From Saccharolobus islandicus REY15A (GTDB lineage: Archaea; Thermoproteota; Thermoprotei_A; Sulfolobales; Sulfolobaceae): DNA of 64,000 bases. Both the position numbers and the translations under genes were made by a program. The notes under the pieces were generated by a model. That model had not been told where the DNA came from, did not search any database, and was given only the letters and a program-made list of their open reading frames with translations. Numbering within the stretch: the stretch's first letter is position 1; each line of letters opens with the position of its first letter. Below, in pieces: positions 1 through 64,000 of this stretch. Where the stretch lies: NCBI RefSeq assembly GCF_000189555.1, contig NC_017276.1. The stretch is one strand, 5' to 3'.

Positions 1-1
1 T

Positions 2-331
2 TCTAGGTTAGAAGTCTGGTCTGTGTTAAAGAGTATAAAGAGTAAGATTTTGTTAACTACACATTATATGGAAGAGGCTGAAGAGCTTTCGGATGAGGTA
101 ATCCTTTTGCATAAGGGTAAACTCATAGCTAAAGGAAGCATAAAGGAACTTTTGGCTAAATTTGATAATAAGGTTAGAGTGGAGGGAATTGGTGAGTATA
201 AGATAGGAAGATTAAGGATTAGTTATGTGGATAGGAATGAAGCATCTGATTATGTAGGAAAATATGTTATTAAGCCAATTACGTTGGAGGATCTGTTCAT
301 AATTTACGGAGGTGAGAGTCTTGAGGAGTAG
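2..331 (+). CDS. ABC transporter ATP-binding protein, C-terminal part (gene starts before the window)
   Basis: Frame is open from base 2; H-loop motif LLTTHYMEEAE; overlaps the downstream permease. Confidence 0.9.
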   Translation, partial: SRLEVWSVLKSIKSKILLTTHYMEEAEELSDEVILLHKGKLIAKGSIKELLAKFDNKVRVEGIGEYKIGRLRISYVDRNEASDYVGKYVIKPITLEDLFIIYGGESLEE

Positions 332-1055
332 TTTTCTGTTAGCTTTTACAATATTTTATGGATGGTCCTCAATAAGGAGAGGATTTGTGTACGTATTAAC
401 TTATCTCAGTATACCTCTAGCTGAATTATTTTTAATATATATTATCACGAGGGGGGATTTCGTAAAGTTCGCCATCGTTGGAGGATTAATTAGCGTTATG
501 GCCAATAACGGATTTTCACTAATTGGCGATCTAGTGTTCTTAAGACTTGAAAGTAGACTTCAAGATTTATTGGTTGCAACTAGCATAGGGCCTAGTGACT
601 ATATCATGGGATTAATGCTTGCAAATTTACTATATTCCTCCCCAGGTGTTATACTATACATTATGCTTTCAGTAATTTACCACGTTTTGACTTTAACCAA
701 CTTCATACCATTATTAATTGATGTCACTCTTCTCCTGTTCTCAACATCCTCCATAGGGTTCTTCTTAGCTAGTCTAGTTCCTCATACGAGATATGGTTGG
801 GGTCTCGCTGGTCTTTTATCTAGCATTTTAACTATAATACCACCAGTATTTTATCCTTATACATTCCTCCCTAAGTCTCTTTACATTCCCTTGCTTATAT
901 TACCAACTACAGCTTCTGCAATATTCTCACAAGGAATCACAAATTTGGTAAATACAAGCGTAGAAATGTTAGTTGTATCGTTTCTAGTTCTGTTACTCGA
1001 ATCTATATTGTTCTTTTTCCTCTCTGTTAGATTTAGCAGATGGAGAGAAAGATGA
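312..1055 (+). CDS. ABC-2 type permease
   Basis: 247 aa with about 6 hydrophobic segments, coupled to the ABC ATPase. Confidence 0.85.
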   Translation: MRVLRSSFLLAFTIFYGWSSIRRGFVYVLTYLSIPLAELFLIYIITRGDFVKFAIVGGLISVMANNGFSLIGDLVFLRLESRLQDLLVATSIGPSDYIMGLMLANLLYSSPGVILYIMLSVIYHVLTLTNFIPLLIDVTLLLFSTSSIGFFLASLVPHTRYGWGLAGLLSSILTIIPPVFYPYTFLPKSLYIPLLILPTTASAIFSQGITNLVNTSVEMLVVSFLVLLLESILFFFLSVRFSRWRER

Positions 1056-1196
1056 TAACAAAGAGGAATTAGACTTAACTTCATACTCTATAAATACATA
1101 ACCACAATTAGGGCACTTTTTCACAACCTTATTATTAACGTGTTCCACCAAGATTTCAACAACCTTACCGCATTTAGGACAAGTTCTTCTAGCCAT
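993..1196 (-). CDS. Small zinc-ribbon protein
   Basis: CPKC...CPNC pairs; 63-bp convergent overlap with the permease 3' end. Confidence 0.7.
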   Translation of the reverse strand: MARRTCPKCGKVVEILVEHVNNKVVKKCPNCGYVFIEYEVKSNSSLLSSFSPSAKSNREEKEQYRFE

Positions 1197-1301
1197 GGAA
1201 TATCTCTTTTTTCTATCATCTTTTTAAGCATTTTTCCATTTGATAAGATGTAGAGGTAGCAGTGCATAAAAATTAATTGGAACTGTTTTGAGTTTCTAAT
1301 T

Positions 1302-1781
1302 ATGAACATAAGCAAACTTCTTCAGCTACCACTAACTGATGATAGTGAGAGCGATGCTGCAGTTGTAGTATTAATAGCTAAAGGCCAGTATATCTTGTTG
1401 ATAAAAAGAGTTATTAACCCAAAGGACCCATGGTCAGGTCAAATGGCGTTGCCAGGTGGTCATAGAGAAGATAATGAGACTACTCTTAAAGCAGCTATTA
1501 GAGAATGTGAGGAGGAAATTGGAATCAGGCCAAATATAAGGTCCAGTCTAGGAGTATTCTCACCTAATAATGCTAGAATAAAAGTTAGGGCATATATTGC
1601 ATTACTTGATGAGCTAATAGAACCAAGGCCAAATCCAGCGGAGGTGGATAAGGTATTTTGGGTTCACGAGAGTGAATTTGCAAGGGGCGATAACGCGTTT
1701 TATTATAAGCAATATAGAATTTGGGGGATGACGTATAGGATACTTTCTAAATTGTTTGAAATAGCTGAACTTAAAATTTAA
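1302..1781 (+). CDS. NUDIX hydrolase (CoA pyrophosphatase-like)
   Basis: Nudix box GGHREDNETTLKAAIRECEEEIG; upstream WSGQMALPG; IWGMT motif. Confidence 0.9.
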   Translation: MNISKLLQLPLTDDSESDAAVVVLIAKGQYILLIKRVINPKDPWSGQMALPGGHREDNETTLKAAIRECEEEIGIRPNIRSSLGVFSPNNARIKVRAYIALLDELIEPRPNPAEVDKVFWVHESEFARGDNAFYYKQYRIWGMTYRILSKLFEIAELKI

Positions 1782-1830
1782 ATTTTATCTTAACAAGGGG
1801 TTCAAAGGGGGCGAAAGTCCCCTTCCGTGA

Positions 1831-3032
1831 CGGTAGACCCAAAATCACCTCCTTAAAAATAAATCTATAGTATAAATAAGCGTTTCAATTACATTAAATG
1901 TAAAATTCTCTGGATTGAATAAATCAGGAAATAAAAGAATTAATAATAATCTAAACTCCTCTCTCCCCACCTCCCCCTTGAATATGGTATATAAGGAGTA
2001 GAGTACAAGGGCCAGCACGAAGATCAACGTGCGGAAAACAAACTTAGTAGAACTAGTAAATGGAAGAAAAGCCTTAATGTTCCTATAAGAGGTCTCTATG
2101 GGACCTCTTACCTTATTGTACAAATCCAACACTTCCCTCTTGGATAGGTCTAGGTTAGTAGCCCTAGCGAAGTAAACAAGACTCTTCTTCTTTCTCCCCA
2201 CTTTTTCCTTGCTGTACACGAGAAGCCTGAACTTGACCTGCTCATCCCTCCTATGCCTCTTACTATTAGTTGTGTAATCCCCGTCAAACTCCTCGTACAC
2301 CTTCACGTCCCCAACCGGAACAGCAATTATGTACTTAAACTGTGAAATGAAGTTGAGCACGTCAACAGTATAGAAACCAGCGTCAAGAGTTATCAACCTT
2401 ATCTTGAATCCCATTACTTGTTCAACAAGAACCTTCACTATCTCGTCCTTAGTCATACCGTTCACTTGCGGCAAGTAAAAGCACTTTCCCCTTATACTTG
2501 GTTGTTGCAGTTGCGTAGTTCCACGAGTTTCCTTTTTCAGAGCTCCCGAGCCCTTTCACTGGTTTCCCGTACCATGTCTTGGTTGTCCAGTCTATTGAAA
2601 GATCTATCTCATTCACTCCCTTTAATATCTCCAAGGATATTTTCCTAGCTCTTTCCAATAGCTTTTCAGTCACTTCCATCCCTTGTTTCTCTACGTAATT
2701 CCTCACGGTCTGTGGGGATACGTCATACGCTCTGGACTTGTTCTCTACTGAATCGTTCCACAAACACGCGGAGATGAGAGTTTTCGCTACCTCCTCTACC
2801 TTTTCCCCTTGGAAGTTCAACATGGAAAGTAATTTATATCCTATTTGTTGAATTTTGGTGAGGGAGACCTGGTGTTACCATCTTGGTTATTCACGTGGTA
2901 ATACTCCATCTCCCTCACCTTAAACCCTTTCTTCAATTGAATTCTTTATACTCTTATAAATTTCTTTATCTTTTATAAATTCGATATTATCCTACCAGAA
3001 ATATTTTTTCTAATATGATTTTGGGTCTACCG
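1831..3032 (-). mobile_element. ISH3-family IS, copy 1 (1202 bp, degenerate)
   Basis: Perfect 17-bp terminal inverted repeats CGGTAGACCCAAAATCA; 4-bp target duplication GTGA at 1827-1830 and 3033-3036. Confidence 0.95.
1845..2881 (-). pseudogene. ISH3 transposase, frameshifted
   Basis: 5-bp, 8-bp and 6-bp deletions relative to the intact copy at 19104-20159. Confidence 0.92.
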
Positions 3033-3093
3033 GTGAGGGAGGGGATGGATAGCCCCCTTATATTTAAATAATTCTTTTTCAAATATTCTATTA

Positions 3094-4299
3094 ATGTCTG
3101 ACGTAGGGTTACGCTTTAGAGCTTACGCTGACGAACAAACATTGAGGGCGTTAAAAGCCCAATTGAGGTTAGCGTGTGAAGTGTACAACACCCTACGTTG
3201 GGCAGACATCTATTTTCATGAGAGAGACGGAAAAGGACTCACTAAGACGGAGTTGAGACAACTAGCTCTCGATCTAAGAAAACAGGATAAACAATATCGA
3301 CATCTATATTCCCAAACACTACAACAGATCGCAGACAGATTCTACGACGCTAGACAGAGGTTCTTCGAAGGGTTAGCACACTTCCCCAAGGAAAAGAAAG
3401 CACACAAGTGGTACTCACTAGTATACCCTCAGTCAGGTTGGAAAGTCATGAAGGTGAGAGAAATAAGGACGAAAAGCAAGAAGAACAAGAAGAAGGTAAT
3501 GACGCTTCAGCTTTCAAACCTAGGTATCTTCAACGTCGTTGTTCATAGGGATTTCCAACTGGAAAAAGTGGAGAGGGTAGTAGTCAAGCTGGCACCTTCA
3601 GGCAGATTGTACATCACTTTCGTTGTGGATCAAGTGTATCCTCAACTCCCCAAGACAAACAAAGTTGTTGCTGTGGACGTTGGTGTAGAGAAACTTCTCA
3701 CTACCTCTGACGGGGAATACGTGCCAAACATGAGGCCTTACGAGAAGGCACTCAACAAGATGAAGAGACTTCATAAAGCTCTTTCAAGGAAGAAGTTCTT
3801 GTCACACAACTGGTTTAAGGCAAAGGTTAAGCTTGCAAGGGCTTATGAGTACTTGAAGAACTTGAGGATGGATATGTACATGAAGCTGGGGAAGTATTTT
3901 GCTGAGCATTATGATGTTCTCGTAATGGAGGATATTCATGTTAAGCAAATTGTTGGTAAGTCTCTCAGAAGGCTGAGGATGAGGTTGCACGATGTTGCTT
4001 TTCATGAGCTTAGGAGTATTATGGAGTATCAAGTTGGGAAGTATGGTAAGGAGATTCGTTTTGTTAATCCTGCTTTTACTTCAATGATTTGTGCTAGGTG
4101 TGGTTACGTTAAGAAGGACTTGGCTTTGGCTGATCGTGTGTTTGTCTGTCCTTCTTGCGGTTGGACTGTAGATCGTGATTATAATGCTTCTCTTAATATT
4201 CTGAGTAGATCGGGGTCGGAACGACCCTTAGTGCCTGTGGAGCTGAGACCTCTACCTTTGGCAAGCCTCGGCTGTGAAGCAGGAAGCCACGTCCGTTAG
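3094..4299 (+). CDS. tnpB: TnpB RNA-guided endonuclease, copy 1
   Basis: N-terminal HTH; RuvC motifs AVDVG, VMEDI and DRDYNAS; zinc finger CARCG/CPSCG. Confidence 0.95.
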
Positions 4300-4334
4300 G
4301 GCGTGGTAGTTCACTTTTATAAGGAACGTTATAG
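4195..4334 (+). ncRNA. Predicted TnpB reRNA (omega RNA) with flank-derived guide, copy 1; boundaries approximate
   Basis: Inferred from the established IS200/IS605 architecture; right-end hairpin GCCACGTCCGTTAGGGCGTGGT ends at TTCAC 4314. Confidence 0.6.
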
Positions 4335-4603
4335 ACGCTATTAGTGATATCGCTTCTGACGTTAATCTAAGGATAAATTTTGATTACTTTGAAGGAGGGG
4401 ATTTTGATCTAAAACTAATTAAAGGTGCAAATATTATTAGCGTTGGTAAGGTTAAAGATAATAAAATTCTTACAATAAATGGTTATGAAATAATAAATGA
4501 TGCATATAGTGCAATTAGAAGATTAATAGAAATTGGGATTGAGAAAATGAGGAAAGAAGCTATTCACTCCTACTACAAATTCTCTTTCTTTTTCTCTCGA
4601 TAA
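4316..4603 (+). pseudogene. Start-less 95-codon open frame directly after the IS605 right end
   Basis: Manual translation FIRNVIDAISDIASDVNLRINFDYFEGGDFDLKLIKG...; no in-frame ATG, GTG or TTG near the 5' end. Confidence 0.5.
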
Positions 4604-4742
4604 ATACATCGCAGCCATTATGTGAAATCCAAAATTTAACTAGATCTCCTTCGCGTGAGATGAAAGAAGCATACTCATCTTCAGTGTTCAACCACATTGC
4701 ATACCTTCCATCTATAGTGTGCATATGAGATTTGAATTCCAT
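4560..4742 (-). CDS. Hypothetical protein
   Basis: 60-aa ORF co-oriented with the upstream hypothetical gene; no motif recognised. Confidence 0.4.
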   Translation of the reverse strand: MEFKSHMHTIDGRYAMWLNTEDEYASFISREGDLVKFWISHNGCDVFIERKRKRICSRSE

Positions 4743-4828
4743 AATTCCTATTTCATCTAGAACTCTTTTAGCTAAAACGATTTTATTAAGCCACTATTTT
4801 ACGAAATTTACCTTGTCCTTAGCTTCCT

Positions 4829-5161
4829 TTAGTCCAAAATATTTATAATAAAATAGTATGGTGTATATACTGCCTCTAATATGGAGTTGTCACCAATAAA
4901 ATAGATTTCTATATTATATTTTATAAGAAACGGAATTATTTCATCTATTTTATCCATTATCTCATCAAAGATATCTATCTCGTAAGCAAACCTATATTTC
5001 GCTAATTCCGAAATGATATCGTCAACCTGTTCACAGTGACCGTTTTGACATCTAGATAACAACAACCCATTATTCCTCGTATATTCAAACACATAATAAA
5101 ATTCCCTACTCTCACAATGTATCAGTTTATCTTTATTTACGCAGTAAACGTATCTTGACAT
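4829..5161 (-). CDS. Hypothetical protein
   Basis: 110-aa ORF divergent from the glc cluster, with protein-like composition. Confidence 0.7.
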   Translation of the reverse strand: MSRYVYCVNKDKLIHCESREFYYVFEYTRNNGLLLSRCQNGHCEQVDDIISELAKYRFAYEIDIFDEIMDKIDEIIPFLIKYNIEIYFIGDNSILEAVYTPYYFIINILD

Positions 5162-5190
5162 AAATATACTCTCGATAAAAAACTATTTTT

Positions 5191-6294
5191 ATGATTTATC
5201 CACTTTATCTATTAATGGAGTGGATTGATGAATTAGCCAGAATCGTAAAGATATCTGACGGAAAAAATGATGATTCTACTCGATGGAAAATTACAGCCAT
5301 ACCACAAACTTACGAAGAACTTAGGGACGTAATTAAGTTTGCTAATGAGAGGAAGTTATCTATTTACCCTTTTTCATTCAATATGCATCATATAGGTCCT
5401 CCTATTAATACCGATATAGGAGTTAAATTAAGCCAATTTAATAACGTTATTGAAATTTCAGACGAGGATCTTTATGTCACATCGCAAGTTGGAGTAAAAG
5501 TTTCCGATTTATTTGAAATGATAAAAGCTAATGGCTTATTTCTTCCAGCATATTATGATGGATCCTTAGGAGGATTATTGGCAACCAACTTACCTACACC
5601 TTTCTCTTCATTTTACGGCTATCCTAAAAACTTAATATTAATGGCTAAGATAATCACTGGAGACGGTATTATAGCTAAGGGTGGTGGTAGGACCCTTAAA
5701 TTCTCTTCCGGATATAAAATACACAAAATTCTATCTGGTATGCTAGGTTGGTTAGGTATTTATCTGGAGGCGACACTAAAGGTATACCCATTTCCAGAAG
5801 TGATTGCTACATTTCAGACCGATAAAGTTTCCTTAATTAGTAAATATAGACCAATTTCCATAATATATGAAGTTGATGAGAAAGGTGAGAGGACTCACGT
5901 TACATTTATCGGATTTAGAAAAGCAATGAACAAAATAGAGGAGGAGATTGGAGTAAAAGGACAAGATGGTTTCTATGATATAAACTATGTTGAGAATGAA
6001 AGGATTGTTTCAATCCATACCGTAAGAGGGAGAGAAGTTGAGGAGATTAAGAGGGCTAAAAGTATTATGAAGGTTAAAAGGGCGATAGGAATAATTGGGA
6101 CTGGGTATTGTAGATTAGAAATAGCTTCATTTGACAATCTTGAGGTATTAAGACGAGAAATAAGCGGACATGTGGTTGTTGAAAAAGGGGATTATAAGGG
6201 AGATTACTGGGGAATTAATGATAAAGGAATATTGCGCAAGCTAAAGGAAGCTTTTGATCCCAATAATACTCTTCTACCCGGATTATTACTTTAG
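5191..6294 (+). CDS. FAD-binding oxidase subunit (GlcE-like)
   Basis: FAD_binding_4-type GSLGGLLATN and GGRTLKFSSGY; C-terminal FDPNNTLLPG. Confidence 0.8.
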   Translation: MIYPLYLLMEWIDELARIVKISDGKNDDSTRWKITAIPQTYEELRDVIKFANERKLSIYPFSFNMHHIGPPINTDIGVKLSQFNNVIEISDEDLYVTSQVGVKVSDLFEMIKANGLFLPAYYDGSLGGLLATNLPTPFSSFYGYPKNLILMAKIITGDGIIAKGGGRTLKFSSGYKIHKILSGMLGWLGIYLEATLKVYPFPEVIATFQTDKVSLISKYRPISIIYEVDEKGERTHVTFIGFRKAMNKIEEEIGVKGQDGFYDINYVENERIVSIHTVRGREVEEIKRAKSIMKVKRAIGIIGTGYCRLEIASFDNLEVLRREISGHVVVEKGDYKGDYWGINDKGILRKLKEAFDPNNTLLPGLLL

Positions 6295-6366
6295 TAACTA
6301 AGTTTATATAAGGCAAAGAGAAAATAGAATGGGTATTTTATAAACTATCTTGAAGACATTAACCTT

Positions 6367-7770
6367 GTGATTGAAAAAATAGCTGAGATAGTAGGCGAGG
6401 AGTGGATAATATCAAGTGATGAAGCCAAGCTGTATTCTTATCCTGCATTTATACCTTTGAAAATAGAGCCACCACTAGTTGTTTTACCTGGAAGCGAGGA
6501 GGAAGTAATTTCCTTAGTGAATTTTCTTAACGAGAATAATATAAGGTATCTAGTAAGGGGTTCTGGGACAAGTTTAAGCGGGGCAACTACTCCGACACAA
6601 GGAGAGGTCATAATTTCGTTAACAAGACTAAACAGAATTTATTCACTGGATAATTTTGAAATCACCGTAGGACCAGGATTAGCAAACTTTCTAATTAATA
6701 AAACGTTAAGTAATCCTAACCTTTTCTATGCTCCAGATCCTTCAAGTTATGTAGTATCATCAATAGGTGGTAATATAAGTCACGACTCTGGGGGAATGCA
6801 CACTCCAAAATACGGCACCACTTTCGATAGTGTAATAAAATTGAGGGTTCTTTTAAGTGATGGAAAGGTTGAGGAAATTGGTGGTAATAATTTCTTTGAT
6901 CCTACATCAATATTTGTAGGTGCAGAGGGTACTTTAGGGGTTATTTTAAGAGCAACGTTAAGGTTATTTCCAAAACCCGAAGTTAGTAAGACCCTTCTAG
7001 CATCGTTCAATTCAATTGATAATGCCGGAAAAGCCGTTGTAAGTGTTTATAAATCTGGGGTAACACCAGCTGCAATGGAGTTTCTGGATAAGAATTCCAT
7101 AATTGCAATAGAGAATACTCAATATAAGGCAAATTACCCTATGGCTGAAGCTATCCTTTTAATAGAACTAGACGGATACAGTGCAAATGTAGAAGAGGAA
7201 GAGGCTAGAGTAGTAAAGGTGGTAAGGGAGAATAATGGTGAAGTTTTCATTCCCAAAGATGATGAAGAGAAAAACAGATGGTGGTGGGGCAGAAAAGGAG
7301 CTTTTCCGTCTTTTGCCTACTATTCCCCAGCTTATTTAACATTAGACGCCAATGTTCCTAGATCAACTTTGCCAACTATGTTGAGATTCACATATGAAAT
7401 CAGTAAGAAATATGGATTGCCAGTTGCAAATAGTTTTCACGCAGGGGATGGCACTTTACATCCGCTAATAGGATTCGATCCTAAAAACGTTGATGAGACA
7501 ATTAATGCAATTAAGGCAGCTGAGGAGATAACGAAACTTGCTATAAAATTAGGTGGGGTACCTAGCGGGGAACACGGTATCGGAATAGAAAAGATAAAGT
7601 TTATGAAGCTTTATTACTCAGAAGACGACTTAACCTTAATGCGAAGACTGAAGACAGTATTTGATTCCAAGAGACTTCTAAATCCATGTAAGTTAGTCCC
7701 CCCAGCTAAGAATGAAATATGTAATACCGTTAATAGGGTGCATACTTACTTGTTGGAGGGAGATATATGA
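6367..7770 (+). CDS. glcD: Glycolate oxidase / D-lactate dehydrogenase FAD subunit (GlcD-like)
   Basis: RGSGTSLSG, PDPSS, GAEGTLG, HAGDGTLHP and GEHGIG motifs. Confidence 0.88.
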   Translation: MIEKIAEIVGEEWIISSDEAKLYSYPAFIPLKIEPPLVVLPGSEEEVISLVNFLNENNIRYLVRGSGTSLSGATTPTQGEVIISLTRLNRIYSLDNFEITVGPGLANFLINKTLSNPNLFYAPDPSSYVVSSIGGNISHDSGGMHTPKYGTTFDSVIKLRVLLSDGKVEEIGGNNFFDPTSIFVGAEGTLGVILRATLRLFPKPEVSKTLLASFNSIDNAGKAVVSVYKSGVTPAAMEFLDKNSIIAIENTQYKANYPMAEAILLIELDGYSANVEEEEARVVKVVRENNGEVFIPKDDEEKNRWWWGRKGAFPSFAYYSPAYLTLDANVPRSTLPTMLRFTYEISKKYGLPVANSFHAGDGTLHPLIGFDPKNVDETINAIKAAEEITKLAIKLGGVPSGEHGIGIEKIKFMKLYYSEDDLTLMRRLKTVFDSKRLLNPCKLVPPAKNEICNTVNRVHTYLLEGDI

Positions 7771-8801
7771 TCTCATCTTTGAAATTAACTGAAATGTGTA
7801 CCCATTGTGGATTTTGTCTAGAAACTTGCCCAACTTATGTTGTAACTAGAAACGAAGTTCACTCACCAAGGGGTAGAATTGAGGCCGTAAGGCTTGGAAT
7901 AAACAGTGTTGGATTTGAGACGTGTATGTATTGTAGATTATGCGAAACTGCTTGTCCAGCAGGCGTTAAATACGGTCAAATTATCACGCCAGTTAGGAAA
8001 AGCTCCACAAAGAAAACCCTAATGGAAAAGATGTTAGAGAACCCAAAATTACTAAGCAAGTCATTAAAACTGTTAGATAAGGTAAGTAGCTATCCAGAGG
8101 TGGAAAGGTTTATGAAATTCATTAAACCTAATGAGATCTCAGAACCATTAGAAACTAATGATGAGGGGGACATAATATTATTTCCTGGTTGTATAGAATC
8201 CGTTATATTTAGAAGAACTGTTGAAAAGGCTTACAAATTCTTAAGTAAAAATTATAAGATAAAAATTATTAATGGATGTTGTGGTTTAGCTCATATAAGT
8301 AATGGAAATCATGAAGGGGCTAGAAAGTTAGCAATGAAACTTGCTGAAAAGGTTAAGGGTAAAAAGGTCATAACATTACAGTCTAATTGTGCTGCATTTA
8401 TGAAGGAGTATAAGGAATGGTTTGGTATAGAAATCAATTCATATGATTTTGCAGAATTTTTAATCAAAGAAGGCATAGAATTACCTAAGGTTAGTGATAC
8501 ATTTACTATTCACTATCCTTGTCATGCATATAGGCAAAAGCTAACTACGCATATTCGTAATGCAGTCGAGAAAATGGGGGTTAAAATAAGTGAAATGGAA
8601 GATCCACATTTTGAATGTGGTGCTGGTGGAGACTATTGGATATCTCATCCTAAGCTGTCTGATATGGTAATAAACGTTAAGAAGGAAAAGATAGCTAAAA
8701 GTAAAGCTAAAAAGGTTATTGTAACAAATAGCGTTTGTGCATTAGCCATAAGGTCAATGGGTTATGATGTATATCATATTGCTGACTTATTGGATACCTA
8801 A
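7767..8801 (+). CDS. glcF: Glycolate oxidase iron-sulfur subunit (GlcF-like)
   Basis: Two CxxCxxCxxxCP ferredoxin motifs plus CCG domains. Confidence 0.85.
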   Translation: MISSLKLTEMCTHCGFCLETCPTYVVTRNEVHSPRGRIEAVRLGINSVGFETCMYCRLCETACPAGVKYGQIITPVRKSSTKKTLMEKMLENPKLLSKSLKLLDKVSSYPEVERFMKFIKPNEISEPLETNDEGDIILFPGCIESVIFRRTVEKAYKFLSKNYKIKIINGCCGLAHISNGNHEGARKLAMKLAEKVKGKKVITLQSNCAAFMKEYKEWFGIEINSYDFAEFLIKEGIELPKVSDTFTIHYPCHAYRQKLTTHIRNAVEKMGVKISEMEDPHFECGAGGDYWISHPKLSDMVINVKKEKIAKSKAKKVIVTNSVCALAIRSMGYDVYHIADLLDT

Positions 8802-9575
8802 TAAATTCCATCTCTCGTTAGAATATTTTTCCTTGTAAAGTCTATTAGCTAATTTTATTTCGTTCGGAGTTAGACTCCCCATAAATACGTCTTTTTCATT
8901 TAACGCCTTAGCGAAGCCTTTTATCATTGCGTCGAATATTTGATCTAATCCCACTTCCATAAACTCAAATAAGCCCACTACCCTACTTTTTAAGAACTCT
9001 TCAGTAACTCCTGGTGCTCTAATAACCTTTAGCCAAATTTCTGGTTCAAACTTAAGCAGCAATGTACCATGTTGTAATAACGCTTTATCATCCCTTACTT
9101 GAGCTGATCCAGATATTTTTCTCCCGGCTACTACCACATCGCTTGATCCACTCCTCAAATAGCATAAGTCATGTTTTTTCATATCCCCTAAGCCTCTAAT
9201 ATCAACGTTCTCCCCTAAGATTTGAAGAGTATATAATATGCCCTTAGCGATCTCTATGGCAGATTCATCAACACTAGACTTAGCTATTGTACTATTTGTT
9301 GACAATACTACACTATATGTAATCTCGTTATCCTCAGGATGTAATAATGCCCCACCACCAGTGGGTCTTCTAACTAACTTAAAGCCTAACTCCTTAATCC
9401 TATCTAAATACGCTGCGTTGGCGTTTTGTCCCCTCCCTAGGCTTACTCCAGAGGGAGACCACATATATAGTCTTAACGTATCGTAATTAACAGTATTTCT
9501 ATTCAGCATTATTGCCTCATCAATTGCCATATTATAACATGGATCTCTAGGACCATCAACTATTACTCTTAGCAT
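8787..9575 (-). CDS. Lipoate-protein ligase family protein (LipM-type octanoyltransferase-like)
   Basis: [25 protein letters not shown] and LQHGT motifs; ATG at 9575 preferred to the track start. Confidence 0.85.
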
Positions 9576-10413
9576 TTTCAATCGCCTTAAAATATGCCTC
9601 TTTCGCCTTATAAGAGGTTCTAGCTAATGGTAAGGAGACCACTGCTGAAAAACCCATAGAGTAGGCTATTTCCTCAAGCTTCCTAAATTCCTCAAAAGTA
9701 TAACGCTTCTTAACCTCCAATTGTTTACGACTAGGCCTCATGTATTGTGAAAGTACCAATATATTAACTCCTACACTTCTCAAATCTCTCATGGTCTCAA
9801 TTATCTCATCCCAGGTCTCACCAAAACCTAAGAGGATCGAGGATTTTTTTATTACGTTTTTTGCGTATTTTAAAACGTTAAGGCTTTGTTCATATGATGC
9901 TCTAGGGTCTCTTACTATTGGCGTTAATCTTCTTACAGTCTCAACGTTATGTGCAAATACGTCAACTCCCGCATTAATTACCTTTTTGACTGAATTAATA
10001 TCTCCCCTAAAGTCTGGAGCTAAAACTTCGACTATTACTGATGGGTTAAGCTCCTTTACTGTTTTTACTACGTTAACGAAGTGTTGTGCTCCCCTATCAG
10101 GTAGATCGTCTCTATCAACACTAGTTATTACAACATAATCCAGTTTCATCTCCTTTACCGCTTCTGCAACTCGCTTAGGCTCTTCATCGTCCAATGGCGA
10201 TGGCTTCCCCTTTAATACATAACAAAATCTGCAACCTCTAGTACAAATGCTTCCCATGATCATAAATGTTGCAGTCCCAGATCCCCAGCATTCCATAATG
10301 TTTGGACATAGTGCCTCTTCACATACAGTAGCAATACTTTTTGTCTTTACGATCTCTGCCACTCTTTTGAAGTTTTCATTCTCGTAAACTGTAATTTGAA
10401 CTTTTTTCTCCAT
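9556..10413 (-). CDS. lipA: Lipoyl synthase
   Basis: [13 protein letters not shown] auxiliary-cluster motif, CTRGCRFC radical-SAM motif, C-terminal RTSY. Confidence 0.95.
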
Positions 10414-10416
10414 CGT

Positions 10417-10662
10417 CTAAACCTCTATTAATGCTATAACTGATCCCGGCAATATCTTATCTCCTTCTTTTACCAAAACTTTAATTACCTTGCCATTGTA
10501 CTGGGATAAAATCTTCAATATTGCTTTCTCGATTTCAACCTCAGCTATAACATCTCCTATTTTAATCTCACTTCCTTCTTTTATGTATAATGAGACTATT
10601 TCGCCTCCCCAATCTCTTCTTCTAGGCCATATATCTTCAGGGATCTTTAACTCAGCTTGCAC
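10417..10662 (-). CDS. Stand-alone lipoyl/biotinyl carrier domain protein
   Basis: EVEIEKA lipoylation-type lysine with flanking EGDKI / GDVIAEV patterns; 81 aa. Confidence 0.85.
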   Translation of the reverse strand: MQAELKIPEDIWPRRRDWGGEIVSLYIKEGSEIKIGDVIAEVEIEKAILKILSQYNGKVIKVLVKEGDKILPGSVIALIEV

Positions 10663-10678
10663 AAACTATAAATTGATA

Positions 10679-11443
10679 ATGGAAAATAAAAACATAGTGA
10701 AGCTTAGGGTATTATTAAAGGAATATCCTAATGATCCCTATTTAAATGTTGCAATGGACGAAGCACTTTTATTAAATAGTAAAGATGTTCCTACTTTAAG
10801 AATATGGAGAAATGATAAGAGCGTAATTTTAGGAATATTGTCAACTGTTAATGATGAGGTTAATTTAGAAATGATTAAGAAATATGGTGTAAAATTGGTT
10901 AGGAGGATTAGTGGGGGAGGGTCAGTCTTTCATGATATGGGGAACATAAACTATACTTTCATAACAAACGGTCAAGGTGGCATAGATTACCTTTACGGCT
11001 ATTTACTAAAAGGCACGATTAGTGCTATAGAGAGTTTAATAAATGATAGAGTTGAGGTTTATAACGAAACTGATATTGCGTTTAAGGGTTACAAGATTTC
11101 TGGTAATGCTGGATATATAAATGAAGATAGGTATCTTTTACATGGCACTCTTCTCGTTTCATCTAATTTAGATATATTGCATAAGGTATTAATCATACCT
11201 CCTAAAAATTACATAAAAAAAGACAATATTAACATGATAAAGTATAAAGTCAGCAATCTCCTAAACTTGATAAACGGCAATATAAGCTATGATGAAGTAG
11301 TTGAAGTTTTCATAAGAGGTTTTTCGTCACTCTTACATTGTGATGATTATTTTTTAGACGATATAAGTGATAGGGAATTGAAGCATGCAATGAGGCTGGC
11401 TAATGAAAAGTACTCCAAAAAAGAGTTCATTTATAAACGTTAA
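10679..11443 (+). CDS. Lipoate-protein ligase A catalytic domain
   Basis: NVAMDEA, RRISGGGSVFHD, KISGNA and LLHGT motifs; true start at 10679 or GTG 10697, not 10490. Confidence 0.85.
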   Translation: MENKNIVKLRVLLKEYPNDPYLNVAMDEALLLNSKDVPTLRIWRNDKSVILGILSTVNDEVNLEMIKKYGVKLVRRISGGGSVFHDMGNINYTFITNGQGGIDYLYGYLLKGTISAIESLINDRVEVYNETDIAFKGYKISGNAGYINEDRYLLHGTLLVSSNLDILHKVLIIPPKNYIKKDNINMIKYKVSNLLNLINGNISYDEVVEVFIRGFSSLLHCDDYFLDDISDRELKHAMRLANEKYSKKEFIYKR

Positions 11444-12033
11444 CATCTCAACTTCTTTGCAACTTCTGCAACTCTTTTACCTAGGAACTTCGCAATCTTA
11501 ATCTCATTTTCATCTAACTCCTTCTTATTTCCCAAGTGCGATGCCCCATATGGGCTTCCTCCAGTCGTAGTATTTGAGACTTCCTTTATTCCATATCCTA
11601 ATGGAACTATTATCATTCCATGATGATAAGCGTAGTTCGCCATTGCTAATATTGTACTCTCATGTCCTCCATGTATTGTTGATGCCTCTGTGAAGAATCC
11701 CACTGGTTTTCCGTACAATGCCCCTTTCGTCCACAATTCAGCAGTTTGGTCTAAAAATAATTTTAGTTGACCAGTCATATTTCCATATCTAGTTGGAGAT
11801 CCCATTACAATTCCATCAGACCATTCAAGATCTGATAGCGTAGCCTCCGGTATATCCTTAACAGTATCAATAGGGATTCTAAACTTCTTAACCATTTCCT
11901 CTGGAAGATATTCTTTTACTCTAGCCAATTTGACTTCTTTTGCTATTTCCTTAGCTCCTTCTGCTACATTTTTAGCTAAATCCACTATCGAACCATATCC
12001 ATAGAATAGGACAAGGATTTTAGGGCATTCCAT
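11440..12033 (-). CDS. wrbA: NAD(P)H:quinone oxidoreductase WrbA
   Basis: GSPTRYGNM, HGGHEST and GGSPYGASH motifs. Confidence 0.92.
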   Translation of the reverse strand: MECPKILVLFYGYGSIVDLAKNVAEGAKEIAKEVKLARVKEYLPEEMVKKFRIPIDTVKDIPEATLSDLEWSDGIVMGSPTRYGNMTGQLKLFLDQTAELWTKGALYGKPVGFFTEASTIHGGHESTILAMANYAYHHGMIIVPLGYGIKEVSNTTTGGSPYGASHLGNKKELDENEIKIAKFLGKRVAEVAKKLRC

Positions 12034-12116
12034 AAGGTAAGAGTTTCATGACAACTAAAAAAGTCAACTAAGCTAGCGATAAAAAATATCGATTTAAGTA
12101 AAATTAGTCAAAAAAG

Positions 12117-12425
12117 TTATTTAGAAACCTTTTGCCCTTTAATCTCCAAAACTCCTCCTATTATGCTCAGAATTGAAAGTATACACGGTGCAAAGAGGCC
12201 CAGTATACCTCCACTAACCATATACTTCCAGTTGTTCTTATATACACCATATAATGTTGTTAAAGAACCGATTAGCCCTATTATTCCTAAACCTATTACT
12301 GCATCTCCAGTGATGAGTAATATTTTTATAAGATGATCAATTAGTGGTTCTCTTGTAGTTATACTCACCAAACTAGCTATTAGAACAATAATACCACCTA
12401 TACCACTTAGTGTTCTTCCAATCAT
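12117..12425 (-). CDS. Small membrane protein
   Basis: 102 aa with 3 hydrophobic segments. Confidence 0.7.
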   Translation of the reverse strand: MIGRTLSGIGGIIVLIASLVSITTREPLIDHLIKILLITGDAVIGLGIIGLIGSLTTLYGVYKNNWKYMVSGGILGLFAPCILSILSIIGGVLEIKGQKVSK

Positions 12426-12864
12426 TTTTTATCACCTATATTTCTATAACACCGTTAATAGCTTAAAATTTTTCTCCGCTTTCCTACATAATAACAGATC
12501 TTGTTCACAGAGTACTGAATATTAAAAATACTATTATCGATTTTTAAAATATAAAGTTTGCTCCAAAGAATGAGGAAACTAAATTGTCAGGCTTATTTAC
12601 CGTCTAATCAAATTCCAGATAATTTAACATTAGGATTATAAAACCATATAACATTAACATTTATCTACATAACATTTATATACGCTCACTTATTTCCTTT
12701 TCATTTATTGGATTAGATGAATAAATCTAAAAGAGTTAAAAAAGAATAACCATTTAAAATTATGTAAATTCTATCCCTGTTATATCTTATTGTTCTACAA
12801 AAGTATATACTTTAACATACTTTACTTATAGCTAACTTTATCCATAATTATAGTTGGTGATAAA

Positions 12865-13471
12865 ATGGCTTTATTCATAGATCCGTTAACAAGTCAACTT
12901 ATAGCCATGGCAGTTAGCTTCTTCGTATTAGCCTATTCCTTAATTAAGACCTTTAGAGTTCACAGTACAGTAGTCGACTATAGGAATGCTATGAAGAGTA
13001 CTTACGTACCACTTCTCGCCTTAGGAGGCTTTATGGCAATTACGGGAATTTACGGATTACTTGTATGGCCATTGATAAGTAGTTATAATATATTATTTTA
13101 TGACTTATATCCAATTTTGGGAATTGGATTAATCAGCATTGTAGTGAGTATAAAGAACGATTATAAGCTTGAGATTTTAGGTTTTATGGGATTATTATAT
13201 GGATTAGTTACTATATATTATGTAATAGCTGGTTATTTGCATAGTATGACCCTAGAACCACTCGCGCTATTAGCACTTTACGCTTTAACAAGATGTCTGC
13301 AGTATCTTTTACCTAATTGCCGTATTTCTCGATAACGCTAAGGTAAGCAAAGTATTCTTAATAATTGATGCGATACTATTGATCCTTGCAGCACTTATTG
13401 CAGGGTACATAGGTTTAGAGGTAGTACCTAGTCACCTTGTGGGATTTGACAAATGGACTCCATTTTTATAA
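12865..13471 (+). pseudogene. DUF981-like membrane protein, frameshifted near 13290
   Basis: The shifted frame continues SIFYLIAVFLDNAKVSKVFLIIDAILLILAALIAGYIGLEVVPSHLVGFDKWTPFL to a stop at 13471. Confidence 0.8.
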
Positions 13472-13508
13472 ATAGATCTCTTCTTTTTGAAATTAATGAT
13501 TTCTTATT

Positions 13509-14588
13509 CTATATTTTTATATCTTTAAAGAAATTATAGAAGAGAATTGTTGCCACTAGATATAGTGTTGCCGTTATTAAGAAGGGTATATTTAAGTTTC
13601 CAATATAAAATAAGTAACCTGTTAGATTAGGTCCTAAAGATCGCGGGATAGCATCAAGAACTTGGAGTAGACTATTTACCCTACTCCTTTCTTCTTCTTT
13701 TACAATTTTGAATACTAGACTATTCATTAACGGGCCAGTTGAATTCATTAATGCATTTCTCATTATATAAATTACGCCAGCAATTAGTATGGAGCTTGAA
13801 AAAGGCATTATAAATAAAAGGACTATTGCAGCTAAATGCGTTATTACTATTGCCCTAATTCGCCCTAGCGTTGAGGCTAAAATTGGTGATAATAAGGTAC
13901 TTAGCGCTAAAGTTATCTCGGATATGGCGTATATTGGAGAAAGTGAGGAAGCTGTAGCGTGAAACCTTAAGTTGAACCATAGAGATAACATTGGTAATAG
14001 AACACCAGCACCTAATCCTATAATCGCCTCAGTTGAAAGCTTTCCTAAAATCTTAAAGGAAGAGATCTTAAGTGTCACTCTACTTGTTCCCTTATAATTT
14101 TCCTTAACTGGAATTAGTAGTAATAAGGATAGGAATGTTACGATACCGTCAACTATTATAATGCCTTTAAAGTTTAGTGCTGTTGGCAGTAAGGAACCAA
14201 TAACTGAAAATAAAATGTTCAAGGATGACCTATAAGCCATTGCCTTATCTAAATCTCCACTTTTCTCAGCTATTATTGAAGCTATTAGACCAAAGCCTTG
14301 GTTTGCAAAAAGATATGCATAGGGGGTTATTAGGAGTAGGAGAAAGGAGAGTCCTCCAATACCTCTAGATATGTATACGAACTTCTTTCTCCCATAAGCG
14401 TCTCCCAATACTGACCAGAGTAAAGATAATAATGTATTAACTATTATAGCGCTACCCAATATTCCTCCTATTGTTAAAGGATTTAGACCTAGTGATTTCA
14501 GATATAACGCCATTATTACAGTATCTGCTCCCCAAGTTATTCCCTCTACGGAAGAAGCTAATACTAATAAAAAATCCTCTCTTTTCAC
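13509..14588 (-). CDS. MFS transporter
   Basis: GDAYGRKK loop motif; 10-12 TM segments. Confidence 0.88.
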   Translation of the reverse strand: MKREDFLLVLASSVEGITWGADTVIMALYLKSLGLNPLTIGGILGSAIIVNTLLSLLWSVLGDAYGRKKFVYISRGIGGLSFLLLLITPYAYLFANQGFGLIASIIAEKSGDLDKAMAYRSSLNILFSVIGSLLPTALNFKGIIIVDGIVTFLSLLLLIPVKENYKGTSRVTLKISSFKILGKLSTEAIIGLGAGVLLPMLSLWFNLRFHATASSLSPIYAISEITLALSTLLSPILASTLGRIRAIVITHLAAIVLLFIMPFSSSILIAGVIYIMRNALMNSTGPLMNSLVFKIVKEEERSRVNSLLQVLDAIPRSLGPNLTGYLFYIGNLNIPFLITATLYLVATILFYNFFKDIKI

Positions 14589-14732
14589 ACTATACGATAA
14601 ACACTTATGTTCTTAAAAAGTTGTTAGAAATATAGGTACCATCATGTATTGAAACAAAACATACTAAAGAATGGCTCATTAGTTAAGAGATTAGCTGTAA
14701 TATTTAAATAGCGATGTGTAAAGTATAAACAT

Positions 14733-15755
14733 ATGCAAACTGAAAGAGTAGTAATATTAGGAGGAGGATTTGCTGGAATTGCAGCTAAGTTGGTATATCC
14801 TAATGCAATACTCGTTGACGAAAAGGATTTCATGGTGGTTACTCCAAGGTTAGTAGAGATAATAGAGAAAAACCTCCCTTTATCTCACGCTTTAATTCCT
14901 AGGAAAGTTGACGTTAAGGCTAAGGTTTTAAAGATTGACTTTAAGGAGAAGAAAGTAATAACGAGTGATGGTGAAATTAGGTTCGATAAGCTAATAATTG
15001 CGTTGGGTTATGAGCAAGATTTAAGTAAGATAAAGGGAGCTGAAAAGTACGGTATAGGATTTACCTTGGAAAATGTAGAAAAGATCAAGTCATTTAAAGA
15101 AGGTTCGATAGTTACGATTCTTGGAGGAGGAGCACTTGGCGTTGAGTTAGCTGGAGCGTTAAGGAAGAGGGGCTATACTGTAAATTTGGTTGAGGCAGAA
15201 AATAGATTAGTACCCTATCTGATACCAGATTTCTCTAATGAGGTTCAAAAGGTTTTGGAAAGGCAAGGCGTTAACGTAATTTTAAGGGCTAAGGTAGAGG
15301 AAGTAAAGGAAAATGAGGTAATTACCACGCAAGGAAGAATAAGGAGTGATTATATAATATTCTCTGCGGGTTTTTCTGGCCCCAAAATAATAAATGAAAT
15401 CGGATTATCAAATAGGAACAATAGGATGTTAGTTTACAGATTCCTCAGATCAGTAGATTATGATTTCGTTTATGGCGCTGGTGATTGCGCTAACTTTAAG
15501 GATGGGTTCATACCACAATCAGCACAAGTTTCCTTACAGGCTGGTGAGGTTGCTATGAATAATGCAATAAAAGATGAGAAAGTCGAGTTTAAACCAGTAC
15601 AGAAGGCTATAGTATTTAAGATTGGTGAAGATTATATTGGTTTGCTAAAGCACACCGTAATAAGTGGCCCCATAGCGTCACTCATTAAATCCTTTGCTAT
15701 CAGTTCTTTAGAAGGTAAGGTTAAGAAACTGAATAGATTTATTCTAGCTATGTGA
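14733..15755 (+). CDS. FAD-dependent pyridine nucleotide-disulfide oxidoreductase (NDH-2-like)
   Basis: GGGFAG and GGGALG Rossmann motifs; YGAGD. Confidence 0.85.
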   Translation: MQTERVVILGGGFAGIAAKLVYPNAILVDEKDFMVVTPRLVEIIEKNLPLSHALIPRKVDVKAKVLKIDFKEKKVITSDGEIRFDKLIIALGYEQDLSKIKGAEKYGIGFTLENVEKIKSFKEGSIVTILGGGALGVELAGALRKRGYTVNLVEAENRLVPYLIPDFSNEVQKVLERQGVNVILRAKVEEVKENEVITTQGRIRSDYIIFSAGFSGPKIINEIGLSNRNNRMLVYRFLRSVDYDFVYGAGDCANFKDGFIPQSAQVSLQAGEVAMNNAIKDEKVEFKPVQKAIVFKIGEDYIGLLKHTVISGPIASLIKSFAISSLEGKVKKLNRFILAM

Positions 15756-15900
15756 ACTGACTTATCCTTTAACCTATCCTAGTTTTCTATTTTAACGTGA
15801 TCTTGGAGCATTAAGTTTTCTAAATAAAAAAAAATTGGGAATTGTACACAGTTAAATATCATTTAAGAATTGAGGTATAATTGAAGGAGAATTGATGAAA

Positions 15901-17154
15901 CTACTCCTTCTCTATATTGCCCTTTGTCTCATGCGAGATAATACTTACCGAGCTTATTAATGCACCAAGAATAAGCATAGTTATCATTTCCACAAGTGGG
16001 AATAACGTTATTGAGGTAAAATAAAGGATGGCTGTGAGAAGTAACGGGATGAAATTTCCAACTAGGAATCCTATATTCCAGCTTAAAGATACCCCAGTGC
16101 TTCTGATATTAGTTGGGAAGTTCTCATTTACGTAGCTCATTATTCCACCACCTCCAAATACAGATACGAAAGCCAAGATTGAAACAAAAATGGGAATTAA
16201 CGATCTTGAAGATATGGACATTAATATGAAAACTGGTGAAAGCAAAATTCCCAAAATCCCACCTATCATTGATATCTTTTTTCTGCCAATTCTTTCGCTC
16301 AATTCACCTCCCATAAATGCTGAAATGATAGCTATTACACTATATATCAAGGATATATATCCTATTTCAACCTTTGACAAGTGATCGACGGCATAAAGAA
16401 AGTTAGGTAACATGACGTTAACTAATGCATTCATCGAAGCCCAAAAGGCCGTTAATGTTGATGCCAATATAAATTGCCTCTTGTATGACGAGATTAACAC
16501 CTTAGCGGGTGATTTAACTCTCTCCTTATTTCTCCTAAACCTTAAGGACTCAGGCATTAAGAGTCCAAAGGGTAATATAAGAAGAGAGGTCAAGAACATT
16601 ATTCTCCATCCTATTTCAGTATAGTTAGAACGACCTATTACGGTAATTATCATGAAAAACACTATTGATGCTAGTAGGTACGCTGAACCGCCAACAGCAA
16701 ATCCAGATCCTCCAAACCAACCTCTATGTCTTTCTGGCAAATCCTCAACACCTACTACAGTAATTCCAGCGGATAATCCTCCCGTAAAGAAACCTTGTAT
16801 CATATATAATAGCACTAACAAAGAGGGTGAGGGATCCGGAATTAGCGCTACTACAACTAAAGGCAAAGCTGAACCTAAACTGGATATTCTGGTAACAAAT
16901 TTCCTACCATACCTATCGCTTATTGGTCCCAATACGTAAGCTCCAGGGACTCTCATTATTACGTCAATCAATAGTAAGCCATAAACACCTAATAGTGAGG
17001 GTACGTATGAACCTTTAAATAACGTTTGAGAGATATATGGTGAGTTAAATACTAACAATATTGAATAATTATATACCAGAAATGTATAACTCATGAAATT
17101 TAGGAATATTAACTTAATTTCCCTGCTTGATAGTGAGCTCATCTCGTTTAACAT
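15901..17154 (-). CDS. MFS transporter
   Basis: SDRYGRK and SERIGRKK motifs; ENFPTNIRSTG. Confidence 0.9.
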   Translation of the reverse strand: MLNEMSSLSSREIKLIFLNFMSYTFLVYNYSILLVFNSPYISQTLFKGSYVPSLLGVYGLLLIDVIMRVPGAYVLGPISDRYGRKFVTRISSLGSALPLVVVALIPDPSPSLLVLLYMIQGFFTGGLSAGITVVGVEDLPERHRGWFGGSGFAVGGSAYLLASIVFFMIITVIGRSNYTEIGWRIMFLTSLLILPFGLLMPESLRFRRNKERVKSPAKVLISSYKRQFILASTLTAFWASMNALVNVMLPNFLYAVDHLSKVEIGYISLIYSVIAIISAFMGGELSERIGRKKISMIGGILGILLSPVFILMSISSRSLIPIFVSILAFVSVFGGGGIMSYVNENFPTNIRSTGVSLSWNIGFLVGNFIPLLLTAILYFTSITLFPLVEMITMLILGALISSVSIISHETKGNIEKE

Positions 17155-17219
17155 TTAACGTTTAACTAAAAAAATAATATCGGTCTTCCCTCAGATAATA
17201 TAATCTCTTAAAAACTCTC

Positions 17220-18008
17220 GTGTACTCATCATTTGAAATACTGTATTTAGCAATTGTAATAGACTCCCTCTCTTACACCATAGGTACACTACTTTACGGC
17301 TCACCAATTCCAGTGAGAGGATTAAAAGAGATGGGTCATAAAATGATCGTTAACTCGATTTACGTAGCAGTATTAGCTAACATCTTTGGCCTCCTCCTTT
17401 CCATACTATCCCAATTGCAAAAAATATTAGGAGTAAATTGGAGTATCTTTTACTTAGACATAGGTCTTCTTCAAATCCAAACAAGTGTAGCCATCAATAT
17501 AGGGAAATTCTTATACGGTATTATAGTACTAATATTCTATTACTTTAAGGTACCTAGCCAGTTCTACTCCTTAGTAACGCCACTTTTACAATATATTTCA
17601 TTCCTAACAGACATACTCATTCTATTAAACTTCTACATGGACTTGGGTCTTTTCATTCAATCATCATATATGGTACTAATCGCAATTGGAATACTATTGA
17701 TGGCTCTCCCATTTCAGATGGGTAAAGGAATTGGAGCCATGTTAATAGCTTTTACGATAGTGTTTTACGTGGGGCTCCCCCTTTTACCAATACTGATATC
17801 CAATAGTTCCCCTCTCCAAAACCAAAACTTTGTCTTACAAGACATTGCATTACAAACTGAGGAGTTCTATGCCCAAATTCCAGCTCTATTTTACTCCTTC
17901 ATCCTAATTCCATTAACGTATATGGGAGTATTGGTGGGATTTTCCTTCATTTTGCAGAGTTTTATAGGAGGTTATATTGGGAAATTACCAATTCCGGTTG
18001 AAATTTAA
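17220..18008 (+). CDS. CedA-like membrane protein (crenarchaeal DNA-exchange system homologue)
   Basis: Recognised segments LLYGSPIP and LMALPFQMGKGIGAMLIAFTIVFYVGLPLLP; about 260 aa, polytopic; not confirmed by search. Confidence 0.7.
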   Translation: MYSSFEILYLAIVIDSLSYTIGTLLYGSPIPVRGLKEMGHKMIVNSIYVAVLANIFGLLLSILSQLQKILGVNWSIFYLDIGLLQIQTSVAINIGKFLYGIIVLIFYYFKVPSQFYSLVTPLLQYISFLTDILILLNFYMDLGLFIQSSYMVLIAIGILLMALPFQMGKGIGAMLIAFTIVFYVGLPLLPILISNSSPLQNQNFVLQDIALQTEEFYAQIPALFYSFILIPLTYMGVLVGFSFILQSFIGGYIGKLPIPVEI

Positions 18009-18952
18009 TGGAAAATCTATATAAACAAGTTAATTACCTTTTATTTGTATGTTATTGCAAACAAAAGATGAAGAAGAGAAATTGATCCTCTCAACAGTTG
18101 ACCAATTGATGAAAAAATACGATGAGAAATATTGGTTGGATAAAGATCAAAAGAGGGAATTTCCAATAGATTTCCTCAATGACTTCATAAAATTAGGATT
18201 AGGGTCAATTTTAATGCCAGAAGAATATGGCGGGATAGGGAAAGGAGTTAAACTAGCTTGTCTAATCCTCTATACTCTCAATCTAAGGGGTGGTAATTCG
18301 TATTTTGTACATGGACACTACTACAACACTGCGCTACTATCAAAACACGCTGGTAAAAGAGTAAGAGATAAATACTTCAAGGATATTACAAATGGCGCTA
18401 AAGTATTATCATTAGCCCTAACTGAACCAGAAGTGGGGTCAGATACAACAAAGATTAAGACAGTTGCAGATAAAGTTGGAAATAATTTCGTTATAAAGGG
18501 TCACAAGATATTCATTTCTAGGGTAAAACACACTGACTTTATGATATTGGTAGCTAGGACAACACCTTATGACAAGGTTGAAAAGAAGACCGATGGCATA
18601 ACCTTGTTTTTAGTTGATCTAAGAGAGGCAAGGGAAGGAATTGAGATGAGGGAAATAAAGACCATGTCAAATACTAATGCTTACGAAATGTTTATAGACG
18701 GTCTTAAAGTGCCAGAGAATAACGTTATAGGAGAAGTTGGAAGGGGATTCTATTACTTGCTTGACCTATTAAATGCTGAGAGATTTATGATAGCTGCAGA
18801 AATGATAGGTAACGCAGAGTGGTTCATAAATAAGGCTGTGGAATACGCTAATAATAGAGTAGTTTTTGATAAGCAAATAGGTAGCTTCCAAGGTGTACAA
18901 TTTCCAATAGCTAAAGTGTATGCTCAATTAGTATCCCTCTCCTCTTACTTTA

Positions 18953-20173
18953 CGGTAGACCCAAAATCATATTAGAAAAAATATTTCTGGTAGGATAATA
19001 TCGAATTTATAAAAGATAAAGAAATTTATAAGAGTATAAAGAATTCAATTGAAGAAAGGATTTAAGGTGAGGGAGATGGCGTATTACCATGTGAATAACC
19101 AAGATGGTAACACCAAGTCTCCCTCACCAAAATAATATTCAACAAATAGGATATAAATTACTTTCCATGCTAAACTTCCAAGGGGAAAAGGTAGAGGAGG
19201 TAGCGAAAACTCTCATCTCCGCGTGTTTGTGGAACGATTCAGTAGAGAACAAGTCCAGAGCGTATGACGTATCCCCACAGACCGTGAGGAATTACGTAGA
19301 GAAACAAGGGATGGAAGTGACTGAAAAGCTATTGGAAAGAGCTAGGAAAATATCCTTGGAGATATTAAAGGGAGTGAATGAGATAGATCTTTCAATAGAC
19401 TGGACAACCAAGATATGGTACGGGAAACCAGTGAAAGGGCTCGGGAGCTCTGAAAAAGGAAACTCGTGGAACTACGCAACTGCAACAACCAAGTATAAGG
19501 GGAAAGTGCTTTTACTTGCCTTTATTCCGCAAGTGAACGGTATGACTAAGGACGAGATAGTGAAGGCTCTTGTTGAACAAGTAATGGCAATGGGATTCAA
19601 GATAAGGTTGATAACTCTTGACGCTGGTTTCTATACTGTTGACGTGCTCAACTTCATTTCACAGTTTAAATACATAATTGCTGTTCCGGTTGGGGACGTG
19701 AAGGTGTACGAGGAGTTTGACGGGGATTACACAACTAATAGTAAGAGGCATAGGAGGGATGAGCAGGTCAAGTTCAGGCTTCTCGTGTACAGCAAGGAAA
19801 AAGTGGGGAGAAAGAAGAAGAGTCTTGTTTACTTCGCTAGGGCTACTAACCTAGACCTATCCAAGAGGGAAGTGTTGGATTTGTACAATAAGGTAAGAGG
19901 TCCCATAGAGACCTCTTATAGGAACATTAAGGCTTTTCTTCCATTTACTAGTTCTACTAAGTTTGTTTTCCGCACGTTGATCTTCGTGCTGGCCCTTGTA
20001 CTCTACTCCTTATATACCATATTCAAGGGGGAGGTGGGGAGAGAGGAGTTTAGATTATTATTAATTCTTTTATTTCCTGATTTATTCAATCCAGAGAATT
20101 TTACATTTAATATAGTTGAAACGCTTATTTATACTATAGATTTATTTTTAAGGAGGTGATTTTGGGTCTACCG
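18953..20173 (+). mobile_element. ISH3-family IS, copy 2 (1221 bp, intact)
   Basis: 17-bp terminal inverted repeats CGGTAGACCCAAAATCA; target duplication TTTA at 18949-18952 and 20174-20177. Confidence 0.95.
19104..20159 (+). CDS. ISH3-family DDE transposase
   Basis: 351 aa; SIDWT, TLDAGF and RGPIETSYR motifs. Confidence 0.92.
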   Translation: MVTPSLPHQNNIQQIGYKLLSMLNFQGEKVEEVAKTLISACLWNDSVENKSRAYDVSPQTVRNYVEKQGMEVTEKLLERARKISLEILKGVNEIDLSIDWTTKIWYGKPVKGLGSSEKGNSWNYATATTKYKGKVLLLAFIPQVNGMTKDEIVKALVEQVMAMGFKIRLITLDAGFYTVDVLNFISQFKYIIAVPVGDVKVYEEFDGDYTTNSKRHRRDEQVKFRLLVYSKEKVGRKKKSLVYFARATNLDLSKREVLDLYNKVRGPIETSYRNIKAFLPFTSSTKFVFRTLIFVLALVLYSLYTIFKGEVGREEFRLLLILLFPDLFNPENFTFNIVETLIYTIDLFLRR

Positions 20174-20429
20174 TTTAGTGAAGGTTTGAGAGCACTAGAA
20201 GAAGGGAAGGATACAAAAACCATCGGAAATTACGCAAACGTATCAAAATATCTGGCAGCTGAAATAGCTTGGGAGGCTGGAAATGTGGCAATGGACGTTT
20301 ATGGAGGTTACGGATATGCTGTAGAAACTGGAATAGAAAGGAAACTTAGAGAGACTAGATTATATAAGGTAGCCCCAATATCACAAAATTTAGTATTATC
20401 ATACATTTCTCATCATATATTGGGTCTTC

Positions 20430-21554
20430 CTAAATCATATTAGTATTTATTATTCCTTTTTCAGCAAGCTTTTTTATATTCTCTTCCGAATATCCTAACT
20501 CAAGTAAAACTTCTTTAGTATTCTCACCGAGTTTAGGTGCTTTACTCTTATTTGACGTTACGTTTATGGGGAAATTGATGTACTTAACACCCTCATTCTC
20601 GTAAACTAACCTATTACCATATTTTTTAAATGCCTCTTCAAGGTTTAATATTGGAGCAATTGGTACATCAGCTTTACTTAATAAATTTACCCAGTAGTCC
20701 CTAGTGTTTTTCTCAAAAATTCTGCTTAACTCGTTTATTATATAATTTCTATTCTCAACCCTCTTTTGGAGAGTATCGAACTTAGCTAAATCCTCCCTAT
20801 TTATTGCCTTACAGAGCCTCAAATATTGCTCATCATTAAATATCGCAGCGTATATGTAACCATCCGCAGTCTTAAATGCTTGATAAGGTACTAAATATCT
20901 ATGTGCAGAGCCCATTCTCCTTGGAACTTTCCCAGTGTTTAAATACATGTAAGCGTCTTCTAGGGTCAAATAAAATTGAGTATAGATCATTGGAACATCA
21001 ATAAAAGATGGACCTCCCCTATTTAAGGCCCATAATATCATTATACTAGCGAGTAGTCCAGTAGTGATATCTGAAATTGAGGTAGCAAACTTTACCGGAT
21101 TTTCCTCACCAGTCATGTCCATTAATCCACTTAAGGCAAGAATTATAGTGTCATAAGCTGGTCTATCAGCTTCTTCAGTGAAATTACCGAAACCGGTTAT
21201 TGAACAGTAAATTATTTTAGGATTAATCTTTTTAACACTCTCGTAATCAACCTTGAGCCTCTTTAATGCAGAGGGTCTATAGTTAGTAACTATAACGTTA
21301 GCAGTTTTAACTAGCCTTTGGAAGATCTCATAGCCCTCATCACTTTTCAGATTAATTACTACGCTCTTCTTACCCCTATTCGTACTAGCAAAGTAAATAC
21401 TAATCCCATTAATTTCAGGCTTAACCCTTCTCCTATCGTCACCGTGAGGAGGTGGCTCAACCTTAATTACTTCCATACCTAAATCAGCTAAGATTTCTCC
21501 AACTAGCGGTGCGGATATGTTACTCCCTAGTTCGATAACCCTAATTTTCTCCAT
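20430..21554 (-). CDS. CoA-transferase family III (CaiB/BaiF)
   Basis: VIKVEPP.GDD.R, NRGKKS, NYRP and APKLGENT motifs. Confidence 0.92.
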   Translation of the reverse strand: MEKIRVIELGSNISAPLVGEILADLGMEVIKVEPPPHGDDRRRVKPEINGISIYFASTNRGKKSVVINLKSDEGYEIFQRLVKTANVIVTNYRPSALKRLKVDYESVKKINPKIIYCSITGFGNFTEEADRPAYDTIILALSGLMDMTGEENPVKFATSISDITTGLLASIMILWALNRGGPSFIDVPMIYTQFYLTLEDAYMYLNTGKVPRRMGSAHRYLVPYQAFKTADGYIYAAIFNDEQYLRLCKAINREDLAKFDTLQKRVENRNYIINELSRIFEKNTRDYWVNLLSKADVPIAPILNLEEAFKKYGNRLVYENEGVKYINFPINVTSNKSKAPKLGENTKEVLLELGYSEENIKKLAEKGIINTNMI

Positions 21555-21655
21555 ATCTTACGTTAAAAAGTAGAAGATAAATAAGATTATTTGCATAAAA
21601 TTTCGAACATCTCCCCTTTGCAAAATTTATTAGTTTATTTAATTTATAAACACAT

Positions 21656-23002
21656 ATGAGTATCGCTGGGAGAATAGAAAGACTACCTTGGACTTCTTTT
21701 CATACGAGACTCTTAGCCCTCTTAACTCTGGGAGAGTTCTTCGAACTCTACGATCTATTTACTGGAGGCTTTGTAGCATCACAAGTGTCATCGTTTTTTA
21801 AAGTATCATCAGCAACTGGAATCTACTATACTGTTGCAATCTTCTTTCTAGGAGCATTCGTAGGTGCGATAATTTTCAACTATATAGGAGATTCAGTAGG
21901 TAGGAGGACTGCACTGATAATCAACATGGCAATAACCTCTATCGCCTTACTGTTGATACCATTTTCTCCAAATATTCTAACTTTTGGAATATTAAGATTT
22001 ATAGCTGGTGTAGGAGTTGGACCAGAGGCAATATTAGTTTTAGACGTTTTAATAACGGAGTTCTTTCCGTCGACTGTCAGAGGCAGAACGTTAGCAATAG
22101 GTTATACTGCAGCGTGGACTGCACCTATAGTCGTCGCAATTTTAGCTTATCTTCTTCTGCCTCATAAATACATTCTATACGGTTGGCAATGGCTATTCAT
22201 AATAGGAGGCTTAGGTATACTTACAATAATACCATTTAGATTCCTAATTCCAGAATCTCCTAGATGGTTAGAAAGTAAGGGAAGATTGGATGAGGCTGAA
22301 AAAATAGTTAGAAGGATGGAAGAAATAGCTATTAAGGAAAAGGGGCAATTGGGAGAACCATTACAAGTCCAAGTTATAACTTCACAACGGGTTACAATAT
22401 CTGAACTATTCTCGCCACTGTATAGAAAGAGGACAATAATGCTATGGGTTTTTGAATTCTTACAAGCTGGCGTATATTACGGCTTTGCCTCACTGGCCCC
22501 ATCAGTACTATTTGCGAAAGGTTTCACATTAGTGCATACTCTACAGTACACGATGATAATCTATACCTCATACTTTATTAGTTCTCTAGCATCAATATTT
22601 ATCATAGATAGTCAAAAGTTTGACAGGAAATGGCAGGTAAGTATTGTAATGTTGTTAATGGGGTTAGTAGGACTAGCTTTTGGATTCTCCTCCTCTCCTC
22701 TGGAGGCAGTAGCAACTGGCTTCATATTTGGTTTCTTATCAAATATATTTTCCAATGCTTTCCATCAATACGGTGCTGAGTTATATCCAACTAGAGTAAG
22801 GGCTTTTGCAGATGGTGTGCAGTACTCCTTAAGTAGATTAGGAAACTACATTTGGTTAACTCTCTTACCAATAGTGTTATATAGTAACGGACCAGTTGCA
22901 ATGTACACAGTGGTATTCATAATGGCTCTTATAGTAACTCTAGACGTAGCAATTTTAGGACCTAAGGCTTCAAAGATTGAACTTGAAGAATTATCAAAAT
23001 AA
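21656..23002 (+). CDS. MFS transporter (aromatic acid/sugar porter type)
   Basis: GDSVGRR, PESPRWL and ELYPTRVRA motifs. Confidence 0.9.
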   Translation: MSIAGRIERLPWTSFHTRLLALLTLGEFFELYDLFTGGFVASQVSSFFKVSSATGIYYTVAIFFLGAFVGAIIFNYIGDSVGRRTALIINMAITSIALLLIPFSPNILTFGILRFIAGVGVGPEAILVLDVLITEFFPSTVRGRTLAIGYTAAWTAPIVVAILAYLLLPHKYILYGWQWLFIIGGLGILTIIPFRFLIPESPRWLESKGRLDEAEKIVRRMEEIAIKEKGQLGEPLQVQVITSQRVTISELFSPLYRKRTIMLWVFEFLQAGVYYGFASLAPSVLFAKGFTLVHTLQYTMIIYTSYFISSLASIFIIDSQKFDRKWQVSIVMLLMGLVGLAFGFSSSPLEAVATGFIFGFLSNIFSNAFHQYGAELYPTRVRAFADGVQYSLSRLGNYIWLTLLPIVLYSNGPVAMYTVVFIMALIVTLDVAILGPKASKIELEELSK

Positions 23003-23030
23003 ATAATTAAAAAAGAGTTTATGATTTTTA

Positions 23031-24401
23031 TTATATTAAAACGTATGTATTGTAACCTTGTTCTGGTATATAATATATTTGGGGATAGGTTTTACCATTT
23101 CCGTTAGGCCAATACCATAATATTCCAGGGATTGTAGAAGGAGGTGGGTAGCTGGGATACACAAAATACCAATAACCTATTGCATATAAATTATTAGAAT
23201 TTACTATAGTCCAATTGTAATTATAAGTATTGTTGTATAGTGGACCATTCTTTAACATTGTACTCGAAACGTTATAGAAGTTAGGTAAACCTTGATTTTT
23301 CAAGCCTTGATTTTTCAAGGTTACAAAATAAGCTTGAGATATTGCGACAGTTTTTAATGATGAACCAAACTTAACTGTTGATATGTATCCATTAGATTGC
23401 ATAGTAGTTCCTAATGTGGTAGTGTTGAGCCATTTTTGACTACTCAAATTATAAATCGTAAAATTAACCTTTTGCGATGATTGTAGCTGACTTCCTAAGC
23501 TAAAGTTAATGAAATACCAATTGTTTTGATAAAGCATTATCATATAGGTTTGGGTTATATATTTATTACTAGATAGATCATAGGTTCCAACGTACAACTT
23601 ATTCCCAATAACCCAAACTAAAATTGAGAAATTTTTATTATTAGTAGGTGTAATAGTTACGTTAAGAAGATAAGTCTTAGTAGTTGCATTAGAGATAAGC
23701 TTGAACCATAATCCAAAGCCTAATCCAGTCTGGCTTGTTACTTGATGCGGAGGTATAAAATTAGTATTTTTAGAATTTCCCACATAGTTTCCACTCCCAG
23801 ATAATACATAAACCCCTATTCCGGCATTTGATGGGTTCAAGTAAGTGTAATCTAACCTATACCACTTACCTTGATAATAGTACAATATCCATAACATAAT
23901 TATCTGGCCATTCGAGACATTAGCCGATAATATATAACTCCGATTTGAAGTCAGATTATAAGCATAAACACCGTTAATTTTACCAATCAACTGGGTTTGT
24001 TGAGGCAAATAGACATTACCATTGAAGGCGAATTTAGTATTTAATGGGATATACCCATTAGTCATAGAAAAGAATATACTAGCGTTTTGGCTATTGCTAG
24101 GGAGAATATAAAATGGGTTCAACCTGGGTGAAGCAACGAAAGGTATAACAGTCACATACTTAGTAGGGGAGTTAATCCATATTAAGTAACTAACATTAAA
24201 GTAGTTATAACTAGGTGGTAATCCTTTAAACGAATCTTGTGAAACTGCTACTTGAACAATTTTAGAAATACCTATCACATTCTCCTCTTGTAAGAATGCA
24301 AGACCTTGAACTGAAAAGAATGCTGAATATATTGCAAACGCAGAGAGAGCTATTATAACAGTAACGATTATCATCAACAAATTCGTAACTGCACTAGGCA
24401 T
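23031..24401 (-). CDS. Pilin-like membrane-anchored surface glycoprotein
   Basis: N-terminal MPSAVTNLLMII hydrophobic helix; Asn/Thr/Tyr-rich with many NxS/T sequons. Confidence 0.75.
   Translation of the reverse strand: MPSAVTNLLMIIVTVIIALSAFAIYSAFFSVQGLAFLQEENVIGISKIVQVAVSQDSFKGLPPSYNYFNVSYLIWINSPTKYVTVIPFVASPRLNPFYILPSNSQNASIFFSMTNGYIPLNTKFAFNGNVYLPQQTQLIGKINGVYAYNLTSNRSYILSANVSNGQIIMLWILYYYQGKWYRLDYTYLNPSNAGIGVYVLSGSGNYVGNSKNTNFIPPHQVTSQTGLGFGLWFKLISNATTKTYLLNVTITPTNNKNFSILVWVIGNKLYVGTYDLSSNKYITQTYMIMLYQNNWYFINFSLGSQLQSSQKVNFTIYNLSSQKWLNTTTLGTTMQSNGYISTVKFGSSLKTVAISQAYFVTLKNQGLKNQGLPNFYNVSSTMLKNGPLYNNTYNYNWTIVNSNNLYAIGYWYFVYPSYPPPSTIPGILWYWPNGNGKTYPQIYYIPEQGYNTYVLI
23290..23319. repeat. 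15-bp in-frame tandem duplication
   Basis: CCTTGATTTTTCAAG twice, encoding LKNQG-LKNQG. Confidence 0.9.
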
Positions 24402-24456
24402 ATATAGAATATTAAGCGAGGATTTATATATAACTTTTTCTCAATATAGAATAGAG

Positions 24457-25020
24457 ATGCCTTCAGAAGTTACAGAGGAGTTCATCATAGTTATTGCAGT
24501 AGTTATAATAGGATTAGTATTATTTGGTTTTACTACTTCCTATTTCATACCCCATGAGATATTTAGTCTAGCTCAACAACAAGCCAGTTCTATATCCTCA
24601 TCAACAACAATATCAGTTGGACCATTAATAATTGGTTCATCAGGTGCAAGCACAGTAATCGAGGTATATAATCCAGCAGTAGCTGGAAACGTTACTTTAA
24701 TAGTCTTTCCAGAACCTTCATATTTACAGCAAGCCGTAGGATTAGTAACACCTCAGTCACCTCCACAATTTTCAGTTTATTTATCAAATGGTAAATTAGC
24801 TAAAAATACTATAATAAGTGTACCAATATACGATATAAGCGGTAAAATAACTTACGGTTCTCAAATAACAGCATATTCAGTGCCCTTTAATACTCCGGTT
24901 ACGGTAGTGGTAAACGGAGTAAGCGAGAGTAATTATATTTTAGTAGTTTGGGTATTATATAACTCAAACGGTTATTGGTTTAGAATAGCATATACCTTCA
25001 CGGGGGTACCTTCAACATGA
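24457..25020 (+). CDS. Pilin-like protein
   Basis: MPSEVTEEFII followed by a hydrophobic helix and a beta-rich body. Confidence 0.7.
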   Translation: MPSEVTEEFIIVIAVVIIGLVLFGFTTSYFIPHEIFSLAQQQASSISSSTTISVGPLIIGSSGASTVIEVYNPAVAGNVTLIVFPEPSYLQQAVGLVTPQSPPQFSVYLSNGKLAKNTIISVPIYDISGKITYGSQITAYSVPFNTPVTVVVNGVSESNYILVVWVLYNSNGYWFRIAYTFTGVPST

Positions 25021-26662
25021 GGAAAGCACTATCTTCCGCAATATTCTTAATAATAATGCTCATAGTTCTCCTTTCCGTATTGATACCAGCATTACTGATA
25101 TTTAACTCAACTCCAATATATTCGAGTCAAGGGCAAATTGCCGGTACTGGTTATCAACAACTTCAGAAAAATGAAGAAAATCAAGTATTTAGAGGAAATC
25201 CCAATATATATTACAATTCCTCCTTAATGCCTTATATCGAATTTTTATATAACTCAATACCGTATCCACTTAATATAACACAAATTTACTATTTTAATGG
25301 TAGTACATGGGTTCCAGCTCTTAAAAATTCAATACTAATAGCTGGAAACCAGAACATTTACTTACCACGTGCTGCATTTAATCAACCCATCCTAATAGTA
25401 TCTTCTCAAGCTAATTTCTATTTTCTAAATCCTAACACTTCAGTTACTACAGTTACCTGCGGGTAAGGTTCCAGTTTATGTTACTGCATTTGTTATAAAT
25501 GGAAGCAGGGTAATTCCAGTAAGCATTCAAGTGATTTTAGGGGCTAATCCACCACTCTTAACCCCGCAATTCTATTATCTAAATCCTGGGACGTATTCGA
25601 TTAGTGATAAAAACGGTTCTGTCATATTCTTCCAAGGTTATGGTTTGACCGCTACATTCCAGAACTGGACTATAGTAGGAAATGGGAATTTAAATTCGCC
25701 TTCTAAACTTTCCACCACTTTTACTGTAACTGGACCTCTAGTTTTAACTGCGATATATATATAAGGCACAGTTACAGAAATTTACACTTGTGATAAATAC
25801 TAATAATTTACCATTGGGAAGTACTATAAATCCCAGTAATAATAATCAGTTTACCTTAACTTCACTTAACAATACAATACCAGTACTAATAGATAATAAA
25901 CAATACTATATAAATTCTACTGGATTACAATTACAATTAACTTATGGTTACCATATAATACAATTTCCCTCATATTATAATATAACCTTTAATTATACTT
26001 CAACCAACTATCAAGGTGCTTATAACACAATGCCAATTAAGGATGGTACATTCATGCAGAATGGAAAAGTAACGATACAAGGTGGTCAAATAAATTGTTA
26101 TCAATTCACAAGTTTATCAACAAACACTAGTAAGATAAATATAATCAACAGCTATACAGTCTTCGTCAATGGCAGTGGCAAAATTATTGGTAATTACCAA
26201 CTAGATCAAACATACTACTTAGTAATTGCTGAAAATTACTTCTACTTTCCTCAAGGTATTTGGGCTTCATACAATTCTACTCCAGTTAATATAAGCATAG
26301 GGGCACAACCACTTCAGGTTCAAGTTTTGGGAACAAATCAAGTTATTACACTCGGAAACATTAACAACTACGTTCCAGAAAAGATATATTTCAAGAATGG
26401 AACGGAATTGGAAATTACTTTAGATTATTTACAAGAGTTAAGTGGTTACTTCAAGATTGTTAAAGTTGGAAATTATACTGGTCTCTTATCTTATCCGCAG
26501 AAAGTGACTATCTATAATGTAACGTATGAGAATGGTTATACATACCATCCTGAAGCTCAAAGCGGGAATTATGGTATAATGTATATAAATTCTCCCCTTA
26601 TAATAATTAATTACGAGGAATGGGAATACGGTGCCATACCAAATGGTGGGAACAATGGTTAA
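25017..26662 (+). pseudogene. Large type IV pilin-like surface protein with two frameshifts
   Basis: Class III signal MRK-ALSSAI plus hydrophobic helix; frames join near 25455 (PAGKVPVYV) and at the (AT)5 run 25753-25762 (KAQLQKFTLV). Confidence 0.85.
25753..25762. repeat. (AT)5 microsatellite at a frameshift site
   Basis: GCG ATATATATAT AAG; (AT)3 or (AT)6 would be in frame. Confidence 0.85.
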
Positions 26663-28211
26663 GAATAGGGCTCTATCTAACGTATTATCAATTATCATTC
26701 TCATATTTGTTATTCTCTTAGTCTTCATACCATTCTTATATTATTTAAACAATATTTCTCAGAATAATACTGTAAAAACCTCTATAGTTAATAATTACGT
26801 CTATCTAAAAAACCTTCAAATTTCACAAGTAACTACTGGTCATCCGTCCTTATACTATAACGGTAGTTCAATTTACGCGGTATATTCTAATGGAACCTTT
26901 GTACCCCCTTCGAGTTTAACGATTGTAAGCATTCTATATCTCAATACAAACGGGATATGGTTAAACTTAACTTCAATCAAATATCCTCTTGTGGTATCAA
27001 AAGGTCAAGTTATTAGTTTACCTAGTTATATTCAAGGTAGACCAATCATCATAGTCACATCGTTAGGCAATGTATTCTTTTTACAACCTGGATCATCAAT
27101 AGGTCCCTTTTGCGACCGCAAGTATAGTAATTTTCATTGAATTTGCAACGCAGTCCAACCGAGAAAGTCTTCCCAGTGATTGAATTCACACATAGCATTG
27201 TTAGAGGTTAAAGCAGTAGTGTCTAGTAAGAATCTTATCAACAATTTAATTGAATAGAAGCATTGCAGTTAATATGAAAGAGACTATAGAGGAGGAGTAG
27301 AGATTTTGACTCAAATATATACCTCAAGTGGGCCATTATCAGTGTCTACTAACGTTACTACAAATATATATGGTACCTATAAGAATTTTACTACTCCAAT
27401 TGCATTCTCGAACCAGACTGGGACTTTTGTGGCTAGACTGCCTCAGTATGTGTTTTATCAGAACTCTAAGGGACAGATTATAACTGGTGTATTTCATAAT
27501 TGGATAGTCTTAGGGTTAGCTACTGTTAACTCAACCTCTAGCCAAGGAATACAAGTTAACTTAAAAGGCCAACCTGTAGTGTTAATAGGCAACTACACCC
27601 AAATAACCAGTACTGTGGGGTTGACCTTACAAGTTATAGGTGATAGTAATATCTATGTGTCGGTTTTTGTTAATGGTAACAGTTATACTATTCAAAACGA
27701 GCAAACAATTGCTGTAACAGCGGGGTATGTTAATATTACAGTTATAACGTTACAAGTTAACGATACTACACAACAGTCCAAAGGTATAATAAGTCATTAT
27801 ATATATTCTAACGCTGAATATAACGGGAAGACGTACATTGCAAAGTCTTTTCTAATATTTGTACCACCAGGAGCTATAAACCCAACAGTTTATTTGAAAT
27901 ATCTAAATGATTATAACTACTACCGAGTTAAGATTATTGGAAATTATAATGGTCAAGTTTGCTTAATCCTCAATGGTACAGTGTATAATTACAATAATCC
28001 TTATTGGATAATTGGAGGGAACTATAGTTTTGACCCCACTGGAATATTTACTGGATCAAGTACCTATGGTGCACAAACAGTTATATTCCAATATTCTAAC
28101 GGAACATCATTTAAGTACACATTCCCGAATATTCCATCCTATGTTATAATTAATCAACCAATGAACATAACGGTTAAATATGCCGTAACAGAATATTGGA
28201 AACGATTGTAG
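26655..28211 (+). pseudogene. Large type IV pilin-like surface protein interrupted by a 162-bp insertion plus a 1-nt frameshift
   Basis: Class III signal MVKNR-ALSNVL; the downstream half resumes RGGVEILTQIY. Confidence 0.82.
27125..27286. mobile_element. Candidate IS630-type MITE (162 bp)
   Basis: Imperfect terminal inverted repeats TAGTAATTTTCA / TGAAAGAGACTA flanked by TA on both sides; non-coding. Confidence 0.6.
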
Positions 28212-28220
28212 TGATTAACC

Positions 28221-28724
28221 ATGAGGAAGGCTCAATCAGAATATATCGGTTTCATAATAGCTATAATAATAATAGTATTGATACTTGTTCCCTTGTTTTA
28301 TATACTTGATAACTATTCTGTACCTTCAGCCAAGCAATTAGACTATGTTCAAGTTCTAAAGAATCAGATAAATGGTGGTGGAATTCTAATATTTTTCAAT
28401 TCTACTTATCCAAAAAGTTCCTCAAGTTCAGTTTGGGCTAATTCTACTCTCATTGTACTAAAGGGGAATGGTAACTATACTCTAACGGGTGTCTATTATA
28501 TGAAGGGTAGTGTGATTTATAATGTCACCTCTAGGGTAATACCATTTATAATCGCTAATGGGCAAGCACAACTTCTCAACAACAATCACCTTCCACAACC
28601 TCTTATCTATAATTTCTCATTACCAGCTTGCGTTTGGAACTATTCTGTTGTCCTCCAAATTAATGGTTATAATGTTACAGTGTTTGCCCAAGTTTACCCT
28701 AATGAGACAGCGTTCACTAGCTAG
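28221..28724 (+). CDS. Type IV pilin-like protein
   Basis: Class III signal MRK-AQSEYIG followed by a hydrophobic helix. Confidence 0.82.
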   Translation: MRKAQSEYIGFIIAIIIIVLILVPLFYILDNYSVPSAKQLDYVQVLKNQINGGGILIFFNSTYPKSSSSSVWANSTLIVLKGNGNYTLTGVYYMKGSVIYNVTSRVIPFIIANGQAQLLNNNHLPQPLIYNFSLPACVWNYSVVLQINGYNVTVFAQVYPNETAFTS

Positions 28725-29202
28725 ACCACTTTGCACCTCTTTTCCTCACCATAAAAACTCTATCGAATTCTATGAGTTTCTCTCCTTTTTGGTTATATCC
28801 ATATGACCTTATCTTGACTATTCCAAAACTGGGTCTACTCTTAGATTCCCTAACCTCAATGACCTCAGCATCAGCGTAAATAGTATCGCCAGAAAATACT
28901 GGGTGTAAAAACTTTACGTTCTCTATACCTAGCATGAAACCATTCTGACTAGTTTGCTCTACTAGTAAACCTGCTACTATGGCTAGGGTTAAAAATCCGT
29001 TTACTACCAATCTACCCTTAAAAGGCTCTCCAGGAAAGTATTTCTCAGTGTAATCCTTATTGAAATGTATTTGATTACTATTATTCGTTAGAAGGGTAAA
29101 CCAGATATTATCTACATCAGTTATAGTCCTACCTACCTTGCTCTTAAACTTTTGCCCTATTTTAAAATCTTCAAAATAAGGACCTTCTGAGTTTTCTGAC
29201 AT
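28717..29202 (-). CDS. MaoC-family dehydratase
   Basis: YFEDF, GRTITDVDN, NQIHFN and PVFSGDT motifs. Confidence 0.9.
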   Translation of the reverse strand: MSENSEGPYFEDFKIGQKFKSKVGRTITDVDNIWFTLLTNNSNQIHFNKDYTEKYFPGEPFKGRLVVNGFLTLAIVAGLLVEQTSQNGFMLGIENVKFLHPVFSGDTIYADAEVIEVRESKSRPSFGIVKIRSYGYNQKGEKLIEFDRVFMVRKRGAKWSS

Positions 29203-29417
29203 AAAGATTCATAATATTTTCGGTTAATAAAATCAATACTTGAGCATACTCATAATATTGTAATTTTCTCTATTTGAAGACTTATCATCTTAGTTAGAAA
29301 GAAGTTATTAGATGCTGTATTAATTTTAATTCTAGTCTAAGAATTTTTCAAAAATACTACCGTGAATCGTCCCATTCTCTTGTGATGGAGATGTGAGCAT
29401 AATAGAAAGTCTTATTA

Positions 29418-29433
29418 GTCTGATTAATCAGAC
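29418..29433. promoter_or_regulatory. Perfect 16-bp palindrome, candidate VapBC operator
   Basis: GTCTGATTAATCAGAC between the TATA-like CTTATTA (29411-29417) and ATG 29441. Confidence 0.7.
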
Positions 29434-29440
29434 AAATCTT

Positions 29441-29668
29441 ATGGATAGGATCATAAGGATAGGTAAAAGAAATGCGATTTACATTCCTAAAGAGATTGCA
29501 AATAGTCTTAACTTAAAAGAGGGGGATAGGCTAGTTATAGTAGTAGAGGATGGTAAGATAGAGTTAATACCGGTAAGGAAACCTTCAAAGTATTGGGCTG
29601 AAATAAGTCCAGAGGAGGTAGAGGAGGTTGGAGAAGAGATTAGCGGGTCTCTCGGAATTAATAGTTGA
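29441..29668 (+). CDS. vapB: AbrB/MazE-type antitoxin (VapB)
   Basis: RIGKRNAIYIPKEIANSLNLKEGD motif with an acidic C-terminus; start at 29441 preferred. Confidence 0.88.
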   Translation: MDRIIRIGKRNAIYIPKEIANSLNLKEGDRLVIVVEDGKIELIPVRKPSKYWAEISPEEVEEVGEEISGSLGINS

Positions 29669-30062
29669 TACTAGTTTTCTATTACCTTTAGTGGGGATTA
29701 AGGTTAAAGGTATAAAAGATGAATTGCTGGAAGGGAGGGCAATATACTATCCTAACCTAATGCTAACAGAACTTCTAGCAGTAATATTTAAGGAGGCTAA
29801 GAAGTTAAAATTAGACAAAGTACCGGAAGAAGCAATGAAAGGGTTAATTTATGTTCTGAGCAACGTTAAACTAATTCCTATTGAAGAACTTGAAATCGAG
29901 ACGATATATGAAATCCTAAATAAGGGTTGGAAGGATATATTTGATGCGATATTATACACTGCGTATAAAAGTACTAAAATTCCACTAATTACCATGGATA
30001 AATCATTTTATAATTTCTTGAAAGAAAAAGGAATAGACGCCAAAGGAGTCATATTGCTTTAA
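29628..30062 (+). CDS. vapC: PIN-domain toxin (VapC)
   Basis: [18 protein letters not shown] and LITMD PIN motifs; overlaps the antitoxin gene. Confidence 0.88.
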
Positions 30063-30090
30063 GGGGGATCTTTCAACTTGGATAACGTCT

Positions 30091-30374
30091 CGTGATAAGC
30101 TCTATCTGATGCAGTATCGTCGTGTTCAATGCTGGATTGTGTGGCAAGCTAAGAAGCATGGGTTAATTGTCAAGTTCGTTAATCCCAGTTATTCTTCTGT
30201 TTCATGTTCTAAGTGTAATAAAAAGATGAGGGAAGTTAGTTATAGATACTTCCGCTGTCCTTCATGCGGTTATGAGATGACCGTGATGTTATTGCAATTA
30301 TGAATTTAAGCTGAAGGGGGTCTCTGACTCTCTCGACTGCCCCTCATGTGAGAGATGTAGTTCCGAATCGATGA
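30091..30374 (+). pseudogene. tnpB: tnpB 3' remnant of a different subfamily from the two intact copies
   Basis: [11 protein letters not shown]...[13 protein letters not shown]...CPSCGYE, then after a frameshift [10 protein letters not shown] and GSLTLSTAP. Confidence 0.85.
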
Positions 30375-30448
30375 GAGAAACCATTGCCCTTCCAGGGCGG
30401 TAAGGAAATCAGTAAATAATTATATAGCACCTCATAATATATAGAATT

Positions 30449-30667
30449 ATGGAGAGTGAGGTTAGAAAACTACTAGATAAGGCGGAAAAACTAGTAGATG
30501 AATGTGTTAATTGTTCATCTGAGGATTGTGATGAGTGTGAAGATGCAGAAGAGCTTTTGAATGAAATAAGAAATAAGATTCAATCAATACAAGATAAAAA
30601 GGTTGCTAGGAGGTTAGGGGTATTTTTAGATGATTTAGAAAATAAGTTGGAAAGTAAGTTGGGCTAA
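30449..30667 (+). CDS. Small acidic Cys-rich coiled-coil protein
   Basis: CVNC-SSED-CDEC between predicted helices. Confidence 0.75.
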   Translation: MESEVRKLLDKAEKLVDECVNCSSEDCDECEDAEELLNEIRNKIQSIQDKKVARRLGVFLDDLENKLESKLG

Positions 30668-30668
30668 C

Positions 30669-31298
30669 TTATGGTAATATGTCCATTGTAAGGAATGGAT
30701 TCTTTACTTTCTCATATCCCAATACTGTAAATGGACCGTGACCAGGGTAAACTATTATCTCATCTGGTAATTTCTTCAATTTTTCTAAACTCTCTCTCAG
30801 TAATTTTTCAGATCCACCTAAGTCAGTTCTGCCAACAGTTCCGTAAAATAACGTATCTCCAGTGAATATGTATCCATTTGCTAGAACGCAAATACTACCC
30901 ATTGTATGACCTGGAGTTTCAATAATTCTTAACTTTTCCCTTCCCAATTCTATTTCATCACCTTCCTTTACAAAACCGTCAGGTTTCACCACATCTGAAA
31001 TTGATAGGTTAAGAAATGATTGGGCCATCCCACTAGCTCTCTTTAATAAGCCTAAATCCTTTTCGTTAACTAGGAAAAGCGATGAAGGGAATTCTCTCTT
31101 TAATTGGTTTACTCCCATGATGTGGTCAAAATGACCATGTGTTGCTATTATATACCTTATGGTAATCTTTTCTTTTCTTACGGCTTGTATTAGTTCACTC
31201 ATATCTCCTCCAGCGTCTATTACTACCCCTTCCTTTTCCGCAATTATTAGGTAAGAGTTTGTTGCTAGCGGCCCAGTAATGAAATTTTTAACAATCAT
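30669..31298 (-). CDS. MBL-fold metallohydrolase (glyoxalase II-like)
   Basis: THGHFDH, TPGHT, FTGDTLF and YPGHG motifs. Confidence 0.92.
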
Positions 31299-31346
31299 TA
31301 TATATAATCTTACACACGTTAGGATAAAAACTTATTATATGAGGAG

Positions 31347-32261
31347 TTGATAATTCCATTAATGATAGATGAAGATCAAATCAATTTCATTAGAAGGAAC
31401 CTATTGAAGTATTTAATGGAGGATTACCTTCCATTTCCGGTAAATAAGAGTGTTTGTTACGAATGGGCTAATGGTTTAAATCTTAAGAAAGGTGGGGAGA
31501 CAATAATCTACACCGGTTGTTCTTATCAATTGGCTGAATTAGGAAAGAGATTTGACGAAATTTTGCCTACATTATCCAAATTTAAGGGTATAGAAAGATT
31601 TTCATCGATCTTAAAGGTTTTCTATAAGCCTAGGGATTCACGCTCATATAAGATACTGAGGAATATTACTTCAGTTCTAAAATCTAGTGTAGATTTCGGT
31701 TATTTATATGAGGATGAGCCATATAGTGGTACAATCTTACTGGAAATGGGAATGATTGAGGAATTTAGGGAATACGCTAAGAAATTGATCGAGCTTTTCA
31801 ACTCTCATGGCGTTAAGAGGATAGTTACGGTAGATCCTCATACTCATTATACGCTCTTTAGAATAAAGGAGATGTTTTCTTCATTATGGAATGTGGAGAT
31901 TGTAAACTATTTTGAAGTTATTAAAAACATTAAGATTAAGGGTGAAGGAACTTTCGTATTTCACGACTCTTGTCTTTATTCAAGGTTTCTGGGGATGAGG
32001 GATTCCATTAGGGAAGTTATTAAGAGTTCTGGAATAGTGTTGAAGGAGGATGAGATGATAACTGGTAAGGAAACTTCAATGTGTTGTGGAGGTCCATTGG
32101 CTCCAATAAATAAGGAAGCTAGCGATAAAATAGCGAGAAATAGAGCTGAGGCACTAAAGAGTGTTCACAATAAAGTTCTCTTAGCTTGTCCATTTTGTTA
32201 CGCTAATCTTTCTCCTTATGTAGAAGCTTACGATTTCGCTGAGGTGATAAGTGGTGAGTGA
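31347..32261 (+). CDS. CCG-domain Fe-S protein (LutA/GlcF-like)
   Basis: HDSC, CCGG and ACPFC motifs. Confidence 0.82.
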
Positions 32262-33405
32262 TTGGGATATTGCAATAAAGAGAGGAGTAGAGCATAACGT
32301 TCCTAGGGTATTTAAGGTATTAAGGGAACATCCATATTTAGAAGATTTAGCAAGGAAGGTCAGAGAGGGAAAATTAGAGGTTCTTAGTAATTTAGACCAC
32401 TACATAGATATGACCATGAAATCTGTAGAGAGGATTGGGGGTAAGGCGTATTTCGTGGAAAACGCTGAGCAAGCCAAGGAGATTGTTGGTAAAATTGTAG
32501 GTAGTGGTAAGAGGGTTGTTATGGGGAAGTCAATGGTTGCATATGAGACGGGAATTAGGAAGTATTTGCAGTCCATAGGAAATGAGGTTTGGGAGACTGA
32601 CTTAGGTGAACTACTTATACAATTCGCTGATGAGCCTCCATCACATATAATTGCCCCCGCAGTCCACATGACTAGGGAGAGAATAAGGGAGTTGATAAAG
32701 GAGAAGTTAGGTATAGATCCGGGAGATAAACATGAGGATATTGTGAGAGTTGCTAGGGAGTTTTTAAGGCAGAAGTTCTTGGCAGCTGACATAGGAATTA
32801 CTGGAGCTAATGCAGTAGCTGCAGATGCAGGTTCTATTGTTTTAGTCGAGAATGAGGGCAATATAAGGATGAGTAGCGTAGTTCCCCCAGTCCACATTTC
32901 CATTACTGGTGTGGAGAAGATTTTGCCGAACCTGGAGTACGCAATGTATGAGGTTTTAGTTCAAGCAGCCTATGCTGGTTTATATCCTCCAACTTATATA
33001 AACGTTACTTCTGGTCCTTCATCAACTGGTGATGTTGAGCAAAAGAGGGTATCTCCAGCTCACGGTCCAAAGGAGTTTCACCTAATTTTAGTAGATAATG
33101 GTAGGAGAAAGGCTAATGAGGATCCGGTATTGAGAGAGGCGTTACTCTGTATAAGGTGTGGTAGATGTCATTTCCATTGTCCAGTTTATAGGGCTTTAGA
33201 TGGTAAATGGGGAGATCCTCCCTATTCTGGCCCAATGGGTGCAATGTGGAGTGGTGTAGTTTATAATGATTATAAGCCTGCTTTGCTTTGCTCTCATGCT
33301 GGTAACTGTAGGGAGGTATGTCCTATGAAAATAAATATTCCTAAAGTGTTGGAATATTTGAAAAGCAAGTTCTTTATGATGAAGGCTGGGACAAGGGAGG
33401 GATGA
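32251..33405 (+). CDS. LutB-like lactate utilisation protein
   Basis: GKSMV, ETDLGE, SHIIAPA, NEGNIR and CIRCGRC motifs. Confidence 0.85.
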
Positions 33406-33431
33406 CGAGAAATATTAGGTTATCTTGCTGA
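33376..33431 (+). ncRNA. Tentative C/D-box sRNA overlapping the lutB-like 3' end
   Basis: C ATGATGA 33376-82, D' GGGA(?) 33395-98, C' ATGACGA 33402-08, D CTGA 33428-31; second guide is unusually long (19 nt). Confidence 0.4.
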
Positions 33432-34895
33432 TTATTCTTGTGATATCATAGTCCCTCTTATTTTTATATCTCTTGTCATGCTCCCTATTATGACCATCAG
33501 TAAGCCGGCAATTGACGCTATATAGAATGTGAGTTGGAACGCGTAATCAGATGGAAGCTGAACTGACAAGAACGTTTCTTGTCCATTCAACGTAACTGGA
33601 TATACCAAATACTGATAGTAAGTTGATAATAGAGACCCGGCTATTGAAGGCCCAAAAGCTCCCCCAATGAGTCTAAATACTGTATTCATTCCAGTTGCAA
33701 TTCCTAAAACTCTTCTTTCAACCGAAAAGGTTAGTATATTTATCAATACAACGTTAAGCATTGCAGCGCCCAATGTAGCTAAGGAGGAGAGTGTTATTAT
33801 TGTCGCAAGATTATTTGATGATCCTCCTATTGCTGTTAAACCTAGGATAAAATAGAAGAATGATAAAATTATTGATGATATTACCACTATAAATTTAGTA
33901 CCAGTCCTCAGTATAAGTCTAGAGGATAGTAAGGCTCCTATCATTTGCATTAATGACACAGGCCACATTAGCAGTCCAGTAGTCAGAATATCTAGGTTAA
34001 ATCCTACTGGATTTGGAAGTTCAAGGAGATAAGTTATTGCTTGATATGCCATGAAGATTCCAAATCCTGCTACAAATGCAGCTATATTTGCAGCTAATAC
34101 ATTCTTCTCCCTTAACAAGTTTATTGAAATTAACGGAAATGGAGTTCTCATTTCATATAATATAAATCCAAAGAAGAGCAATATTCCTAAAAATACTGTT
34201 GTTAAAAAGTCGAGAGATAACCAACCCCATGTTGGTGCTTCAGAAATGGCTATTGTCATTAAGGCCAATGAGAGTCCCAAAACTAAAGCACCTATGTAAT
34301 CGATCTTAGTGTTTGGATTAGTGTACTTACTTTCCCTAATTTCCCTAGATGTTAAATAAGTCAGTAATATCACAAATGGTATTATGAAGTGATAATTATA
34401 TTGCCATCCTAAATCTTGAGCCACTGTAGCAGCTATTGGTAAACTTATTGCCGAACCTATACCGAACATAGCGCTGACAATACCTTGGGCTCTAGGTACT
34501 AAGTGCGGTGGAAATTCTTCCCTTATTAGGCTAAACGCTAATGGAAACATTCCTAACCCAATTCCTTGAATAGTTCTAAAAATTATGAACAAGGTAAAGT
34601 TTGGTGCGAACCCATTGAATGTGACTGCAATTGTGTAGATTATCATTACGTAAACTAGAATACGTTTCTTTCCGTAAATATCACCTAGTTTTCCTACAAT
34701 CGGATTTGAAATGACTCCGCTAACAAGATATGCAGTTAAAATCCAACTTACAGTTGCCGAATTGACGTTAAAGTCATTTGCAATTGTAGGTAAAGACGGT
34801 ATCAGCATTGCTTCAGTATACATTACTGCAATGGCTATTGGAGCTAAGACGAATAATGCTTTATAAGCGTATTTTAGATCGTAACTATCGGACAT
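33432..34895 (-). CDS. MFS transporter, 14-TM DHA2 type
   Basis: GKLGDIYGKK and RTIQGIG motifs; 487 aa. Confidence 0.9.
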   Translation of the reverse strand: MSDSYDLKYAYKALFVLAPIAIAVMYTEAMLIPSLPTIANDFNVNSATVSWILTAYLVSGVISNPIVGKLGDIYGKKRILVYVMIIYTIAVTFNGFAPNFTLFIIFRTIQGIGLGMFPLAFSLIREEFPPHLVPRAQGIVSAMFGIGSAISLPIAATVAQDLGWQYNYHFIIPFVILLTYLTSREIRESKYTNPNTKIDYIGALVLGLSLALMTIAISEAPTWGWLSLDFLTTVFLGILLFFGFILYEMRTPFPLISINLLREKNVLAANIAAFVAGFGIFMAYQAITYLLELPNPVGFNLDILTTGLLMWPVSLMQMIGALLSSRLILRTGTKFIVVISSIILSFFYFILGLTAIGGSSNNLATIITLSSLATLGAAMLNVVLINILTFSVERRVLGIATGMNTVFRLIGGAFGPSIAGSLLSTYYQYLVYPVTLNGQETFLSVQLPSDYAFQLTFYIASIAGLLMVIIGSMTRDIKIRGTMISQE

Positions 34896-34931
34896 TAAGA
34901 TATATCTTTTTGGAGGCTTTATAAGTTTTAT

Positions 34932-36251
34932 CTTAACAAGGGGTTCAAAGGGGGCGAAAGACCCCTTCCGTGAGGGAGGGGATGGATAGCCCCCTTATAT
35001 TTAAATAATTCTTTTTCAAATATTCTATTAATGTCTGACGTAGGGTTACGCTTTAGAGCTTACGCTGACGAACAAACATTGAGGGCGTTAAAAGCCCAAT
35101 TGAGGTTAGCGTGTGAAGTGTACAACACCCTACGTTGGGCAGACATCTATTTTCATGAGAGAGACGGAAAAGGACTCACTAAGACGGAGTTGAGACAACT
35201 AGCTCTCGATCTAAGAAAACAGGATAAACAATATCAACATCTATATTCCCAAACACTACAACATATCGCAGACAGATTCTACGACGCTAGACAGAGGTTC
35301 TTCGAAGGGTTAGCACACTTCCCCAAGGAAAAGAAAGCACACAAGTGGTACTCACTAGTCTACCCTCAGTCAGGTTGGAAAGTCATGAAGGTGAGAGAAA
35401 TAAGGACGAAAAGCAAGAAGAACAAGAAGAAGGTAATGACGCTTCAGCTTTCAAACCTAGGTATCTTCAACGTCGTTGTTCATAGGGATTTCCAACTGGA
35501 AAAAGTGGAGAGGGTAGTAGTCAAGCTGGCACCTTCAGGCAGATTGTACATCACTTTCGTTGTGGATCAAGAGTATCCTCAACTCCCCAAGACAAACAAA
35601 GTTGTTGCTGTGGACGTTGGTGTAGAGAAACTTCTCACTACCTCTGACGGGGAATACGTGCCAAACATGAGGCCTTACGAGAAGGCACTCAACAAGATGA
35701 AGAGGCTTCATAAAGCTCTTTCAAGGAAGAAGTTCTTGTCACACAACTGGTTTAAGGCAAAGGTTAAGCTTGCAAGGGCTTATGAGCACTTGAAGAACTT
35801 GAGGATGGATATGTACATGAAACTGGGGAAGTATTTTGCTGAGCATTATGATGTTCTCGTAATGGAGGATATTCGTGTTAAGCAAATTGTTGGTAAGTCT
35901 CTCAGAAGGCTGAGGATGAGGTTGCACGATGTTGCTTTTCATGAGTTTAGGAGTATTATGGAGTATCAAGTTGGGAAGTATGGTAAGGAGATTCGTTTTG
36001 TTAATCCTGCTTTTACTTCAATGATTTGTGCTAGGTGTGGTTACGTTAAGAAGGACTTGGCTTTGGCTGATCGTGTGTTTGTCTGTCCTTCTTGCGGTTG
36101 GACTGTAGATCGTGATTATAATGCTTCTCTTAATATTCTGAGTAGATCGGGGTCGGAACGACCCTTAGTGCCTGTGGAGCTGAGACCTCTACCTTTGGCA
36201 AGTCTCGGCTGTGAAGCAGGAAGCCACGTCCGTTAGGGCGTGGTAGTTCAC
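34932..36251 (+). mobile_element. IS200/IS605-family tnpB-only element, copy 2 (uninterrupted, about 1320 bp)
   Basis: Left-end hairpins, tnpB, right end TTCAC; near-identical to copy 1; no tnpA. Confidence 0.92.
35031..36236 (+). CDS. tnpB: TnpB RNA-guided endonuclease, copy 2
   Basis: Same motifs as copy 1; six amino-acid differences. Confidence 0.95.
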
Positions 36252-36271
36252 TTGGTTTTAACTGGTTAAGT
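36132..36271 (+). ncRNA. Predicted TnpB reRNA with flank-derived guide, copy 2; boundaries approximate
   Basis: Inferred from family architecture; guide begins TTGGTTTTAACTGG after TTCAC. Confidence 0.6.
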
Positions 36272-36303
36272 TAAAGTACTTATATGTAATATTGATTATT
36301 ATT

Positions 36304-38250
36304 ATGATGATTTGGATAGAAGACGAGAGTGGGAATAAATATCAGTGTGATAGTAACGGAAATTGCGAAAACTTAGCAATAGTTAAGGTTCATACAAAGG
36401 AGTATAATAAGGAGGGAAAGATATACAGCGTCGAGGCAAAGTCATTTGTGAAACTATCTAAATTTCCCATTACGTTAAAGCTCGATTTAAAGACTGATCA
36501 AATTCTCTCATTTACAACTCAACAAATCTATTCAGAAGTCTACGGGAAAGCTTTTGCATACTATAACCAATTGGCAATTGATATGGAACCTGTAACTGAA
36601 CCTCCGAAGGAGGTTAAATACGAGATTAGAAGTCTAGATCATGAGAAGTACATAAGGACTTATCCATGTTGGCTTTATCCCGTCTTCAATACAATTCCAG
36701 ATTACAGTGTTTTCGCATTAGTCAAGAGTGGAAATTCTTATCAGTCTTTATTTACACTTTCCAACAATTACGTTACGGCGTATCTCTTTAACGATTCAGT
36801 TAAAATCTACTCTGGTATTAATACTGATGAAATTAGGAAGAGCTATTTTCTCTCTATAGGTACTTCGGATAATCCATATAAGGCAATTGAGAATGCAATT
36901 AGTATTGCATCTAAGGAAACTCATACCTTCAAGCTAAGAAAGGAAAAGGACTTACCACATAAGGTCATGAGTGGGCTAGGGTGGTGTAGTTGGAACGCGT
37001 TTTTAACTAAGGATCTTAATGAGGAGAATTTAATCAAAGTAGTAAAGGGAATAATGGAAAGGGTAAGATTAAGTTGGGTAATAATAGATGATGGATGGCA
37101 AGACCAAAATAACGACAGGGCAATAATGAGTTTAAAGCCAGATAATAAGAAGTTCCCAAGTGGCTTCAGAAATACTGTAAGCTCGTTAAAGTCAATTGGC
37201 GTTAAGTACGTTGGTTTATGGCATACAATAAATACCCATTGGGGAGGAATGACTCAAGAGTTTATGAAGTCACTCGACGTAAAGGGACATTTTACCAATT
37301 TCCTCAATAGTTATGTGCCTCCACCAAATCTTGAGGATGCAATAGATTTCTATAAGGTCTTTGATGGAAATATCTTAAGGGATTTCGATCTTGTTAAAGT
37401 TGATAATCAATGGGTAATTCACGCGCTATATGATGGTTTTCCAATAGGTCTAGCTAGTAGGAATGTTCAACTCGCTTTGCAATATGCAGTAGGGAAAGAC
37501 GTTATAAATTGCATGTCGATGAACCCAGAAAATTACTGTAATTACTTTTATAGTAATGTGATGAGGAATTCTATCGACTACGTACCCTTCTGGAAGGACG
37601 GAGCGAAACTTCACGTTATGTTCAATGCGTACAACTCCTTAGTGATCTCTCATATAGTTTATCCAGATTATGACATGTTCATGTCTTATGATCCTTATGC
37701 AAAGGTTCACTTAGTTGCAAGGGTTTTCAGTGGAGGACCACTTTATATTACGGATAGGCATCCAGAGAAGATGAACGTTGAATTGTTAAAAATGGCGGTT
37801 CTTCCAAATGGTGAAGTTGTTAGAGTGGATGAGCCAGGGTTAATAACTGAGGATTTATTGTTCAAAGATCCATTAAGAGAAAAGGTTTTGTTGAAGATGA
37901 GGAGTAAGGTCAAAGGGTATAATGCAATTGCATTCTTTAACCTAAACGATGAAGATGTAGAGGAGGAGTATAATAATAGTGAGGACTATTACTATTACAA
38001 GGTATTTTCTAGGGAATTTGGAGTAGGTAACTTTAATGTTAAGCTAAGAGAACTCGATGCTGAGATCGCTATCACTTTTCCGAAGAGTAACAAAGTTATA
38101 GGTTTAAGAGAATACATTTTACCACCATTTACTGTAATAGCTAGCAATAACGTAGTGATTCCTAGGGCAGATGGTACATTACTATATGTTAAAGACTTTA
38201 AACTAAACGAAGTTAAGGTGAGGGAGGGAATACCAGCTATTATAGAATAG
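36304..38250 (+). CDS. GH36 alpha-galactosidase (raffinose synthase/Sip1-like)
   Basis: [27 protein letters not shown] and PDYDMF motifs. Confidence 0.9.
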
Positions 38251-38324
38251 GATGAGATTTATTTTGGACAATAATGTAATTTCTACATGAATGAGTTTTC
38301 TCAAATGTTCATGGGAGATATCCC

Positions 38325-39548
38325 TTAAAGAGAGCATTCTCGTAAAATTTCATGGATTTTTTTAACTTTATCCTCTACGCTCTCGTGGTAGCCTATGATA
38401 CCCTTTTTAATAATACTTAGGGATGAGACAATTTTAGACTCGTTACTTAACGGTCTTATTTCGTCGTCATCATAAACAAATATTTCATCCTCGCTATATG
38501 GTACATCGTAGAAATCGTGATATAATATTAATCCATTATTCTCCCTCATTATCTCGTTTATTTCTTTTCTTTTCTTCTCTAGCGTTTCATAACAGTTACC
38601 GGTTATATCTTTCTTATATCTCTTAAAGCCCTTTCTATAGATTATGGAGTTGAAGAATTCCTTCCCAGCCTCATCTAATTTAGACATGATTAGAACGTCA
38701 TTCAGCTTTAAGTAGTTTTCGGGAGTGATATCAGGTATAAGATTTTTTTGCATCAATTTAGCAACTGCGTGAGATAGTACTGCATTATATAATCCTACCA
38801 CACTGTGAAAATAAATGGTCTCATACATATACATCCTAGCCAAGAGGAATTGCTCAACCACTGGTATGGCCTTTTTCAATACTGCTAACTTTCCATTAAC
38901 GTAAATTAAGGATCTCTTTATCCTCTCAATGTCGAAGTTTCCATACCCAACACCAGCAAAATAAGAGTCTCTTAGCAAGTAATCTCCTCTATCCGCATCT
39001 AAGGGACTTGAAATTATTAGTGAGGCTAGACTTTCCTCTTTAGTCCTTGGAGTAGAGGATATTACTCTTTGCACAAAGTTCACTACATCGTAATTCTTAG
39101 ACAGCTTGTCCAGGAAATTACCCAAGTAATAGTCTATAACTCTATTCCCAAGTATTACATGAGTTTTCTTACCATAATATTCCACGTCAATCCCATAAAC
39201 CTCTTTAGCTAAGGATAATGCGTTTTCAAAAGTGTGAGAAAAGGGTAGATGTCCTATATCGTGAAGTAATCCTGACAAGCCTACTAGTTTCAAATACTCC
39301 TCATTAATGAAATCTAACTCGGTATATTGCTCAGAATTTATCTTAATGTATCTGGTAAGTTCCTTAGCTAAATGCATAACTCCTAAACTGTGTTCAAATC
39401 TGGTATGTCTCATTCCAGGGTAGACTAGGTAAGCTAAACCAGTTTGTGTAATATGTCTTAACCTCTGAAATATTTCAGTAGAAACAATTTGCAATATGAA
39501 ATCCTCAACCTCAATGTAACCGTGGATTGGGTCTCTTATAATCTTCAT
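38325..39548 (-). CDS. HD-domain phosphohydrolase (dNTPase-like)
   Basis: IRDPIHG, HTRFEHSLG, LLHDIGHLPFSH and DADRGDYLLRD motifs. Confidence 0.9.
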   Translation of the reverse strand: MKIIRDPIHGYIEVEDFILQIVSTEIFQRLRHITQTGLAYLVYPGMRHTRFEHSLGVMHLAKELTRYIKINSEQYTELDFINEEYLKLVGLSGLLHDIGHLPFSHTFENALSLAKEVYGIDVEYYGKKTHVILGNRVIDYYLGNFLDKLSKNYDVVNFVQRVISSTPRTKEESLASLIISSPLDADRGDYLLRDSYFAGVGYGNFDIERIKRSLIYVNGKLAVLKKAIPVVEQFLLARMYMYETIYFHSVVGLYNAVLSHAVAKLMQKNLIPDITPENYLKLNDVLIMSKLDEAGKEFFNSIIYRKGFKRYKKDITGNCYETLEKKRKEINEIMRENNGLILYHDFYDVPYSEDEIFVYDDDEIRPLSNESKIVSSLSIIKKGIIGYHESVEDKVKKIHEILRECSL

Positions 39549-39594
39549 GAAAAATAAAATCTGCAAAAGTACTTATTAATTTCTCTCAAACTTT

Positions 39595-39602
39595 ACCTTG
39601 TT
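39595..39602 (+). promoter_or_regulatory. Degenerate ARA-box candidate upstream of araD
   Basis: ACCTTGTT (6/8 match to AACATGTT) at about the same distance from ATG as the perfect box at 46131. Confidence 0.45.
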
Positions 39603-39641
39603 AGGATTGATGTTTATAAGTATAATTGGCTATTTACTATC

Positions 39642-40763
39642 ATGATAAAGGATATTAGAACGTATAAGTTATGTTACGAAGGGATAAACGATGAAAGGGA
39701 TGCGTTAGCAATTAAGGGGTTAGCAGAGCACCCAATGGAGATTGTAGTAACTGAAATCGAGACTTCTGACGGTTATGTAGGTTATGGTGAGTCGTTGGCT
39801 TACGGGTGTTCAGATGCAGTTCAAGTTACAATAGAGAAAATATTGAAACCGTTGCTCCTTAAGGAAGACGAGGAACTCATTGAGTACTTATGGGATAAAA
39901 TGTATAAAGCTACCTTAAGGTTTGGTAGAAGAGGAATAGCCATAGCTGGTATTAGTGGTGTAGATACTGCCCTATGGGATATAATGGGGAAAAAGGCGAA
40001 GAAACCAATTTATAAATTACTTGGAGGTAGCAAAAGGAAAGTAAGAGCGTATATAACTGGAGGTTACTATTCCGAAAAGAAGGATCTTGAAAAACTTAGA
40101 GATGAGGAAGCGTACTACGTTAAAATGGGATTTAAGGGAATTAAGGTAAAGATTGGTGCTAAAAGTATGGAGGAAGATATCGAGAGGCTCAAGGCCATAA
40201 GGGAAGTGGTTGGAGAGGATGTTAAAATAGCTGTGGATGCTAATAACGTTTACACGTTTGAAGAAGCATTGGAAATGGGAAGAAGGTTAGAGAAATTGGG
40301 GATATGGTTCTTTGAAGAGCCAATTCAAACTGATTATCTTGATCTAAGTGCCAGACTAGCAGAGGAGTTGGAAGTTCCAATAGCAGGCTACGAGACTGCT
40401 TATACTAGGTGGGAATTTTACGAGATAATGAGGAAGAGGGCAGTCGATATTGTGCAAACAGATGTAATGTGGACAGGAGGAATATCTGAGATGATGAAAA
40501 TAGGGAATATGGCCAAGGTAATGGGATATCCGTTAATCCCACATTATTCTGCAGGGGGTATATCGCTTATTGGCAATTTGCATGTAGCTGCGGCGTTAAA
40601 TTCGCCTTGGATAGAGATGCATCTAAGGAAAAATGACTTAAGAGACAAAATATTCAAGGAAAGCATCGAAATTGACAATGGCCACTTAGTCGTTCCGGAT
40701 AGACCGGGATTAGGTTACACAATTAGAGATGGAGTGTTTGAAGAGTACAAGTGCAAGTCGTGA
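39642..40763 (+). CDS. araD: Enolase-superfamily acid-sugar dehydratase (D-arabinonate dehydratase-like)
   Basis: KVK, DANN, EEP and YE metal ligands; IPH motif; located in the pentose cluster. Confidence 0.8.
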   Translation: MIKDIRTYKLCYEGINDERDALAIKGLAEHPMEIVVTEIETSDGYVGYGESLAYGCSDAVQVTIEKILKPLLLKEDEELIEYLWDKMYKATLRFGRRGIAIAGISGVDTALWDIMGKKAKKPIYKLLGGSKRKVRAYITGGYYSEKKDLEKLRDEEAYYVKMGFKGIKVKIGAKSMEEDIERLKAIREVVGEDVKIAVDANNVYTFEEALEMGRRLEKLGIWFFEEPIQTDYLDLSARLAEELEVPIAGYETAYTRWEFYEIMRKRAVDIVQTDVMWTGGISEMMKIGNMAKVMGYPLIPHYSAGGISLIGNLHVAAALNSPWIEMHLRKNDLRDKIFKESIEIDNGHLVVPDRPGLGYTIRDGVFEEYKCKS

Positions 40764-40798
40764 ATTCTTTTTTATCCCAATAACTAAAACTTCCTATT

Positions 40799-42133
40799 AT
40801 GGAGAGAATAGGAGATTTACTTTCTAACCTTCCTACCGACTACGCTAAGGCACTAATTCAAATATTAACTGCCGATAATTGGAATAGACTGGATAGGGAC
40901 GTTAACTTCTATCAGTTAGGTTTAGGTATAGGAAAGGTTGTAAGTAGAATTGATAAGGAGACGTTGAAAGCACTCGTTAAGTCGTGTGACTATTATCAAA
41001 GCTTATGTAGAGGAATAGCAAAAGGAATGGATGGGATTGAATTAGATAGGGATTTGATACTCTATTTGGGAAATTTAAGCCCAGTAATTGCAATGGAATT
41101 ATTAGCAAATCTGGAACTTTACAAATATCCAGATATCATGAAGATATTGGCTGTTAACGTAGCCCAAATAAAGCATATCCCAAATGTGGGGAGTAATATT
41201 GCAAGGCAATTCGATAAATTACCTTTTGAGATTAGGAGGCAAATATTAGATATATTTAAGGATAACTCGATGTTTCTCTATGAGTTTTTACAATCAGTGA
41301 ACCTAAACAAGGTAGATAATATTGAAAATTTTTTGAACAAAATTAAGGAAATTGACGAGATAATTGGTTATAGACTTTACGAGGTTAATGATAAAATGAA
41401 GGAAAAATTACTCAATTTTTCAAGTGTTAGCGTAGGTATAGGGAAAGGCTTTCAAAACTTATCGTATCACTGGAAGAGGAAGGTCATAGAAAAGGTGAAA
41501 AAAGATAAGGAATTCGCTAAAGGCTTTCTGTCATCGATTGATCTTTCATTACTAGAGGACGAGTTCTTTGATATAATAATTAAAATAGGAGAGAGTGATT
41601 TAGAATTGTCTAAAGTTTTGGGTAGAAATTTCGGAAATTCCTTAGCGTATTTGACTGAGGATTTAAAGAGTCTTGCCTTTAATATAGCTCAAGGAAACCC
41701 CGATTTCGCACGTGGGTTTGGAGAGGGTATAAGCGAATCTTTGGGAAGCTTCATTGGTTTCATTAGGGGTAAGGCTTATGAATTAAAGAAGGAAGATCAA
41801 GATAGGGTTTTGGATTTAGCCTTATCTAACGATAACTTCGCCAATGGACTTCTAACTACTTTCAATGCAATATTCTTTTTCGACAATAAAGAGAAGGTAT
41901 TAGAGTTAATGATTAAGCGTGAACAATATTTAAAATTATTTATAGAACAGATTGGGAGAAGGATAAACGACTTTGACTTGTTCAAACTTCTCTCTTTAAA
42001 TAATAAGTTAACATCAGAACTAGGTAAAATATTATGCAGAAACTTCATTTACTTGAGTAAGAAAAATAGGGAAATTGTATTGGAGTGGTTATCAAAAAAT
42101 AATGAATTGAAAGAGGGATTTTTACAGTGTTAA
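40799..42133 (+). CDS. Hypothetical alpha-helical repeat protein
   Basis: Recurring GLGIG / GIAKG / GIGKG / FAKGF / FARGFGEG units. Confidence 0.75.
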   Translation: MERIGDLLSNLPTDYAKALIQILTADNWNRLDRDVNFYQLGLGIGKVVSRIDKETLKALVKSCDYYQSLCRGIAKGMDGIELDRDLILYLGNLSPVIAMELLANLELYKYPDIMKILAVNVAQIKHIPNVGSNIARQFDKLPFEIRRQILDIFKDNSMFLYEFLQSVNLNKVDNIENFLNKIKEIDEIIGYRLYEVNDKMKEKLLNFSSVSVGIGKGFQNLSYHWKRKVIEKVKKDKEFAKGFLSSIDLSLLEDEFFDIIIKIGESDLELSKVLGRNFGNSLAYLTEDLKSLAFNIAQGNPDFARGFGEGISESLGSFIGFIRGKAYELKKEDQDRVLDLALSNDNFANGLLTTFNAIFFFDNKEKVLELMIKREQYLKLFIEQIGRRINDFDLFKLLSLNNKLTSELGKILCRNFIYLSKKNREIVLEWLSKNNELKEGFLQC

Positions 42134-43431
42134 TCCATTTCCTTCCCTTTAGTCTCTTTAAGTACAGCTAGCGCAATTAGTGATATAATGAAATAAGCCG
42201 CGAACACCGCACCAAAGGCCCACCAATTTACTAAATATTTCTCTCCTACTAGATCGGCAACTATTATTGGAGCAAGTCCACCAGCAAATGGCGCTGCCAT
42301 GTGGTAAGACAATCCGGTACCAGAATACCTATATTTTGTAGGGAAATTCTCAGCGAAGAAAGCCGGAATTATAGCGTAAGATCCTAGTACTGCTACTACC
42401 ATGAGTGTTTGTGCTAACAATATTATTGAAAATGATTTTGAAAATAGCAGTAAAACGTATGGGAAGCTAAAGGCTAAGCCAAATCCAAACGCTATCATCA
42501 TTCCTAATCTTCTCCCTATTTTATCGCTTAAAATTCCAAATAATACCGTTATGAATATGCCTATCAACGCAGAGACCGTTACGCTTAAGAGACCTAGACT
42601 CTTTGGGAAACCTATTCCAGCAAGAAAGGTTACTGAATAAACTGAATATAAGTAGAAGCCTGCATTCTGAGCTGCCCACGAAGCTGCCAGTAAGAGTATC
42701 TTACTCCAGTATTTCCTCCAAACTTCTATGGATGGTATTTTTGAAACTTCTCCTTTTTCTATGACTCTTTCAAATAATGGACTCTCCAGTAATGCTAGCC
42801 TTATAACTATACCTATGACAGCTGCAATGGCTCCAATCCAAAAAGCTATTCTCCATCCGTAATTCAACAAAGCTAGAGGTGAACTGCTAGGAAATGTTGC
42901 AAAAAGACCTAGTATCGCGGAAGCCCATAATAATCCTATGGGAACACCTTGTTGGACCCAGCTTCCCCAAAATGCTCTCCATCTTGATTTCGCAGCGTAT
43001 TCAGTTAACCAAGTAGTTGCTCCTCCCCATTCGCCACCAACACCAATCCCTTGTAGAATTCTACTGATTGTAGCTATTGTTAAGGCCAGAAAACCTATTT
43101 GTGAATATCCTGGTAGGAAACCTATAATCCCAGTTCCCATACCCATTAGTATTAAATCCCACAGCAATCCTGTTCTTCTACCTAATTTATCTCCTAAATG
43201 TCCAAATATCATCGCACCTACTGGCCTTGCCACAAATCCCACTGCATAGGTAGATAGGGATACTAGCAGAGCCGTTAGTGGATTGTATGATGGTGGGAAG
43301 AACAGTTTCGGAAATATTAGTGAGGCAGCATATCCGTATAAGAAGAAATCGTACCACTCTATTGTAGTACCTAGGGAAGTACCTACAGCTACCTTAATTA
43401 CTTGCCCAGTGCTTATTTCCCTTCCTCCCAT
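42130..43431 (-). CDS. MFS transporter (metabolite:H+ symporter family)
   Basis: GTTIEWYDF, GDKLGRR and QGIGVGGEWGG motifs. Confidence 0.92.
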   Translation of the reverse strand: MGGREISTGQVIKVAVGTSLGTTIEWYDFFLYGYAASLIFPKLFFPPSYNPLTALLVSLSTYAVGFVARPVGAMIFGHLGDKLGRRTGLLWDLILMGMGTGIIGFLPGYSQIGFLALTIATISRILQGIGVGGEWGGATTWLTEYAAKSRWRAFWGSWVQQGVPIGLLWASAILGLFATFPSSSPLALLNYGWRIAFWIGAIAAVIGIVIRLALLESPLFERVIEKGEVSKIPSIEVWRKYWSKILLLAASWAAQNAGFYLYSVYSVTFLAGIGFPKSLGLLSVTVSALIGIFITVLFGILSDKIGRRLGMMIAFGFGLAFSFPYVLLLFSKSFSIILLAQTLMVVAVLGSYAIIPAFFAENFPTKYRYSGTGLSYHMAAPFAGGLAPIIVADLVGEKYLVNWWAFGAVFAAYFIISLIALAVLKETKGKEMD

Positions 43432-43695
43432 AAGAAATTCTTTCTTCCAATTATTAATAAAGTTTGCTATTTACTAGAAATATGTAACTATACAAGATAT
43501 ATTTAAATTAATTTCTTGGAGATATAGTTGAAAATAGGAAAGTATAGATCTAGTAGAATTTATTTATAATAAATAAAGCGGATTTAAGTAGGAAGAATAT
43601 TTTATCAACTAGGAACTAATAAGGATTTAGTGAGTAAAGCTATATCCCCATAAAAATCAAGCTATGTTTCTACAAAAATAAAGGATAGTAAGAAT

Positions 43696-43709
43696 CTTTA
43701 CTAGTAAAG
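43696..43709. promoter_or_regulatory. 14-bp perfect palindrome next to a TATA box
   Basis: CTTTACTAGTAAAG immediately 5' of TTATATAT, upstream of the sugar-porter gene. Confidence 0.45.
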
Positions 43710-43760
43710 TTATATATTTAAATATTTCCTTAATTATATGGTTATGCTGATGGAGAGATT

Positions 43761-45185
43761 ATGTCACAATACTCTAAAGAAGAAATAGATAGGGGTATCA
43801 AAAAGATATATGAGACGGTTTTGAATACAAAAAATATAACCTCAAGATATATAGTAATTTTAGCATTAGCTAGTCTCTGGCTAGATGCCTATGACTTCGC
43901 AAGTATGACTTTTGGTACTGCCTCCCTTAAGAGCACTTTCCCTTCTGTACCATCTGTTTTAATTTCCTTGGCTATAGGTGCAGTACAATTAGGTGCTATT
44001 ATAGGTGCAGTGGTTGGCGGTTGGCTAAATGATCGTATTGGTAGGAGGAACATGTTCATACTTAACATGATATTATTTACGGGTATGGCAATCTTGGGAG
44101 GATTATCTACTAACATTATAGAATTATCAATCTTCAGAGGCTTATTAGGTTTCGCTTTAGGGGCTGATACTGCAACAGGTTTTGCTTATATATTCGAGTA
44201 TTTAGAGAAAAAACAGAGACTATTTTGGTCTAATCTATGGCAAATACAATGGTATATCATGTATGAGGTTACCATAGCTTTAATAGTAGTTCCATTCTTC
44301 TTTACAGTTCACTCATTGACATCTCCCTTATTATGGAGAATTATTATGATAGTTGGAGGTGTTCTAGCTTTAGTAATATTACTACTAAGAGGTAGGATTC
44401 CAGAATCGGTATTATGGTTAGCATATCAAGGTAAATTAGCTACTGCCAAGAAAATATTGAAACATACCTACGGAATAGATTTGCCAGAGGTCCCAGACGT
44501 AGATTTGCAATTAAGGGCACCAGCTAGAGGAGTAAGGAGTGCCTTTAGTATATTTAGAGCGAGTAAATGGAGGGAGCTGGTCTATTCCTTTAACGGTAAC
44601 TTTGAACAAGGATTCATATTCTATACATTTGGTTTTTATGTACCTTATATATTACTAGCGCTAAAACTGGCTGGGCCACTTGCCTCAATAGTAGCTTCTG
44701 CATTCCTATATGGCGGAGGCGTAATAGGTGGCTATTTGACAGCATGGCTAACACCTAAAATTGGTACTAAATCACAATATGTAATAGGAGCAATAGGTGA
44801 GGGAATTTCAGTAGGGTTAATTGCACTTACGTATATTTATCACTTACCACTAATATATTTTGTAGTGTTCTCTTTCCTATTTTACTTCTTCCATGTCATA
44901 GGTCCAGCCAGTCAAGGGATGACATCCATAAATGCATTTTTTGGAGCCAAAGAAAGAGGTACTGCTGCGGGATGGGGATATTTCTGGGTAAAATTGGCTG
45001 CTTTTATAGGGTTGCTAATAGGAATTGTTGGTATCACATATAACCCAGTTTCCTTGACATTAGGTTTGGCAATTTATGGTGTATTAACAGGAATAGTAGG
45101 GTTAATAATAGGTTATGATACAAGGACATACAAATTAGCAGATGTGGAAGAATTAGAAGAGAATCCACAAGAGAGTGTACAGTAG
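43761..45185 (+). CDS. MFS sugar porter
   Basis: DAYD, NDRIGRR, GFALGAD and IPESVLWL motifs. Confidence 0.88.
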   Translation: MSQYSKEEIDRGIKKIYETVLNTKNITSRYIVILALASLWLDAYDFASMTFGTASLKSTFPSVPSVLISLAIGAVQLGAIIGAVVGGWLNDRIGRRNMFILNMILFTGMAILGGLSTNIIELSIFRGLLGFALGADTATGFAYIFEYLEKKQRLFWSNLWQIQWYIMYEVTIALIVVPFFFTVHSLTSPLLWRIIMIVGGVLALVILLLRGRIPESVLWLAYQGKLATAKKILKHTYGIDLPEVPDVDLQLRAPARGVRSAFSIFRASKWRELVYSFNGNFEQGFIFYTFGFYVPYILLALKLAGPLASIVASAFLYGGGVIGGYLTAWLTPKIGTKSQYVIGAIGEGISVGLIALTYIYHLPLIYFVVFSFLFYFFHVIGPASQGMTSINAFFGAKERGTAAGWGYFWVKLAAFIGLLIGIVGITYNPVSLTLGLAIYGVLTGIVGLIIGYDTRTYKLADVEELEENPQESVQ

Positions 45186-45207
45186 TTAATTTTGATAATA
45201 ATAAAAA

Positions 45208-46089
45208 CTAAGTTATTTTTCTTCTTTTTTTAACTGGAGTTATGAGTGTCCCGATATTACTTATAGTTATTTCCACGATGTCCTCATCTTTAAGCCCCTT
45301 ATCTCTTCCTGGAACGATTGCAGTACCTGTAGTTAGAATCGTCCCGTCCGGTATTGGGTTATCCCTAATTAAGTATTGTATTTGCTCCTCAATTTTCCTC
45401 CTCATCTTGTTTGTATTCACTGATCCCTCAAAAAACACTCTATCTTTCCTCACAATTTTCAGAGTGATATCAAGACTATATGGGTTCTTAATCTCATCGG
45501 AGGTAACAATAACTGGCCCAAAGGCACAACAACCAGCGTATATCTTAGACTGTGGTAAGTAGAGAGGATTTTCAGCCTCTAAATCTCTGGCAGAAACGTC
45601 GTCCATTATGGTATAGCCTAAGATTTTACCATTGGAGTCTAATACTACTGCTAATTCCGGTTCTGGTAGTGTCCACTCGGAATCGCTTCTTACCGCTATT
45701 GCCTCACCATGTCCTACACACCTATTTGGAGTAGCCTTGAAGAATATCTCTGGTCTAACAGCATCATACACTTTTTCATAGATCGTCTTACCTAATATTT
45801 TAGCTACATTCTCTTCAGAATATCTCTCCCTGGCCATTTCGTACGATATTCCAGATCCCCAAACTTCTGGAGGGTCAATTGGTTTTGTTATTCTAATATC
45901 GTTAATCTGAAAGCTCTTTAGCAGAGACTGATAATCTATTCCAGTGACTCTATCTCCTAAGACTTCCTTATTTTCCGAATACCTCATTAGGGCTTTAATT
46001 GGATCTTCATCTAACCTTATTATTGTACTATTATCTAATATTGCATAACTTATGTAATATCCTCTTTTTACAACTCTAAATAATTTCAT
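45208..46089 (-). CDS. kdaD: 2-keto-3-deoxy-D-arabinonate dehydratase (FAH family)
   Basis: EVWGSGISY, RPEIFFKA, PEPEL and DDVSARD motifs; divergent from dopDH; start at 46089 or 46092. Confidence 0.85.
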   Translation of the reverse strand: MKLFRVVKRGYYISYAILDNSTIIRLDEDPIKALMRYSENKEVLGDRVTGIDYQSLLKSFQINDIRITKPIDPPEVWGSGISYEMARERYSEENVAKILGKTIYEKVYDAVRPEIFFKATPNRCVGHGEAIAVRSDSEWTLPEPELAVVLDSNGKILGYTIMDDVSARDLEAENPLYLPQSKIYAGCCAFGPVIVTSDEIKNPYSLDITLKIVRKDRVFFEGSVNTNKMRRKIEEQIQYLIRDNPIPDGTILTTGTAIVPGRDKGLKDEDIVEITISNIGTLITPVKKRRKIT

Positions 46090-46130
46090 CATGATAAAAA
46101 TGCATTTAGCATATAATAAAGTTGGTAGTA

Positions 46131-46138
46131 AACATGTT
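46131..46138. promoter_or_regulatory. ARA box
   Basis: Exact AACATGTT palindrome between the divergent kdaD and dopDH genes. Confidence 0.85.
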
Positions 46139-46178
46139 AGCATACAAAAATAAAAACCATTAAGGTGATATAGTTCGT

Positions 46179-47615
46179 ATGAAATCGTATCAAGGATTGG
46201 CTGACAAGTGGATTAAGGGCAGTGGGGAAGAATACCTTGATATTAATCCGGCTGATAAGGATCACGTATTAGCTAAGATAAGATTATATACAAAAGATGA
46301 CGTTAAAGAAGCTATAAACAAGGCTGTAGCCAAATTCGACGAATGGTCAAGGACTCCAGCACCTAAAAGAGGCTCAATATTACTTAAGGCAGGGGAATTA
46401 ATGGAACAAGAAGCCCAAGAGTTTGCGCTATTGATGACATTAGAGGAGGGTAAGACTCTCAAGGATAGTATGTTTGAAGTGACAAGAAGTTATAATTTAC
46501 TGAAATTTTATGGAGCATTAGGATTTAAGATATCTGGGAAAACGCTTCCTTCAGCAGATCCTAATACTAGGATATTTACAGTAAAGGAACCCTTAGGCGT
46601 AGTAGCTTTAATTACGCCGTGGAATTTCCCATTATCAATACCAGTATGGAAATTGGCTCCAGCCTTGGCTGCGGGTAACACTGCAGTAATAAAACCAGCG
46701 ACGAAAACACCGTTAATGGTAGCCAAATTGGTAGAAGTATTGTCTAAAGCTGGATTGCCAGAGGGTGTCGTGAATTTAGTAGTTGGTAAGGGAAGTGAAG
46801 TCGGAGATACCATAGTAAGTGATGATAATATAGCTGCAGTATCATTTACTGGATCAACCGAGGTAGGTAAGAGAATTTACAAACTCGTAGGAAATAAAAA
46901 TAGAATGACAAGAATTCAACTAGAGCTAGGAGGTAAAAACGCGTTATATGTGGATAAGAGCGCTGACTTAACGTTAGCTGCTGAATTAGCCGTAAGAGGA
47001 GGATTTGGACTAACCGGTCAATCATGTACTGCAACTAGTAGGTTAATAATTCACAAGGATGTATATACTCAATTTAAACAAAGACTACTAGAAAGAGTTA
47101 AGAAGTGGAGAGTAGGACCGGGTACTGAAGATGTTGATATGGGTCCAGTTGTAGATGAAGGTCAATTTAAGAAAGACTTAGAATATATAGAATACGGAAA
47201 GAATGCCGGAGCAAAACTAATTTATGGTGGAAATATAATACCGGGGAAGGGATATTTTCTAGAACCTACAATTTTCGAAGGAGTCACATCTCATATGAGG
47301 CTATTTAAAGAAGAGATTTTCGGTCCAGTACTTAGTGTCACTGAGGCAAAAGATTTAGATGAGGCTATAAGGCTAGTTAACGCTGTAGACTATGGACATA
47401 CAGCTGGAATAGTCGCAAGCGATATCAAGGCGATTAACGAGTTCGTTAGTAGGGTAGAGGCAGGAGTTATAAAGGTTAATAAGCCAACAGTAGGACTGGA
47501 ATTGCAAGCACCATTTGGTGGTTTTAAGAACTCTGGAGCCACTACGTGGAAAGAGATGGGAGAAGATGCTTTAGAGTTCTACCTTAAGGAGAAGACAGTA
47601 TACGAAGGCTGGTAA
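46179..47615 (+). CDS. Aldehyde dehydrogenase (2,5-dioxopentanoate dehydrogenase-like)
   Basis: PWNFP, FTGST, LELGGKN, GQSCTA and EEIFGP motifs; pentose-pathway context. Confidence 0.88.
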   Translation: MKSYQGLADKWIKGSGEEYLDINPADKDHVLAKIRLYTKDDVKEAINKAVAKFDEWSRTPAPKRGSILLKAGELMEQEAQEFALLMTLEEGKTLKDSMFEVTRSYNLLKFYGALGFKISGKTLPSADPNTRIFTVKEPLGVVALITPWNFPLSIPVWKLAPALAAGNTAVIKPATKTPLMVAKLVEVLSKAGLPEGVVNLVVGKGSEVGDTIVSDDNIAAVSFTGSTEVGKRIYKLVGNKNRMTRIQLELGGKNALYVDKSADLTLAAELAVRGGFGLTGQSCTATSRLIIHKDVYTQFKQRLLERVKKWRVGPGTEDVDMGPVVDEGQFKKDLEYIEYGKNAGAKLIYGGNIIPGKGYFLEPTIFEGVTSHMRLFKEEIFGPVLSVTEAKDLDEAIRLVNAVDYGHTAGIVASDIKAINEFVSRVEAGVIKVNKPTVGLELQAPFGGFKNSGATTWKEMGEDALEFYLKEKTVYEGW

Positions 47616-47696
47616 TTAATTCTTTTTTCCTCATATCATCTTAATTCAAAGTTGCAAGTCAAGGTTTTTATCATCTTGTCATACTATTTTATAACT

Positions 47697-48608
47697 ATGA
47701 AAGGTTATTCTATAAATGTGGAGGAAGGTTATAAGAGAATCTTTGGAATAAACATATACTATAAGTTGTATAGAGTAAAGGGTAGTAATAGGAATTTGGT
47801 CACTTTGCATGGCGGTCCTGGAGGTTCTCATGATTACCTAATACCTTTAGCTGACTTGTCAAATTACGGAATTAACGTCTTATTTTATGACCAATTTGGT
47901 TGCGGTAGGTCCGATGACCCTAAAGATACTTCTGATTATACCATAGATCACGGCTTAGAGGAATTAGAGGAACTTAGAAAGCAAGTTTTCGGCAATGATA
48001 AGATTGTATTATTGGGACACTCCTACGGTGGAGCGTTGGCAATAGCTTATGCACTTAAGTATCAACAGTTTTTAAGAGGTCTTATTGTAAGTAGTGGACT
48101 ATCAAGTGTTCCCTATACCGTTAAAGAGATGAGGAGATTAATTGAGGAATTACCAGATAAGTACAAGACAATTATAAAGAGATATGAAAGTTTAGGTGAT
48201 TTCAAAAACCCAGAATATTTAGATGCCGTAAACTTCTTCTATAGTCAACATCTATTGAGACTTAAGGAAATGCCGGAACCAGTTAAAAGGACTTTCGAGT
48301 ACATAGAAAAAAGGAGGACGTATGAAATAATGAATGGTCCGAACGAGTTTACTATCATTGGAACAATAAAGGATTGGGACGTTACTGAGCAATTGTATAA
48401 AATAACTGTTCCTACTCTAATAACCGTGGGAAAATACGACGAAGTAACTGTTAATGTAGCTCAGCTTATTCATAAAAATATTAAGGGATCTAGACTTGTC
48501 ATTTTCGAGAATAGCTCCCATATGGCCATGTGGGAGGAAAAGGATAAATATCTTGAAGTTATAAAGGAGTTTATCGATCAAGTGTATTCACTTAATATGG
48601 TTAAGTGA
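47697..48608 (+). CDS. Proline iminopeptidase (tricorn interacting factor F1-like)
   Basis: HGGPG, GHSYGG and MNGPNEF motifs. Confidence 0.9.
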   Translation: MKGYSINVEEGYKRIFGINIYYKLYRVKGSNRNLVTLHGGPGGSHDYLIPLADLSNYGINVLFYDQFGCGRSDDPKDTSDYTIDHGLEELEELRKQVFGNDKIVLLGHSYGGALAIAYALKYQQFLRGLIVSSGLSSVPYTVKEMRRLIEELPDKYKTIIKRYESLGDFKNPEYLDAVNFFYSQHLLRLKEMPEPVKRTFEYIEKRRTYEIMNGPNEFTIIGTIKDWDVTEQLYKITVPTLITVGKYDEVTVNVAQLIHKNIKGSRLVIFENSSHMAMWEEKDKYLEVIKEFIDQVYSLNMVK

Positions 48609-48724
48609 TTCCTTTTTATAATACTAATGAAGTTTTTCGTTAAAATCCAATAGCGAGTTAGTAATTGATACTATCACAATAATAATATAAGTATATTTAC
48701 GTCAGCAGATATATAAAGAGTTTG

Positions 48725-49410
48725 ATGCACGTTTATAAAGTCGAGCTTGATCTTAAGCACGGTTCGTGTTGGACTTATAAGACGTCTAATTTCAAAGTAA
48801 AGGCCGGGTAAAATATCTCTTTCCACTGATAACTAAGAATTCAATTTTCGAAATAGCTGAGATTTACTCCAATGATAAAAACGAACTTTCAGATTTCATA
48901 TCAACAATTAATATGAAGATATGGCAATAATATAAAAGTAGCTAACATAGATAGACCAAGTTCTAGCAAAGTGGCCTTATTGTATTATTTTAAAAATTTT
49001 GACAACTCGGTTACAAGAGTCATAATAGAAAATAACGCAGTCATAACGAACTTATCCATAAGTAATGGAATAGAGGAATGGTATGCGTATTTCTTTGGAG
49101 AAGAGGAAATTCTCTCAAATATATCGCATGGTCTGAAGAGAATAGACGTTAAGGTGGAAAATATTGATATGGAAAAAACTAAGGTAAATGATATAAAAAT
49201 GATCTAGTTATAATTAATTCTTTAACTCCTACAGAAAGGGAGATACTCACAACTGCAATTAGACTAGGGTTCTTCGAATACCCTAAAAGAGTCAGATTAG
49301 AAGAATTGGCTGAGATGTTTGGAGTAACTAAGGTAACTTTAGATAGGCATATAAGAAATGGGTTGAGGAAAATTTTGAGGGGCGATTCAGGTTTCCATTG
49401 CGAATTGTAA
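48725..49410 (+). pseudogene. Bacterio-opsin-activator-type (HTH_10) regulator with three frameshifts
   Basis: Fragments MHVYKVELDLKHGSCW, VKYLFPL, ALLYYFKN and LTPTEREILTTAIRLGFFEYPKRVRLEELAEMFG lie in different frames. Confidence 0.85.
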
Positions 49411-49411
49411 T
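49377..49411 (+). repeat. 35-bp IS-end-like sequence, copy A
   Basis: GAGGGGCGATTCAGGTTTCCATTGCGAATTGTAAT; 32/35 identical to the reverse complement of 60385-60419. Confidence 0.8.
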
Positions 49412-50012
49412 ATTCTCTATGAATTAGAATAATTCAATAAATAAATTATTGTATATATTTCTAATAAAGTGAGAAGGATAAGGGATACTGTAATATTATT
49501 ATAATAATAAGAAAATAAGTTGATAGGTTATAGATATTAGCTATGGTTCGAGCAATCTGGAGCATCCTCCAGCCAGTTATTTATAAACTCTCAATAATTT
49601 GTTCTGAAATTTAAACGTCATTTTAATTAATTTTTGATGAGGTATGGTCTTCTAATACTTTCCTAGTCGTATTTAATCTCAATTACAAATGTTTAAACAT
49701 ACGTTGCAATCCTTGAAGTAACCCGTTGAATATAGCGCTTGGTGCAGTATATTAAAAGGGAAACAATTAACTTGGAGCTATAACTATGTTTGCAGAAATT
49801 ACAATATGTCTTCTTAGCTCCAAACTGCTAAGGTTTCCCTCATCTATTCGGAACTTAAGGAACAGTTGGAAGGCTCAAAGGCACCTTCCCATATATCCAT
49901 AGCAATACGAAGATTTATAACTAAAAGTTTTGCTCCTTATGGCGAGGATAAATAGTGAAACGATATTTGTAAAGTCTAATGTTTTAATACCTTTCTCACG
50001 TTTTCTTCTTAT

Positions 50013-50771
50013 ATGCGTAAATTCTGTGATTTAAGCGGGAGAATAGCCATTGTAACTGGAGGTGCTAGTGGAATAGGAAGGGCCATAGCGTTCAAATTAG
50101 CGAGTCTGGGAGCTACCGTAGTTTTAGGCGATGTAAAGTTAGAGGAACTTAAAAACGTCGTGAATGAAATTACCCAACAGACAGGTTCTAAAGTCGTTCC
50201 CCTTTATGTAAACGTGGGTGATTTCAATTCAGCTAAGGAGTTCTATCAAAAAGCTACTGAGATCCTAGGAATAGATTACGTAGATATTTTAGTAAACAAT
50301 GCGGGGATAAATAGGGACGCCTTATTTGTTAAGATGACTTTTGAACAGTGGGATGAGGTAATGAAAGTCGACCTATATAGTATGTTCAATATGACTAAAC
50401 AAGTTGTTGATGGAATGATAAGAAGAAACTACGGAAGAATAATAAATATGTCGTCAATGAGTTGGTTGGGGAATATTGGACAAGCTAATTATTCAGCAGC
50501 TAAGGCTGGGGTTATAGGCTTCACGAAAACTCTAGCAAGGGAATTGGCTAAATATAACATCACCGTAAACGCTATAACTCCAGGTTTCATTGATACTCCA
50601 ATGACGAGGGCAGTTCCAGAGAAGGTTAGACAAAAAATTATAGAGAGAATACCAATGGGTAGAGTTGGTAGTCCAGAAGAGGTAGCTAATCTAATAGCTT
50701 TCCTATCCTCTGAAGAAGCATCCTACATAACGGGAGAGGTAATAGGAGTTACCGGGGGTTTGGTGTTGTGA
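50013..50771 (+). CDS. fabG: 3-oxoacyl-(ACP/CoA) reductase, SDR family
   Basis: TGGASGIG, NNAG and YSAAK motifs. Confidence 0.88.
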   Translation: MRKFCDLSGRIAIVTGGASGIGRAIAFKLASLGATVVLGDVKLEELKNVVNEITQQTGSKVVPLYVNVGDFNSAKEFYQKATEILGIDYVDILVNNAGINRDALFVKMTFEQWDEVMKVDLYSMFNMTKQVVDGMIRRNYGRIINMSSMSWLGNIGQANYSAAKAGVIGFTKTLARELAKYNITVNAITPGFIDTPMTRAVPEKVRQKIIERIPMGRVGSPEEVANLIAFLSSEEASYITGEVIGVTGGLVL

Positions 50772-51925
50772 TAACTGGTTTCGCCAGCAGTCTCTACAAA
50801 AAGTATGAAGGGTCAACCTTTGAATTATTAGCGGATACTGTATTTTCTGCATTAGAAATGGCAGGTTTAGATAAGAATTACGTAGATGGAATATATCTTA
50901 CATATTTGCCGGGAACCTTCGACGGTTACGCTAATTCCCACTTTTTCACAAACCAAGTGGCCCAATATCTTGGAATAAGACCTAAATTCACTCAAATCTT
51001 TGATTATGGAGGAGCTTCAGCCTTAAGTATGATACACAGAGCATATAAGGCAATTAAGGCTGGAGAAGGTGAAACAATCTTATGTATAGTAGGCGGAAAA
51101 GCTACAGAACTGAGAAATAAGGGAGTTACCGTGGATGCAATAGATAAGGCATACCCTAACGTATCTCTAACGCCATTTGATAGGCTTTTCAGAGGACTTA
51201 ACGATCTAAACCCAGTATCAGATTACGCACTGGTAGCCAATAGGCATAAGTACCTCTTTAAAAGTACGGACGAACAAAGGGCCTTAATAGCAGTTAGGCA
51301 AAGGTTTAACGCAATGCAAAACAGTAAGGCCATGTTTAAAGATCCGCTAACTATAGAGCAAGTTTTGAAATCTCCACTAGTATCTTATCCTTTGCATCTT
51401 CTTGAGATAGTTTACCCTATAGATGGTTTTCACGTTTTTGTGGTAAGTAAGAGAAGCGGCAAGTCAGCCCTTACAAATATAGACATCTTGGGATATGGAG
51501 AGGCTCATTGGCCTTTTATGCCTACAGAGCTAGATGAGATAGTATATACTCCAGCTGTTGAGAGTTCTAAGGGATTATTAAATGGAAGGATAGACGCTTT
51601 TGAGCTTTACGATTCATTTACCATTACCGTTATGCTACAAGTTGAGGATATTGGCTTAGCGGAGAAGGGTAAGGGAGGCTCGTTCTTTGAAAATCACGAT
51701 ACTACATTCAAGGGTGATGTTCCAATTAATACTGGGGGTGGTAGTTTGAATACTGGTCAACCCGCTTACATGAGTGGTGGTGTTATTTTAGAAGAAGCTT
51801 TACTTCAATTAAACGATATGGCAGATGGCCATCAAGTTAAGGGTACTGACGTTGTATTCCTAAATGGAATTGGTGGGTGGAATAGGTCTCATTCGGTATC
51901 TTTAGTATTAGGTGAGAAGAAATGA
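50768..51925 (+). CDS. Thiolase-fold protein (SCP-x/Ltp2-like)
   Basis: GGAS, ELYDSF and NTGGG motifs; adjacent DUF35 partner. Confidence 0.85.
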   Translation: MITGFASSLYKKYEGSTFELLADTVFSALEMAGLDKNYVDGIYLTYLPGTFDGYANSHFFTNQVAQYLGIRPKFTQIFDYGGASALSMIHRAYKAIKAGEGETILCIVGGKATELRNKGVTVDAIDKAYPNVSLTPFDRLFRGLNDLNPVSDYALVANRHKYLFKSTDEQRALIAVRQRFNAMQNSKAMFKDPLTIEQVLKSPLVSYPLHLLEIVYPIDGFHVFVVSKRSGKSALTNIDILGYGEAHWPFMPTELDEIVYTPAVESSKGLLNGRIDAFELYDSFTITVMLQVEDIGLAEKGKGGSFFENHDTTFKGDVPINTGGGSLNTGQPAYMSGGVILEEALLQLNDMADGHQVKGTDVVFLNGIGGWNRSHSVSLVLGEKK

Positions 51926-52272
51926 GGTTAGAAGAAATATATTCCACTTATGATAAAATAGTACAGAGTGGATATTTACCATATATTAGATGCAGGAAGT
52001 GTACGAATACTTTCTTCTACGTTAGGAATTTGTGTCCTAAATGTGGATCAAGAGATTTAGAGGTTGTAAGAAGTGGTGGAATAGGTAAGGTTTTCTCGTG
52101 GACTAAGATATTTAGGAAAAACGATACTTCCATATACGGAATCGTGGAATTAGAGGAGGGATTTAAGATATATTGTAATTTCGCAAGTGATGTGGAGATA
52201 GGTGATAAAGTTAAGGTTAAAATTAACTCGTTGGAAGATGGTAAGTATAAAGTATTGGCATATAAGTTATAG
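51922..52272 (+). CDS. DUF35 zinc-ribbon/OB-fold protein
   Basis: CRKC...CPKC followed by an OB fold. Confidence 0.88.
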   Translation: MRLEEIYSTYDKIVQSGYLPYIRCRKCTNTFFYVRNLCPKCGSRDLEVVRSGGIGKVFSWTKIFRKNDTSIYGIVELEEGFKIYCNFASDVEIGDKVKVKINSLEDGKYKVLAYKL

Positions 52273-52542
52273 TTAAATATATTCAAGTTTTATTATTATT
52301 TTATCTTTAAAATTAATTATATATAGATCCCCTTTTTCTGTTACTACATCGCATTCTAATCTTTCTTTAATGCACTTAATCCACATACCTTCAAAGTTAG
52401 TCCCCTCCTTTACTGTTGTCTTCGATATTGATTGGAAGGTATTGCTCTCAGAAAAATTTACTGCTTTCCTCACACTAACTTTAAATCCCTTAATTGAAGG
52501 ATTTTGCAATATGTTTTTTATATCCTCAAATTTGAAACTCAT
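52273..52542 (-). CDS. Hypothetical protein
   Basis: 89-aa ORF, no motif recognised. Confidence 0.65.
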   Translation of the reverse strand: MSFKFEDIKNILQNPSIKGFKVSVRKAVNFSESNTFQSISKTTVKEGTNFEGMWIKCIKERLECDVVTEKGDLYIINFKDKIIIKLEYI

Positions 52543-52645
52543 TTCATTTCTACATTTCTTATAAGAGAATATAAAGCTTCTCTTGTTAACATTTTTACAT
52601 TAATATCATTAATAGTCATCTAAATTATAATTTCTATGCCTACAA

Positions 52646-53170
52646 TTAACGTGTTAAATACGTTGCGAAGCTTATTCCCCATATTATTTCTGGATAAACT
52701 ATCATCCTCTCCAAACCTCCTGGCCCTAAAGGTCCATAATCCTTAAGAATGAATAGAATTAGTGAAACTAATGTTGCTATACCCAGTATTCCCCAAAAGT
52801 AATTCCTCTTAATGGAAGTAACTAATGCACCTATCCCTCCGAAAAGAAAAGTTATTAATGAGGCAATCAAATGAGGTAGCCCAGTATTCTCCGGAAATAT
52901 ACCTACTAATGCTGCCCCTAGCCCTACTAAAAAGACTAATGGTGAGTAGTTTGCCCTTAGTAGTATTGAGGCTATTATGACTAGTATTCCCATTATGACT
53001 ATGGATGTGTTGAATATTATTGCAGTTTTTCCAACTCCTAAGTCACTAATATAGTTATATTTTACTGAATAATTTGGGTATAAGATTTCTGATATTATAA
53101 AAAATAGTAAAAATTGTGATACACCCACTAATATGAGATAACCAGATGTCTTAGTTCTATCTAACATCAT
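52646..53170 (-). CDS. DUF998-like membrane protein
   Basis: YISDLGVG, GIFPE..G.PH and GGLERM motifs. Confidence 0.8.
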   Translation of the reverse strand: MMLDRTKTSGYLILVGVSQFLLFFIISEILYPNYSVKYNYISDLGVGKTAIIFNTSIVIMGILVIIASILLRANYSPLVFLVGLGAALVGIFPENTGLPHLIASLITFLFGGIGALVTSIKRNYFWGILGIATLVSLILFILKDYGPLGPGGLERMIVYPEIIWGISFATYLTR

Positions 53171-53213
53171 CAGTATTTTTTGTACATTATTAAACTTAAA
53201 TATTTATCTATTT

Positions 53214-53831
53214 TCAACTCTTAATTATAATCCCAAGACCTCCAGCCTCATTTGTTAACTCATACAATTTTACCCCTTTCTGTTTAGTGAAATAATAAGG
53301 TGCTTCAGTGAAATCTAGGTTATCTATAAGCAATATTCCACCATTTCTCAAGTAATCCCAAGCAATATTCAGCTCAAAAGTTACGTTCTCAAACGTATGC
53401 TCACTATCATGAAGAAAAATATCAACCTTACCTAACTTCTTTAATAGATCAAGTAAGATATCTCTGCTCCTTCCTATGTATAGCTTCCATTTACTCTTTA
53501 ACTGTTCCGGGACTAGAAATCCTACTTGTTTTCCATTCTCTAAAGTCTCCCTTACATCAATGGAATGTAGCGTACCTCTCTCCAGGGCAGAGAGGATTAT
53601 TGTACTTGATACACCTGGACCAACACCAGTTTCAATTACTATATCTGGATTGTAGTATTTTATTATCGAATAGAGGACATATCTCTTGGTTTCACTTAGC
53701 GCATATCTAAAACTATTCCCTAAAACCCGCTTAATCCCATTGTTTATTTCTTCAGCTTCATTCCAGTATTTGCTAAGATCCACGTTAAATATCTCCTTTA
53801 GAGCGTTTAATATCGATTCCGAGTTCTCCAC
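53214..53831 (-). CDS. Class I SAM-dependent methyltransferase
   Basis: IETGVGPG, FLHDSEH and LLIDN motifs. Confidence 0.85.
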   Translation of the reverse strand: MENSESILNALKEIFNVDLSKYWNEAEEINNGIKRVLGNSFRYALSETKRYVLYSIIKYYNPDIVIETGVGPGVSSTIILSALERGTLHSIDVRETLENGKQVGFLVPEQLKSKWKLYIGRSRDILLDLLKKLGKVDIFLHDSEHTFENVTFELNIAWDYLRNGGILLIDNLDFTEAPYYFTKQKGVKLYELTNEAGGLGIIIKS

Positions 53832-53881
53832 ACTGGTAAATATCTTTAGTGTTGATTATAAAGATAACTACTATTTATAAC

Positions 53882-54751
53882 TTAAGATTCCCTTTTCTTC
53901 TCTACTAAGAAAGAGATTCCCATTCCTAAAAAGTATAGGCTCGATAGTGATAATCCTATTATTGTTTCCATAACGCCACCAGTTGTACCTGGTGATATTA
54001 TCCATGCAATTATAAAGGATACCAGGACTCCCCATCTCCAATAATTCCTCCAAGTACTAGCCTTAACTATTCTTAGATAAGTTAAACCAATCATTATCAG
54101 TGGCATCTCAAATGCTAGTCCTAACGACCCCATTAATAGGAAAGTTGTAGATATGAACGAACTTAAACTTATGGTAGGTTCTACGGCAGGACCTAAAGAC
54201 TCGGTATAAAATGATATCATGTCAAACATTAAGGGGATTAGTATCAAAAACGCAAATAGAGAACCAGAGAAGAAAAGTAGAAATGCTGGAATCATGGTTA
54301 GCTTAAAGATTTTCTTTTCATGTTCATATAGTCCCGGAGCTAAAAAAGCCCAGGTTTCTCTAATTATGAGGGGAAGCGAGGTCAATAGTGCGAGGTAAAG
54401 TGAAACATAAAGCGACGCATATATTGGATCAAATAAGTTTATTATTATTATCTTAGTATTGGCTGGCAGTTCATGGTAAATAAAGAATTTGGTTACTTGT
54501 ACTGCAATACTATCGTAAAATGACGGATAAGGAATTGGAATTTTTGAGATACTTATCCCAAGAAATGGTATTTGTAATGGATCTATATTAATCCATTCAT
54601 AACCTGTCATGAAGTAAAAGAAGAACGAAATAGCTAATGATGCTATAATTCTCCTTAGTCTTATTGCTAATTCTCTTAAATGATCTAATAATGGCTTTTC
54701 TTCGAAAAAACTCTTCTCTTCTTTACCTCTCTCCTTTGCTTTTTCTTCCAC
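53882..54751 (-). CDS. tatC: Twin-arginine translocase TatC
   Basis: LLDHLRELAIR, FLAPGLYEHEK and FEMP motifs. Confidence 0.93.
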   Translation of the reverse strand: MEEKAKERGKEEKSFFEEKPLLDHLRELAIRLRRIIASLAISFFFYFMTGYEWINIDPLQIPFLGISISKIPIPYPSFYDSIAVQVTKFFIYHELPANTKIIIINLFDPIYASLYVSLYLALLTSLPLIIRETWAFLAPGLYEHEKKIFKLTMIPAFLLFFSGSLFAFLILIPLMFDMISFYTESLGPAVEPTISLSSFISTTFLLMGSLGLAFEMPLIMIGLTYLRIVKASTWRNYWRWGVLVSFIIAWIISPGTTGGVMETIIGLSLSSLYFLGMGISFLVEKKRES

Positions 54752-54761
54752 GTGGAATACC

Positions 54762-55037
54762 TCAGGCCTTCTTGCTTTGCTTTAGTGCTTCTAATTGCTT
54801 TTGTAATTCTACTATTTTCTTCTCAAGTTCTTCTACACTTTCACTCCTCTCCCCCTTTTCAACTATATTGCTAGACATCATTTGTTGCATTTCCATTTCT
54901 GCTTCTAGTTGTCCCTTCTTGAACTCCCCCATTGATCTTCCTAAAGCTCTGAAAAGCTCTGGTATTTTAGATGATCCAAAGAAGAGTACAGCAATAACCA
55001 CTAAGATTATAATTATATCAGTAGGATTATCTATCAT
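54762..55037 (-). CDS. tatA: Twin-arginine translocase TatA
   Basis: TM segment plus FFGSSKIPELFRALGRSMGEFKKG. Confidence 0.93.
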   Translation of the reverse strand: MIDNPTDIIIILVVIAVLFFGSSKIPELFRALGRSMGEFKKGQLEAEMEMQQMMSSNIVEKGERSESVEELEKKIVELQKQLEALKQSKKA

Positions 55038-55257
55038 AATTTACCCTCCCGCCCCACCCTTATGATCATATTTATTATTCATGATTAATAAATTTTCCTA
55101 CGTACCGCTCCTAAACGACTCCCTTCTCTTTCTGAGGTTTTTAGTTGCAAAATAAGGTGAAATGGTTCTACTGGGAGGGAAGACATACTAAAATCATCCT
55201 TGTTAAACCTAACTTGTAAACATGATCACTTATTAGTTTCAGTTTAGATTTCTCTAT

Positions 55258-56934
55258 ATGCCAGCAAAATTAAATAGTCCCTCGAGATATCATGGCATAT
55301 ATAATGCTCCACACAGAGCGTTTCTAAGATCTGTAGGTTTAACGGATGAAGAGATAGGTAAACCATTGGTTGCCATAGCCACAGCATGGAGTGAGGCAGG
55401 CCCTTGTAACTTCCACACATTAGCTTTAGCAAGAGTAGCTAAGGAGGGGACAAAGGAAGCCGGTTTATCCCCATTAGCATTCCCAACCATGGTAGTTAAC
55501 GATAACATTGGAATGGGATCTGAAGGAATGAGGTATAGTTTAGTTAGCAGGGATTTAATAGCAGATATGGTAGAGGCGCAATTTAATGCTCACGCGTTTG
55601 ATGGACTAGTGGGCATAGGAGGGTGTGATAAGACAACGCCTGGTATACTAATGGCAATGGCTAGGTTAAACGTTCCCTCAATTTACATTTATGGCGGATC
55701 AGCAGAGCCAGGGTACTTTATGGGTAAAAGACTAACAATAGAGGATGTACATGAGGCAATAGGCGCATATTTAGCGAAGAGAATAACAGAAAATGAGTTA
55801 TACGAAATAGAGAAAAGGGCACATCCGACATTGGGAACTTGCTCTGGATTATTTACAGCCAATACTATGGGCTCAATGTCGGAGGCATTAGGAATGGCAT
55901 TGCCAGGTAGTGCATCACCAACCGCTACCTCATCTAGGAGAGTAATGTATGTGAAGGAAACTGGAAAAGCTTTAGGTAGTTTAATTGAAAACGGAATAAA
56001 GTCAAGGGACATATTAACTTTTGAGGCCTTTGAGAACGCGATAACAACGCTGATGGCTATGGGTGGTTCAACAAACGCGGTATTACACCTATTGGCAATA
56101 GCCTATGAAGCAGGAGTGAAATTAACCTTAGATGATTTCAATAGGATATCTAAAAGAACACCATATATTGCAAGTATGAAACCTGGTGGAGATTACGTGA
56201 TGGCTGATTTGGATGAAGTTGGAGGTGTTCCAGTAGTCTTAAAGAAACTACTAGACGCTGGTCTACTTCATGGTGACGTTTTAACAGTTACTGGAAAGAC
56301 TATGAAGCAAAACCTTGAGCAATACAAGTATCCTAATGTACCTCACAGTCATATAGTTAGGGATGTTAAGAATCCGATTAAGCCTAGAGGAGGAATAGTT
56401 ATATTGAAGGGATCGTTAGCCCCAGAAGGTGCCGTAATTAAGGTAGCTGCAACTAACGTTGTTAAATTTGAAGGAAAGGCTAAGGTGTATAATTCCGAGG
56501 ACGACGCTTTTAAGGGAGTTCAAAGTGGCGAAGTTAGGGAGGGTGAAGTTGTAATTATAAGATATGAAGGACCTAAGGGAGCTCCAGGTATGCCAGAAAT
56601 GCTGAGAGTTACAGCGGCAATCATGGGTGCGGGTTTGAATAACGTTGCCTTAGTTACTGATGGTAGATTTTCCGGAGCCACTAGGGGACCTATGGTAGGC
56701 CATGTAGCTCCAGAGGCAATGGTAGGTGGTCCTATCGCAATAGTTGAAGATGGAGATACTATAGTGATTGATGTGGAGAGCGAAAGACTTGACTTGAAGC
56801 TATCCGAGGAGGAGATAAAGAATAGACTGAAAAGATGGTCTCCTCCATCTCCAAGATACAAGTCTGGTCTATTGGCTAAATACGCCTCCTTGGTCTCCCA
56901 GGCGTCAATGGGGGCTGTGACTAGACCAGCTTAA
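55258..56934 (+). CDS. ilvD: Dihydroxy-acid dehydratase
   Basis: [23 protein letters not shown] and TDGRFSG motifs. Confidence 0.95.
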
Positions 56935-56964
56935 TTTTTTATTTAATTCTCCTAATTCTCCTTT

Positions 56965-58368
56965 ATGTATGAAGACATTTGGGCAATTGAACACGCAATA
57001 AGCTTACTGGATTGGGATATCCAAACTTACATGCCCCAATCTGGGATTAAGGCTAGGGGAGAGGCTTTAGCCAGGCTAAGTAACTTAAGGAGGAAATTGT
57101 TGTTAGGCATTAGAGGCGAGATAGAAAAGTTAGAGCCAAAAAATAATATTGAAAAGGGTTTAAAAAGAGTTTTAGATAGAGAATATAAGTACTATGACGC
57201 TGTGCCAGAAGAGTTGGATATGAAACTTCATAGAATAACATCTGAAGCTACTGTAGTTTGGAGAAACGCTAAAGCTAAAGGCGATTTTAACGCATTCAAA
57301 CCTTATTTAGAGCAAATACTTGAGATTAAGAGAGAGATAGCACATAAGCTAGGGTATAAGGATCATCCATATAGTGCACTTTTAGATAGGTATGAAGAAG
57401 GGTTTACTGTCACCGATGCTGAAAGGGTATTCAACGAGTTATTACCCGGTTTGTCTAAGATTCTCAATAAGATCGATGATAAGTTTACTAGAAAATATCA
57501 TTTTGAGGATGAAAAATATGATGTTTTTCAGATGAGTAAAACCATAGAGGCAATAGCTTATGAGGTACTAAAGATGCCTAAGGATAGATTTAGAATAGAC
57601 GTTTCTCCTCATCCTTTCACAGTATCAATGAGTAGAAATGATGTTAGAATAACAGTAAGGTATGAAGGATATGATTTCAAGAGAGTTCTTTATTCTCTAG
57701 TGCACGAGAGCGGGCATGCAATATATGAGTTACAAATAGATCCGAGTCTAGAATACTCTCCTTTAGCAAATGCTCCTTCCATGGGCCTTCATGAGTCGCA
57801 ATCGAGATTCTGGGAAAACGTAGTAGGAAGGAGTTATGGCTTTATTAAAACCATTTATCCCTTGCTAAACGTTAAGGATAGCATTGATGATGTATATTAC
57901 TATGTTAATGGCGTTAAGAGGCAACCAATTAGGGTTGACGCTGATGAAGTTACTTATAACTTTCATATTGCAATCAGATACGAGATAGAGAAGAGGGCAA
58001 TAGAGGGTAGTTTAGAAGCTAGCGAATTCCCCTCACTATTTAATGATTTGATGGACAAATATCTAAATATAAGGCCTAAGAATGATGGAGAGGGAGTATT
58101 ACAAGACGTTCATTGGAGTCAAGGCTCTTTTGGTTACTTCCCTACTTATACATTGGGAAATGTGATAGCTGGTATGGTATACTACCACATGAAGAGTGAG
58201 AGAGGTTTCGATATTAGTAATATAGAGGGGATAAAGAATTGGCTAAGAGAGAGAATTCATAAATACGGAGCAATATATTCACCAAAGGAGTTACAAATGA
58301 GGTCATTTGGTGAGGCATATAACCCATCTAGGCTATTAGATTATATGAGAGAGAAATATAATGCGTGA
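56965..58368 (+). CDS. M32 thermostable carboxypeptidase
   Basis: [17 protein letters not shown] and DVHWS motifs. Confidence 0.93.
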
Positions 58369-58412
58369 TGTGAAATCTCTCTCTGAATGGTGAAGAACTG
58401 GGTCCTTTCTGA
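58365..58412 (+). ncRNA. C/D-box guide sRNA
   Basis: C GTGATGT 58365-71 (contains the upstream TGA stop), 11-nt guide, D' CTGA 58383-86, C' TGAAGA 58391-96, 12-nt guide, D CTGA 58409-12. Confidence 0.75.
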
Positions 58413-58459
58413 CAAAAATATTTTTTACCTTATATCTCCCTTTTTAGTCTATCTTACTT

Positions 58460-58993
58460 TTAGTCATCTTGTTCGTTATCGTCATCATGATGTTTCTTTC
58501 CATGCTCTGCCGTCTGGGTCTGTTGTGCTTGTTGCTCTCCTCCATATTTCACTATTAAGAATGGAATATTACTAACTGACTTTGCCTCAGGATTTTGTGA
58601 TACCACATAAGATATCTTAATGTTTACCGTATAGGTACCCTTGCTAAGGTATAATGTATAGTGCTCCGTTCCGTGAAGTGACAACGTAAAGGTATAATTA
58701 GCAATGTGAATTGTAACGTTAAATTCAGAGAATACGTCTCCTAATACATCTTCTTTTAATTTTATGGTATAAGTACCATTAGCCGAAACAGTAAGAGTAG
58801 CGTTTTCCGTTAATGTACCTTTTTGTCCCGCAGTTAAATTCCCTAAATTGAATGAGGCTAAGGTAGTTTGTATAGTCGGTGAGGTCACATTGTAACTTAT
58901 AGTTCCTAAACTTCCGCTTATTTCCTCTCCAATTACTACACCGCCTACTAATATCGTGCTTAATAATACACCGAGCAGGAGTAGCTTATTCAT
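58460..58993 (-). CDS. Exported beta-rich protein with a His/Asp-rich tail
   Basis: Signal-like N-terminus, NxT sequons, C-terminal HGKKHHDDDNEQDD. Confidence 0.8.
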   Translation of the reverse strand: MNKLLLLGVLLSTILVGGVVIGEEISGSLGTISYNVTSPTIQTTLASFNLGNLTAGQKGTLTENATLTVSANGTYTIKLKEDVLGDVFSEFNVTIHIANYTFTLSLHGTEHYTLYLSKGTYTVNIKISYVVSQNPEAKSVSNIPFLIVKYGGEQQAQQTQTAEHGKKHHDDDNEQDD

Positions 58994-59060
58994 CTTTTCA
59001 CCTACATATTCTCTTGTAAGTTCATCCTTTTAAGGGAGGCGTTCCGGAACAGTGAAACAG

Positions 59061-59849
59061 CTATTTCTTATCGCTCCTTACCACGTACCTAATCTTACCT
59101 TCCTCTCTTATCTCCTCTATATATCCCAACTTAACTAACTTCTTAACTCTCCTATATGCAGTAGATTTAGGTAAACCAGTCTGTCTCACAATATCAGCTA
59201 ATGTATTTGTACCCATTTTTATTGCCTCTAACACAATAGTATCCCTTTCATCCAACACCTCTGGAACGAAATCTACACTTTCCTCTTCTTTCAAAACCCT
59301 AACATTTCCTCTCCTTAGCAAGAATATGATTAGTGAAACTAGTACTGCATTGCTACTTATTAAACCACCTATTATCATAGGAATCTCCAATTCATTTTGT
59401 GTTGTAGTAACATGGGAAGAAAGCGTATAGAGCAATATGACGCTATTTACGTTTGCAAAAGTAACATTATAATAATCACTCATTACATTAAAGCTGTAGG
59501 GCTGTGGAGAAATGTAATTAATAGAGGAGTTAAGAGGTAGATAAATATTGATTGTAGCGTTATATGGCTCATTAATTTGGATAACTCCTCTAGGTAGTAT
59601 GGCATTGTAGTAAATGAAAACAGTAGTATTACTGGGAGTGAGATATAATGTATTTCCGGACAAGTTATATTTGGCTCCAATGATCTTAAGGTTCGTTATA
59701 TTATGCCCTATCAGGACGAATTGATTAACGTTACCAGTAAGTTCAGCCTCTACAGTACCGTTATAATAAATATTTAAGATTGAAGAGTGTGAAATAATGA
59801 CTGGGACCGTTATCAATGGTAAGAGCAATAATAGCAAAATCTTCATCAA
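59061..59849 (-). CDS. Membrane-anchored transcription regulator (external domain, TM, cytoplasmic winged HTH)
   Basis: Signal peptide; TM LEIPMIIGG...LLRR; C-terminal TLADIVRQTGLPKSTAYRRVKKLVKLGYI. Confidence 0.82.
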   Translation of the reverse strand: MMKILLLLLLPLITVPVIISHSSILNIYYNGTVEAELTGNVNQFVLIGHNITNLKIIGAKYNLSGNTLYLTPSNTTVFIYYNAILPRGVIQINEPYNATINIYLPLNSSINYISPQPYSFNVMSDYYNVTFANVNSVILLYTLSSHVTTTQNELEIPMIIGGLISSNAVLVSLIIFLLRRGNVRVLKEEESVDFVPEVLDERDTIVLEAIKMGTNTLADIVRQTGLPKSTAYRRVKKLVKLGYIEEIREEGKIRYVVRSDKK

Positions 59850-60004
59850 ACTTAACTAAATATTAACCAGTTTATTAGCTTAGCGATTTCTAAATATTGG
59901 GTTGTTCAACTTCTCCTTGTCGTTAGGAATTATGCCTTTATCTTATTTTCTATAACTAAAGAAGCATAGGTTCTAAAATCTCCCTTGGAATTCAATTATA
60001 ATTA

Positions 60005-60032
60005 AAACTCTTAAAAATATTTTTAAGAGTTT
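60005..60032. promoter_or_regulatory. 28-bp perfect palindrome in a divergent intergenic region
   Basis: AAACTCTTAAAAATATTTTTAAGAGTTT. Confidence 0.6.
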
Positions 60033-60384
60033 TATGGCTATATGAATCCTTTGCAATAACTATAATGAAATGACTTTTAGTATAATATTATCTAAAAATA
60101 ATTGAAGATAATTAGAATCATGATGCGATAATAATTTGGTATACGTCCTTATATCTCACTTGATCTCCAAAAAGTCCGTTCACTAGTAAGTCCAATAAGT
60201 TCGTAGCTTGCTAACATCTTGATTCTGCAAAAGAATCAGCTAAGAATTTCCAATAACTACTAACGCATCCTTTACGAATTCAGTTTATTTAAAGAATCGT
60301 AATGAATTTAATTAAATACCACCCCACTGACTAGGTGGGATCCACGCTCAGTAGTTTACTTTGTTTTATCCATCTTATTCACAA

Positions 60385-60419
60385 ATTACAATTCGCAAAA
60401 GAGACCTGAATCGCCCCTC
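60385..60419 (-). repeat. 35-bp IS-end-like sequence, copy B
   Basis: Inverted, 32/35 match to 49377-49411. Confidence 0.8.
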
Positions 60420-60533
60420 CAGAAGATGCAATTTACTTTTAACTATTCGCTTCAAGTTTTATGAAAAGGTTTATGATATTAGGTAATTCATGTAGCTCGT
60501 GTAGGTTACTTGATTTGCTATACTTTGACGTAA

Positions 60534-61259
60534 ATGCGTCATTCTAAAGTGTATTGTTTCACTGTTTCATGGAACCAAGGTTTATATGGAATATTCAACC
60601 AATTAGAAATCGTGGATAGACAAACACTCTTGGTAGGTTTGGTAATTATTACCTTAATTATAAATGTAATTTTAGGTGTAGAACTTTATTATACACTACA
60701 CAATAGACCTACTCAGCCAGTAGGTGGAATTCCAATAAATGTCTCCACAGTGCAAATTATCTCTCCGTCTAGTTCAACCACAACTAACACGACATCTGGA
60801 GCAACTTCAACTATCACTACAACTCAGTCCTCTACTACTAATTCTGGATCTTCAACTACTACTAAACAGCCTCAGACCTATTCATTTTCATTTAAGGCTA
60901 AATTTAAGATACACGTTAAAGAACATGGAATATACATTGTTGGTATCAAGCCTAATATAACGTTTTCTCAATTATATGTTATTCTCTATTTTGAAGATGG
61001 TCAAGTGGTAACGTTAAATCTTAACCAAACCTATGTAAATGTAACTATAAAGGAGGACGATGCTAAGGTAACTGCTTATATTTATGGTAAGAGTTATGAG
61101 AATTTGACGCCACAACAAATACTTAACGATATAGGTCTTTACTTTAAATTTATAGGAAACTCCACTAACAGCAACAGTAATGAAAACTCAGATGAGTTTA
61201 TATTAGCTCGTGATATAAATCTAATGAAGAAATTATTTGAAATTCAACCTGTTTTGTGA
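60534..61259 (+). CDS. Membrane-anchored surface protein with a Ser/Thr stalk
   Basis: N-terminal TM, SSSTTTNTTS linker, beta-rich C-domain; true start may be later. Confidence 0.75.
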   Translation: MRHSKVYCFTVSWNQGLYGIFNQLEIVDRQTLLVGLVIITLIINVILGVELYYTLHNRPTQPVGGIPINVSTVQIISPSSSTTTNTTSGATSTITTTQSSTTNSGSSTTTKQPQTYSFSFKAKFKIHVKEHGIYIVGIKPNITFSQLYVILYFEDGQVVTLNLNQTYVNVTIKEDDAKVTAYIYGKSYENLTPQQILNDIGLYFKFIGNSTNSNSNENSDEFILARDINLMKKLFEIQPVL

Positions 61260-61307
61260 AGCGGAACGAATTAACCCTTATATAGGGGAAACGTCCTACT
61301 ATCTCAC

Positions 61308-62960
61308 ATGAAATGGCTAGTTCTCCTACTTCCCCTCTTAACGGTTTTCGGAACAATTCTAATTTCAGCTAGTTCAAGTCCTACAATACACGTGTATTAT
61401 CAAAGATATGATAGTGTATACAGAGCCTCCGGTATTAATGGTCCATTAAGTGCAAGTACAGTAACTTATACTGTAAGTTCAGCTACATACAATACAACCC
61501 TAAGTGACGGCAAAGCGTTTAAGGTAACGTACAATAGAACAGTTTACACTCTATTATTTGCTTCTTCTCCAGAAAAAATTGAGGGATATGTTAACGTATC
61601 AGCTTATACTAATAACACCATTACGATAAAAACTGACTTACCTAATTTAATAAGAATAGTGATAATGAGTGCAAATGAGACAGAATTGATATGGGCTGGT
61701 TTTAATGCTACTGATATTAACGCTTATGCATATATTAATGGAACAGGTGAAGTTATGCTTCAATTCGCAAACGGTTCCACAATAGCTAATGCAACATTGA
61801 CAATTAATAAAGAAAATGTAAGTATAAGCAATAAAATAAGCCTATACTTATTCCCGGTAACATCTGTAGAGGCTAAAGTATCGGTTAGTGGAGAGCTAAC
61901 TGCTACAGCGCAAATACCAAGGAGATATTCTCCATTACTGGTCAGTATTAACTATAATGGCACAGAAAGCAACGCAACTGTTAATGGATATAAGGTTACT
62001 ACAGCGTACTTTAATGGCACACTGACTCCTGCCTTATTTTGGAAAGGAGAAGGCTTAGTTCCAGTAATGTCAGGTAAGGGAAACATACGCGCAGATTTTG
62101 AGACGATAGAATTTTATGGAGTAAATGGTACAATTCTAGGATATGTACACATTTCGAGTATTGTTGGAAATCTAGAGATGATTCCAGTTAAGATTGGACT
62201 TAATTATAACATCGCATTTACTGAACTTAAGATAGTTACGGTAAGTGGAGTAAAACAAGTACATGCCAACTTTATGGGTTACACTTACATTAATAAAGTC
62301 CCAGTAATGATAGTAGGAAACGATGAAGGTAATATAACGTCAACTGCAATCGTTAACATTTCTCATTTAGTCATAGTGAATAATCATAAAGGCGTGCTAG
62401 CGGAAATAACGTTAAATTCAACGTCAAAATTCGTAGTATTAACAGAAGCCAATACTACTCATAATGTTAGTGTAACACTTCCGCTATTGGTAAACGTTAC
62501 CAATGTGCATTTAAACGGTAACGTTCATGTGGCACAGAAGGTCGTAGTCAACGTGTCTTCACAATACATCCTATTCAACGTTACGACGCTTAATAATGGT
62601 TCCATAATTGGCGTCTATAAGGTAGAGAATGATACATTAGTTAAATTAAACTCTTCCAATTACTTCATCATAAATGGAAAACTGGAAATATTTGACGATC
62701 CATCTTCAACATATTATGTAGTTTACTCCGCACAACCAACTACTTCAACGACATCCTCTACTACTTTAACATCTACAAGTACATCTAGTGCATCCACTAC
62801 CGCAAGTGTCTCTACTACTTTAATATCTACGACATCTCCTTCAGCCACATCTAATATAACAGCAACTTCATCATCAAATACTATGACATATATAGCGATT
62901 GGAATAATTGTACTAATAGTTATAATAGTAATAGCCGTGGTGTTAGTTAGAAGAAGGTAA
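61308..62960 (+). CDS. Large cell-surface glycoprotein with a C-terminal membrane anchor
   Basis: Signal peptide, many NxS/T sequons, Ser/Thr linker, TM followed by RRR. Confidence 0.85.
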   Translation: MKWLVLLLPLLTVFGTILISASSSPTIHVYYQRYDSVYRASGINGPLSASTVTYTVSSATYNTTLSDGKAFKVTYNRTVYTLLFASSPEKIEGYVNVSAYTNNTITIKTDLPNLIRIVIMSANETELIWAGFNATDINAYAYINGTGEVMLQFANGSTIANATLTINKENVSISNKISLYLFPVTSVEAKVSVSGELTATAQIPRRYSPLLVSINYNGTESNATVNGYKVTTAYFNGTLTPALFWKGEGLVPVMSGKGNIRADFETIEFYGVNGTILGYVHISSIVGNLEMIPVKIGLNYNIAFTELKIVTVSGVKQVHANFMGYTYINKVPVMIVGNDEGNITSTAIVNISHLVIVNNHKGVLAEITLNSTSKFVVLTEANTTHNVSVTLPLLVNVTNVHLNGNVHVAQKVVVNVSSQYILFNVTTLNNGSIIGVYKVENDTLVKLNSSNYFIINGKLEIFDDPSSTYYVVYSAQPTTSTTSSTTLTSTSTSSASTTASVSTTLISTTSPSATSNITATSSSNTMTYIAIGIIVLIVIIVIAVVLVRRR

Positions 62961-63021
62961 AAATTCTTTTTTAAATGTTTTTGTCCTTTTCCTTTGTTAT
63001 TAGTAGAAAAATTTATATACT

Positions 63022-63036
63022 TTAGGGTTACCCTAA
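63022..63036. promoter_or_regulatory. 15-bp inverted repeat between TATA box and start codon, candidate repressor site
   Basis: TTAGGGT-T-ACCCTAA downstream of TTTATATA (63012-63019). Confidence 0.6.
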
Positions 63037-63042
63037 TACCAT

Positions 63043-63783
63043 ATGAGAGGAAAAGAACTCATAATTGCGCTTTCCATATCTCTCGGAATTGCAGTTGCTA
63101 TATTATCGTTGCCAGATATACTAGAGCCCATAGCACATAAAATATTATTAGTCTTAGGCATTTATTGGCCTTTAGCAATTTTTATAATAGGTATAGTTCA
63201 TGGACTTAAACCTGACGAACATACATGGCCAATTACCGTATCCTATGGAATAATGCAGAGGAATATGAAAGGTGCAATAGTTTCTACAAGCGTTTTCGCA
63301 GGGGCATTAACACTCGTCTGGGCTAGTTTGAGCGCATTGACTGGACAACTTCTCTCATTCTTTCAGAATTACAACTTAGACCCAATAGTAGATGTTATAG
63401 TAGGGCTGACAATGATAGGAGTTGCCTTAATTTTCATTATTAAAGGCAAGGATAAAGTTGTGGATAAAGATAATAATCCAGATTACAAATTAATCTGGAT
63501 TCACGGACTAGCTGCGGCCTTTGGAGGGGATTTTATAGTAATATTGTTATTAACCATTGCCCTAAGTACACTTATTAGTGTGAATGTCACCTTCTTAATT
63601 GGACTATTATTTGGAATAGGTTCATGGATAGCCCAATCCATAGTGGTTTTATTAATATACAAAGGTTTGGTCAAAGGAGTGAAAGCGAATTTCCAAATTC
63701 TAGCTAAGGCAGGGAGGCTATCACTACTATTTCTAGGAATTTTTATGATAGGGTTGGGAATTTTAAGCTCTCTAACCGGTTAA
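63043..63783 (+). CDS. Ni/Co transporter-like membrane protein (NicO/RcnA/UreH-type)
   Basis: HGLKPDEH resembles the HAxxxDH motif; second His motif WIHG; 6-7 TM segments. Confidence 0.65.
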   Translation: MRGKELIIALSISLGIAVAILSLPDILEPIAHKILLVLGIYWPLAIFIIGIVHGLKPDEHTWPITVSYGIMQRNMKGAIVSTSVFAGALTLVWASLSALTGQLLSFFQNYNLDPIVDVIVGLTMIGVALIFIIKGKDKVVDKDNNPDYKLIWIHGLAAAFGGDFIVILLLTIALSTLISVNVTFLIGLLFGIGSWIAQSIVVLLIYKGLVKGVKANFQILAKAGRLSLLFLGIFMIGLGILSSLTG

Positions 63784-64000
63784 AAATCTTTTATACTCTT
63801 TTCGGTCAACTTCGCAATAGCCTTTCTTAAAACTTGCATTATGGCTGGTTTAGAAATACCCAACTCATTTGCTAACTCCTCTAGTCCTATTCTTTTAGGC
63901 GTTTCGAAGTATCCCTTATCAAAGGCTAGCTTCAGAATTGATAATTCCTTAGGCGTTAGCTCTTCCTTTACTGAAAGGAGTGGATTTGAAGATTCCTCAA
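63780..64000 (-). CDS. HTH_10 (bacterio-opsin activator type) regulator, C-terminal part; absent from the ORF track
   Basis: Manual translation ELTPKELSILKLAFDKGYFETPKRIGLEELANELGISKPAIMQVLRKAI...stop; gene starts beyond the window. Confidence 0.88.
   Translation of the reverse strand, partial: EESSNPLLSVKEELTPKELSILKLAFDKGYFETPKRIGLEELANELGISKPAIMQVLRKAIAKLTEKSIKDF

Follow-up and report, generated by a model that had tools for sequence, protein, structure and literature searches.

A predicted transmembrane one-component regulator and two paralogous exported jelly-roll proteins form a conserved three-gene module in Sulfolobales

Examination of a 64-kb stretch of Saccharolobus islandicus DNA (hereafter the window) revealed a core module of three genes that is conserved in Sulfolobales. 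This triad encodes a predicted type-I transmembrane winged helix-turn-helix (wHTH) regulator and two paralogous exported jelly-roll proteins, and is defined here by gene architecture, synteny, paralogy, and a common conserved motif. It was found in 10 of the 11 regulator loci examined (the window, L001-L005, L007, L010, L011, and L012), which correspond to nine distinct loci since L011 is a second record of the Sulfurisphaera ohwakuensis locus L010. The gene order is rearranged in L002, L005, and L012, with the genes still adjacent. We propose that a membrane-tethered one-component regulator controls the flanking exported surface proteins via shared half-site arrays and that a surface structure is built or decorated as a result, and we regard this reading as fairly probable. 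If true, the triad would be a putative outside-to-gene signalling module in archaea without two-component systems. All five ORFs described by the first-pass annotation of this region (SSO3098-SSO3104 region; S. islandicus and S. solfataricus) are present with their coordinates and strands, and together they are not a single system. A literature search found no publication on these genes.

The regulator gene (SSO3103 orthologue; 59061..59849, minus strand) most likely starts at ATG 59846 and encodes 261 amino acids. Hydropathy analysis revealed an N-terminal hydrophobic signal (amino acids 1-27) and a second hydrophobic span (amino acids 156-179), and all seven N-X-S/T sequons are located within amino acids 30-128. 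In the AF2 model, a beta ectodomain (22-143, pLDDT ~90) is followed by a helix (155-180) and a wHTH (201-257), and the region 200-256 matched Pfam HTH_IclR, MarR_2, and TrmB, all above their cut-offs. These analyses bear out an external domain, one TM helix, and a cytoplasmic wHTH, as had been read from the sequence earlier, and the regulator is predicted to be a single-pass type-I membrane protein with a glycosylated beta ectodomain facing outward and a C-terminal MarR/IclR/TrmB-type wHTH in the cytoplasm. Comparison of the family revealed an invariant YYNGT motif in the ectodomain, a nearly invariant recognition helix, and one conserved polar position in the TM helix. The family extends over Saccharolobus, Acidianus, Sulfurisphaera, Metallosphaera, HS-7, and Acd1, and there was no S. 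acidocaldarius homologue among the 58 matches.

Only a short linker (~20 amino acids, up to ~60 in the family), poorly conserved and of low pLDDT, connects the TM helix to the wHTH. Such a linker would suit a regulator whose membrane form is an inactive precursor and whose wHTH is freed by signal-triggered intramembrane or juxtamembrane proteolysis; many targets would then be possible, and the local motif would be part of a regulon or the site of another factor. Regulated proteolysis is an established mechanism among single-pass membrane regulators. We consider it very unlikely here, given that no conserved protease gene was present near the regulator in the neighborhoods examined and that the characterized archaeal and many bacterial transmembrane regulators work membrane-bound (PMC6396743, PMC10269533).

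According to a survey, transmembrane transcription regulators (TTRs) are widespread across archaea, with an enrichment in Thermoproteota (PMC10269533). Like the TTRs ToxR, TcpP, and CadC, the regulator is single-pass and joins an external domain to a cytoplasmic winged helix in one polypeptide. However, its order is reversed, with the signal peptide and ectodomain first and the wHTH last, its wHTH is of the MarR/IclR/TrmB type rather than the OmpR type, its ectodomain is an unnamed beta domain with YYNGT, and it has no sequence relationship to ToxR, TcpP, or CadC. The first-pass annotation had considered the regulator notable because Sulfolobales are generally reported to lack two-component systems; this is true, but it is the wrong yardstick, since membrane-bound one-component regulators were already known in Sulfolobales (PMC6396743) and are enriched in Thermoproteota according to the survey (PMC10269533). 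Among them, ArnR/ArnR1 of Sulfolobus acidocaldarius regulate archaellum and pili genes (PMC6396743). The regulator resembles ArnR/ArnR1 in being of the membrane-bound one-component type in Sulfolobales, and ArnR/ArnR1 control surface-structure genes. ArnR is reported to have an N-terminal HTH, C-terminal TM helices, and little external mass, whereas the ectodomain of the regulator described here measures 120 aa and its wHTH is C-terminal.

The first of the two exported proteins, sec177 (SSO3104 orthologue; 58460..58993, minus strand), is a secreted jelly-roll protein of 177 amino acids. Its signal peptide and a conserved N-terminal strand (..LGTISYNV..) are followed by a beta core and then by a His/Asp/Glu tail (...AEHGKKHHDDDNEQDD) that is disordered, in agreement with the secreted His/Asp-tailed protein proposed earlier. 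The core was modelled by AF2 with nine strands (pLDDT ~88), sequence searches of Pfam and PDB gave no match, and sec177 orthologues adjoin the regulator in nine other loci. The second, p241 (SSO3100 orthologue; 60612..61259, plus strand), is a membrane-anchored paralogue of sec177. The listed ORF comprises 241 amino acids from ATG 60534, and the real start is probably GTG 60612, giving 215 amino acids, because orthologues begin with M(E/A)RQ..LL and because the shared operator and the TATA box are located downstream of ATG 60534. With this revised start, the stalked surface protein of the earlier reading is confirmed: an N-terminal TM segment (TL..NV.LG.ELY) is followed by a Ser/Thr-rich stalk, then by a jelly-roll domain that has no counterpart to the sec177 N-terminal strand, and finally by an acidic tail. 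Homology between the two proteins was detected by hhalign (95.6%, E 1e-8; 96.8%, E 2e-10), and the HMM matches were reciprocal. That the flanking exported proteins are paralogues, share a cis-element, and resemble cannula/TasA-superfamily jelly-roll subunits had been missed in the first-pass annotation.

Conservation within p241 is highest in its TM segment (mean identity 0.72, vs 0.54 for the domain), which contains invariant polar residues N, E, and Y, a pattern that allows a role as an intramembrane partner of the regulator. This raises an alternative of the ToxR/ToxS, TcpP/TcpH, or VtrA/VtrC type, in which p241, and perhaps sec177, would stabilize or gate the regulator instead of being structural outputs, and the shared promoter motif would merely maintain the stoichiometry of the signalling complex. 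The conserved polar position in the TM helix of the regulator and the conservation of the triad as a unit are consistent with it, as are the adjacent and divergent genes, an arrangement known for accessory proteins of transmembrane regulators (PMC10269533); ToxS and TcpH are, like p241, small membrane-anchored proteins encoded adjacent to their TTRs. However, two paralogues exist and one of them is fully secreted, no homology was detectable between the regulator ectodomain and the two paralogues, and the domain family also occurs away from regulators, in Thermocladium, where the secreted protein is present without a regulator, in tandem-array proteins, and in one non-Sulfolobales clade. We therefore judge a co-sensor role unlikely as the main explanation, and it is compatible with, not exclusive of, the control of surface proteins by the regulator.

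The two paralogue promoters share an operator-like element, TGTTTCACTGTTYC-N0-3-GGAAC. The exact pattern has two matches in the window, only at these two promoters, and none in 100 shuffles. Arrays of GTTYC/GRAAC half-sites, including the palindrome GTTCC-N0-2-GGAAC, end 4-8 nt upstream of the TATA box, and clusters of at least three half-sites numbered three in the window, compared with a mean of 0.28 in the shuffles. In the sec177 promoter (59026..59059, minus strand), the element TGTTTCACTGTTCCGGAAC (59059-59041) begins 2 nt past the regulator stop codon and is separated by 6 nt from the TATA box CTTAAAAGG (59034-59026), and a GGTGA Shine-Dalgarno motif precedes the ATG. In the p241 promoter (60555..60588, plus strand), the element TGTTTCACTGTTTCATGGAAC (60555-60575) is located 5 nt from the TATA box TTTATATG (60581-60588), and the GTG start follows 24 nt beyond the TATA box, so that the transcript is probably leaderless. 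The core promoter of the regulator itself (BRE/TATA, CGCTAAGCTAATAAAC; 59870..59885, minus strand) is an identical 16-mer in the window, L001, and L010, and is centered ~29 nt before the ATG, which likewise indicates a probably leaderless transcript.

The element recurs at orthologous promoters in Saccharolobus, Acidianus, Sulfurisphaera, and strain HS-7. In regulator loci of canonical gene order, half-site clusters are located almost only at triad promoters, and in L002 all three triad promoters carry them. Clusters precede the sec177 orthologues of L002 (both paralogues), L003, L004, and L007, and further ones occur in the divergent intergenic regions orthologous to that of p241 in L001, L002, L003, L004, L007, and L010. 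The sec177 promoter of L001 carries a two-half-site version recognized by eye only, and in the Acd1-type loci (L005 and L012) the motif is weaker and in part downstream of the TATA box. A shared conserved motif is what a comparison of genomes should reveal if these genes are under the control of the regulator, although the link between motif and regulator is guilt by association and another factor could bind the motif.

Based on these observations, we infer DNA binding by the regulator, a sign of regulation, and a signal. Without leaving the membrane, the regulator would bind the half-site arrays as a dimer or a higher oligomer, and its occupancy of them would depend on what the ectodomain encounters outside. 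It would thereby control both paralogues and, in Saccharolobus, a 550-aa DUF8424 glycoprotein. Activation is slightly favored over the alternative sign because the site is just upstream of BRE/TATA. In compact loci the array abuts the regulator's own promoter, which suggests autoregulation; in L001 and L010 the core promoter abuts the operator half-site GTGAAAC, and in S. islandicus and S. solfataricus an insert of 670 bp parts the array from the regulator promoter.

We consider it most likely that the output proteins serve a cell-surface structure, either as its subunits or as its decoration. When the sec177 model was searched with Foldseek, the best TM-scores (0.46-0.54) were to the cannula subunits 7uii and 9h8b (CanA, CanX), a weak match (E ~4e-3, rmsd ~12 Å) to which generic jelly-rolls were comparable by E-value. 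HMMER profiles of the family hit neither a Pfam family (PF12389 included) nor, in PDB, any CanA, AbpA, thread, or TasA chain, and the likeness to cannula and TasA proteins is at the fold level only. The published CanX-like proteins of the TasA superfamily come mainly from Sulfolobaceae and Thermocladiaceae (PMC12518558), a distribution that the sec177 family, including Thermocladium, matches; three have been published for S. solfataricus, of which SSO3104 may be one. CanA/CanX and the CanX-like proteins are, like sec177, secreted jelly-rolls of ~150-180 amino acids with a Sec signal, and as here no chaperone or peptidase gene is nearby. By analogy, we infer polymer formation in which sec177 would donate its N-terminal strand and the anchored p241, which lacks the strand, would be the membrane base accepting it, as in TasA-superfamily or cannula-like polymers. 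Tandem covalent arrays of the domain exist without the N-terminal strand (P0227), so the fold may be complete without a donated strand.

Similar arrangements are found in the haloarchaeal Tafi loci, which encode the TafB regulator, the TafF anchor, and the TafA/TafE pilins (PMC11821415, PMC12337348). As in the triad, a membrane-integrated putative regulator is encoded beside secreted jelly-roll filament subunits, and in TafF, a proposed membrane anchor, a related jelly-roll domain follows a single TM helix, as in p241. However, the dedicated signal peptidase, DUF5305 protein, tip protein, and Tat signals of Tafi are absent here, and TafB is mostly cytoplasmic with two TM helices, unlike the regulator. 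In Pyrobaculum, the ABP operon likewise encodes a wHTH regulator together with a beta protein anchored at its N terminus (PMC9245690).

Gene-neighborhood conservation across Sulfolobales, anticipated by the first-pass annotation for all five genes, was observed for the regulator and the two paralogues, but the remaining two genes adjoin them only in Saccharolobus. p550 (SSO3099 orthologue, DUF8424; 61308..62960, plus strand) is indeed an anchored glycoprotein of 550 amino acids, which has a signal peptide and a C-terminal TM anchor as well as 26 N-glycosylation sequons and a Ser/Thr stalk. Its promoter (61250..61292, plus strand) contains a degenerate element TGTTTTGTGAAGCGGAAC, 9 nt from the TATA box CTTATATAG (61277-61285), with GAAAC at 61288-61292 after the TATA box. 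The corresponding position reads GTTTCATGAAGCGGAAC in P2 and TTCCGGAAC in L001, so that the degenerate element is present in three Saccharolobus lineages. Since its synteny is confined to that genus, p550 is a Saccharolobus-specific accessory gene and possibly a member of the regulon. The idea that the regulator controls the surface genes agrees with the motif at sec177, p241, and, in degenerate form, p550, but does not extend to the permease.

The permease perm246 (SSO3098 orthologue; 63043..63783, plus strand; 246 amino acids, ~6 hydrophobic TM spans) belongs to an unnamed family found throughout Thermoproteota, in which the motifs HG..PDEHTWPIT and HGLAAAFGGDF are invariant and place His/Asp/Glu inside TM helices. 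It had been called NicO/RcnA-like, and we proceed to weigh the metal-capture apparatus built on that name, in which the regulator would sense an external metal, the His/Asp-tailed proteins bind it, and the permease move it. The invariant motifs resemble HX4DH-type Ni/Co transporter signatures, NicO/RcnA, UreH-like, and LysE-superfamily permeases share the ~6 TM helices and invariant intramembrane His/Asp/Glu, distant relatives (E 1e-13) carry UreH-like or RcnA-like UniRef names, the gene adjoins the triad in Saccharolobus and lies within 7 kb (~7 kb) of it in Acd1, and the tails of both paralogues are His/Asp/Glu-rich in many orthologues. However, tail length varies and several tails are wholly without His (EENSEGNS, AENS, GEGED). 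No Pfam or NCBIfam family matched perm246 at cut-off, NicO included, the only Pfam hit being LysE (2.9e-4; 20.8 bits, under the 25.6-bit cut-off), and its motif is H-x4-D-E-H, not a classical signature; the relation to NicO/RcnA holds at the superfamily level only. Moreover, perm246 has its own motif-free promoter behind a T-rich terminator, is missing from most triad loci, and belongs to a family widespread in Thermoproteota where the triad is absent, and the identity between Acd1 and the window (84% for the permease, 37% for the regulator) indicates separate histories. With the permease unlinked to the triad, metal capture is left with variable tails and a neighbor, and we consider it improbable; perm246 is a neighbor outside the module.

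Several palindromes had been noted in the intergenic DNA, and both a long and a short one are real, but they differ in context. The short palindrome GTTCCGGAAC (59046-59055) is part of the conserved element, whereas a perfect 32-nt palindrome (60003-60034) is located within a lineage-specific non-coding insert of ~670 bp (59886..60554) between the regulator promoter and the shared operator. This insert is outside the conserved module, and the divergent intergenic region elsewhere measures 93 bp in L001 and 79-114 bp in L002, L003, L004, and L010. No ORF of at least 50 amino acids and no Rfam match was found in the insert. S. solfataricus P2 shares it at 97-99% identity, and there it is interrupted by an IS (DDE_Tnp_1). 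A 35-nt remnant at 60385-60419 of the insert resembles the 3' end of an HTH_10 gene.

The five open reading frames claimed in the first-pass annotation were all present in the window. On the minus strand they encode a secreted 177-aa protein (sec177, the SSO3104 orthologue; 58460-58993) and a regulator (the SSO3103 orthologue; 59061-59849), and on the plus strand an anchored protein (p241, the SSO3100 orthologue; listed as 241 aa, 60534-61259), a 550-aa protein (p550, the SSO3099 orthologue; 61308-62960) and a 246-aa permease (perm246, the SSO3098 orthologue; 63043-63783). S. islandicus proteins and SSO3103 of S. solfataricus P2 share 98-100% identity with the regulator, and the P2 locus is collinear with that of the window. 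The genes to the left are unrelated housekeeping genes (M32 carboxypeptidase, dihydroxy-acid dehydratase and TatA). Since orthologues of p241 begin with M(E/A)RQ..LL and the promoter elements lie downstream of the ATG at 60534, its real start is, from the sequence, probably the GTG at 60612, which gives a protein of 215 aa. The annotated lengths of the anchored protein across strains are 221, 236, 241, 247 and 265 aa, and P2 SSO3100 (L007 5231-5940) aligned to the window p241 in two frames, first over residues 4-213 and then over 214-240; this frameshift difference concerns a hydrophobic extension after the acidic tail. The p550 protein belongs to DUF8424 (PF28525), as given by a precomputed Pfam match on its 98.5%-identical P2 orthologue. 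An Rfam scan of 58300-64000 gave no match with E up to 1, and no convincing small ORF was found in the 760-bp intergenic region. Literature searches with SSO3098-SSO3105 and their UniProt identifiers returned no publication on these genes, and the module is not described in the Makarova papers on archaeal dark matter and membrane proteins.

We then examined the regulator. Residues 200-256 matched HTH_IclR (36.7 bits, cut-off 22), MarR_2 (31, cut-off 27), TrmB (27.8, cut-off 25.6) and HTH_24 (25.7, cut-off 21.9) in Pfam. The hydropathy profile showed a signal-like N-terminal segment and one TM span (156-179) followed by RRG..R, in the positive-inside arrangement, and all seven N-X-S/T sequons fall within residues 30-128, N-terminal to the TM span, with none in the wHTH part. 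The AF2 model, built on 20 homologues, contains an all-beta ectodomain (22-143, pLDDT ~90), a TM helix (155-180), a low-confidence linker, and a wHTH of three helices and a beta wing (201-257, pLDDT ~88-91). Based on the Pfam matches, the hydropathy and sequon distribution and the AF2 model, the protein is a type-I transmembrane transcription regulator in its predicted topology, in agreement with the external domain, single TM segment and cytoplasmic wHTH originally read from the sequence. Homologues were found in Saccharolobus, Sulfolobus spp., Sulfurisphaera, Acidianus, Metallosphaera, HS-7, Acd1-type Sulfolobales and unclassified Thermoprotei. All 20 aligned homologues carry unchanged the YYNGT motif with which the mature ectodomain begins (residues 28-32) and which includes an N-glycosylation sequon, and the recognition helix TGLPK.TAYRRvKKLVKLG is nearly invariant. 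No Pfam or NCBIfam match to histidine kinase (HisKA/HATPase_c) or receiver domains was found in the five proteins with E up to 1. Transmembrane transcription regulators are common in archaea and enriched in Thermoproteota (PMC10269533), and ArnR and ArnR1 are the studied examples in Sulfolobus (PMC6396743). Members of the ToxR/CadC family carry an N-terminal OmpR-type (Trans_reg_C) wHTH, a TM helix and a C-terminal periplasmic domain, whereas the wHTH of the present regulator is C-terminal and of the MarR/IclR/TrmB type, with no Trans_reg_C match. The regulator represents an uncharacterised family in a known class, the transmembrane one-component regulators, with an unusual domain order. Its ectodomain showed no homology to sec177, p241 or p550 in hhalign; the match to p550 spans the signal peptide and first strand only, and weak Foldseek matches to the M1 aminopeptidase N-domain were judged uninformative.

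When we gathered regulator loci by genome scan and exact-protein look-ups and compared them by tblastn and HMMs, the gene-neighbourhood check proposed in the first-pass annotation held for part of the locus. The regulator, sec177 and p241, which we refer to as the triad, are syntenic in 10 of 11 regulator loci (the window, L001 from Saccharolobus, L002, L003, HS-7 L004, Acd1 L005, S. solfataricus P2 L007, Sulfurisphaera ohwakuensis L010 and L011, and Acd1-type L012), corresponding to nine distinct loci as L011 is a second record of L010, whereas orthologues of p550 occur only in Saccharolobus (L001 and L007) and the permease is adjacent only there, lying ~7 kb off in Acd1 (L005). The locus without the triad is L006, which holds a Desulfurococcales homologue with 35% identity. 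Six distinct loci share the order anchored gene, divergent regulator, secreted gene. In L002 the anchored gene is still divergent, the main secreted gene lies beyond it on the opposite strand, and a second, shorter secreted paralogue is located downstream of the regulator. L005 and L012 have an anchored gene co-oriented with the regulator, and a secreted gene upstream of that anchored gene on the other strand. A Thermocladium genome contains the secreted 177-aa protein alone. The initial observation is confirmed with one corrected gene start and a narrower system boundary, and its interpretation, a module that senses something outside the cell and controls a surface structure or metal-capture apparatus, is partly supported.

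Different neighbours were observed in other lineages. In HS-7 (L004 5214-9309) the triad abuts an ABC transporter (ATPase and FtsX-like permease, identified by eye from translations) that encloses a 734-aa C-terminally anchored protein, L004_734. This protein is related (E 1e-18) to L006_629, encoded directly upstream of the Desulfurococcales regulator homologue (L006 6715-8604), and by sequence the two may belong to an alternative set of accessory genes of this regulator family. Kinship of p550 with the large C-terminally anchored proteins beside the L004, L006 and L010 regulators was considered, and they proved unrelated; the 147-aa protein downstream of the L006 homologue showed no significant link to the exported-protein family.

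The permease had been labelled NicO/RcnA-like. No NicO (PF03824) match was found in Pfam with E up to 1, the only match was LysE at 20.8 bits, under the 25.6-bit cut-off, and UreH-like or RcnA-like names appear only on distant relatives (E 1e-13). The protein has about six hydrophobic spans, and homologues with 50-85% identity, none of them carrying a Pfam annotation, are found in Sulfolobales, Caldivirga, Vulcanisaeta, Thermoproteus, Acidilobus and Conexivisphaera. Within the family, HG..PD.HTWPIT (with H53, D58 and H60) is invariant and E59 is nearly so; the His (H154) and Gly residues of HGLAAAFGGDF are also invariant. A metal permease of the LysE superfamily is a plausible identity for perm246. 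Its gene has a T-rich terminator upstream and a TATA box without the half-sites described below, and it is unlinked to the regulator module; there is little support for metal capture. The Acd1 permease (L005 17639-18370) is 84% identical to that of the window, and the Acd1 regulator and both paralogues only 36-37%, suggesting either that the permease gene was transferred horizontally or that it is under much stronger constraint.

A common element was found at the promoters of sec177 and p241. On the minus strand, TGTTTCACTGTTCCGGAAC lies directly after the regulator stop codon (59059-59041), with the TATA box of the secreted-protein gene 6 nt past it, and TGTTTCACTGTTTCATGGAAC lies upstream of the anchored-protein gene (60555-60575), with the TATA box 5 nt further. 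Within the 64 kb of the window, TGTTTCACTGTTYC-N0-3-GGAAC is matched at exactly two sites, and 100 shuffles gave no match. When a cluster was defined as at least three GTTYC/GRAAC half-sites within 32 nt, the window contained three, against a shuffle mean of 0.28. In canonical-order regulator loci such clusters occur almost only at orthologous promoters: they are present at the intergenic regions of L001, L003, L004, L007 and L010, and L003, L004 and L007 also have one ahead of the secreted-protein gene. The rearranged L002 has a cluster at all three promoters, both secreted paralogues included. In compact loci the half-site array is flanked by divergent TATA boxes, that of the anchored-protein gene on one side and that of the regulator on the other, and abuts the regulator core promoter CGCTAAGCTAATAAAC. 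Acd1-type loci have fewer half-sites, some of them downstream of the TATA box. A separate TATA box serves the p550 gene, and in the window, P2 and L001 a degenerate version of the element accompanies it. A sigma-70 promoter scan, uninformative for an archaeon, gave 18 sites against 24.8 expected. The only other three-half-site cluster in the window (49833-49863) lies ~150 nt upstream of a short-chain dehydrogenase-like ORF (50013-50771) and is probably due to chance, since its spacing is unlike that of the operator.

Comparison of the two exported families of the triad by hhalign gave a probability of 95.6% (E 1e-8), rising to 96.8% (E 2e-10) with a 63-member profile, and HMM searches between them gave reciprocal cross-matches, so that by sequence sec177 and p241 are paralogues. 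Compared with the secreted protein, the anchored one retains the N-terminal TM segment, has gained a Ser/Thr stalk and has lost the first strand (..LGTISYNV..). Acidic tails, often His-rich and variable in length and composition, are usual in both. The AF2 model of sec177 shows a nine-strand core (pLDDT ~88) and a conserved N-terminal strand at low confidence. The family has no Pfam model and no PDB sequence match; over 63 members PF12389 matched none, and only scattered sub-threshold PKD or Ig matches appeared. FimA, a PDB match in searches with sec177 and the family profiles A2 and A3, had an E-value of 0.016 driven by the signal peptide. An exhaustive profile search yielded 98 clusters at 50% identity, including a clade in non-Sulfolobales context with no regulator nearby. 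Also among them are relatives (P0227, P0265, P0266, P0283 and P0288, and L013 695-2590 on a metagenome contig) that carry two or four tandem sec177-type domains on an N-terminal TM segment and Ser/Thr stalk; these tandem-domain proteins are without the N-terminal strand and have no regulator nearby, and L013 adjoins a thermopsin-like gene.

All Foldseek matches of the sec177 model were jelly-rolls with weak E-values (1e-3 or weaker). The top TM-scores were for the Pyrodictium cannula subunits 7uii (CanA, 0.46/0.45) and 9h8b (0.47/0.54), at E ~4e-3 and rmsd ~12 Å, with generic jelly-rolls at a similar E-value rank. HMMER searches with A2 and A3 against PDB chains of TasA, AbpA, the thread subunit and CanX gave no match with E up to 10. 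According to published work (PMC12518558), CanX-like proteins occur mainly in Sulfolobaceae and Thermocladiaceae; S. solfataricus has three, of which SSO3104 may be one. Comparable gene sets have been described: haloarchaeal Tafi loci encode a putative membrane-integrated regulator, TafB, secreted jelly-roll pilins, and a TM-helix-plus-jelly-roll protein proposed as anchor (PMC11821415, PMC12337348), and in the Pyrobaculum ABP operon a wHTH regulator is encoded together with a beta protein anchored at its N-terminus (PMC9245690).

With this architecture, a conserved triad, paralogous exported proteins and a specific promoter-shared motif conserved across genera observed, we suggest that the regulator, still in the membrane, would bind the shared motif and would thereby control the exported proteins. 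Activation is slightly favoured as the sign of regulation, since the site lies just upstream of BRE/TATA. With lower confidence, the secreted protein might polymerise on its anchored paralogue in the manner of TasA-superfamily filaments; the conserved N-terminal strand of sec177, which p241 lacks, is an indirect sign of donor-strand complementation. The TM segment of p241 (motif TL..NV.LG.ELY) is its best-conserved part, with a mean column identity of 0.72 versus 0.54 for the domain, and this conservation leaves room for an alternative role by analogy, that of a ToxS-like partner to the regulator. Extending the polymerisation reading, the triad might form a self-monitoring surface-polymer module, a proposal that we regard as improbable as a whole: sec177 would assemble onto the anchor by strand donation, the ectodomain or TM helix of the regulator would read whether the anchor is free or occupied, and the regulator would adjust transcription of both subunits from the membrane. 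If true, promoters would be wired directly to an extracellular assembly checkpoint, a kind of circuit not known to have been described in archaea. To our knowledge, Crenarchaeota are without two-component systems, the coupling of the outside to transcription is largely unexplained there, and ArnR is essentially their sole studied membrane-bound regulator. The locus is a compact test case, and its host, S. islandicus REY15A, is genetically tractable; the locus comprises a regulator bearing a sizeable ectodomain, a mutable predicted operator and three candidate target genes, and the predicted regulon of the regulator family is clear and testable. If the exported paralogues are cannula/TasA-like subunits, it would provide a first handle on the regulation of matrix or surface polymers in Sulfolobales.

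Finally, in the window and in P2 a ~670-bp non-coding insert (59886-60554), containing a perfect 32-nt palindrome (60003-60034), stands between the regulator core promoter and the shared operator-like element. The P2 copy, 97-99% identical, has itself been invaded by an IS carrying a DDE_Tnp_1 transposase; L001 and the other compact loci, whose intergenic regions are 79-114 bp, lack the insert. The insert may have uncoupled the regulator from autoregulation. A 35-nt stretch within it (60385-60419) is 91% identical, in reversed orientation, to 49377-49411, the 3' end of a decayed HTH_10-type gene, and its translation ..RGDSGLFCEL* resembles the C-terminus ..RGDSGFHCEL* of that gene; judging from this likeness, the insert may derive from an HTH_10 regulator gene that has been lost. 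The decayed gene itself (~48971-49411, plus strand), bacterio-opsin-activator-like, consists of a 78-aa ORF, stops and a frame change, and then a typical HTH_10 C-terminal domain (TEREILTTAIRLGFFEYPKRVRLEELAEMFGVTKVTLDRHIRNGLRKIL); the 78-aa ORF is the sole ORF of at least 60 aa in the surrounding ~1.4 kb (48609-50012). The 3' part of another HTH_10 regulator gene, invisible to the first-pass annotation, lies convergent to the permease gene on the minus strand (63783-63998), truncated by the window end; it is 100% identical to residues 149-220 of a 220-aa P2 protein and places a second regulator beside the locus.
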